The notes beneath the pieces are model-generated. The model had not been told where the DNA came from. It made no database searches and saw only the letters and a list, made by a program, of their open reading frames with translations. Made by a program: the position numbers and the translations under genes. From positions 1 through 48,916 of the forward strand of contig MU271257.1 in the NCBI GenBank assembly GCA_021432655.1: a DNA stretch of 48,916 nt. The letters are read 5' to 3'. How positions within the stretch are numbered: position 1 is the first letter of the stretch; each line of letters opens with the position of its first letter. Positions 1-48,916 of this stretch are shown here, in pieces. The stretch is from Atractiella rhizophila (Eukaryota).

Positions 1-1161
1 GTTCTGGCGGAGGAAGAGAGAGAGAGGGCGAAAGCGGAGGAGAGGAGACTGCGGGAGGAATTGGAGAGAGAAAAGGCGGCGGCGGAGGATCTGGCGAGGG
101 TGTTGGAGGAGTTTCAGGCTGGTATGTAACCGCCGGACCATCACGAGCGTTGAGTTGACTCCGATATGCGGTGGATAGGGAAGGAGAGAGAGATGGAGAA
201 TCTTGTTGGAGATGTGAAGAGCCAACTCGACGCTGCTGTCAAAGGATTAGCAGAGTACAAGAAGCGTGCATCCGTTGCCGAGGTATGTTGTCCTTTCCTT
301 GGCGTCTGCTTTCTTGACGGATCGTGGGTGTGAATAGGCACGATTATCCGCCGTACACACAGACTCAGAGAAATCCATGGCACTAGCAAAGGAATTGAAG
401 GAGAAGAACGTGATGATTGGGAAACTGAGGCACGATGGTTCGAACCCAATCTTATCATTCTTTTTGCTGGGAGGCTGATGGAATATTGTTAGCGGTGATT
501 ATGAATGAGCATCTCACAGAAGCTATGCGGCGCTTAAAGCGAGACAGCACCGAAAACAATGTAGACCGGTACGTCACTCTCCTCCTCATTCCTTGCCTTG
601 CAGTTTGACGAATCCGTCATGCAAAGACGACTAGTCACCAACGTACTCATAACCTTCCTCCGTACCCCTCGGGCGGATACAAAGCGTTACGAAATGCTGC
701 AGCTCCTCTCCTCTGTCCTCTCATGGACAGACGAAGAGCGAGAACGAGCAGGTTTGCAGAAGGCAGTTGGCGGGGAAGGCACCAGGCCGAATACCAGCAC
801 GGGGAGAGTACAAATGCAGAGGAAGGGGAGTGGAAAGGAGGAAGAAGCGGATAACGAGGCGAGTCTTCCCTCCAGTTCGCTCTGCTGGATACGGTCGCTG
901 ATCGGGTGGATGGGATAGTCCTTCTCGAACTTATTCGTTGAATTCCTTCTTCGGGAAGCTGGTCAAGCGGCCCCTTCTTCTGCTTCGAAATCAACTCCCG
1001 CGCCGACTCCAACTCTGTTCTCACCCACAGCTTCTACGCCAGGTTCACCCAGAAGCTCCATCCTGGCGCTCTCCCCTCCACCTCCAAGTCAGAAATTCAA
1101 GCTTCCTGAGATACCGCCTTTCAATCCGGATAGGTTGAGGAAGGGACAAAATATTCGTTAA
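1..1161 (+). CDS. RUD3: Golgin Rud3/GMAP-210-like coiled-coil protein with GRAB domain, 5'-truncated by the window, multi-exon
   Basis: The spliced translation gives a coiled coil (EEERERAKAGEERLREELE), then HLTEAMRRLKRDSTENNVD-RRLVTNVLITFLRTPRADTKRYEMLQLLSSVLSWTDEERERAGL (GRAB-like) and SFSNLFVEFLLREA (GA1-like motif). Stop TAA at 1159-1161. Confidence 0.85.
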
Positions 1162-1940
1162 CGGTAGTTACGATCTGCACGCCGGGAGGCACGTGCATTT
1201 GGAGGATTTGAGGATGATTCGTCCACTGTTCACGTCACTGGTTTCATTGGTTGCACTCCGTATCATGTATTTATGCCTTTCAATCTTCGTAACCTTCATC
1301 TCCTCACTTATGGCCATGTTGGGCGGTATTGGATGAGCATCAACGGTGGAACACTGCACCTTTTGAGCTGGCTCTTTATTTGGTGAACTATGTCAATTCT
1401 TCGTTGAGGAATTTGAGATGGTGGTCAATGGTGGAGAATGCTTTGAATCCACTGTCGCCCAAACTTGCATCTTCGTAGATTACATTAGGACCCGTTAGCG
1501 GCATGCGGCATTCTGCTTATTCTCATCTCCCTCAGCAAGCTAGCAAAGGACATTAGAAGGGAGCATCCGTAGTTTGATTCAAGTTTCGAATGCACAGCCC
1601 TAGTCGTAGTGTGCTTGCTGAGAGAAGTCGCCTTTCACCGACAACTTCGATTCTTAAATACTCCATTCAACGAAGGTTACGGCTCAAGCGCTCATGACAG
1701 AGCTGATATACTGATGCGCTTTGCGAGCGAATTCAAGGGAACTCTGAGCACTTCTGAGCATCCCAGAAAACTGATTGTTGGGGAACTCATGTAGACCTGT
1801 CATCTTCCAAAAGGCAGGGTTGCCAACTGATAATCTATTTCTCATTTGATGCTGCTGCTCGTCGTTTTTACGCTGTGAGAGACTTCTGAATATCTTTTAG
1901 GCCACGTCGTGACGTTTCCATGGCCCCTGAGTACCACTTC

Positions 1941-1965
1941 NNNNNNNNNNNNNNNNNNNNNNNNN
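1941..1965. other. Assembly gap (25 N)
   Basis: Run of N. Confidence 1.
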
Positions 1966-2112
1966 ACCCACAGACTCTCCCCAGACCAAATCCTTGCGGC
2001 GAAGTTGGTGTTGTCAACTCTACGCATGCTGCATTTTTTACGCAGACGTACTTAGTTCTTTGCGTGACTTACCATCGCGACACAGGAACTCAATTTGGGA
2101 TGGGCCTGAGGG

Positions 2113-2119
2113 TATAAAA
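2113..2119 (+). promoter_or_regulatory. TATA box of Egh16-like paralogue 1 (an equivalent TATAAAA lies at ~7188 for paralogue 2)
   Basis: TATAAAA ~200 nt upstream of the ATG, at the homologous position in both paralogue promoters. Confidence 0.6.
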
Positions 2120-2312
2120 AACGCCAGACTTCCTCTCATTTTATCATCAAAACACATCCAGAGCTCGCCTACTTCTACTCAATCCTAGTTTTGAACGTTG
2201 AACGTCCTTCGCTTTTCGCTCACCATCACTTCACCTAACTTTTTCACCAGCAAGTCTGCTTTAATATTTAGCTTCTCCCACTTCAACAGTCCATTTTTTT
2301 CGACAATCGGAA

Positions 2313-5300
2313 ATGGATCGATCAGCTCTCGCTCTCCTCTCGGTCCTCTCGCTCGTTAATGCCCAGGCCGCACTGACCAACGTATGATTTCTTCCCATCT
2401 TTCGAGAGCCGTCCGGAGCAGAAACTGACGAAGAAATTAGATCGTGGGAGGCAACGGAGTCACAAATGTCGGGCCTTGGTGTCCAGTCCCAGACTCCTAA
2501 TTCAGGGCAGGGCATTACTGTCAGCGGAGGCGGTTGCGGAGCTGCAAACACTGCTCAGCTCTCGCTACCTGTGAGCACCATTCCTCCTCTTCCCTCTGCC
2601 TTGCCTTTTGGCTGACTGACACAACAATAGCGACGGCCAATGGCATTGCCACCCCTGATGACAGTGGAAATCTGAACATGGAGGTGTTCATTGTGCGTCC
2701 TTCCCTCCTATTGGAATAAACCAATAGAATTCACGTATTGTATGTGAGCACAACAATAGCGACGGCCAATGGCATTGCCACCCCTGATGACAGTGGAAAT
2801 CTGAACATGGAGGTGTTCATTGTGCGTCCTTCCCTCCTATTGGAATAAACCAATAGAATTCAGCGTATTGTATGTGAGCAGATCAATAGCCAGGGAGAGG
2901 GACCTTATACCTGCGCTTTGGATACCACTGGGCGCAGAAAACTCATTCAACACTCCTTTGACAATCAAGACCAACGGTTAGCTCTTTCTTACAGCCCTCA
3001 AGTCTCAGGTGTTAACTCATGCATACCCCACATCCAGTAAACAACCAAGTTGGTCAGGCGTGTTTCTCTCGTCGCTGCCATGCCATCAGGAATCACCTTG
3101 TCCCTCCACCGGCTGCATTGTCCAATGCAAGAATAGTGCTGGGTGGGCGCAACAAATCCTCTCTGCAGACTGGAATGAAACTGAATATTGACGACCAGAT
3201 TCGGTGGGTGTGTACCCGTTGCACCATCCAATACCGCAACCGGCTCCAGTGGTAGGTCTTCCCCCTCTCCTCGATTGTAACTGACGATCCGTAGGAACGG
3301 GCGGCAATACGGGATCTGCTGCCACAGGCAACAGTGGAAATGCTGGCAATGTTGGCGACACCGGCAATAATGGAAATGCTGGCAACACTGGGAATACTGG
3401 CAACGCGGGAAATGCCGGCAACACTGGAAACCCTGGCAACTCTGGAAGCCCTGGACAGGTCGCGAAGAGAGGTACATATTATCTCACTTCAGTGTTGCTT
3501 ATGACAGCGCTGACCTACTTGTGAAGCCACACCACCTGGTAACGGTGCAGACCGGAACGTAAACGTCAAGGACCCCGAACCGTCAGCAATTTCCACTCCT
3601 CGTTCTTCACACTGACAATCTTTCCATTTGACAGTCAGCGGAATCCTCCTGTCCAACCCCACCGAGCCCCACCCCCCCAGCCCCAAAGCCAGGCAAGGCT
3701 GGAAAGCCTGCGAAGAGAGGTACATATTATCTCACTTCAGAATTGCTTATGACGGCGCTGACCCACATGTGAAGCCACACCACCTGGTAACGGTGCAGGC
3801 CCGAACGTAAACGTCAAGGACCCCCAGCCGTCAGTAATTCCTCTGTTTGTTCTTCAATCTGACAATCCATTCATTTGACAGTCAGCGGAATCCTCCTGTC
3901 CAGCCCCCACCAAGCCCCACTCCCCTGCCCCAAAGCCTGGCAAGGCGGGAAAGCCTGAGAAGAGAGGTACATATCATCTCACTTCAGTGTTATTTACGAC
4001 AATGCTGACCCCCATGCCAAGCCACACCACCCGGTAACGGTGCAGACCCGAACGTAAACGTCAAGGACCCCCAGCCGTCAGTAATTCCCTCTGCTTGTTC
4101 TTCAATTTGACAATGCGTTCGTATTTGGCAGTCAACGGAATCCTCCTGTCCAGCCCCCCACCAAGCCCCACTCCCCCTGCCCCAAAGCCAGGCAAGGCTG
4201 GAAAGCCTGCGAAGAGAGGTACATATCATCTCGTTACATACAACAGCGCTGACCTACATGTTCAGCCACACCACCCGGTAACGGTGCGGCGGGGAATAAT
4301 GTCAACAACGGAAATCCTGGTGCGTCCTCCTCCCTCCTGCCTGTAGGAGGCTGAAGCGATCTTACAGGCGCTCAAGGACAAGGAAACGGGAACCAGAATG
4401 GAAACCAGAATGGAAACCAGAACGTAAATCAGAATGTAAACGGCAACGACCCCCAGCCGTCAGTAATTCCCACCCCTCGTTCCTCACACTGACAATCTGT
4501 TCATTTGACAGTCAACCGAATCCTCCTGTCCAACCCCCGCCAAGCCCCACTCCCCCTGCCCCAAAGCCTGGCAAGGCGGGAAAGCCTGCGAAGAGAGGTA
4601 CATATCATCTCACTTCAGCGTTGCCTATGACAGCGCTGACCTACATGTGAAGCCACACCACCCGGTAACGGTGCAGGCCCGAACGTAAACGTCAAGGACA
4701 CCCAGCCGTCAGTAGTTCCCTCTGTTTGTTCGTCAATCTGACAATCCATTCATTTGACAGTCAGCGGAATCCTCCTGTCCAGCCCCCACCAAGCCCCACT
4801 CCCCCTGCCCCAAAGCCTGGCAAGGCTGGAAAGCCTGTGAAGAGAGGTACATATCATCTCACTTCGATGTTACTTACGACAACGCTGACCTACATGTTCA
4901 GCCACGCCACCCGGTAACGGTGCGGCGGGGAATAATGTCAACAACGGAAACCCTGGTGCGTCCTCCCCCCTCCTGCCTGTAGGAAGCTGAAGCGATTTTA
5001 CAGGTGCTCAAGGACAAGGAAACGCGAACCAGAACGGAAACCAGGACGGAAACCAGAATGGAAACCAGAACGTAAACCAGAATGTAAACGGCAACGACCC
5101 CCAGCCGTCAGTAATTCCCACCCCTCGTTCCTCACGCTGACAATCTGTTCATTTGACAGTCAGCGGAATCCTCCTGTCCAACCCCCACCGAGCCCCACTC
5201 CCCCAGCCCCAAAGCCTGGCAAGGCTGGAAAGCCTGTGAAGAGAGGTACATATCATGCCACTTCAATGTTATTTACGACAATGCTGACCTACATGTCCAG

Positions 5301-6078
5301 CCACACCACCGGTAACGGTGCGACGGGGGACAATGTCAACAACGGAAACCCTGGTGCGTCCTCCCCCTCCTGCCTGTAGGAGGCTGAAACGATTTTATAG
5401 GCGCTCAAGGACAAGGAAACGCGAACCAGAACGGAAACCAAAATGGAAACCAGAATGTGAACCAGAATGTAAACGCCAACAACCCGCAGCCGTGAGTAAA
5501 TCCCACTCCTCATTCTTCACTCTGACAAATTGTTCATTTGACAGTCAACCGAATCCTCCTGTCCAACCCCCACCAAGCCCCACTCCCCCAGCCCCAAAGC
5601 CTGGCAAGGCTGGAAAGCCTGTGAAGAGAGGTACATATCATCTCATTTCGATGTTACTTACAACAACGCTGACCTACATGTCCAGCCACACCACCCGGTA
5701 ACGGTGCGGCGGGGAACAAAGTAAACACTGGTACGTCATCTCTCCTTGCACACTAGTGTCATTGTCCTACGTTGTAGCTGCAGCTGACAACAATTCCTCC
5801 AGGCGCGACTGCCACCACCCAAAGAAATGGAAACCAAAACGCGAACCCAGATGTAAACACAAACGCTGCCGCCAACGGACGTCAGCCGTCAGTGATTCCT
5901 ACTTCATTCCTCATTCCCTTTGTGGTCTGACGATATTTGCACATTCGATAGTCAACCAAACCCTGCTGTCAGGCCTCCCCCCAGCAAGGTCCCGCAGCCC
6001 CCTGCTGGACAGGCGCATGCGAATGGACCCGTTGGAGGGAGAATGGTGAAGGCCATGAAGAAGAGGAGGATGCATTAA
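2313..6078 (+). CDS. Secreted Egh16/GAS1-like (DUF3129) protein, paralogue 1, with a G-N-x linker and a KR-delimited Pro/Gly/Asn repeat tail; carries several 1-nt indels as assembled
   Basis: Signal peptide MDRSALALLSVLSLVNAQAAL; IVGGNGVTNVGLG; INSQGEGPYTCALDTTG; LVAAMPSGITCPSTGCIVQCKNSAGFGGCVPV (matches the DUF3129 pattern). More than 20 small exons follow, ending AMKKRRMH* at 6076-6078. Frameshifts relative to paralogue 2 or sibling repeats occur near 2471, 2556, 2930, 3660, 3923 and 5310. Confidence 0.75.
2620..2878 (+). repeat. Tandem duplication (~129 bp x2) of exon 3 plus its downstream intron
   Basis: cacaacaatagcgacggcc...tatgtgag occurs at 2620 and again at 2749, differing by one indel. 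Confidence 0.95.
3472..5730 (+). repeat. Tandem array of exon-intron modules (~250-bp type A and ~385-bp type B; order A A A B A B B plus a terminal variant)
   Basis: Recurring aagagag|gtacatat ... ccacaccacc(c/t)ggtaacggtgc ... |gtcagt ... gacag|tca(g/a)c..aatcctcctgtcca units. Confidence 0.95.
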
Positions 6079-7387
6079 GCAGCATTTAAGCAGCACTAAA
6101 GGACGCTTCTAGTTTGAAATTGATAGTTACCAAGCGATGTAATACGAGCAAGCGTGACTAGGAGAGAGTGAAAGGACATTCTAGCGTTTGCTCACATAAT
6201 TTGCATCCTGGCACTCGTCTCTGTCTCAGCGAAGGAAGAACATGCAGCTGGCATCAAAATTGTTGGTAAAACTACTGTAAAACCACTCCTCCACGTGTGT
6301 TGGTGTTTGCACGGTAACGCAGCCACTGTGTTACCGAGTCGCGTTCTACAACCTTACGTGGAAGGTAACTGTACCACGTGCCAAATTACAAGCTCATTAA
6401 GGGTCCGCACACAGTGCTCATTACTCAGTCGTAGTTGTAGATGTATTCCTCCATCCTGAGTATCCGCCAAGGACCAGGATATTATTAGTTTACTTAAATT
6501 TTACAGCAAACTGTGTTCAGGAAATGTCCATATGTAGTCTGGTTTAAGTCTGAAGAGCACAGCCTCGATGTAGTGTGCTATCTTAGCGAAGTTGCGTTTT
6601 CGCTCAACGTAAAGTTCGATTGTTACTTACTATGCTCAGTGAAATCGCCGGGAAGATGATGCGCTCATACGCTCATGATAGAGTTCAAACACCGGTGTTT
6701 ATTTGGTGATCCAATCTGAGCACAAATTTGGCCGACTTGGTAGATTATGTCGGGGGATATTGATGTGCCATCTCCTGGAGGACAGGATTGCCTACAAATG
6801 ACTTATTATTGTCTACGCTTGCCGCTTGTCGTTTTTACGCCGTGAGAGGTTTCTGAATATCCAGTTAGGCAACGTCGTGATGTTTCCATGGCCCCTAAGT
6901 GCAATGTTCCAACTTCGTCTCCCTTTATAACGCAGCAGCTAACTGCGGCATCCCTGTGGTAGTCACCCTCGTCTTGCTTTTTAGTATCAAGCATCTGACT
7001 GCGATATCATTGTGGTGCCTTAGCGCTTCACTTTACAATGACACCTTTCGATTCTCCAGACCAAATCCTTGCGGCGAAGTTGGGGTTGTCATCTGGACGT
7101 ACGCTGTATTTTACGCGCAGGTGATGCTCAGTTCTTCGCGTGACTTATCCATCACAACCCAAGAAGCCAATTTAGGGTAGGTCTGGCTATAAAAGCCCTA
7201 GACTTCCTCGGTTGAGGTCAACAAATCCAGCTTGCCTTCTTTTCAGCGCCTCAAGTTTCCAACGTTGAACGTCGCCATTCGCTTTCACATTCAATACTCC
7301 ACCTGAGTCTTTCACCAGCCAGCCAGCCTGTTCTACATCTTCGCGTCTCTCTCTCCTATTTCAACAGTCAAATATTTACCTTTTACT

Positions 7388-9066
7388 ATGGATCGATCTG
7401 TCATTGTCCTCCTATCTCTTCTCTCGCTTGTTAATGCCCAGTCCGCATTGATCAATGTATGCTGACTCCATATCTTTCTAACCTCGCTGCATTTAAGCTG
7501 ACGAAACAATAGATTGTGGGAGGAAACGGAGTCACCAATGTTGGCCTTGGCGTTCAATCCCAGACCCCAAGCGAAGCACAGGGAATCACTGTCAGCGACA
7601 ACAGTTGCGGAGCATCGAACACCAATCAAGCTCTCGCGACCTGTGAGCATCCAAATCTTACCCCGCGTCGTATAGTGACAAGCATGCAGCGACGGCGGGC
7701 GGCATTGCCACGCCTGATGACAGCGGTAACCTGAACATGGAGGTTTTCATCGTGAGTCTTTCCTCCTCCATTTTGAAATAACTGTAGGACACTCACGCGT
7801 CGTACGGAACAGATCAACAGCGATGGGGATGGACCATACACCTGCGCTTTGGATACCAGCGGCACTGGAGACTCCTTTGACACTCCTTTGACAATCAAAA
7901 CTAACGGTTCGTGCCTCATTTAGCCAATATGGTCTCGACTGCTAACTCGGATATCTGGTGCATCCAGTAAACAACAAAGTTGGTGAAGCGTGCACCCTCG
8001 TTGCCGCCATGCCATCAGGAATCACCTGTCCTACTACTGGTTGCATCGTCCAATGCAAGAATAGCGCCGGGTACGCCTGCTTTATCATTTATGCGGAGGG
8101 AAGAGAAGTTGAAGTGTAACGAGCAGATTCGGCGGATGTGTGCCCGTCCTCCCTGCTAATAACGCTGCCGCCTCCACCGGTAGGATTCCCTCTCTTGATC
8201 CGTTGGATGAAAGAGAACTGAAGTTGGGTAGGGACAACTGGGTCTACGACTAATACTGGAAGTGCTGGTAACGACGGAAGCAGTGACAACACTGGAAATA
8301 CCGAAAATACCGGAGACACTGGAAGTGCTGGAAACTCTGGTAACACTGGGGGCGCTAGCGACAGTGGAAACGGTGCAAACGGAAACAACGCGGTGAAGAG
8401 GGGTACGTATCCACTCACGCCAGATTATCGCATCAACGCTGACCTACAAGGTGTAGCTGCCGCGTCACCCAGTAACACAGTGAAGAAAGCAAACGCAGGT
8501 GAGTCCATCCTACAAATCAATACATCTTTGTCTCACAACGATTCATCCAGGCGCAGCAACCAAGAAACCGAAGACGAGCGCAAAACCGTCAGCCATCCCC
8601 TTTCCTCACTGCAATTTCCCTGATACTAACGGAATCGTGCCGTCGACAGTAAATCAACTGCTGTAGTCAAACCGAAAACGAGCGCCAAGCCGTCAGTCGT
8701 CCCCTTTCCTCATCTCATTTCTCTGGTACTAACGAAACGTTCCGTCGACAGTAAATCAACTGTCAAACCTAAAACGAGCGCCAAGCCGTCAGCCATCCCT
8801 TTCTTCTCCTGCAATTCCCCTGATACTAACGAAACGTTCCGTCGACAGTAAATCAACTGTCAAGCCTAAAACGACCACCAAACCGTCAGTCCCCCTTTCC
8901 TCACTGCATTTCCCCTGATACTAACAATCGTTCCGTCGACAGTAAATCGACTCCTGCGGCGAAGACACAGTCCAGCAAGAGCCCCAAAACGACTGCTGGA
9001 CAGGCTAAGGGACAGGTGAGGAGGAGGACGTGGAGGGCTTTGAAGGGGATGGGGAGGAAGCATTAA
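7388..9066 (+). CDS. Secreted Egh16/GAS1-like (DUF3129) protein, paralogue 2, intact, with a Lys/Thr-rich microexon tail
   Basis: MDRSVIVLLSLLSLVNAQSALIN; INSDGDGPYTCALDTSG; CPTTGCIVQCKNSAGFGGCVPV. Intron positions match paralogue 1. The tail has KSTVKPKTSAKP repeats and ends RRRTWRALKGMGRKH*. Confidence 0.8.
8588..8945 (+). repeat. ~100-bp tandem intron+microexon repeats (four introns)
   Basis: Repeated gtcag...tactaac...cgtcgacag|taaatc units with 36-42 nt exons. Confidence 0.9.
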
Positions 9067-10336
9067 GGACGCTTTGTCTGTTTTGAATTAATCCCTATAA
9101 TAGGTGTGAAACGATGCATGGACGTTGATATTTGCTATATAGTATAGATATAACAAGACGGATGGAATTATATTCTGTTTTGTTCCTGTCATTTGTTCCC
9201 TCCACCTCGAATCCAGGAAAAATGTTTTTTTTTTTTCGAGATTTCGATAGAGACTGCACCGTGGTTGCGCCATGGTGAGGGAAGAACCATCTAATCACTT
9301 CACATCAAGGTGAAGACAGAAGGCTCTGAACGGTCGTATATCGGAGCATAAGGAGAATCAGAGTGGGGAACCGAGAGGTGGAATCTTGGTTTTTTCTCGC
9401 TTTTCGATCATAGTGCAGTTTCCAGCGAATGGGGTTGCCCATCGGCTACATTATATTCAGAGCCGCGACATGTGCTCAGAAAAATAAACGTAAGAGTAAT
9501 ACAATTTCCCACCGTGATACATACTGCGATTATTCCTTACGATTCGTCAAGGCCTAACATCGTATTGCGTATTCTACCATGACGAACTCTTTCGGCACAA
9601 GTCTTTACTCTTTACACGCACATTGACTGCTGACATATTATATTTGAGACGACAAGCTGAGCGGCCCCTCGTCCCCGGGGGGAGAAGTCACCTGTTTCAG
9701 TGGTGAAAACTTTTTTTTCGTGTTTCAAATAGTCTTTGATGTACACGGTTCGAAAAGCACCGACACGTGTATTCTGGCGGTCTACTCAGAATTCTGAAAG
9801 AGTTCTTGTGGGCGGTGATATAAAGGTTCAAAAGTACATGCGTGAGTCATGGTCAAACCCGTCGTGCGTTTTATATAAGGATAAGGATGGCTGAACGATA
9901 GTGGTGTGCACGACCGTACACTTATTGAACCGGCATTCGATCACGCTTCGCACCGCAAGGAAGAGGTGCCTGAGTGTCCGGATAGGACTACTAGCGCCAG
10001 TACGTGTTCATAGCCTCCCAAATTTTACGTCTCCTGCAAAGCCTTGATTGTGTTGTAAAGCTGAGACCTTGGACATGATACATCTTGGAGATTAGAACGA
10101 AACAATGGTCATTTCGATAGCTAAGAATGATTGATGATGGATGAATATGGGGCTAATCTACTACTTTTGAACTGTTCTTTCTCTTTCCCTCACCCTCAAT
10201 GCCACTAAGAGACAACAGACTGAGCATCCATCCTCTCCTCTCCTCTCCTTCCTTCCCTCTATATCCACCACTCCAACGCATAACTCCACATGTCATCCAC
10301 CACCCCCTCTCAAAGACACGAAGATAATCATGACGA

Positions 10337-10751
10337 CTAATTAAGTTTGCTAATCCTCATCCGCCTCCTCTTCGCCTATCCAACAATCAGCAACAGCACA
10401 CAACCAAGCAAACAATCAAACAAAGAAACAAAAAAAGCCATAAAGAAACAAAAAACCGAAATAAAAAAGACAAACCTTAAGCCTCATATTCCTCAACACC
10501 GTCTTCCCCCCCTCCCTCTTCTTCTTCAGCCTCCCGATCCTCAGCTGGTGGTAGAGCGCGTCGGGTATGCGGAAGGGGCCTTTGAGGAGCATGTTGAGCG
10601 TGCTCCTGTGGCGTGTCTGCGATGCGGGTGAGAGGACGGAGGAGAGGAGGGGGAGGGAGGGGGATGAGGATGGGAGGGAGGGGCGGAGGAGTGTGCGGGA
10701 GAAGGGGGTGAAGGGGAGGGAGACGCGTGCGAGCGAGCGGAGGAGGGACAT
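10337..10751 (-). CDS. Small basic protein with a mitochondrial-type presequence, possibly a divergent mitoribosomal bL34m; intron 10376-10475
   Basis: N-terminus is rich in Ser/Leu/Arg/Pro with no acidic residues. The C-terminus GRLKKKREGGKTVLRNMRLK|AKRRRMRISKLN* loosely resembles bL34 (GxxxRxxTxxGRxVLxRRRxKGRxRL). Confidence 0.45.
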
Positions 10752-10877
10752 CTTGCTCTTTCACCGTCAACTGTCAACTTTCAACTATTGAACTTTGTCG
10801 GAGGTGGAGGTGGAATTTGAAAAACGGAACCGCCGAAGCCGGTTTGCATGACTCGACCTCAGTTGTAAGTTGTGAGA

Positions 10878-13800
10878 ATGGCCGCCCAGACGCTCGCTGA
10901 CGTCCTGCGCATCTCCAACCTCGTGCGCGCTGGCACGTTACGCTTTCTCCTCGACGACTACGAAGAGGGAGAAGCTGTGTACGATTTCCTTCGTCGCTCT
11001 CTTCCTCCCTCCAGCTTTACCAACTCGAATAACTCGCATAACTTGGATAATGAGGATGGAGGTGGAGGGAGGCATGGAGTGCGTGAGGAGATGCGGTGGA
11101 GGGACTTTCCTTCTATCGTTGGGCTGGTCAAAGATCTCCGAGTCAAAGCGGCTTCCAACGCTCGCACAGTGGGCGGTGAAGCTGAAACCCGGGTGCTAGC
11201 GAAGGAGAAGGAAGGAGCAAAAGGAAAGGGAAAGGGAAAAGGAACGGGGAGAAGAAAGAAGAGGAAGATCGATGCCGTCGATGGAACTCCGGAGGAGAGA
11301 AAGGAAGGAGGGAAGAAACGCCTTCTCCCCCGTCTGGTCGAGTTGTCCTTCCTCCTCTCGAACCATTACATCCGTCTCCAATACCGTCTCCATCCATCCT
11401 CTCATCCCTCAACCCCAGCACCAAGCTCTCCTTCCACCTCGCGCACATCAACCCCGAATCCAAGACCACAAATAGGTGCAGGAACGGGAACACTCCACCT
11501 CCTCCTCTACCTCGTCCCCCACGACCTCCCCCACCTCTCCTCCCTCCTCTCCTCCGCCCGTCCCTCCCACTCTTACGCTTACGCTTACGGCGTCCACGGA
11601 GCTAGAGGCGAGAGCGTGCAGAGGAAGGCGAGGGCTTATTTGAAGGACTTGTTGTCTGAGACCGTATTGGGCTGGTTTGAGCATGAGGAGGGGGCTAGGA
11701 AGGTGTTGGAGAGGGATAGGGTGCGTTTTTTCTTTCTGCTGAGTTTTTTCCCTTCTAGATTCGTCGTCCTACGCTACGTTCTATTTCAGAGAGACATCGA
11801 TTCTCTCTTCAATGGTGGCAGACGTTTTCAGAGACGAGGAGCTAAATCTTTTCTTTCTTCTGATTTGGAGAGGCACCAATTTATTTCTGTCTCACTGGTT
11901 TAGAGACAAGGTTATACTGCCACTCTCTTAAACGCCAATCATTAGGAAGAGGACTTATTCTATTCCATGTTCAGGTCTGTCATAAGGATCCGAGTCACGC
12001 TGTGGATCCTATTCGTTGATCATATTACAGTATTTCTCTCCAATAAAACCGCTTTTAGTTAAGGATCCAATCTATTCTGCTCGTGGTATACAATGGAGAC
12101 GACGAACAGAATCATACTTTGTTAATCCTGTTCGGTTAGGGATAAGGATCATATCGTCTCTCTCTTTAGTGACAGATCCTTACCGAGCTGAGGGATCACA
12201 TATTGTTAGGCTGCATCAGAGTCCTCCTAATGTTTCAGTGACAAGGATCATATTACCGTTCTCGTGAGCGTAGATTCCTTTAGAGACGGGTAATTACGCA
12301 TTTGCTGCTCGTGATTCTCGTATGTGATGGGATGAACTGTCGTCTTGACGTTGTAGATATGGATACCCTATTCTTGAGAGATGAGCATCATCTTGCCTCT
12401 CTCTTCAGCGAGAGATCCTAGCCAGAGACAAGGGGTTACGCCGTTTCCCGATCGTGAATCTCACTAGAGAGGACGATTTGACTGCTTATTGCTTAGAGAT
12501 TTCCCCCTCTCTTTTGTGAGTGATCCTCTATGGACATTCGGCATTATATCATTCCCTTTTCAGCATTTTTGTAAGAGATGTGGACCACACGACTTTGTGC
12601 CCTTTTAGAAATATTTTCGCACTTCTATTTTATTCCTTTGGAGAAAAGATCGGACTACCTCCCTTTTTCGCGCTAACTGCTTTTTCTCTCGATTCTCTAT
12701 ACAGAGACGACTAGGAGCGATTGCTTCTGAGCTAAGGATTTTGTTCCCACATGTTTATCGTGTCCGATAAATATGATATCAAAGAAAAGAATTTATAAGT
12801 GTACTGCATCGCGGCATCTCACGATGGCTTCTACCGAAAGAGAATGCTCTTGCAACTGTGTTTAAGGAATTGGAGAAATATCTTAATTATTTGATGTGGA
12901 CGGCTAGGACCCGAAGTCGCTCTTGGAGATCTACAATGGCCTGCCGTCTCCTTCTCCCTCTCTCCCGCACCTCTCCCATATATTTTCCCCCTCCGCACCA
13001 TCCAACGCCATCCACCACCGTGCGCTCCATCCCTCCTCCTCCTCTGCATCCTCTTCAGCCGATACATCCCTCTCTCAAACGAAACTACGATCGGACCTTC
13101 GTGCACTCCTTGGTTCAGAGCAGGGAGAGTGGGAGAGGGAACGCGGGATACGGAGCGAGCTGTATGGGTATCAGAGAGGAAGTGTATTCGCTTTGAGAGT
13201 GAGAGAGGCGGGGACGGAGTGGAGGGTCGATCCGAGGTGGAGGTGGGCCGAGATGTTGGAGAATGAGGAAAGGGATGAGTCGGAGCGGATGGAGGTGGAT
13301 CCTAAGGACCCTTCTGTGGATTCTAAGCTGGACGGGATGGCGACAAATAAGAACGGCTACTGGTTGGATGAGAACTTGATGTGCCATTTGAATCCTCAAT
13401 ACTTCATGGACAGTCGTGGAGGTATCTTGTATGTTCCATCTGCTTTCTTTCCTTCGCCGACCTCGATACTAACTCAGTTTCTTTGATGTGGGAAAGGTGC
13501 GACGAGATGGGAACCGGAAAGACATTCATATCCCTCGCCCTCATCATGTCCACCAAAGGCTCTCTCGCCGACATCACGGACGTCCAACGGGAGGCTCCCT
13601 TCTTCCCAAAGCCGGTTGTCTTGAGCGATCTGTCTGCGTCATGGGGGTTCAAAGAATACGTAGAGGAACGATCCAAAGTGGGATTCGAAGACGTGACGCA
13701 CGCCCAAGAGCAGTCGAAGGTGAGGATTCCGAGTCTACGACATTTAGCGGCGCATCGTCTGTTGTGCTCAGGGAGGGAGACCAACCCTTTGGAAGGCGTG

Positions 13801-16516
13801 GATAAGGAACGGATGCGCGGGATGGAAGTGTCGAATGTGATCAAGGAGCTGGAGTCGAATCCACCTTATTATTTCCTGCCCTATGTTTCTCGCCTCGGAT
13901 ACACTTACAACGTCAACCCGACCGCCTCCATTTCCTCCACACGCACTCCAACCCCGACACCCAAGGTGCGCGGTCAACCTGCTACTCCAGAGTACAGGAA
14001 GCTGTACGTCTCAAAGACCAACCTGGTCATCGTCCCGTCGAATTTGGTAGTACAGTGGAAGGAAGAGATCGCGAAGCACATCGTGGAAGGCGAGCTAAAG
14101 GTGTTTGTGTGGGCAAAGAAAGCTTTGCCTTCCGCCGAGGAACTGATCAAGTACGACGTCGTTCTCATGTCCGATTCCAAATTCAGCACCTTGGAAGGAA
14201 GGAGTGAAGCCGAAACGGTAGGGAGAGATGAGCTGGCAGATATAGTCAAGATCCACTGGAAGAGGTGCGTCTCATAGCCAAACGTTCTATATAGCCCTGA
14301 CACAGTTTCTCCAGGATCATGGTCGACGAAGGTCATACTCTTGGAGGCTCTAATAAATTGGTCACACTCGTCCAACGGCTTCACGCCCAGTCCAAGTTCA
14401 TCATCACGGGCACGCCGTCAAACAATCTCCTCGGCTACCAATCCATCACTTCTGCCTCGACTGCAGAAGATGGTGAGGTCGACGAGAACTCCCTAGCATG
14501 TGAGGCTGCTGGAGATAGGGACGACTTCGACAAACTAGGGAGGATGGTAGGGGGCATCCTGAACCTCGAACCTTTCTGCTTTGCGACCAAGGGCAAGACA
14601 TCTAACTGGAAAGTCGGCATCACTGATCCATACTTGGTGGATGGCATGGGCAGCGGAAGGCTGTTTGAAATCCTTTCGAGAGTTATGGTGAGAAATCGGC
14701 CAGAGGACGTTGCCAGAGATGTCAAGCTGCCTCCATTGTCGAAGAACGTCATCAAGCTTCCTTTCAACCCTATTCAACGACTCACGTACAACGTTCTGCT
14801 CGCGCTGTTCGCTGTCAACTCTGTCACATCCCAGCGAACCGATATCGATTACATCTTCCATCCGAGGAGGCAAAAGGAACTGGCGCAGCTGGTACGTCCT
14901 CCCTCAGCATTTGGACCCTGTAACTGAAGAGGGAACAGATGACCAACTTGCATCTCTCCCATCTGTATTTTGGTTCGGACGAACTTGTGGAAAATACAAA
15001 GGAAGCTTTGAAGAACGGCCAGGACTCTCTCCGACGAAAAGGTTCTACTTACTCGTCTCAAGATCGCTCACTTCTTTCTAATGCCCTGGCGTGCATTTCT
15101 GAGGCGCTTGATAGCAAGGTTTGGACGTCGTCTATTCAGTCTAATCAGATCGGATTCGCGATGTCTCGACTTCCAGAAATGATGTCGACATTTGATCCCC
15201 TGAAGGAAAAGACACTGTTATTACCTCAGGAACAGGTCTTTATTGGAAATGAGGATATTATAAAATTGCGGAAGATGGTGCACGAAGTGCTAATGGAAGG
15301 AGCTTGGGAAGATGAAGATGACTTCTGGGAGGAGTTCAAGACCACGACTGCTAAGGAACGTTACGATGCGATGATGTATGGGGTTGAGGAGATCCCGCCT
15401 AAGAAGAAGCACCCCACGGCACTGTCTTCGGCGATGCCCATGTCAACCAAAATGACGACAGCCAATCCTGGTTCTTCCAATCAGTCTCCCCTTCCTTCTT
15501 CCATCGCGGACGCCAGAATCCTTACCTCAGTTTCTGCAAAGGCTAATTACCTGGTTAATCGAATAAAGCATGAGCCAAAGGAAAAGTTCCTCCTCTTCTC
15601 TTCGAACCCGAACAATATCTTCCACGTCGCTCAAGCGCTGTCGATCGCAGGGATACCTTATATTTACTACCTGGGGAAAGGAATGCAACGGTCAGAGCGT
15701 GAAGCGGCAGCACACAGATTTCAGACGGACCCCCAATGCAAGATCCTCCTCGTTGAGCTCCGTTGGGCTTCACATGGTGTCAACCTTTGTAAAGCTACGC
15801 GAATCATCTTCCTCGAACCTGTGTGGTCGCCAGACACAGAGGCACAGGCGATTAAGCGAGGGTATGTTCCATTCATTCCGACTTACTATTTTCACAATTC
15901 TGTGTGATTTGTTAGACATCGTATCGGCCAAACAAAAGAGGTCAGAGTCGAGATCCTCTGCATGAAAGATTCTTTTGAAGAAGCAATGATTGAGCGCAAA
16001 AAAGAAATGTCGAAAAAGGACTTTGAAGACACCGCGGTACCTCAAGATGATACCCGTCTTCGCGCTTTACTTCAAAACGCGACATTCATCCCCCAATCAG
16101 CGTGCAGAGACTACGCTCTCAAGGACACCCCTCTCATCCTCTCTATTTCGCAACCGTACCTTGCAAAGTCTTTGAGTAGACCTATTCCCAACAATGAGCG
16201 AGAGCGGATTCGGGCAGAAATGGAACTCCAGGCGAGGAAAAAGAGGAAAGTGGAAGGAGAGGGAGATACTAGACGCTGGCGTGGTCCCCTTAGCAACCCT
16301 CTTTACAATCAAGCTTTACATCTTCCGACCAATGGCGGTATCGAATTAACGCGGCTAGGCGATCTCATTCAGCCGCCATGCAAGCCAGAAGAAGATATCT
16401 GCATGCAACAGGATGAGGTTGTTGCGATCACTAGCGCTTCCAAAACTGAAGGCGTTACGTCGCTTTCTCCAATGCATCCTCCAGAGGGGACGAAAGGAGT
16501 GTGTCAGATCCAATGA
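10878..16516 (+). CDS. SNF2-family (Rad5/Rad16-like) ATP-dependent helicase, multi-exon, with a long first intron (11721-12907)
   Basis: Motifs ELYGYQRGSV, SRGGIL/CDEMGTGKT (I), TNLVIVPSNLVVQWKEEI (Ia), WKR/IMVDEGH (II), IITGTP (III), ASHGVNLCKATRIIFLEPVWSPDTEAQAIKR (V-VI). The phase-0 join ERDR|DPKSLLEIYNGLPSP links exons 1 and 2. Confidence 0.9.
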
Positions 16517-16678
16517 AGGCGGGAACGGTGGATTCGATTTATTTAGGGACTCTTTAACTTTGTTGTTTCTTTCAGACGCGTTGTTTGTATCTCTGCCTGG
16601 TGTTTGGTGCTTGTTGAAAATGTTAGGAAAAGCGATTATATGAACTAGCAATGCAAATACTACTTTTACTGTGCCTCC

Positions 16679-18296
16679 TCACGAATCTTCGACCGAAGAT
16701 TTCTTCGCATCCTGCCTCCAACTCGTATCCTTCCCTTCCTCCTCTTTCACAGCCTCCACCTCTTGCTCTGGCATCTCCTTCTCCACCGGCGCAGCCCTCC
16801 AATCCACCCCATCCACGTTCCTGATGAACTCTCCATTCCCGCGCTCGACCCACTCCTCCCACGACGGCGGCCACGCCTTACACTCCTTCTCATACTGCAA
16901 CCTGAACGCGAGAAGTTTGACCAATTCCTTCGCGTCCTTCGGCTTGTACTCGCCCAACCCCTCCCTCGCACCCTCAGAGCGCCTCAGGGCAAGCCAACCG
17001 ACGCTCTTGAGCCCATCCGCCTCCTTCTTCGTCCGCGCAATCTCCCGCCTCACCCCCGCTTCCCGACTCAACAGGATCTTATACTCCTTCTCCACCTCCA
17101 CGTCCTTCTTCCAAATCGCCCGCCGCGCAAGGTCCTCATACCTCCTCATCTCTTCCTGCAACAACTTGATCTGCGCCGCCTCCTTCTCCCTCTTCCTCCT
17201 CAACAACGTTCTCGGCGACACCTTCTCCGGTCCTTGTGAGACTTCCTTCCCTTCTGCCTCCACGCCTTCTGTAGGCTGGTCGTCGAACAACCCAAAGGTG
17301 TCGCCTTCCTTCAGACCGAAATCTTTCGTCCAGTCAATCTTGACCGCCGAATCGTCAAGCTGGGCTATCGTCTCCTTTCGCAGTTGCTCCATTTTCTCGG
17401 GGTCGGCCAGCTTCGCCTTCTCTGCTTCGGGAAGCGAGGCCAATTTCTCCTCGATCGCTGCTTCTAGCTTTTGCTCAGCGAGAGATTCGAGGGAAGTAAT
17501 GGCATCTTGACGTTCGGAAATGACCCGCTTGATGTTGGACAGCGTTTCGTGGCACTGGAGGCTACGATTCAACAGTGTTGCTACCTGTGGATAGAAGGAA
17601 GACAAACCTGTTTCCGCTTCGCTAGATAATAGTCCTCTTCTTCTTGTGCCAGTTTGCCCAGGTATCGACGCAGCTCGTGCATCTGCGTGAGGAGCTTGTT
17701 GAGCTCTCGAAGAGTAAGGTACCAGATGGTATGAAGGTCTTCAAAGCTCTTCTGCCTCAACTCTGCCGGCGTCCAAGCTCGCCCTGCACGCATTCACATC
17801 CTTCAACTCTCGTCCGCAAGAATACGAAGAAAGAAGACATACCAACATGATCCTTCTCCTTCCACTTCGGCTGTATGGTCATCATGTTACTCTCGAAAAA
17901 AGCCCAAAGGGGATGCGACAGGTAATTCTTCATTTCCTCCTCATCCAACTCCCTCAAACTCCTCCATTCCTCTTCCGGCACCTTCGCCAAATTCTGCGAA
18001 TAAACGACATGTTCCGGGCTCGGAGGCTGGGGTTCCTCGTTCTTCGGAGGCTTAAATCCAGGCCCCCGGCCCTTCTTCAGCCTCTTGATCTCTCGACGAG
18101 TCCAGACTTTGGGCGGCGGCGGATTGGTGAGTTTGGGGAGTCGCACAGCGGAGGGGAGGACGTAGTGCCCTCCGTAGGTCGTGGGCTCGCGCTTCGGCCG
18201 TCCGTACGACTGGTGCTTGTGGCGCGTTGGGCCGGCGAGGGCGGGAGAGGAGGTGGAGAAGGTGCGGATGCTGCCTGGGAGTCGCATTGGAGGCAT
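16679..18296 (-). CDS. MRPL4: Mitochondrial large-subunit ribosomal protein uL29m (MRP-L47 family), 3 exons
   Basis: Presequence [62 protein letters not shown] is the MRP-L47 signature. Confidence 0.9.
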
Positions 18297-20077
18297 GGTG
18301 GTTGCTGTGGATGCCCAAACGAATTTCGACGAGGAAAGGAATGTAGCTGACTTTATTATACTCTAAGAGCCGCTCTGCGCCAACTTGCCCTTCCTGAAAA
18401 CACACACTGCTCCTCTCACACTCCACAAAATTTTGTGCTCACAGGTTTGGTTTCGTTTTGGTTCTAATCTGAACGTGACACGTGATCGCTTCACGACGCT
18501 GAGCGGTTATGTTTTTGCTTTGCGTATCTCTCAGAGGGTAGGTGCAGCTTCAAATTGAATTCATGACGAGCGAGAAACAGTGCATTTGCTCATCAATGTG
18601 TCCATTAAATGAGAAGGCCAAACGATGAAAAGAGACATTAACCCAACATGAGTATCATTCAAGGAAACAGGATCAAACACATCCAGTCCATCATCATCAT
18701 AAATCGTTAAGTGCTCATACAACCGAATCGAACAATCACATCCAACACCAGATAAGAACGAAGAAGGCGACGGCGACCGTGCAAGCTATTCGAGAGGTAT
18801 CCAAAGCCTTCATCGACAGAGCTCCGCTGCCATTTGAGCCGTTTGAGGTTGGGTTCGTCCCAAACTGGGTGTTGGTCACTCTTCCGGTCGTCGTCGAGAT
18901 GGGGATGACGATTACAGTTGGACGACCCTGAGAGTCCGTAGTGGAAACCGACGTCACGGTTTGGGACGGAACTGGATTTCCATTCGCATCCGTGGCTGAG
19001 GGGCGGGGAGAGAGGGGGTTGGAAGGATTAGGATTCGAGGAAGGGTTTGCGGAGGGGTTGGAAGGGTTGGATGAGGGGAGGGTGGAAACACCTTGAGAAT
19101 CAGCATTCGAGCTTCCACCAACAGGAAGGACGTAGTGCCCTCCGTAGGTCGTGGGCTCGCGCTTCGGCCGTCCGTACGACTGGTGCTTGTGGCGCGTTGG
19201 GCCGGCGAGGGCGGGAGAGGACGTGGAGAAGGGGCGGATGCTGCCTGGGAGTCGCATTGGAGGCATGGTGGTTGCTGTGGATGCCCAAACGAATTTCGAC
19301 GAGGAAAGGAATGTAGCTGCCTTTATTATACTCTAAGAGCCGCTCAGCGCCAATTTGCCTTTCCTGAATACACACACTGCTCCTCTCACACTCCTTCACA
19401 AAATTTTGTGCTCACAGGTTCGGTTTCGTTTTGGTTCGAATCTGAACGTGACACGTGATCGCTTCACGGCGCTGAGCGGTTGTGTTTTTGCTTTGCATGT
19501 CCTCAGAGGGTAGGTGCGTCTTCAAGTTGAATTCATGACGAGCAAGAAACAGTGCATTTTGCTCCTCAGCATGTCCATTAAACGAGAAGGCCAAACGATG
19601 AAAAGAGACATTAACCCAACATGAGTATCATTCAAGGGAACAGGATCAAACACATCCAGTCCATCATCATCAGAAATCGTTTCGTGCTCATATCAACACC
19701 CAATCATAACGAAGAAGGCAACGGCGACCGTGCAAGCTATTCGAGAGGTATCGATAGCCTTCATCGACAGAGCTCCGCTGCCATTTGAGCCATTTGAGGT
19801 GGGGTTCGTCCCAAACTGGGTGTTGGTCACTCTTCCGGTCGTCGTTGAGATGGGGATGACGATTACAGTTGGACGACCCTGAGAATCGGTGGTGGAAACC
19901 GACGTCACGGTTTGCGACGGAACAGGATTTCCATTCGCATCCGTGGCTGAAGGGCGGGGAGAGAGGGGGTTCGAAGGATTCGGATTCGAGGAAGGGTTTG
20001 CGGAGGGATTGGAAGGGTTGGATGAGGGGAGGGTGGAAACACCTTGAGAATCAGCATTCGAGCTTCCACCAACAGGA
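18157..20077. repeat. Diverged tandem duplication (copy A 18157-19126, copy B 19127-20077) spanning the MRPL4 5' end, its promoter and the 3' end of the GPI-type gene
   Basis: Direct alignment of the two halves, with many substitutions and small indels. Both copies begin and end with AGGA. Confidence 0.95.
18736..19266 (-). CDS. Chimeric 176-aa ORF: MRPL4 N-terminus fused in frame to the Ser/Thr/Pro stalk and hydrophobic C-terminus of the neighbouring GPI-type protein
   Basis: [17 protein letters not shown]...GGHYVLP|VGGSSNADSQ...IACTVAVAFFVLIWCWM, preceded by a copy of the MRPL4 promoter. Confidence 0.6.
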   Translation of the reverse strand: MPPMRLPGSIRPFSTSSPALAGPTRHKHQSYGRPKREPTTYGGHYVLPVGGSSNADSQGVSTLPSSNPSNPSANPSSNPNPSNPLSPRPSATDANGNPVPSQTVTSVSTTDSQGRPTVIVIPISTTTGRVTNTQFGTNPTSNGSNGSGALSMKALDTSRIACTVAVAFFVLIWCWM

Positions 20078-21266
20078 GAAGTCGAAATCCCACCTCCTCC
20101 AGCCGTCGTAGTAGCTCCTCCACCTCCTCCACCGCCAGGAGGTGTGTTTGTCGTTGTGCCTCCTCCTCCTCCCGACGGCGGGTTAGCCACAGCGCATGCC
20201 CCAGTGGTCACGGGTGCGTTGGCTTGAACGTTGTAGCATCTCGGAGCGGCCCTATGCATCCACCATTCACCGTTGAGCCATTCACTACCAAAGAAAGGAG
20301 GGAGACACACAAGCAATAGGTCTGGAGACCCGCGATGTAGCTGTCGAAATTGTAAATGCTGTTCTCTGCCGTTTGCCCATCCGGTCTAACAGTGAAAAAC
20401 CATGCATTCGCGTTCTGCGTTTCCATCAGACAGTGTCAATGTCACTCTTGATGCGGATGAGAAAGATAAGAAAACGAACGCAGGTGGCGCAGGTGCGAGC
20501 TGCGTTTACGTGGTTTTGATTGCAAACGTTCGGTCCTTGAGCAGTGTTGATAAAGCCATTACCTTTACCATTCAACATCGCATTCATGAGGCTTCATTGT
20601 GGATCAAAAAAGTGAGAGGGAGGATACGCACAATTCTGGACACATTGCAGCGACGAAGGTGTTCCACCTCCACCTAGACAGTCGTGCGTAGGCATCAACA
20701 TCCATCACCTGTTGGAGAAAAGAAAAAGGAGAGTGAGGGCTAACCGATACAAACTGTGGGTTTCCCATCCGAGTCAGCACCACCAGCACCTCCTGAACAA
20801 GTGTTCCCAGGTGCTGGAGACCAATCAGCGCAATTGCAAGGATCTGTTCGTCAGTGCGCACCATCAGGTCACTATTGGGACAGTAATAAGGATGCAATAG
20901 AAAACGAACCTGGACGGTTAGGATTGCTGTCGCTGCATTGGAAACAAGAGTTATCAGGTGGAGTGCCGCCTGTCCCACCACCGAAAGAAACAGTCAGTTT
21001 TGCATCTCTTCGCTAGTACTAGGAACACCACCGTCAGTCGGCGCGCTGGAGTCAGTCGTGGTAGTCGTCGAAGGGGGAGGGTTGTCAGATGTCGTGGGAG
21101 GAGCAGCCTCAGACGTTGTCTCTCCTCCAGGCGCTAATCCTGCGTTGCTCGTGGTGGATTCTTGACGAATGACCAGTCCACGCCTTTCATGCAAGAGGGG
21201 CGATGGGAAGGTAGGAGCGACGAGGAGGAGAGAGAACAGAAGGGTCGTTAGGGGTTTCGAGATCAT
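19693..21266 (-). CDS. Secreted Cys-rich, Ser/Thr/Pro-rich, probably GPI-anchored protein, multi-exon
   Basis: Signal peptide MISKPLTTLLFSLLLVAPTFP; Cys-rich exons (SCFQCSDSNP, DPCNCADW, NVCNQNHVNAARTCATC); S/T/P stalk; NGSNGSGA followed by a hydrophobic C-terminus. TATAAAA on the minus strand at ~21386-21392. Confidence 0.8.
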
Positions 21267-22120
21267 CTTCGACGTCGCCTACGGATGTGCAACTTGCGAG
21301 ATATCTGAGTCTGCACCGTTAACTTGATCCTGACAGTTATCGTGGTCGCAGTGGGATCCGGTGGGATGTGACCATTTGCTCAGCCTTTTATAGTGGGTCG
21401 TCGGGGTGAATGCAGATGGCGTTCCGAGAAGAATAGAGAGGCTTGTCCTTCCATTCTCAACTTCTCAACGGGATCTCACAAACAATGGTAATTTCGCCTC
21501 CGCCACTTTTGGAACCCTGCCAGCCATTCATCCTTTCCCCACCCACGGAAACCCGCCCCTCCGTCTCGAGGGGATTGTCTCGTGACTTGTATTAGTGAAT
21601 GAGAATGGTCAGGAAAGGACAGAGTGTGAGCGAAAGTGAAGCAAGCATGTCAACCCCACCTGAATAGCCTACCTCGTCCGTCGACGGAGAGATTGGAGGG
21701 AGAAGTTTTCCGGCACAATATACTAGTGTCATCGCCATCAAAACATAAAGCGGCACGAGGAAGTGAGAAAAGGGCAAAGCCAGGTAAACACGGGAAGGTG
21801 AATGACACCAAGGAGCTTGGATTTGCACACAACAAATGGGAATGTTAGAAAATACGATGATGAGATATGGTAAGCGTGACAGTGCAGATACTCTCGAGCA
21901 GGATGCATTCCAATCTGAAGAACTAGAATATCAGATGATAAACACTGCAGCACAAGAACAACCCTTCTCAGAGAGAACCGGAGGTCCTCAGCCAAGACAA
22001 TCCTTGCAGGGATCCTAGAATGTAAAGAATCCAAGAAACAAGAATCCGGATAAAGACTTACAACAGTCAACCACTTCATCACAGTGGGATGATTGGTGGC
22101 CCACATAAACTACCCGTCCC

Positions 22121-22777
22121 TCAAAGCTCTTTTAAGAAACCCAATAGGCCACTATCTACTTTCTCCTCCTCTTTCTTCCTCTTCTTCGCAATTACATCCG
22201 CTAATTCTTCCTTCTTCGCGTTCCTTCTCTTCCGTGACGTTCCTGTCCGTAATTCTGTTCCAAGGGAGGGCTTTGAGGCTCTCTGGTCATCCGATTTTGC
22301 TAGGATGTCGGCTTTTGAGGTCGTTGTGGGAGTTGAAACAGGCGTTTCGACCCTCGACGATGGAACAGATGGGGGAGGAGCCTTAGTGGGTACCTTGGGA
22401 ATGGGAAGGAAAGTCGACGTGGGAACAGGTGGAGCAGGAAACAGCGAGGACCTTCTCCTTCTTCTTTTGCTGTTTTACAAACTTGAGGCGAGTCCGGCAA
22501 GTCGTTCCATCTCTCGAGACTCTCGCAGTGTTACATCTTGAACAATAATGCGAGCTTGCTACCTTTATGCGCAGCAATTTCGATCAGAAACTATCACAAT
22601 ATTGGGATTGGAGGAATAACAGACCTCCTTGAATGCCTCCCAATCCACCGCAGCGTTTTCATATGCCTTTCGCTTCAGACTTCGCACGGTTGAGCGACCC
22701 AGCGATGGATCTATAGCGCTGAGTAACTGAGAGGCGCTGTGGATGTGAGAAAAGGTGAGGATGTCGTCGTTGAGCAT
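22121..22777 (-). CDS. RNase P/MRP subunit, Rpr2/Rpp21/Snm1 family; apparent frameshift near 22415
   Basis: MLNDDILTFSHIHSASQLL...|VASSHYCSRCN...TCRTRL...VSCSTCSH gives two CxxC zinc-ribbon motifs. A Lys-rich tail ending GLLGFLKEL* lies in another frame. Intron 22563-22624. Confidence 0.6.
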
Positions 22778-23114
22778 TATGAAAATGCCTCGCAAAAAAA
22801 ATAGAATTCGGGGCAATTGTGGTGGTGTTTTCAGCCAGTTACGTAACGACTCCTAAACATTTGCTGATGTACCCAATGATTGTATGAGTGAGGGCTTCAC
22901 AATGGCATGGTTAAAACGTCTTCATAGAAAGTAAGAGCAGGTCCAAATCCAAGGAGCTATACTGCAAGCTGTTGATCGGATGCAAACTCTACGCGTCCAA
23001 CACCTTCCCGCCTTTCGACTTGACCCCTTTTACCAGCAGCAAACAACGACAACCATTGTCCCACTGAGAAGCTGTAATTTCCCCTAAGAACTCGATAAAA
23101 TCACATCAATCGCG

Positions 23115-25537
23115 ATGGAATTGCATCCCCCCGCCAATGCTGACGATGGCAACAGCCTCGGCAACATTCCTAATAACAACTTGAACGCAACCAATGATGT
23201 CGCCATCGATGCCCTCCAGGGAGATATCCCTCTTCAGCAAGCTGATATCGCGCTTGGAAATGGCTCCATATCTGAAGAAGCGACCGGCAAGCAAAAAAAC
23301 TCGGTTGTATACACTTGGGAGAATCGGGGGCCACCAGCGACTGAGGGCGAGACGACACCAGCAAAGGTCCCAATATCATGCTTGTGCTGCAAAGTCCAGT
23401 CAGTACTCTCTTTCTCAACAAGATATCAGTTGCTTTTCTTCCATCCACTTCTTTGTCTCCCTTTCTCCGTTTTGCGCTATTCTTTTCCCTCCGTTACTCC
23501 CTCTTCCTCGTTCATTCAGCCGCGTCCACTGACGCAGTTGCGAATGGAACAGGAAGAAGAAATGTAACGGGCAAGCCAAGAGAGCATGCACCCGTTGCGT
23601 GAATAAGTGGGAGAAATGGGTTCAGACCGTTGCGAACGGCAAAGTGCCGAAGGAGAAAGAGATGGGAGTCTGCGAGTATAGGGCAAATTCGCAGTGTGTT
23701 CCTCCTTGCTGATCTTCTATTCGTTTCGCTCCCAAGGTGCCCTCTGACTGAGTACGAATTGTTGGATAGAGAGGAGACGAACGCGATAAAGGCGCTAAGG
23801 AATAGAAAGAGCCCGGATGGCGGCATCGAGAAGCAAGGGAACTTGATGGCGCCGAAGAGGAAGAGACTCGCTCCAGAGGATGGTACGAGGAGTGAGACCA
23901 ACGAGACAGGGATGAAGAAGATGAAGACGACCCAAAACCCTCCTGAATACCAAACGATGTCCTATGTAGACGTCTCGAACTTGAATTGGCTTGGCAACCT
24001 TCATCATGCCAATGACGCACGACCCATGGCTCCTTTCTCTGCCGTCGATCCCGTAATTAATCCTTATCTAACCATACATCAGTCGCGAAACGGAGGGATG
24101 ACGACTGGCGGTTTCGTGCCACACCTTATACAAAGTGGGCCCAATGTCGCGGAAGTCCTCGCTCTTGGGGAAGCAAACCGATTGAATCCATGGCCAAACC
24201 TCAACGGTTGGAATCAGACTGCGATGAATCCAGTTGCGATGAATCCGGATGCGATGAATGCGACTTTTGCGAATCCCATTGCGATGAATCAGTCTGTGAT
24301 GAATCCGACTGGGCAAGGAGTTTACCTAGGAGAGCAAGCTGGATCTCTCCCTCAACTCATGTCGTACCCCACTCTCCTCCCTCAGAATTGCGACATTCCT
24401 CCGCCGATGTCTGATTGCAATCAAGGAGGGGATGTCCGTCTCGTCTCCAATGTTCTAGGCTGCGGGAACGGCGTTAATGGACCTTTGAATACCCAACTTG
24501 AACCGTTGACGTTGCCTTTCAACCAGTCCTTGAACTTCAATCCAACAAATCTTGAACCCCCTGCAGCAACAGCGACTGCTCTACAGCCTTTCTGGGAAAG
24601 TGGGATTCCCATCTTTAAAGGTAATATGTCATCCTGTGACGCGAAAAGCGCGTCCAAGGTCGACTTCGAGAACGGAGTAGGAATCGACTTTGGAAATCCT
24701 GCAACGTCTGGTGTGAAGGTGAACACAGATATTTCACCCCCCTTCGATAAAACTGGTATCATAGGAGGTGAAAGTCTGAGCGATGTGGATCTGGACGAGT
24801 TGTTGAGAAAGATCGAGGCCACCAATAAAGATCCCCCAGTAGTTGAGCACAGCGCGCAAGCTGGAGTCGGTACGGCTGGTCAAGGAACGCAAGATTTGCC
24901 TTCACTTCACCAAAACGCCGCTCTCGCTCAAGCAGATATCAATGGCGGATTACACTGGCCATCTGACATGACTTTATCTTCCTCTGCATCATGTAGTGCC
25001 GCCAAGTTCCGTCAACACACCAGTGGTGTCGTCACCTGGGAACAACTCAGGGCAGACGGTGAAAATTTCTTCTCCCTTGATTCGAGCGCGAGGACGATGG
25101 AGGTAGACGTGAAGGTGACTTCTGGCGTCCTCGAAGGACTCAGGTCGGCGAAGGATGGTGCAAGTGCGGGCGTGAATCTGACAGACGAACGAGGAGACTT
25201 GTGCGATGGCAACCAAAGCCAGTCAGCTGTTATCAGCGGTCAGCAAACTCACGAAGCGGAGACTAACGGTTCTCACGGAGGAGCAATAATGTCAAACGAG
25301 TGGAACTTCTTTAATTCCTTCAATGAAGATTCCACCATCAACATCCCCTCGTTTTCCTCTCCAATCCCCTTCTCGCCTTCCTTGTCGTTTGCACAACTAG
25401 GATCCTTGTCGCAAGATCGGGAGAGCGCAGATCGTAACAATGGAATTGACGAGGAATGGGATATTTCCAAGTTCTTGACTGATTCTGGAGACATTTCGGT
25501 CGACAAGGTCGTTGCTAACATGTCCGACGAACAATAA
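23115..25537 (+). CDS. Atypical Zn(II)-cluster-like transcription factor with a long low-complexity C-terminus
   Basis: Spliced sequence ISCLCCKVHCEWNRKKKCNGQAKRACTRCVNKW...GVCEYR, a PKRKR NLS-like motif and an acidic C-terminus. Confidence 0.55.
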
Positions 25538-28074
25538 CCGTTGTGCTGTGATAGAATAGATTCAGTTACGTGTGCTATTGACTTCGATTTTCAATTGCTT
25601 GACCCTTCCTGCAATTTGTTCTTTTAAGCTGTAATACCCAGATACTCAACATACAACATTGCGAATAACCTACTCTTTTCAGTTTAACCAGTTCTTGTAC
25701 CTCAAAGGCACCCACATTTCTTCTCTAAATAGTGCATTCAATCTAGATGCATTAACTCGTGGGCTCCGAATGATGTTATGTGGTCAGTCACGTCAAAACA
25801 TCGTTTAATTTTTTCTTTGTCCGATTTAGGTTCCGAAAGACTTCGCTTTCTTTGTATGCCCGCGCACCTGCACACTCAGTCTCCACGACAAATCTTCCCA
25901 GTCAGGTTTCCAGTGTATGCACATATGCGACAGAAGGGCAAGCATTGACTTTGGTGGGGAAATGTCATCGGAGCATTGCGCCGCATGTGCAGCGTTAACG
26001 AGTGCGTGACCTGACCTTACACTTCCTAGCTTCTGCTTGTCATCCAACGTCGACGAACAATTTTAATATTTGAACAGGATGTCAGTATCGCTGTGTTGCA
26101 ATGAACACATATATTTATGTGACGATGGTGACTTAGCGAGTCAAAAACAATGATTTCACCCCTGCAACAGATTGATACATGAATGTTTTCTTGCAAACAC
26201 AGTACCCTGTGCATCAACGATGTAAAATGCAGTCACTTGAATTATCCTTCAAGCGTTGAATATCCTAGCTCGATATTGCAAATTCGTCTTGGATTCATGG
26301 GTGAGATGCTGTGATAATGGAGTATCATCTTGAGAGAAAGTGGGATTCCCATCTTTAAAGGTAATATGTCATCCTGTGACGCGAAAAGCGCGTCCAAGGT
26401 CGACTTCGAGAACGGAGTAGGAATCGACTTTGGAAATCCTGCAACGTCTGGTGTGAAGGTGAACACAGATATTTCACCCCCCTTCGATAAAACTGGTATC
26501 ATAGGAGGTGAAAGTCTGAGCGATGTGGATCTGGACGAGTTGTTGAGAAAGATCGAGGCCACCAATAAAGATCCCCCAGTAGTTGAGCACAGCGCGCAAG
26601 CTGGAGTCGGTACGGCTGGTCAAGGAACGCAAGATTTGCCTTCACTTCACCAAAACGCCGCTCTCGCTCAAGCAGATATCAATGGCGGATTACACTGGCC
26701 ATCTGACATGACTTTATCTTCCTCTGCATCATGTAGTGCCGCCAAGTTCCGTCAACACACCAGTGGTGTCGTCACCTGGGAACAACTCAGGGCAGACGGT
26801 GAAAATTTCTTCTCCCTTGATTCGAGCGCGAGGACGATGGAGGTAGACGTGAAGGTGACTTCTGGCGTCCTCGAAGGACTCAGGTCGGCGAAGGATGGTG
26901 CAAGTGCGGGCGTGAATCTGACAGACGAACGAGGAGACTTGTGCGATGGCAACCAAAGCCAGTCAGCTGTTATCAGCGGTCAGCAAACTCACGAAGCGGA
27001 GACTAACGGTTCTCACGGAGGAGCAATAATGTCAAACGAGTGGAACTTCTTTAATTCCTTCAATGAAGATTCCACCATCAACATCCCCTCGTTTTCCTCT
27101 CCAATCCCCTTCTCGCCTTCCTTGTCGTTTGCACAACTAGGATCCTTGTCGCAAGATCGGGAGAGCGCAGATCGTAACAATGGAATTGACGAGGAATGGG
27201 ATATTTCCAAGTTCTTGACTGATTCTGGAGACATTTCGGTCGACAAGGTCGTTGCTAACATGTCCGACGAACAATAACCGTTGTGCTGTGATAGAATAGA
27301 TTCAGTTACGTGTGCTATTGACTTCGATTTTCAATTGCTTGACCCTTCCTGCAATTTGTTCTTTTAAGCTGTAATACCCAGATACTCAACATACAACATT
27401 GCGAATAACCTACTCTTTTCAGTTTAACCAGTTCTTGTACCTCAAAGGCACCCACATTTCTTCTCTAAATAGTGCATTCAATCTAGATGCATTAACTCGT
27501 GGGCTCCGAATGATGTTATGTGGTCAGTCACGTCAAAACATCGTTTAATTTTTTCTTTGTCCGATTTAGGTTCCGAAAGACTTCGCTTTCTTTGTATGCC
27601 CGCGCACCTGCACACTCAGTCTCCACGACAAATCTTCCCAGTCAGGTTTCCAGTGTATGCACATATGCGACAGAAGGGCAAGCATTGACTTTGGTGGGGA
27701 AATGTCATCGGAGCATTGCGCCGCATGTGCAGCGTTAACGAGTGCGTGACCTGACCTTACACTTCCTAGCTTCTGCTTGTCATCCAACGTCGACGAACAA
27801 TTTTAATATTTGAACAGGATGTCAGTATCGCTGTGTTGCAATGAACACATATATTTATGTGACGATGGTGACTTAGCGAGTCAAAAACAATGATTTCACC
27901 CCTGCAACAGATTGATACATGAATGTTTTCTTGCAAACACAGTACCCTGTGCATCAACGATGTAAAATGCAGTCACTTGAATTATCCTTCAAGCGTTGAA
28001 TATCCTAGCTCGATATTGCAAATTCGTCTTGGATTCATGGGTGAGATGCTGTGATAATGGAGTATCATCTTGAG
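24596..28074 (+). repeat. Apparently identical 1740-bp tandem duplication (24596-26334 and 26336-28074)
   Basis: The sequence is line-for-line identical at an offset of 1740, and the ORF track is duplicated identically. Confidence 0.97.
26336..27277 (+). pseudogene. 5'-truncated copy of the C-terminal 314 codons of the 23115-25537 gene
   Basis: Identical peptide ESGIPIFKG...VANMSDEQ, without the promoter or DNA-binding domain. Confidence 0.7.
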
Positions 28075-29646
28075 TATCATCTTATTGGATTCCTGCTCTT
28101 TAAGCAAGAATGGTGTCTGTCTCCATTGTTAGACTTCGACACCATGTTATGCGTTGATATTTGACAAATAGCAAAATCTTCACCTAGCGTTCCTAGCATT
28201 CTGTAGCACAAACAAGATCTGTGGACAAATTTCCATCAGTCGTGAAGATATGATGGAAATAGAACATCAAAAGGAAGTTTGTGGGAGAAGATGATCACTC
28301 CCAGAGTAAGTGTTAGAGGATTCTGCGAGGGCCAATATCTGCAGCGATGTGGTTCGCAAAAAACCCGCGTTGCGACTCAAAAGTGCCTTCAATTTGCAGA
28401 GTGACCAACGGATGTGATCTATGATCTATTGTAGTAATGGGCTCGAATGTCTATCAGCCGCTCAGGTCCGTCATACCATACTGTCCGTCGTATCCTATCT
28501 CGTGGTTTAACGGTGAGAGTCGAGTTGCTTCCATGTACCAGCAGGACTGCCCGATGTGCACTTCATCTCCTGGTTCCCGGACGCGGAGAGGTGAGGACCA
28601 AGCGACTCCCCCGAGCACCCCACCATGTTGTAGCAAGGGAATGTATAGTGATGACTGATGCATTACGATGGAAGTATGAATAGAGGTACAAGAATTGCGT
28701 TTAGCTTGTCTTCCACCTGTCCTTCTCGTTCTGAGTCTTCCTTTTCAGTACGGTATCCCCTTTCGGAGTCTGTAGTATCCATCAGTACGTTACAAAGAGT
28801 TAGTCCGCGTTAGCAAGCCTTTCCTTCACCACCTGCTGGAAACGAGTTGGGAGTGCGGTTGCCATTCCTGGCTTCGAACGCAGATCCCCGCTTTCGCGCG
28901 GAAGGACGCGCTCACTCCAGCCCTGAATAACTCTTTCCTCTCCTTCTGTCCGTCTTTATTCGTTCTCCGTTCTGTCTTTCTGTCTCAGAAAACGCCGTCG
29001 CATAGCAAGGTAGATGTGACAGTGGTGTGGTATGGTTATTGCATCCGCTCTGAACTTCTCAACGGTATCGAATCACAGACATCGGTAGTACTTGTATTGT
29101 ATTTTGTATTTACAAGCCGTTGGTCAGCTAGGTTGATTGACTGAAGACGGCGTTTAGCCGAGTTGATCGATGCTGCTTTCTATGCAGACATTGATTGAAA
29201 TCTTAATGAAGACACAAGATAATGCTTGATCGTAGCCTCGCATGTCAAAATGGGAATAAGCCAGACACAAAGGTTAGGTGCATTACGTCCTGATTGCGGG
29301 ACCTGCAATAATTCCCCAAGACGCCAGCCAATTGGAAAGGAAAATCAACAATGTGCGTTGTTGTAGCAATAAAGTGAAGCTTCGTGGACCCAAACAGAAG
29401 GTAACGTCACGAACCGCAAAATGCCTATCGCTTACAAGGAGGGACAAGGTAACGCTCTTTCCACAGCCAAATCGTTGTTCGGATGCGTCTTACGAGGAGC
29501 TCAGAGAGGCTAAGGATCTCATTATGTACGATTCTGTTTACTCCATGGAGAAAGACCGTTGTCTTCGCAGCAAACATCTCGGCTGTTCAAGATTGCAAAG
29601 CAGGTGGTCGGCCAGACCGAAGTAACCTTCTCACGCTGGAAGCAAT

Positions 29647-32600
29647 TCGTGAACAGGATCGCAAATGGGATTCTCTCCGTATTGAGTTGTAGCCTATGGC
29701 AGTCAAAAGACTGTATCCTCAACTCAGCTCAGAGTTAGCAGAAAGCGGTTCAGTTCGTCCGCAGGGCAGTTTCGAAGCTTTGAAGTGAGGAGGAACCAGC
29801 GAACTGGCGCTGCTTTATAAACCACCTTCCCAAGTCTTTTCGATCGTCACCCCTTCCAAACCGTCTTGCAAAGGAGTTCACCAGTCATGATTCACGTATC
29901 CTCTTGTCATTCACCTTCGTCGCCTCCAGATTTACACAAGCCTACACAGATGCTCGACAAAGACAAGCCTGTCTTTAAGCGAGCAACCAGAACTCTTAAA
30001 GCAGGAGGAGAGATCATCTTATTACCTTACACTAGACCAAACCGTTTTGGAGGAAGGAAGGCTACAAGCTGTGCTCAGTGCAGGTAAGCGATCAGCGTCG
30101 CTCAATCAGCAGAGGAAGACTCACAGCAGAATCGTACAGGCGGAGAAAGACGAAATGCAATCTCGAAGCTCCTTGTGCTACCTGTATCTCCAGAGGAGAT
30201 GCCGCGATTTGCAGTTTGGCACAAAAGCAAGCAGATAACTCATCAGCGTCTTCGGCGTAAGTTACTTCCATTTCCACTTTCGCATGAGGAGCTGAGTATG
30301 GACCTAGGACTTCTTCAGCGTCTCCCTCAGCTTCTTCAACCTCCGAATCCTTCGCTTCACACAACGACCAAGAAGCGCTCTCTCCATCCTCCTCTGCATC
30401 CACATCCAAATCAAATTTAGTCAGGAGTCCAGCGACCAAGGATGGTTTTACGTCGCTGTTGGAAGCAGTGAGAAGGGAATATACCATCGAGACCTCCAGC
30501 GCTGGAGAAACAATATCAAAAACAATCCTACGAGAAGCATGCTTTTCGGATGAAAAGACTCCAAGAACTGTGCGTCTCGTCATCTTTGTGAGGGATAGCC
30601 TGGGGTGACTTATCCTCTTGATCTCCCCTTTCTGCAGGGTCTGGACCTATTAGGAGCCCCGTCACTCCCATTTACCTCCCCGTCCCATTCTGCGGACCTT
30701 GAGACCATACTCTCCATTCTTCCTACACCAACTCAGGCTCCTCTTGCCATCTCCGCCTTCTACTCCTATGTGGACCCACTCTTACATCCACTCCACCGTC
30801 CGACGTTCTCTTCCCAAGTCGAAAAGTTCCTCAAAGTATCCAAAGAGCAAAGTGCTATGGAGTTCTGTGGCGACCTCACCTGGATCAGCTGCTTTCTAGC
30901 TATTTGCGGTCAAGGTTTATTGGCGTTATGCGAACGAGGGGAGAGGCTGGGAGAACAGGCAGGAGAGGGAATGATGACTTTAGAAGAACAAACATTGCTC
31001 GGGTTGAGCTGGATGGACGGCTCGATGAAGGCTCTGGTGATCGCAAGTAAGTCGAACTCTTTTTCACTTCTTCCTGCTCATGCTAACTGACTAAAACAGA
31101 CTTCTCCCTCGTTTCTACGCCACATGGATTGGCATCGTTGACCCTTCTCTTCGACTTCTGGCTTATGCGTTCGAATGGGAAACATATCCAAGCCGCGGAG
31201 ACCCTTCTCTCTCCAGCAGTTAGCCTGGCCATGGATCTCCAGCTGCATAACGACCCATGTTGCCTAACTGGACCACCGAAAACGGATTTAGAGTCCGAAG
31301 GACGACGACGACTCTTCTGGTCCATCTTTACTGTCGATGCGTGCGTTCATTCTTTGGTCATAGATCCTCGCTGAATGTATCCCCGTAAATGTAGAATCAT
31401 GGCTGCAGTCCTAGATCGTCCTTGGTCCATGTTCGACATGTCACGGACAACGACTTATCCTCCAGCAGAAGTAAATGATTGCGATTATTCACTTGCTGGC
31501 CAAATCCTCCCTCCCGGTCCAGGGTACATCGTCATGCATGGTGTTAACACACGCTCGGCTCTGGCTCTCGTCCTTCATAAGATGAGCACTGGTGTCTTTT
31601 CGAAGCCGAAGGTGACTATGGGAGAGATATTGAGCTTGAAGGAAGAGTTGGATCATATCGGGGAGCGACTGCGATTTGAGGAGGATGTAGAGTCACAGGG
31701 GGACATCGAGGCGACGATTACCAGGAAGGAAAATACCAGATTATGGAACTTCTCATATGTTCGGCTCTTGAGGTGTCTTTTCGAGCCTAAAAATGCAAAC
31801 ACTACGGCAAAAGAAGGGGCAACAGCACTCAAATCGCAATGTATAAGGCACGCCTGTACGTCTCCCTTATTTGTGCACTGTTTGGATACGCTTACATGAT
31901 ACGGTAATTAGTGCAGCTGGTTCAAAGCCATGAACCTCATTGTCAAGGCTTCCTTCAAACTTTTCTCTCCGTAAAGTATGTCTGATCTCTCCTATCCTCC
32001 TTACGCAATATCTCACCATTGGACTCACAGTGGAGCCATATGTCTTGTCATCGCACTGGAGCAAAACCTCTCAGGCATCGACTTTGACGCGTTAACGAGG
32101 GAGCTTTGGCACTTCGTAGATGCCCTAGGCCAGGATACGACAGGGTCAACTCTCCGACGAAAATCGTTCTTGTTCCTAAAATCGTGAACAGGATCGTAAA
32201 TGGGATTCTCTCCGTATTGAGTTGTAGCCTATGGCAAAAGACTGTATCCTCAACTCAGCTCAGAGTTAGCAGAAAGCGGTTCAGTTCGTCCGCAGGGCAG
32301 TTTCGAAGCTTTGAAGTGAGGAGGAACCAGCGAACTGGCGCTGCTTTATAAACCACCTTCCCAAGTCTTTTCGATCGTCACCCCTTCCAAACCGTCTTGC
32401 AAAGGAGTTCACCAGTCATGATTCACGTATCCTCTTGTCATTCACCTTCGTCGCCTCCAGATTTACACAAGCTTACACAGACGCTCGACAAAGACAAGCC
32501 TGTCTTTAAGCGAGCAACCAGAACGCTTAAAGCAGGAGGAGAGATCATCTTATTACCTTACACTCGACCAAACCGTTTTGGAGGAAGGAAGGCTACAAGC

Positions 32601-34712
32601 TGTGCCCAGTGCAGGTAAGCGATCAGCTTCGCTCAATCAGCAGAGGAAGACTCATAGCAGAATCGTGCAGGCGGAGAAAGACGAAATGCAATCTCGAAGC
32701 TCCTTGTGCTACCTGTATCTCCAGAGGAGATGCCGCAATTTGCAGTTTGGCACAAAAGCAAGCAGATAACTCATCAGCGTCTTCGGCGTAAGTTACTTCC
32801 ATTTCCACTTTCGCATGAGGAGCTGAGTATGGACCTAGGACTTCTTCAGCGTCTCCCTCAGCTTCTTCAACCTCCGAATCCTTCGCTTCACACAACGACC
32901 AAGAAGCGCTCTCTCCATCCTCCTCTGCATCCACATCCAAGTCAAATTTAGTCAGGAGTCCAGCGACCAAAGATGGTTTTACGTCGCTGTTGGAAGCAGT
33001 GAGAAGGGAATATACCATCGAGACCTCCAGCGCTGGAGAAACGATATCAAAAACAATCCTACGAGAAGCATGCTTTTCGGATGAAAAGACTCCAAGAACT
33101 GTGCGTCTCATCATCTTTGTGAGGGATAGCCTGGGGTGACTTATCCTCTTGATCTCCCCTTTCTGCAGGGTCTGGACCTATTAGGAGCCCCGTCACTCCC
33201 ATTTACCTCCCCGTCCCATTCTGCGGACCTTGAGACCATACTCTCCATTCTTCCTACACCAACTCAGGCTCCTCTTGCCATCTCCGCCTTCTACTCCTAT
33301 GTGGACCCACTCTTACATCCACTCCACCGTCCGACGTTCTCTTCCCAAGTCGAAAAGTTCCTCAAAGTATCCAAAGAGCAAAGTGCTATGGAGTTCTGTG
33401 GCGACCTCACCTGGATCAGCTGCTTTCTAGCTATTTGCGGTCAAGGTTTATTGGCGTTATGCGAACGAGGGGAGAGGCTGGGAGAACAGGCAGGAGAGGG
33501 AATGATGACTTTAGAAGAACAAACATTGCTCGGGCTGAGCTGGATGGACGGCTCGATGAAGGCTCTGGTGATCGCAAGTAAGTCGAACTCTTTTTCACTT
33601 CTTCCTGCTCATGCTAACTGACTAAAACAGACTTCTCCCTCGTTTCTACGCCACATGGATTGGCATCGTTGACCCTTCTCTTCGACTTCTGGCTTATGCG
33701 TTCGAATGGGAAACATATCCAAGCCGCGGAGACCCTTCTCTCTCCAGCAGTTAGCCTGGCCATGGATCTCCAGCTGCATAACGACCCATGTTGCCTAACT
33801 GGACCACCGAAAACGGATTTAGAGTCCGAAGGACGACGACGACTCTTCTGGTCCATCTTTACTGTCGATGCGTGCGTTCATTCTTTGGTCATAGATCCTC
33901 GCTGAATGTATCCCCGTAACTGTAGAATCATGGCTGCAGTCCTAGATCGTCCTTGGTCCATGTTCGACATGTCACGGACAACGACTTATCCTCCAGCAGA
34001 AGTAAATGATTGCGATTATTCACTTGCTGGCCAAATCCTCCCTCCCGGTCCAGGGTACATCGTCATGCATGGTGTTAACACACGCTCGGCTCTGGCTCTC
34101 GTCCTTCATAAGATGAGCACTGGTGTCTTTTCGAAGCCGAAGGTGACTATGGGAGAGATATTGAGCTTGAAGGAAGAGTTGGATCATATCGGGGAGCGAC
34201 TGCGATTTGAGGAGGATGTAGAGTCACAGGGGGACATCGAGGCGACGATTACCAGGAAGGAAAATACCAGATTATGGAACTTCTCATATGTTCGGCTCTT
34301 GAGGTGTCTTTTCGAGCCTAAAAATGCAAACACTACGGCAAAAGAAGGGGCAACAGCACTCAAATCGCAATGTATAAGGCACGCCTGTACGTCTCCCTTA
34401 TTTGTGCACTGTTTGGATACGCTTACATGATACGGTAATTAGTGCAGCTGGTTCAAAGCCATGAACCTCATTGTCAAGGCTTCCTTCAAACTTTTCTCTC
34501 CGTAAAGTATGTCTGATCTCTCCTATCCTCCTTACGCAATATCTCACCATTGGACTCACAGTGGAGCCATATGTCTTGTCATCGCACTGGAGCAAAACCT
34601 CTCAGGCATCGACTTTGACGCGTTAACGAGGGAGCTTTGGCACTTCGTAGATGCCCTAGGCCAGGATACGACAGGGTCAACTCTCCGACGAAAATCGTTC
34701 TTGTTCCTAAAA
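29647..34712 (+). repeat. ~2.53-kb tandem duplication (29647-32181 and 32182-34712), about 99% identical
   Basis: tcgtgaacaggatcg... restarts at 32182. About 16 substitutions and one 4-nt indel were counted by eye. Confidence 0.95.
29887..32187 (+). CDS. Zn(II)2Cys6 transcription factor with a fungal TF middle-homology region, copy 1 (C-terminally shortened)
   Basis: SCAQCR|RRKTKCNLEAPCATCISRGDAAICS; LHRPTF; AMDLQLHNDP...EGRRRLFWSIFTVD. TATAAA at ~29816. Ends FLKS* at the duplication junction. Confidence 0.85.
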
Positions 34713-34772
34713 AGTTTCCTTATCGGTATTTTCGAACGACGCGAGCATGCGAAGTCACTGTTTTCACTTTAA
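32418..34772 (+). CDS. Zn(II)2Cys6 transcription factor, copy 2 (full C-terminus)
   Basis: Same motifs as copy 1; continues FLKSFLIGIFERREHAKSLFSL*. Confidence 0.85.
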
Positions 34773-35074
34773 TGGAGCAGTTTCTGGCTTAATATCAGTA
34801 GTCCAGTTAGTACAGGGCAGTTCATGCAAGATTTCGAGGTCCAAACTTCGTCGAGTTCGTTGTTAATCGTATGTTCCTCAGTAACAAGTAACAAGGCACA
34901 TGTGTTTATTGTATGTTTAAGCACTCCATTCTAGCGTAATGTTGATATTCTGCACTCGACTTGAGCAAGTTGCTGCTATATATAGTGTTCAAAAGCTACG
35001 CAATACAACAGTGCATGCCAAACGACGACGAATTAATGACTATCAGAACCTTTGATCCAATGTACAAGAATGAG

Positions 35075-38000
35075 TTAAAGTGGTGTTTCTGTATTATCCT
35101 TCTCCCAAAGCGGTTTCGCTTCCATCTTCGACTCTCCCCACAGCACTTCGAAGAACTTACCTAATAGTTCCTCCATTTCCATCATCGTGGTAATTCGTCC
35201 ATACTTGAGATCGTCATTGAGGGTCAACAACTTGTATGGCCTTTCTGGTAAGGGAAGCACTTTTGGAGCTCGCCTGATTCCCGTAGGATTGGATCGAAAG
35301 AGGCCCGCGTTGGGCAGGAGACGGTAAAACTCTCGTTCGAGATCGACAGGGGAACGGATGAGATGAAAAAGTAAGGGAGTGTCGAAGAGTGAGTAGGAGT
35401 ATCGCGCCAGAAGGCGGAGGAAGAGCGTGCGCGCCGAAGCTGGTGATGATGTAGGAGGGAAAGGGAAGGAAGACTTGCTGAATGACTTTGTCATCCCTAT
35501 CCGCAATGCCGATGAATCGATGCTCTCATAGTCTTCATCTTCCGGATAATGAAGCGGTAGAAAATTGTTCAAGCCTTTCTCCTCGCCATTTCTTAACAAT
35601 GCGACGACAACACAATCACCGCACTGCTCGTTCCTTTCAAAAGCGATTCTTTTGAACACATCCTCTGTTCGTTCTTCTTCCTTCCCAAAACACTCTTGAA
35701 AACTGATTTCACAGACCGCTTCGTCGTCTCCTACCAGTTCCTGAGGCAAAGGAAAACGTGAAAACATCTGGGATAACTTATTTCGACGCAGAATGTCGGA
35801 GACCTCTTTGGACGTTTGGAGATGAGGAAAAGGTTGGAAGAAGGGGTAGCCATCGACTGAGTTGAACAGATTTTCTTCTTCGTGTTCTGACGATCCTGCT
35901 GAGGGGATACGATTGGAAGGATGGAATACCTTGCGGAAACTCAGTGCGAACAGGCGGGAAAGCAAAACCCTCACTCGAACAACATCTTCATTGTCCTCCT
36001 TCAATGTCCCACTCCGCAAGAGCAGGGAGGCTATCGTCTTTTTCTCCTCGACGTCCAACACTCCATCTCTATTACTATCCACTTTTGAGAACCAAGCGTA
36101 TAATCTTGCACCGATGTCAGTTGGGGAATTTGGAAGGGAGAGACGGCAGACAGCGATTCTCTATGTTTCTCAATAGTATAATGCACCACCAAAAACGTAA
36201 GCGAGACTTCATCTTCTACACCTCTGAATCTGCTTCTCCCCTGCCCTACTTATCAGGTCATTTTCAGGAAAAAGAGGAACTTTCTTACAGTGGTATCTAA
36301 TTCCTCTCCCCAAATATTTCTGATCTCTTGCAAGATTGGGAGCGAGAGGACCTTTGCTGTGTGCTGCAGATACGGTCTTTTCCTCGTCCCAAAACGCTCA
36401 TCTAATCCCGAGGGTGGATAAAATCCTCAGTCCCGAAGGCTCGAGGCAGCAAAAAAGACTAACTGAGGATATAGTTTGCAAATCTCAACCCGACCCACTC
36501 CCCTTCCCTGTCCCACCTCGTCTATCAATCATCCCATCAACCACAAATCACAAGAACCAGGGCATTCAATTAGGCTCGGAGGTACGTACAGCTGTCGAAG
36601 GGTGTTTCCCATCCACCAATAGGTCCGGTTGGACCCTGAAGACGGGGCCTGAGACGGGGGAGAAGAAGAAGGAGGGAGGAAGGGGAGAGAGGAAGAAGAG
36701 GTCGTCATTCATGTACACGACCGTTTTAGCGGATCCTTCTCCGTTCGACAGGATGTTAAGGAGGAGAGGGAACTGGGACTCGATGGCCATGCTATCCCGG
36801 AAAGTATCAGAGCATAGTTCTGTCACTCAGTGATGAGAGGAGGAGGCGAACCTGTTGAATGATGGAACCACGTCTTTGAGGGAAGGAGAAAACAGGTCGG
36901 AATGATGAATTACCTCCAATCCCTTCCCATCCTGAAACCAAACGGGGACTTGGCCCCATCTTTCTTCTTTCTCCATATCTCCCTTCGCGCTCTCATTCCT
37001 GCCCTCAACTTTAACCGTCCTCCTCACATCTGCACTGACTACCATCAGCTTCCCCCAGCCTTTATACCGGGCAAATGAAGGTATCACGCTCCTCAGAGAA
37101 TACTTCAGTTCCCCATGTTCCCGAAACAGGTGCTCGGATCCAAAAGAGAGAGGGTTGAAGAAGCGAGGTGATGTTTGGAGGTAGGCTGGAGAGGACTCTA
37201 GGGACGATATGAGAGATTTTCTGAGGGACAGCAGCGGAGGGGAAGAGCCGTTTATCCACGTCCCTATTATGTTTCGTGAGTTGAATCAGACGAAATAATG
37301 GGAGATGTTGACAACGCTGATAGCTTCAGTATGAAACATGACCACACGTTTCCTCGTACAATATCGGCGCACCGATATCTATGTATCCACACAAATTGAC
37401 ATCGAAGCAGAAAGATTCAGAGAACTTATGGTGCCTGGACGCTATATACCGTTTGCAAAAATTGTTTACAAGACGAATTGGAGCGACAGTAATGTAAAGG
37501 TGTCCATGACGGAGGGAGAGGGATAGGTCAACTACATTAAGATACGCACACTTTCTGGTATATACTACCCTCAAACATACCCTGGTCTAACGCTCACATT
37601 TCTACCTTCACCCTCCTACAATCCGGAGGCAACGCAAGTAGAGCATCTTTCCCTATGATATGACTTTCAAGGTTTTTCGACACTTTGGGTATTTGACATT
37701 CACTTGATGACGATTGAGAACAATACCAGAGCTTGCGGTTTGTCAATTCTGCACCTTTTATAAATCCAAATGCCAACAGCCACTGAGCAGCAGGTTCTGA
37801 TTGTTCAGGGTCATAACAGCAGCAATAGCCCCTTTCGAAGGCATGCACAACAGTAGCAATGATTTTAAACTTGAAACTTGAATCCATGAAAGCTAATGCA
37901 CCCAACACTTTCTACCCTCACAAAGTTCCCATTTAAACTGTGATAAAGAGCGACATGTCGATGTCAAATGGTTCTGGGGCATGGAACTAACCCCAGTACA

Positions 38001-38556
38001 TGACACCGAATCGCGAGCGAGGACATCGCGATGTTCGACAACAACATTAATCACCAGCCTCGGTATGAGTGAATGTACTTCGAATTGACTTTCCTTTGAC
38101 GGGAACTGAGAAAAAACACAATCCCTCCATTGATAAAATGAATGGATAAGAGGCAAAATCGTAAATAGTATTCAAGGAAAGTAAAAAAGAAAGCCACAGG
38201 AAAAACTCACAAAGGATGTCCAATCTTGCTTCTCCTTTCCAACCATCTTCCCTCTCCAACTCCACGCAAACCTCTCCACGCGCAATCCATCTCTCTGCAC
38301 AACCCTCCCGCCCACTCTGACCCCAAAACGAATCCTCCATCGGAGTCGACATCCACTCTACCTCGTCGTCAGTTCCTCCACCTTGAACGTCGCGTTCCTT
38401 CAACACAGGCAAGCTCATCCATCCTTCGTCATACTGCTCGGCTTCATTAGAAATGCTAAAAAACCGGGAGCGGAGGAAAAAGAAGAGGTAACAGGCGACG
38501 AGGAGAATTAGGGGGAGGAAGAGCTGACGGAGGACGCGTAGGGGTGAGCGGAACAT
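35075..38556 (-). CDS. XPT1: Stealth-family sugar-phosphotransferase, Cryptococcus Xpt1-like xylosylphosphotransferase (type II membrane protein), with a ~950-bp first intron
   Basis: N-terminal transmembrane segment; LDIL|WTWINGS (CR1); LFREHGELKYSLRSV, VIHHSDLF, PSFNSMAIESQ, VYMNDDLFF (CR2); GEWVGLRFANYIL, RFGTRKRPYLQH; LTLNDDL (CR4). Confidence 0.8.
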
Positions 38557-39097
38557 GGATTAGTTTTTTCGCCTTTCTTTTCGTGTTTTTCGTGGCGTTT
38601 TTGACAAATGCTTGGAGAAATGTTTCCGTGAGATATTAGGGTGGTGGAAGGAGAGAGGCATAGCATATTATCTATTTGCAGAGTATTTGCAATTCTGTTT
38701 GATCTACATGTTGATGACTTGGGGCCGACTCGGGCTGGTGAATATTCAGCTGAGGAGGCGAAGCAGTTTATCGATATTGCGTATGCTTTGAGTAAGGATT
38801 GCTAGTAATATGCCAGGCCACAATTGTGAGAGGCTTTAAGTGCTGAACAGGCACAACTCAAGGCCGCTCAAAGTCTAGCGAGGTTAGGCTGCCAGTGATC
38901 CATTTGCAATTCAAGCAGCTAGCGGACGGAGACCGGAACCGCCCTCTCCTCGCAAGAAAAAAGTAAACGGACAGGAATTTTTTTCACAATTTCAGCACTC
39001 GTTCGCTAAGGACGATGGGGCTAGAAACTGTGAGTGTTTGCTCTACTGTAACACAGCTAGGCTGCGTTAGTGAGGTGCGAGGGAGTGAAGAAAGAAA

Positions 39098-39218
39098 GAG
39101 AGGAAAGTGATGAAAATATCGAAAGAATGAACAATCCAACGCCGATCTTCTGCCTCTCGTTTCTTGAAAGGAGAGAGCAGGGGAAGAGAGGACTGTCTAC
39201 ACTTGACCTGATTCTCTC
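39098..39218 (+). ncRNA. Box C/D RNA, dual guide: 25S rRNA helix 92 (yeast G2917-equivalent) and U2 snRNA A30
   Basis: C box GTGATGA 39107-39113; guide TGAACAATCCAACG plus D' CCGA 39142-39145; guide CTACACTTGA plus D box CTGA 39208-39211; terminal stem gagagga/ttctctc. Confidence 0.8.
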
Positions 39219-39417
39219 GCTTTTCTTTCTATGTACCAACATCGTGTTGCTCTCGGTTACTGACGTGTTCCTTTGGCTATAGAACACATTTTATTGAAAC
39301 TCATCATGGACATGTCAAAACAACCTAATACAAGATGAACGTAATTGGTACTGGACAAAGAAGCCGGTGAGTAGTTCATGTCATCTTCAGCACAAAGGAA
39401 AGAAAGGAAGTGTGAAT

Positions 39418-39528
39418 GAGGAGAGAACGAATGATGATTTTTCAAGATCAAAGCTCTAGAATTACCCTGATTCAATAAATGATGAGCAGATCTATCCTAA
39501 GTTTCAGCCTTGTCTGACTTCTCTCCTC
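39418..39528 (+). ncRNA. snR41: Box C/D snoRNA, snR41-like (18S Gm1126) with a second SNORD45-type guide (18S Am159, human numbering)
   Basis: C box ATGATGA 39431; AGCTCTAGAATTACC plus D' CTGA 39467; C' ATGATGA 39479; TAAGTTTCAGCCTTG plus D box CTGA 39514; perfect 10-bp terminal stem gaggagagaa/ttctctcctc. Confidence 0.9.
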
Positions 39529-39783
39529 TGCGTTCCTTTCTATTTCTTTCTATTCTTCTCTCCATCGAATGTGCGACTGATTGCGATTTGTGGTCCGGTC
39601 GTCAGCTTTGCTGTGGTTTTGTGGCCAAAGGTACATTGTCCTTGCAACACTTGCGGATGACGGTTCCCGTTTAGACAGCTTCCAGCTGGTCATCACTCAA
39701 GTACTCACGCCGACACTTCGGTGAGCTTCCTTCATTTTTGCTCTCGTAGTTGTGGATGGACGGGAGGGAAGGAAGGATATGAA

Positions 39784-39880
39784 GGAGAACAAGGATGATC
39801 CTAACCCGACGGGCGGACCGAAGTGACGTACAATCACTCTTTTATGTGGAAATCAATTTTAGTTGGGTATCTGAGTCTCC
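39784..39880 (+). ncRNA. snR70: Box C/D snoRNA, snR70-like (18S Cm1639)
   Basis: Variant C box AGGATGA 39792; CGACGGGCGG (complementary to 18S CCGCCCGUCG) plus D' CCGA 39818; D box CTGA 39871; stem ggaga/tctcc. Confidence 0.8.
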
Positions 39881-41417
39881 CTCATCCCTCCTCTCCTTCC
39901 GCTATCCACAACCTGCGAGGAGAGAGACAGTACGCTGATCGTTCGTTTCTTTGGTGACAGGTGCGGTTCGTGATGAGGTATGAATTATGAATCATGGGAT
40001 GTAGGTAGGTACCTCATTATGTATTTTAGTAGATAGCGTCGCGTAGATGGAATAGATCATCCGCTTGAAAAGCACCCTTCAAGGCAGAACCTTTGTTAGC
40101 CCGGATGACAGCTTTACTACCTCTTTCCCTGGCTCTGAAAGTTCGGTTGTAGGGCCTTTCCCGTTCTATGGTCCCTCTTATTCAACGACAGAGGAAGGAG
40201 AGTCGGCGTTATTTCAAACCTGCAGCCTTCCTAGTACTACTCTCTCTTCCGCATTCTTTCTCCGTCAGCATTACTTCTTTACTACTTTCATGATGATGAG
40301 GGTAGCTGGTTGGTTTGTTGACCTTCACCGCTATGATGTTTCGAGCCCGTATGGCGACCGACAATTAAAATGTTAGCATGGTCATGATGAACAATTTTAA
40401 TGAACGTTAATGAACACATCGCATCAATCATGTGGTATTCACCACGCCATTTCGTAAGCCAGCCAGCTCAAGAAAATCCTTCCTCACCTTTTTTCTCTTT
40501 CCCACCATGTTCTACTAGTAGTAGCAAGCCAGCTGTCCAGTCTCATCACTCCTTCACATGTCGATTTCTTGATTTATCATCCAGGATTCGGAGGTCTCTT
40601 TCGCAATTCGCATTGTAAAAAGTGCAGAAAAAGATGGCATATTGCATAGGTAAAAAGATATCGATACAAAGATAATCTGCTCCTGAATCTCGCAAAAACA
40701 AAAATGTGTAAGGATATCGAAGAGATGCGTCGAACCTGAACAAGTCTACAAGGACGAAGGAAAGACGATTGTTAACAGTGCAAGATCTATGAAAGGATGT
40801 TGGGGATGGGGTAAAGAATAACGAAATTCTCTATGTAGGTGTTGGTGGAGGTAACAGGCCCCAACGAAATATAGACCCGGCATGTTTTCTATCTGATGAA
40901 GTGTTGAAACGCATAAAAACGACATCTCTTGTTGAACGAACCAAGTGGTAGACAGAACAAAACACTGAAAAGAAGTTTCTCTTTGAATTCGAATAATGCT
41001 GCATGATTCTGATCCTTCGGCCTGATGTGCTGACCATCAATCGATGAAAGGCGTACACAAAAAACGAAGGAACGAAGGTGGATGGGAACTTGAAAAACAG
41101 TCTCTATGTGATTGGTTTGAATGCCCAAGAAACAAACGTCTGTAAATGAATTGATCAGAAATCACATCCACGCAGCCCAACCCAAATTCTCAACAGGACG
41201 GTAAAATCGCAAGAAAAACCCTTTTGTTCGTCATGTCTGTGCAACAGCCCACATTACGTCTAGATAATAACTAGTCCATTTACTTTTGCGAGAGAAATAA
41301 CGGAGGAGCAAATGAGAAAGTGATAAATAATTAAATGGAGCATCTAAAGTCGGAAATCGTGGCAGGATTGGTCGTAAGCGGTTCATGAACGAGATTGGAA
41401 GATTGACTTGATCGCGT

Positions 41418-43713
<2,296 letters not shown>

Positions 43714-44006
43714 GATGTACTTCGATTCTAATTGTTCTTGCAAAAAAGGTGAGTCGCTTCGGTTGTTTTTCGAAATTGGATTGCTAGTAACGCTGGGTAT
43801 TCCTATCTTCCTTCTCTCCGTAAAGAAATGTAAAGACAGAAACAAAAATGATGCTGTAAAAAGTTTCTCGAGTGTGCTCTCAAACGAGGAGTCGTCGTTT
43901 TCGGACCTGGAATTTTTCGTTGCCACCTTCTTTTGTTTCTTTCGGGTCCGCATTTCCGCCAAAAAACGATGCATCCGACAATTTGACAGGCGGTTAAGAC
44001 CTGACC

Positions 44007-47000
44007 ATGGCCACCGCTCGGTTAAAGCGTAAATTAGACGACTTAGATGTTGGGAACCTCAATGAGTCCTTCTGCGTGGTATGCTGTCTCTCTTGTCATT
44101 TCTTCGCTGATCTCAGTACCCCAGTATGGCACACCGCTGCCCTCTCTAGCAGACACGAAGAAGGATTCGAACGAGTTTGTACCAATATGGAAACAGGAGG
44201 TTAAGGACGAGAAAGGGAGGAGGAGGTTCCATGGTGCTTTCACCGGTGGATTCAGCGCAGGCTACTTCAATACGGTAGGGAGCGAAGAGGGTGCGTCTTG
44301 CCTTTAGGTATACGTCAAATGGTGACACTTGTGGACGCATAGGATGGGCGCCATCTACCTTCATATCCTCTCGACACAAGGAGAAGACCCAAGCACAACA
44401 GTCAACTTCTGAACTCGCTAGGTCATACATGGATGAAGAGGACTTAGCTGACCTCTCAGCCTCACGCACGCTGCAACAAACATCCACGTTCTCGACCTAC
44501 GATCCTCTGTCCGGCATAGGCGGACCCGCTCCTTCAACTAGTACCGTAGAAGGTGCCTTACACGACCTAATCCGTCCCGCCAAATCCAGCATTGGTCACG
44601 AATTGATGAAGAAGATGGGCTGGAGGGAGGGACAGGGAGTCGGGCCACGCGTCAGCCTTAAGCGTCGAAGGGAGCAAGCGGTTGAGTATGGAGTTGCGCG
44701 TGCGGAAGAAGGAGTTGAAGACGTGGAGATGGAGGAAGAGGATGCAGAGGGGAAGAAGAAAGGATTTGCGCCGCTCAATAGACCAGTCTTCAACTTCGAC
44801 GACATCGGAGTTGGGATGGAGCATGGACTTGGATGGGCGAAAGGCCAGAGTCTGGATCAGACCCTCGGACGGGATGACGAGAAGGTGGAGGAGATGAAGA
44901 GGAAGATGCCCGTTGGTGGTGCTTGGGGCTTAGGAGCTCTGGAGGACGCGGATATGGACGATGGAGATGTGTACGACGACGCTCCAGGGCTTTCAGGGCA
45001 GAAGGCAGGGATGATGATTGTGGAAGAAGACGATGAGCCGAGCATTGTCACGCTTTCCGGGTTAGATCGGAGGGAGAAGGAAGAAAGGCGTAAGAAGCAA
45101 AAGGAGAGGGAGAAACAACAGGTGAGCCTATGATGTGACGAAGCAATGAACTGATTTTACTTGTGTTCCAGGACCACAGGAAGAGGGAAGTGCTCAAGGA
45201 CGGGACGCAGATACTGAATGGATTCGTGCTCGCAAAACGTGTGGAGAAGCCAGATGTCTGGTATGTCTTTCTTTCTCTTCGTTGCAGAGATGCTGATCAT
45301 GACTTGGCAGGCCTGCTCCTCCTCCCGTACCAAAAGACTGGAAACCAAATCCTCAAGCCGTTTGGGACAGGGATCCGACTCGGAAGGCTGGGTTGGAGGA
45401 CAAGGAGAAAGACAAGGCTATGAACGACCCGAAGCGACCTGCGAACTTAACTGCCGATCAGGTGCGTTTCCTTCCCTTTCAAAAGATGATGAACGTCTTA
45501 AGTGTTCCTCCCAACACGGACAGCGCGGCGAGCTCTTTGGCGAACAAAAGCTTCCAGAGATGAAGAAGTCGGTGTTCGACTACATTTCTGCGGCTAATAA
45601 ATCTCGTATCGAGTCCCTCAAAACTGCTCATCAGAAAGGGATATTCTCCTCCGATACCTCACCATCCGAGCGCGTAATCATTCCAGAGATGGATCCTCAA
45701 ACCGCCTCTCTCGCTCTTAAAGGCTTCATCCCATATTCGGACGACAAGGCAAAACAGTCTCGCTACCTCCTCTATCTCCAGGTCATGTCTGGACTCCGTT
45801 CTCGCAGCGAGGTCTCCTTCGTACCTGTGACGAAAAAGGACGGTGTAAAACAGACTGTGGCTGAGCTGAATAAGGAGCTGGAGGACTTTGAACGCTCCGC
45901 CAAAGTGTTCAAACCGGCCACAGGAATGATGGCAAATCGATTTACAAGTGCGAAGGAGGTGATTATGCCCGGAGGTGGGACAGAGGAGAGCAAGGTAGGA
46001 CTGTATCAACCCACGGCGGAAGAAAGGCAGAGGGCAATCGAGAAGGCTGCGGAACCGGTACAGAGAATAGAGGAGGAGGAGACGCCGTTGCAGAACGCGG
46101 CGAGGATGGGGATGTGGGGTCCTCTCACGCGGGAGACGAAGGTCTTTTATCCCGATCGTCTGCTCTGCAAGAGGTTTGGCGTGGCGAATCCCCACCCCGA
46201 TGGTCCTGTCGCGGAACCTGAGGAGCGAACGAGCAAATTGGACGAGATGTTGATGGAGAAGGGATATCGACCGATGCCGAAGGAGGAAAAGGGAGCACCC
46301 CTTGCGAATGTCTCTGCAGAAGCGTTCCCGGTAGCGAAGACGGGAGAGAGGAGGACTTTAGCGAATGTTGGACTGGGAGAGGACGAGACTCAGGGAGCGA
46401 ATACCTTGACTTACGAACGACCGAGTATGGATATCTTCAAGGCCATATTTGCAGATAGCGAAGACGAGGATGAGGACGACGAGAAGGAGAACTCACCAAC
46501 TCCACTGGTTGCGGATAGGGAGTTCAAGAGTCAAGTCAACGATCTACTTCAAAGCGAGGCACAGAAATCTCAGCCGTTGGTCAAGTCCACAGTTCTCACA
46601 CTTGCCGATGCTACTAAACCCGAAGCCGATGTTCAGCCTGGTAACGAAGATATCACTGTAGTTGAACCGCTCAATTTTCGACCGACATTCGTTTCTCGGA
46701 AGCAGCGCAACGAATCAACTGGCGGTGCGGAGGAAGCTGCACAAGATAAGAAGAAGAAGAAGAAGAAGAAAGCCGTACTTTCTTTTGACGTTGAGGATGG
46801 AGAAGATGTGGGACCTTCTCTCAACTTGAAGAAGATGGATAAGAAGGATAAGAAGCGGAAGAAAGGCGGAGGAGAGGATGAACACCGGAAGAAGAAACGT
46901 AGGAAGGAGGAAGAGGAAGATGAGGAATGGGTGGAAAAGGAAGTGCAGGTACCTTCCGTCGTTGGAACCTTCCCCAGAAGGACCATGAAAATGTTGTTGC

Positions 47001-47037
47001 TGGTCGTAGAATGCGTGCAATCGACCTCATGGATTGA
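44007..47037 (+). CDS. GPATCH1: G-patch domain-containing protein 1 (GPATCH1/DUF1604 family splicing factor)
   Basis: [36 protein letters not shown]-patch [52 protein letters not shown]. The probable end is RMRAIDLMD*. Confidence 0.92.
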
Positions 47038-47510
47038 TTTCAGAATCGCATGCGACTTTTGGCAAGATGGAAGATTAAGCAAATCTGATTGCTTGTTGTC
47101 CATTGCACAACCCACTCACTGACAAACTGATCACAACATCAGAGCAGAGAAAGCTATAATTTATGTTTATGGGAGCCCATGGCGATGAGAAGGTACTCAG
47201 AAACAAGAAGCCGAAATTCCAAGAAGCAAACGGGGTGTAAAAGAATGGTCTGTGTATTAAAAGGAGCGCGTAAATAGAATGAGGCGATTATTCTGAAGCG
47301 AGAATATTTACGACAGAAGGAAGAGTAATCCAAAACGAGACAAGTCTGAGAAGCAGACAAATGAGTGAAAGAGGTCCATATTATGGCAAGTGGAATTATT
47401 AAAGAGAGGTAGGTATTCGCAGTCAAGCAGTAACAGTGGCTTAGAGAGTATAGGGCTTAGTCCGACAACAACACAGGAGAATTAGTGGGATTGAGAATAA
47501 GTATCGAGGC

Positions 47511-48916
47511 TCAGATCCTATGGCCTTCGTCAAGGCGGACCGTGATTCCAAGTTTACGACTACTGGCCCTCTTCCTGGGCTTCGGCTCTGTTTGAGCTGG
47601 GTGATGCTTGCGAAAGCCGTGGAGGAAAGCAGAAATTCCAGGAGACACGGGTGCTTATTCTCTGATCAGTAAAAAAAAGAAAGGACGGGGGAAAGAATCT
47701 CACAGGTCTCTGCGCCATTCGACAGCGAAGTCTTCGACTTCGACCTAAAGAGTCTCGATACGATCTCTCCCATGCTTCGAGATTCCTCTTCAGACTCGGA
47801 ATCGCTCGAGAAAACAGATTTCAAACGAGGATCAAAGTCTACCCATCCAAGTATTGGTGTCAGCCGCACATTTAAGATTAGGGAGAATGCGAGAGCGGAG
47901 AAGGCATACCCGGAATCTCTGGCCGCAAATTCTCCTGTTCCTCTTCCCTTGCCCTGTTCACAACGTCTGGCAAATTCACAAAGGTTCCTAGCAAACACGT
48001 CCAACATATCAGCATATGCGGCAGAGAGACTCCAGTGGGACGTACTGCATTGCGACATGTTTCCTACTTTCCCAATCGAATAGTTCCTGGCTTTCACCTT
48101 GGGATCTGCACCAGCAGAAACTGGAGCACGGAAGGATGCTTGCTTCTTGACGAAAGCTTTGTCAAGGGCATTCGAAGAGGAACGACTTGAGCGTGCCTTC
48201 AGAGCTTGAGTCGTTTCTGCTGAGGGAACAGTGGCTTGCGACTTCGTGGCGAGGACAGGACGACTGCTCGGTCGACGAGGAAGACGAGACAGCTGGCTAT
48301 CGTGTTCCACAACTGAAGCAGTGGTCGAAACTACCAAACTTTATAAGCTACTGTCAAATGAAGTAAAGAGAAGCGTACCAAATGAATCTACCCGCCTGAT
48401 CTGAGGCTTTCCCCTTCTGACATCCTTCAAAGGAACAACCTCAAACTCAGGGTCAGAGTCGTCCGCGACCCTATACGAGACGTGAGGCATAGAAGAAGAT
48501 GCTATTACCCAAGTCCTTCAGTTCTAGAGCCTCAAGATTGCGGGTAAGAGTGACAAACCACGCATCCCTCCATCCCCGTGTCCCCGCATGGCGGTACTGG
48601 ATCTCTTCCTCTTATGTTCCTCTTTCCCTCCTCCATATCCAGTACTCCCAGAAGTTGACTCGCCCGAGTCCTTTCTCACCCTCTTCGCAGTCCTCTCCTC
48701 TGCTCTCTTCTTCGATTGAGCGCGAAGCTCGGCACCAGGATCTGTTGAGAGGAAGGCAAAGGTATCTTCGAGTGGAGTGGGGGGCGAAAGCTCGTGCGCC
48801 GTTGGGGAATGTTGACCTGGGTGACCCAATCGCACGCTTGCGACCGTGCGATCTGGCCAGACCTGCATAGCAGCTGTGGAGAGGAGCTCATCCGGAAGCT
48901 CGAACTCCATCGACGG
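47511..48916 (-). CDS. Hypothetical Ser/Lys/Arg-rich protein, multi-exon, 5' end outside the window
   Basis: Open minus-strand exons (48524-48910, 47666-48337) are joinable by GT-AG introns. The last exon reads SPVSPGISAFLHGFRK...DEGHRI*. Confidence 0.55.

Follow-up and report, generated by a model that had tools for sequence, protein, structure and literature searches.

A spliced gene of Atractiella rhizophila joining a divergent Egh16-like domain to a tandem array of KR-bounded repeat units with predicted Kex2 sites

The window analyzed here comprises 48,916 nucleotides of Atractiella rhizophila DNA (assembly GCA_021432655.1, contig MU271257.1, positions 1 to 48,916 of the forward strand). 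Positions 2313-6078 of its plus strand hold a genuine, expressed, multi-intron gene of this root-associated basidiomycete (gene 1), the product of which is laid out as a predicted signal peptide, an Egh16-like domain, a GN linker, a KR pair, and a series of KR-bounded repeats. Exon 1 (2313..2381) supplies the start codon and a signal-peptide-like N-terminus (MDRSALALLSVLSLVNAQA...) with a hydrophobic core; it lines up with homologous signal peptides, and the signal peptide was called by eye and by this alignment with family members. The Egh16-like domain begins in exon 2 (2441..2570) and runs through exon 3 (2631..2821), a 62-nt exon present in two copies (2631-2692 and 2760-2821), exon 4 (2882..2976; INSQGEGPYTCALDTTG...TIKTN), and exon 5 (3038..3142), which carries the Cys-rich C..C.V.C.N.A motif, to end in exon 6 (3199..3251; FGGCVPVAPSNTATGSS). 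Exon 7 (3295..3471) encodes the (G-N-x)n linker with its VAKR end, as the first-pass annotation had read it and as the translation agrees, and is followed by a phase-1 intron. The folded domain and linker ahead of the repeats measure 140 and 58 aa, respectively. The GN-linker part of P0003, a database model of this gene from another contig, gives a Pfam Collagen match. Long minus-strand open reading frames at 2998-3488 simply mirror the GN-repeat exon.

Downstream of the linker, an array of seven exon-intron units of 247-399 bp each is followed by a diverged but related tail unit. Seven KR-ended modules of types A and B had been described before, each KR followed by a phase-1 intron, and the array is found as claimed, with a GT..AG phase-1 intron after every KR and the string AAGAGAG/GTACAT occurring eight times (3465, 3713, 3960, 4212, 4591, 4840, 5239, and 5624). 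The accompanying description of "one peptide per exon module" is loose, in that type A units have two exons and type B units, which carry an N/Q-rich insert, have three. Type A comprises unit 1 (3527..3719, exons 3527-3581 and 3635-3719, ending in AKR), unit 2 (3775..3966, exons 3775-3829 and 3882-3966, EKR), unit 3 (4022..4218, exons 4022-4076 and 4132-4218, AKR), and unit 5 (4653..4846, exons 4653-4707 and 4761-4846, 47 aa, VKR). Type B comprises unit 4 (4266..4597, exons 4266-4319, 4368-4458, and 4512-4597, 77 aa, AKR), unit 6 (4902..5245, exons 4902-4955, 5004-5106, and 5160-5245, 81 aa, VKR), and unit 7 (5301..5630, exons 5301-5353, 5401-5491, and 5545-5630, VKR). All lie on the plus strand, as does the 85-aa tail unit (5686..6078, exons 5686-5730, 5803-5887, and 5952-6078; pI 12), which ends in ...MVKAMKKRRMH and a stop codon at 6076-6078. 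The peptides quoted in the first-pass annotation correspond to units 4, 5, and 6 in translation. As assembled, the coding lengths of these three units and of the tail keep the frame; the remaining units depart from it, unit 1 by -1, unit 2 by -1, unit 3 by +1, and unit 7 by -1 (one C short, one C short, one C extra, and, in the first exon of unit 7, one C short). All four of these indels fall in C runs, and no unit contains a stop codon in its own frame. Together the repeats make up about 423 of the approximately 734 residues of the precursor.

The earlier description did not include these frameshifts, which affect four of the eight units and the N-terminal domain and bring the total in gene 1 as assembled to nine single-base indels plus a 129-bp duplication. 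An error-rich patch starts just to the right of a 25-N assembly gap (1941..1965), and among the 12 of 40 indel rows listed, full-depth one-base discrepancies lie at 2116, 2149, 2470, 2863, 2930, 3096, and 4019; the array indels of units 1, 2, 3, and 7 lie outside those 12. Compared with the intact paralogue, the upstream Egh16-like part carries indels of +1, -1, +1, +1, and +1 in addition to the tandem duplication of 129 bp. In exon 2, one base is extra at 2470, where X1 (351.6/351.6) and X4 leave out one, and one is missing near 2557, after which contigs of X3 and X5 have 14 letters against 13 in the window. The extra base of exon 4, at 2930, is left out in X1, X3, and X5. Exon 5 has two extra bases, at about 3068 and at 3096; the latter is left out in X1, X3, and X5, and the pieces covering 3037-3141 in X3 record 9 and X5 record 21 have two gaps each. 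Read-derived contigs thus contradict all five N-terminal indels, in X1 at full depth for 2470, 2930, and 3096, so that the indels are local errors of the assembly and not signs of decay. The four array indels are presumably errors of the same kind. The duplication takes in exon 3 and its intron (period 129, 2.1 copies, 97% matches) and is probably an assembly artefact as well: the RNA contig has room for a single copy, and X1 depth drops to 75.6 in the bin 2568-2801, with about 340 to its left and right. Over the array, X1 depth is a sum over multi-mapping contigs and not a copy number. The public model from this contig, P0002, is a casualty of these local errors, being 280 aa long, truncated, and partly out of frame, and surveys of repeat peptides that use such models would miss the gene.

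Gene 1 is transcribed and is spliced at the predicted sites, the check that had been proposed for the array having turned up spliced RNA contigs, including some from X4, a root metatranscriptome. X5 record 21 covers 2159-2381, splices to 2441, and is spliced through exons 1-7, and a loose end of X5 before 3525 reads 'TCGCGAAGAG', joining exon 7 to unit 1. Within the array, a loose end of X3 behind 4218 runs into the first exon of the following unit, X4 record 18 covers 4761-4844 and connects 5023-5106 to a last exon, and loose ends of X3 and X5 before 5160 read '...CCCCCAGCC'. In the tail unit, the GT..AG joint 5729>5802 is seen in X3, X4, and X5 and the joint 5887>5952 in X3 and X5. The joints named are among the 15 of 47 listed. 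The RNA contigs are short, so that splice joints are visible in them and the number of units per mRNA lies beyond their reach.

Comparison of the units with one another shows that the reading frame of their last exon is under selection. Among the seven copies, the last exon is 94.3% identical and the two introns are 83.3% and 81.6% identical, and of the 10 variable sites of the last exon, 8 are at third codon positions (of 29), 2 at second positions (of 28), and none at first positions (of 29). KR is invariant at all eight boundaries, while the residue two places ahead of it varies between A, E, and V. The recurrence of KR does not represent seven independent events, because the units are tandem duplicates and KR was inherited with the unit; the locus is a case of protein repeats grown by tandem duplication of entire exon-intron units. 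The encoded units are very hydrophilic and cationic (pI 10.4-12, GRAVY -1.1 to -1.6) and contain neither Cys nor aromatic residues, unlike the hydrophobic or surface-active peptides of Rep1-type repellents. The tail of the protein is predicted to be disordered and strongly basic, residues 161-361 of the AF2 model of P0003 having block pLDDT values of 42-70 and no secondary structure.

A DUF3129-like domain had been placed ahead of the array, and the Pfam scan bears this out. P0003, the intact allele, matches PF11327 with 53.9 bits (cut-off 25) over model positions 58-178 of 183, and P0002 gives no PF11327 match. PF11327, formerly DUF3129, is the Egh16-like virulence factor family described for GAS1/GAS2, Egh16H, and TrsA (PMC6950343, PMC12377627), and our family search returned 977 relatives at E<=1e-3. 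The motif C..C.V.C.N.A..FGG is present in gene 1, the invariant A2 columns being C139, G143, C144, V146, C148, N150, A152, and F154-G156. The first residue after the signal peptide in these proteins is described as a His that is a putative histidine-brace residue (Voshol 2019, TrsA 2025), and a conserved Asp is described in their N-terminal half (Voshol 2019). The His column holds H in 83 of 102 aligned rows and Q only in the three Atractiella rows; in the Asp column (column 246, alignment A3), 92 of 102 rows have D and the three Atractiella rows have a gap, because these lack the approximately 20-residue segment in which the Asp lies. The AF2 model of P0003 has seven strands, with pLDDT >=90 over approximately residues 70-160, and Foldseek against the PDB gave no matches at E<=0.001, the top row being the AA15 LPMO 5msz (E 5.1e-3), with many Ig-like folds ranked below it. 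Judged from the alignments, the domain of gene 1 is a degenerate or divergent Egh16-like (LPMO-related) domain that lacks the N-terminal His and the conserved Asp of the family. The label "effector" in the first-pass annotation is doubtful, the organism being a root endophyte and the domain being without these two residues.

Dibasic sites behind the GN linker are common in the family. The C-terminal variable region of these proteins was described by Grell 2003, as cited in PMC11378017. In the 106 members for which tails were compared, the median tail is 86 aa and 72 tails have at least one dibasic site, and in 20 of 26 GN-tailed members a dibasic site lies <=25 residues after the last GN; in the alignment, Fusarium gEgh16 proteins end in GN-linker...NRR-AT.FSA.

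A tandem paralogue, gene 2 (7388..9066, plus strand), lies 1.3 kb from gene 1 and is intact over all of its 13 exons, with a 332-aa open reading frame. It encodes an Egh16-like domain and a GN linker that ends in AVKR before a phase-1 intron, and then a Lys-rich array of 36-42-nt exons (8551-8884) and a basic tail. At least 10 of its 12 introns were seen as joints, five of them in root set X4, and 7457-7512 and 8788-8848 lie outside the joints listed. P0004 and P0005 are allelic models of gene 2. For gene 1, P0003 is the sole full-length database model and contains a single type A unit and the tail; the tail unit matches P0002 at 100% and P0003 at 98%. The repeat-peptide part has relatives in Atractiella: the 41-aa tail exon, searched against proteins of 73-2000 aa, gave two matches among 16 candidates, both from Atractiella, and residues 227-273 of P0003, searched against proteins of 198-632 aa, gave the same two proteins as the only matches among 61 candidates. 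Metagenome contigs scanned with the exon motif and with the tail stretch gave no matches to either.

We give a little better than an even chance to the reading in which gene 1, damaged here by the assembly, joins a divergent Egh16-like domain and linker to a seven-unit KR array and its product is most likely cut by Kex2. The product would be a secreted precursor of approximately 730 aa consisting of a signal peptide, a divergent Egh16-like beta-sandwich, a disordered GN-rich linker with a VAKR end, seven Pro/Asn/Gln-rich, strongly basic units of 47-81 aa ending in KR, and the related 85-aa basic tail. Genomic units of 247-399 bp, each with its own introns, were duplicated in tandem to give the array, probably starting from an ancestral "(K/R)R-A-T" site of the kind found just after the GN linker in many Egh16-like proteins. 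Kexins usually act on KR sites that lie exposed in disordered stretches of secretory proteins, and the site in gene 1, from the general specificity of Kex2, is presumably K-P-x-K-R/A-T-P-P. With its eight KR sites in such an exposed, disordered stretch, the precursor would most likely be cut by the Golgi kexin (Kex2) and the basic residues then trimmed off. This would free the domain together with its linker, and with them some eight hydrophilic cationic peptides, in the manner of Rep1 and other Kex2-processed repeat proteins (KEPs). For gene 1 we infer secretion, Kex2 cleavage, a function for the peptides, and the true number of units.

Gene 2 bears on how the KR pairs are to be read. Its repeats (KSTVKPKTSAKP) have no KR between units, so the basic, Pro/Lys-rich tail may be the selected property and KR incidental. 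The protein would then be secreted and remain mostly uncleaved, as a cationic, disordered stalk or adhesive tail tethering a noncatalytic domain to negatively charged polymers of the fungal or plant wall, with KR a by-product of basic composition. The tails of both paralogues are basic, Pro/Lys-rich, and disordered, with very basic C-termini, and KR stands at unit ends only in gene 1; members of the family as a rule have C-terminal extensions of low complexity; and the composition of the units suits such a stalk. We nevertheless regard this as rather unlikely, since exposed KR pairs in disordered secretory regions are ordinarily cut, since KR is constant at every boundary next to a residue that varies, and since Egh16-like proteins widely conserve a dibasic site directly behind the GN linker.

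A bolder proposal, to which we attach only a small probability, takes both tandem genes as a fungal counterpart of micro-exon genes, in which symmetric cassettes (47-81 aa in gene 1, 12-14 aa in gene 2) are gained, lost, or skipped to vary the secreted product, the cassette of gene 1 being the amplified C-terminal Kex2 propeptide of a pseudo-LPMO. If so, one transcript would deliver into the root interface a metal-less Egh16-like domain and a tunable dose of cationic, Pro-rich peptides.

It is improbable that the array is much shorter in reality, with few KR-bounded units, the draft assembly having merged the units of two haplotypes into one string. The unit pairs nearest to each other (2/5 at 95.1% and 4/6 at 94.7%) have about the same similarity as two haplotype contigs at 6675-6897 in X1, P0003 has one unit and the tail, and the window contains, besides the 129-bp duplication, tandem duplicates that are 94-100% identical (24596/26336, 29704/32235, and 18743/19694). 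However, divergence among the units is 5-15% overall and about 17% in the introns, and types A and B interleave irregularly (A A A B A B B), which has the look of an old array and not of two alleles placed end to end. In addition, RNA contigs (X4 record 18) have type B exons that are missing from P0003. That gene 1 is instead a decaying duplicate in this contig, its array indels and perhaps its exon 3 duplication real and its transcripts derived from an intact allele, could be argued from the number of lesions as assembled, the broken P0002, and the position of the array indels outside the 12 of 40 rows listed, but is very unlikely, since of the frameshifts that had been named as a sign of a pseudogene the five N-terminal ones are absent from read-derived contigs, the array ones (presumed errors) are all in C runs, discrepancies cluster beside the N gap, no unit has a stop in its own frame, and substitutions concentrate at third positions.

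Compared with the Egh16-like family, gene 1 is alike in its Pfam match, in its Cys pattern, in its GN-rich linker, and, like Fusarium gEgh16, in having a dibasic site close to the C-terminus, and differs in having Gln for the N-terminal His, in lacking the Asp segment, and in having its C-terminal part amplified into a KR-bounded array. How rare the last of these is can be gauged from a search of 180 proteins (for the family, the best 150 of 977 matches), following the earlier suggestion to look for DUF3129 with KR repeats elsewhere: none had three or more consecutive similar KR/RR-delimited fragments, and one, P0116, had two such fragments that are 80% identical. The first-pass annotation did not recognize the fusion architecture, yet there is a precedent besides the dibasic sites of GN-tailed members noted above. 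RVD86777.1 of Arthrobotrys flagrans is given in Umemura 2020 Table S2 (PMC7329392) as a stand-alone KEP with the HMM profile "Egh16-like", the sole published listing that we found of an Egh16-like protein passing a KEP screen, and its likeness to gene 1 is at the level of that table entry. As far as the accessible text of that study goes, "Egh16" occurs 0 times in the main text (PMC7329392) and once in the supplement, in which "Atractiella" occurs 0 times, and in the literature searched, Egh16 or DUF3129 was not found together with Kex2. The fusion of an Egh16-like domain with a KEP is therefore rare, not unprecedented.

KEPs are defined as having a signal peptide and at least three similar repeats between KR, RR, or KK sites (Le Marquer 2019, PMC6339444; Umemura 2020, PMC7329392), and Le Marquer 2019 (PMC6339444) further asks that at least 15% of the length be made up of repeats. 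Gene 1 has seven KR-ended units and a related tail, with three of the seven in frame as assembled and four needing one-base corrections, and by these published computational criteria it classes as a KEP, given the inferred corrections of the array and with its cleavage predicted. It shares with KEPs a predicted signal peptide followed by clustered, similar, KR-separated units (PMC6339444, PMC7329392), and repeats of 25-50 aa and of >51 aa, as here, are among those published. It differs in the folded domain and linker ahead of the units, in the introns that the units carry, and in the lack of a STE13-type XA/XP signature after KR (A-T-P-P), cleavage being predicted. Among plant-associated basidiomycetes, Laccaria bicolor MiSSP8, which matters in root symbiosis with Populus, and Ustilago maydis Rsp3 are secreted proteins with Kex2-site repeats (PMC7329392), and judged by description, their sequences and repeat types are unrelated to those of gene 1. 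U. maydis Rep1 is a secreted precursor cut by Kex2 into approximately 8-10 similar hyphal-surface peptides of about 37 aa (PMC6339444, PMC7329392); by description, it has no Egh16-like domain, and its peptides are water-repellent and surface-active, in contrast to the hydrophilic, cationic units of gene 1. If the KR sites are used, a beneficial root endophyte would have in gene 1 a polyprotein of the KEP/Rep1 type attached to an Egh16-like (LPMO-related) domain, and two families that have been treated separately until now would be connected. Processing would then also be a likely role for the dibasic site that is widespread behind the GN linker in Egh16-like proteins.

The repeat array of gene 1 (2313-6078, forward strand) follows a linker exon on the same strand (3295-3471) that encodes (G-N-x)n and terminates in VAKR. 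Motif location placed AAGAGAG/GTACAT eight times in the gene, with seven units between successive sites: type A units (1, 2, 3, and 5) are ~247 bp long with two exons, and type B units (4, 6, and 7) are 379-399 bp long with three exons, the middle one N/Q-rich. A diverged tail unit, also on the forward strand, runs 3' of unit 7 to the stop codon at 6076-6078, and Tandem Repeats Finder gave array periods of 247, 249, and 385. The array introns are all GT..AG, 47-72 nt long, with CTGAC-type branch sites. Reading of 2800-6600, together with the motif positions, confirmed at the DNA level the linker ending in VAKR, the seven KR-ended units, and the phase-1 intron after each KR that the first-pass annotation had described. 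Its proposal of one peptide per exon module does not hold, since each KR-bounded peptide is encoded by two (type A) or three (type B) exons. One contig from the DNA run X1 (depth 194/497) has a 12-base in-frame insertion at 5432, which adds a GNQN-type unit to the unit 7 exon rich in N/Q and represents either allelic length variation or cross-mapping from unit 6.

A query with the 41-aa tail exon identified two proteins in the databases, and the source of each assigns it to Atractiella rhizophila. P0002 (280 aa, 118-kb contig) is a truncated, partly out-of-frame model of gene 1, and P0003 (361 aa, 16-kb contig) is intact and is either an intact allele or a copy of the gene. P0003 consists of a signal peptide, Egh16-like domain, GN linker, VAKR, one type A unit, and the tail. 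Its match to Pfam Egh16-like (53.9 bits versus a cut-off of 25; model positions 58-178 of 183) bears out the DUF3129-like domain proposed earlier, and its GN linker matches Pfam Collagen. A profile search returned 977 relatives at E<=1e-3, and searches with the tail exon and the repeat-unit stretch of P0003 found no relatives of the repeat peptide outside Atractiella.

Public RNA contigs contain the GT..AG joints 5729>5802 (runs X3, X4, and X5) and 5887>5952 (X3 and X5). Contig loose ends connect 4218 to the first exon of the next unit, "...CCCCCAGCC" to 5160, and the end of the GN linker to unit 1, and a contig from X4, a root metatranscriptome, joins a type B middle exon to a last exon. These data show that the predicted introns are spliced out; the contigs are short, and the number of units per mRNA is outside their reach. 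X3 contig depth was very high at 2334-2567 (1403), 3036-3269 (196), 7482-7715 (2821), and 7950-8183 (713), and the X3 joints 3090>8025/8036 are chimeric and carry unmatched letters. Both observations point to a third relative of genes 1 and 2 that is highly expressed in this run and may be a further paralogue or derive from a related organism.

Kexin is likely to cut at KR sites exposed in a disordered, basic part of a secretory protein. The gene 1 units are predicted to be disordered and are strongly hydrophilic and basic (GRAVY -1.1 to -1.6; pI 10.4-12), their translations lack Cys and aromatic residues, and the eight KR sites are thus likely to be cleaved by kexin. Gene 1 also fits the published computational criteria for a Kex2-processed repeat protein (KEP), and for this reason we somewhat favor a cleaved polyprotein. 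The main rival reading, which is less probable, is that the cationic tail stays uncleaved as a stalk or adhesive; this reading draws support from gene 2 (7388-9066, forward strand), whose repeats lack KR. The intact 332-aa ORF of this tandem paralogue spans 13 exons, and the gene shares with gene 1 the Egh16-like domain, the GN linker, and a KR (AVKR) with a phase-1 intron. Its tail is built from micro-exons in tandem: 36-42-nt exons, with phase-2 introns of ~60 nt between them, each code for a Lys-rich unit of 12-14 aa (KSTVKPKTSAKP). Joints 8587>8650 and 8587>8752 are both present at near-equal depth (11.5 versus 10.1, and 23.7 versus 23.6, in X3 and X5 RNA contigs), so that exon 8650-8691 (42 nt) must be either skipped or missing from one allele; its absence from P0005, an allelic model of gene 2, favors a copy-number difference between alleles.

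Unit pairs 2/5 and 4/6 are 95% identical, and the window contains further near-identical tandem duplicates; both would be in keeping with inflation of the array through haplotype mis-joining, but we consider it improbable. Three such duplicates of at least 300 nt, 94-100% identical, lie at 18743/19694, 24596/26336, and 29704/32235 (951, 1740, and 2531 nt apart); all copy parts of ORFs and are either draft-assembly artefacts (tandem haplotypes) or very recent duplications.

As assembled, only the tail and units 4, 5, and 6 are in frame; the coding lengths of units 1, 2, 3, and 7 deviate by -1, -1, +1, and -1, in each case within a C run. Upstream, relative to the intact gene 2 located 1.3 kb downstream, gene 1 has indels of +1, -1, +1, +1, and +1 across exons 2, 4, and 5, and exon 3 with its intron is tandemly duplicated (129 bp, at 2620-2890). 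Contigs from four public runs were aligned to 2100-9100. Those from X1, the best DNA run (sharing 0.63 of sampled words), omit, at full depth, the window's surplus base at each of 2470, 2930, and 3096, and also lack bases at 2116, 2149, 2863, and 4019. Spliced RNA contigs from X3 and X5 are one letter longer than the window after 2557 and have two gaps against it in 3037-3141, and a 776-nt X5 contig has space for a single exon 3 copy. All five N-terminal indels are therefore contradicted by read-derived sequence. A 25-N gap spans 1941-1965, and the discrepancies are concentrated immediately to its right (patch 1941-4100), while gene 2 is clean. The array indels are absent from the 12 of 40 indels listed and were therefore assessed indirectly: their position in C runs and the open unit frames lead us to infer that they are also errors, and these runs lie inside or downstream of the patch, the last full-depth discrepancy among those listed being 4019. 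No gene 1 unit has a stop codon in its own frame. The exon that closes each unit is 94.3% identical across its seven copies, versus 83.3% and 81.6% for the introns, and varies at 0/29 first, 2/28 second, and 8/29 third codon positions, a pattern that indicates selection on the predicted peptide and makes true pseudogenization of gene 1, with its broken frames as assembled, very unlikely. Local assembly errors thus explain the truncation of P0002, and the practical lesson is that they concealed gene 1 from annotation.

The N-terminal His of the Egh16-like family occurs in 83 of the 102 rows of the family alignment; the three Atractiella rows (P0003 and the allelic gene 2 models P0004 and P0005) alone have Gln in its place, and they also lack the segment bearing an Asp present in 92/102 rows (column 246). 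PMC6950343 and PMC12377627 describe the family as distantly related to LPMOs and this His as a putative histidine-brace residue, and report copper-dependent oxidase activity for TrsA. Together, the replaced His and the missing segment argue that the Atractiella domain is probably not catalytic and suggest that it descends from an LPMO-related family without having kept catalysis. For P0003, the AF2 model has high confidence over approximately residues 70-160 and no structure over 161-361; the top Foldseek hit, a weak one, is an AA15 LPMO.

Long, low-complexity C-terminal parts are usual in the family (among 106 members, the median length beyond the FGG motif is 86 aa), with at least one dibasic site in 72/106 tails. 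In 20/26 GN-tailed members, the last GN is followed within 25 residues by a dibasic site. Like the Atractiella proteins, Fusarium gEgh16 proteins have a GN linker, followed by C-terminal NRR-AT.FSA; gene 1 has VAKR-ATPP... and gene 2 AVKR-AAAS..., both with a phase-1 intron directly after KR. The two tails probably evolved by lengthening of a short C-terminal peptide at an ancestral dibasic site, in gene 1 through repeated tandem duplication of a KR-bounded unit and in gene 2 through 36-42-nt exons encoding KSTVKPKTSAKP without KR. Among 180 relatives examined, no other protein has at least three consecutive similar KR/RR-bounded fragments, and the only other KR-bounded repeat is in P0116 (379 aa, Egh16-like), whose tail has two 80%-identical, Cys-containing, KR-terminated units (…DFDDSESTAVKR / …DFDDSESTAEKR). 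Many Egh16-like proteins of other fungi end in a dibasic site and a short, similar C terminus (for example, ...NRRATQFSA, ...RRAVEFRA, ...RRAVSFQA, ...PKRFRA; P0006-P0013, P0016, P0023, P0034, P0042, P0047, P0048, P0053, and P0131). We know of no description of this ending, which could be a C-terminal propeptide.

The first-pass annotation had not recognized the fusion from earlier work. The main texts of both KEP surveys (Le Marquer 2019, PMC6339444; Umemura 2020, PMC7329392) do not mention Egh16 or DUF3129, and no paper in the literature searched combined either term with Kex2. However, Table S2 of Umemura 2020, in its accessible part, includes at least one KEP whose profile is Egh16-like (RVD86777.1, Arthrobotrys flagrans), and gene 1 is accordingly a variation on the already known KEP and Egh16-like kinds.

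Follow-up and report, generated by a model that had tools for sequence, protein, structure and literature searches.

The DNA analysed here (48,916 nt, called the window in its full length) encodes on the plus strand a spliced and polyadenylated transcript with four exons (38969–39029, 39283–39366, 39606–39720, and 39961–40074; poly(A) tail after 40074). This structure is read from contigs of sequencing run X3, which originate from a close relative and act as cDNA: they contain GT..AG splice joints (39029>39283, 39366>39606, and 39720>39961) and a loose A end at 40074. The joint 39366>39606 is also spliced in runs X4 and X11, which come from two other organisms. The spliced transcript is 374 nt long, its longest reading frame comprises 28 codons, and each of its three introns carries a box C/D RNA. 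The candidate of primary interest resides in intron 1 (39030–39282, plus strand, 253 nt, GT..AG), the removal of which is documented by the joint 39029>39283 in X3 contigs. A branch-like CTGAC occurs in this intron at 39260, approximately 45 nt past the snoRNA. An unspliced X3 contig spanning 38978–39312 shows no listed difference from the window within 39098–39218, as against four within 38978–39041. The candidate locus is covered by this one near-identical relative only, in the form of contigs, which show neither RNA ends nor RNA level; runs X4, X11, and X16 provide no coverage of intron 1, and small shares in soil and rhizosphere runs do not enter the analysis. The candidate has the same orientation as the spliced intron that contains it, as is characteristic of intron-encoded snoRNAs, and this setting in a host transcript with several snoRNAs makes it a credible snoRNA gene.

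The candidate occupies positions 39098–39218 of the plus strand, where boxes, stem, and two guides can be read in the order of a full box C/D unit. It is closed by a terminal stem of seven base pairs, one of them G-U, between GAGAGGA (39098–39104) and TTCTCTC (39212–39218). Within this stem follow a C box GTGATGA (39107–39113) that aligns with the C boxes of the Rfam families Afu_191, snoU2-30, and SNORD69; the 14-nt D' guide TGAACAATCCAACG (39128–39141), antisense to the 25S/26S rRNA strand leading into the A loop; a D' box variant CCGA (39142–39145) that abuts this guide; an internal hairpin (39146–39184) at the same position as a hairpin in homologues; a degenerate C'-like box AGAGGA (39187–39192), assigned by positional alignment with the motif ATGnnGA of homologues; the 10-nt D guide CTACACTTGA (39197–39206), antisense to U2 snRNA; and, after one unpaired C, the D box CTGA (39208–39211). 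All of these elements are on the plus strand. The unit has the hallmarks of the class, namely a 5'-proximal RUGAUGA and a 3'-proximal CUGA that are joined by a short terminal stem. The internal boxes are degenerate in that CCGA and AGAGGA take the place of CUGA and UGAUGA, with the GA dinucleotides retained. The ends of the unit are embedded in a plus-strand inverted repeat (span 39093–39230) with a purine-rich and a pyrimidine-rich arm of 18 nt each (39093–39110 and 39213–39230), which are 72% complementary and form a duplex with a calculated energy of −20.8 kcal/mol.

In box C/D RNAs, the target nucleotide held in the active site is the one opposite the guide's fifth position, counted upstream from the D or D' box. 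Both guides comprise at least 10 nt upstream of their box and can be read by this rule: five nucleotides before CCGA, a C faces the first G of a GG in the 25S string, and at the same distance before CTGA, a U faces the second A of UCAAGUGUAG. An initial annotation of this DNA had proposed a two-guide box C/D RNA with a long hairpin after D'. Reading the sequence anew, we found its coordinates, strings, and fifth-nucleotide arithmetic to be correct and the hairpin to be present.

Both guide strings are found a single time in the window; the chance expectation from shuffled sequences, at two or fewer mismatches, is 0.62 and 0.38, so that neither string is significant alone. The internal hairpin folds with −21.2 kcal/mol (z = −1.48), and since 17 of 200 shuffled sequences fold equally well it is not significant by itself. 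The same applies to the unit with its flanks (39080–39240; z = −1.22, matched by 24/200 shuffles). Because this DNA is of low-complexity purine/pyrimidine composition, the fold-significance test is uninformative here. The case for a snoRNA is made instead by the way in which boxes, stem, and the two guides come together, along with the intronic setting and the identity with published guides. On these grounds we consider it highly probable that the candidate is a real box C/D snoRNA.

A search of the whole window against Rfam at gathering thresholds returned no match, and neither rRNA nor U2 is encoded within it. The three best snoRNA matches, all below gathering, each share one guide with the candidate, and none shares both. 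One of them, SNORD69 (RF00574), aligns with the 5' half (16.5 bits; gathering 37) such that guide core and box fall in the same register. SNORD69 guides modification of 28S-G4464, a highly conserved site, and its activity has been verified in a yeast cell system (Deryusheva 2019). The corresponding guide in Neurospora crassa is the D' guide of CD17 (26S-Gm2875), for which snoR34 of Arabidopsis thaliana and human HBII-210 are listed as homologues; Additional file 4 of the same article depicts this guide in a duplex with 26S 5'-GUUGGAUUGUUC-3' (Liu 2009). The D' guide in the window pairs with GUUGGAUUGUUC as drawn there, and with one additional nucleotide on each side if the 14-nt 25S string given by the initial annotation holds. 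In the A-loop-helix strand, the nucleotide that it positions fifth is the first G of the GG, and the same holds for the SNORD69 consensus and, in that drawing, for CD17 D'.

This agreement in register bears out the earlier assignment of the D' guide to the SNORD69-site G. The comparison with the published drawings supports the assignment of this guide to the site known from SNORD69 and from N. crassa 26S-Gm2875, within the A-loop helix. The target G is presumably equivalent to yeast G2917, as judged from an N. crassa–yeast offset of 42 at the snR71, snR69, and snR73 sites. By our own arithmetic, which assumes an rRNA set of approximately 5.5 kb, a perfect 14-nt match to that set would arise by chance with a probability of the order of 2e-5. 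From the sequence, we would rather expect the 25S guide to be active than not. We considered and rejected 5.8S rRNA as the target of the D' guide, the string in the window being unlike the 5.8S guides of the metagenomic groups A and C described below. For both guides, target complementarity is argued from conservation, with the 25S and U2 strings of the species taken as conserved.

The D guide and the D box are letter-for-letter those of the Rfam families Afu_191 and snoU2-30, as seen in the alignments from a narrow Rfam scan. Afu_191 is the best Rfam match of the locus (22.0 bits; gathering 60). Both it and snoU2-30 (RF00493; 16.5 bits, gathering 60) align with the locus end to end, the latter through boxes and guide only. 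The target entry for Afu-191 reads 'Gm75 in 5.8S and Am32 in U2 snRNA' (Joechl 2008, Table 1). In N. crassa, CD29 combines a D guide that pairs with U2 5'-AUCAAGUGUAGU-3' for U2-Am31 with a D' guide for 5.8S-Am42, and primer-extension stops support both methylations; the same passages describe cognates in other filamentous fungi as having the U2 guide only, relate this element to human SCARNA9, and list the latter as the human counterpart (Liu 2009). The 10-nt D guide of the candidate is contained in the D guide of CD29 as drawn, with the fifth nucleotide on the same A. The earlier claim that the D guide addresses the U2 A30-type site is substantiated by this identity with snoU2-30, Afu-191, and part of CD29. 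Judged by the guide strings as published, the data support the assignment of the D guide to the U2 site of SCARNA9, CD29, and Afu-191; likewise supported is the equivalence of its target A with N. crassa U2-A31, A. fumigatus A32, and vertebrate A30. The predicted duplex with U2 has only 10 base pairs, and beside the D box a C is mismatched with an A of the published U2 string. On the strength of the guide string, we predict that the U2 guide is likely to be active.

Among the closest known counterparts is Afu-191 of Aspergillus fumigatus (RF01499; AM921920; family CD_35 of Canzler 2018). Like the candidate, it carries an rRNA guide at D' and, by its tabulated targets, the same U2 guide at D, in the order C, D' guide, D', hairpin, C', D guide, D. 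In contrast to the candidate, which has a 25S guide at D', Afu-191 is listed as targeting 5.8S-Gm75 from this position. The candidate carries the guide for U2 Am32 as tabulated, and remains below the Afu_191 gathering score (22.0 versus 60 bits). N. crassa CD29 is likewise described as intron-encoded, with a U2 guide at D and an rRNA guide at D'; it differs in that its D' guide, as published for 5.8S-Am42, is unlike the string at 39128–39141, and in the length of the D guide, which is 12 nt as drawn in Additional file 4, compared to 10 nt in the candidate; Table 1 enters the match of CD29 as 16/0 (Liu 2009). CD17, SNORD69, and snoR34 address the G that the candidate addresses, in an identical register (26S-Gm2875, 28S-G4464), to the extent that the published figures show it. 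Unlike the candidate, in which the partner is a U2 guide, CD17 pairs this element with an 18S-Am154 guide in the same article. The candidate stays below the SNORD69 gathering score (16.5 versus 37 bits), and the 18S partner guide is found in the neighbouring snoRNA at 39427–39519. Finally, the U2 guide of snoU2-30 and of vertebrate SCARNA9 (mgU2-19/30) is the same as far as the source entries give it, in snoU2-30 including the C before CUGA. The snoU2-30 model has 70 positions, of which cmscan leaves 35 unshown between C box and D guide; the candidate has 80 nt there, including a second guide.

The initial annotation had called this RNA a hybrid sno/scaRNA. The specific pairing of a 25S with a U2 guide is indeed unreported in the literature searched, which for Canzler 2018 means the main account. 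The class as such is known: fungal box C/D RNAs with an rRNA guide and a U2 guide, namely Afu-191 and CD29, have been in print since 2008–2009 (Joechl 2008, Liu 2009). Both sites already have published fungal guides; within what was searched, the target combination alone is new, and no new kind of system is opened. For U2-guide snoRNAs of basidiomycetes, nothing relevant was found in the same literature. According to the main account, CD_17 and CD_35 are assigned to Pezizomycotina, and CD_29 is recorded for Glomerellales and Neurospora (Canzler 2018). If the window is of basidiomycete origin, box C/D RNAs with a U2 guide extend beyond the lineage given there for the corresponding families. Such an origin is weakly suggested by one unexplained reading frame, for which the nearest Atlas clusters score 0.91–0.93 and have few members of known phylum.

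Relatives were also sought in a collection of metagenomic sequences. No contig of this collection matched a pattern that combines the two guides in a single RNA (core of the D' guide, gap of 36–66 nt, D guide, D box). The pattern of C-box core, gap, U2 guide, and D box was found at 107 loci (108 matches, 89 distinct sequences), compared to a chance expectation of approximately 14 by our own arithmetic with an assumed collection size. Among the distinct sequences, 31 carry a 5.8S guide of the Afu-191 type in the D' region (group A). Another 16 (group B: L004, L012, L013, L014, L018, L021, L046, L051, L054, L076, L082, L085, L086, L087, L090, and L100) are characterized by a strong terminal stem (GCGATA/TATCGC), by a C before CTGA as in the window, and by a conserved D' region that contains ATAGATATC. 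A smaller group C consists of eight sequences picked by a CD29-type motif, including L063, which was later judged to be misassigned. The remaining 34 include evident chance matches and plant-like tandem arrays (L042, L064, and L077), in which very short units of C box, U2 guide, and D box resemble the snoU2-30 clusters of plant type.

The A-loop-helix guide is absent from all 108 matches to the U2-guide pattern. The 10-nt core of the D' guide was found in two of the 107 loci (L013 and L060), well away from the snoRNA. In L013 it is approximately 900 nt off in an apparent protein-coding exon and was rejected as chance; the occurrence in L060, the snoRNA string of which is identical to that of L013, was rejected likewise. 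The snoRNA of L013 lies just downstream of a gene for a TPR protein. Groups A and B have in common the order D' box, hairpin, ATGnnGA, spacer, and guide. The D' boxes among the metagenomic homologues read CCGA, CGGA, or CCAA, with CCGA in L026 and L069 and also, by our reading, in members of group B such as L004. Because these variants occur in homologues, the degenerate D' box of the window is within the range of the family.

We built a sequence model, R1, from 54 of the 89 distinct sequences; these make up groups A, B, and C, with L063 and the 34 unclassified sequences left out. RNAalifold found no consensus pair in these sequences. R1 scores the window at 22.0 bits; pattern matches that align at the guide end alone score between 14.5 and 17.8 bits, and one full-length match, which on visual inspection we did not take for a snoRNA, reached 18.8 bits. 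The match to the window is partly circular because the model was chosen on the same motifs as the window. Matches with no more than the selected motifs in common score only a few bits lower, and we rejected the result as proof of orthology. The window and its metagenomic relatives have their layout and their predicted function in common; from these sequences, kinship beyond the boxes and the guide is not demonstrated.

The best explanation overall, to which we assign a probability of roughly 0.6, is an intron-encoded box C/D snoRNA that guides modification of both a G in 25S rRNA and an A in U2. Such an RNA of approximately 115–121 nt would be freed from intron 1 of a noncoding, spliced, and polyadenylated host by splicing and debranching, followed by trimming back to the terminal stem, a step in which pairing between the purine-rich and pyrimidine-rich flanks may help. 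A standard snoRNP would then form, with Snu13, Nop58/Nop56, and two copies of Nop1/fibrillarin assembling on the C/D and C'/D' motifs. In this particle, the 14-nt D' guide would pair with the 25S strand leading into the A loop and direct 2'-O-methylation of the residue equivalent to N. crassa 26S-G2875 and human 28S-G4464. The 10-nt D guide would pair with U2 from immediately 5' of the branch-point-recognition sequence into that sequence, placing the A30-type A in the active site. We infer the mature RNA, its assembly into a snoRNP, both methylations, and the target strings in the 25S and U2 of this species. The model makes two predictions: a 2'-O-methyl G in the A-loop helix and a 2'-O-methyl A beside the branch-point-recognition sequence of U2. 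To our knowledge, S. cerevisiae is without both methyl marks.

Several other readings account for part of these observations. A real snoRNA could function only through its D guide toward U2 if the C'/D' motif were too degenerate to accommodate a second fibrillarin, leaving the 25S complementarity as a relic or inactive. The boxes CCGA and AGAGGA, which are not CUGA and UGAUGA, are in line with this idea, and so are the U2-only cognates of CD29 in other filamentous fungi, to the extent that the article describes them (Liu 2009), and the failure of the metagenome scan to find another sequence with both guides. However, a relic is not expected to keep 14 perfect pairs in the exact register of SNORD69 and of CD17 as published, and homologues with conserved 5.8S guides also make use of CCGA, CGGA, or CCAA at D'. 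We consider exclusive use of the U2 guide unlikely. The converse, a real snoRNA that makes use of its 25S guide only, appears improbable. A U2 duplex of 10 base pairs with a C opposite an A beside the D box might be too short, but the same 10-nt guide with a C before CTGA is the consensus of snoU2-30 in Rfam and is kept in the 16 distinct sequences of group B, and its conservation over 107 loci argues for use.

It is also conceivable that the D' element pairs with the A-loop helix of pre-25S rRNA as a folding chaperone without methylation. The duplex, drawn on the published 26S strand, would cover the A-loop nucleotides themselves, and a degenerate C'/D' motif would suit such a role; SNORD69, however, uses the same register for methylation (Deryusheva 2019), and we rate a pure chaperone as very improbable. 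Still less credible is the absence of any RNA gene, with short motifs juxtaposed by chance in a purine-rich intron. Single motifs that are not significant in the window, weak z-scores of folding, and the lack of an Rfam match at gathering in the window would be compatible with this view. Against it stand the correct order and spacing of the elements within a spliced intron, the box C/D RNAs in the other two introns of the transcript, and the identity of both guides with published ones.

A second box C/D snoRNA is located in intron 2 at 39427–39519 (plus strand). Its best Rfam match is Afu_455 (38.8 bits, gathering 48, E = 3.6e-4), followed by snR77 and then snR41. The string and box with which the D' guide of this RNA ends are also those of the N. 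crassa CD17 D guide (18S-Am154, U45-type), and its D guide is that of N. crassa CD9 (18S-Gm1122), both as given in the published guide listings. The intron at 39721–39960 contains a third box C/D-like candidate at about 39795–39877 (plus strand) with a C box AGGATGA and a D box CTGA. Its flanking complementary arms are long (duplex energy −38.7 kcal/mol), and no Rfam family matches it even at E-values up to 10. A possible homology of this third RNA to N. crassa CD40 was rejected on the grounds that the guide differs from the published one. All three snoRNAs are bracketed by pairing arms, purine-rich on the 5' side and pyrimidine-rich on the 3' side (39093–39230, 39389–39559, and 39754–39900), which may serve as processing stems.

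Two guides that are kept together in N. crassa CD17, as published, here occupy adjacent introns, where their partners are a U2 guide and a snR41-type guide, respectively. Next to the U2 guide, the D' slot contains a guide for 5.8S-G75 (Aspergillus-type), for 5.8S-A42 (Neurospora-type), another guide in one metagenomic group, or the A-loop-helix guide in the window, if the fungal target assignments are taken as tabulated. The initial annotation had understood the candidate as linking modification of ribosome and spliceosome. We do not retain this notion of functional coupling: because the homologues carry different D' guides, a free D' slot is indicated rather than coupling. The candidate and its neighbour at 39427–39519 would illustrate the re-partnering of guide modules among snoRNAs in evolution.

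These comparisons suggest a broader scenario, in which the U2 guide is an ancient fixed module, the D' slot is free and has been refilled by lineage, and the two CD17 guides have been split and re-partnered. We offer this scenario tentatively, at somewhat less than even odds. If true, it would document a specific instance in which neighbouring snoRNAs of a single host gene have re-assorted their guides and, in a probable basidiomycete, provide the first guide of the U2-A30 type described outside Pezizomycotina among fungi.

A weak match to snR67 (40889–40988, plus strand, 15.4 bits, E = 6.9) lies beyond the poly(A) site of the host transcript and is probably due to chance. Further downstream, the minus strand contains a reading frame for a DEAD-box helicase (41539–43119) with DEAD and Helicase_C domains. 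On the plus strand, a frame of 634 codons (45218–47122) gave no match in Pfam; the nearest Atlas clusters carry HTH_TGH and G-patch families. Upstream of the host transcript, the window includes a tandem duplication (29704–34430) with a period of 2531 nt, in which three reading frames recur at this spacing and a 300-nt segment (29704–30003) is found again at 32235–32534 with 99% identity.
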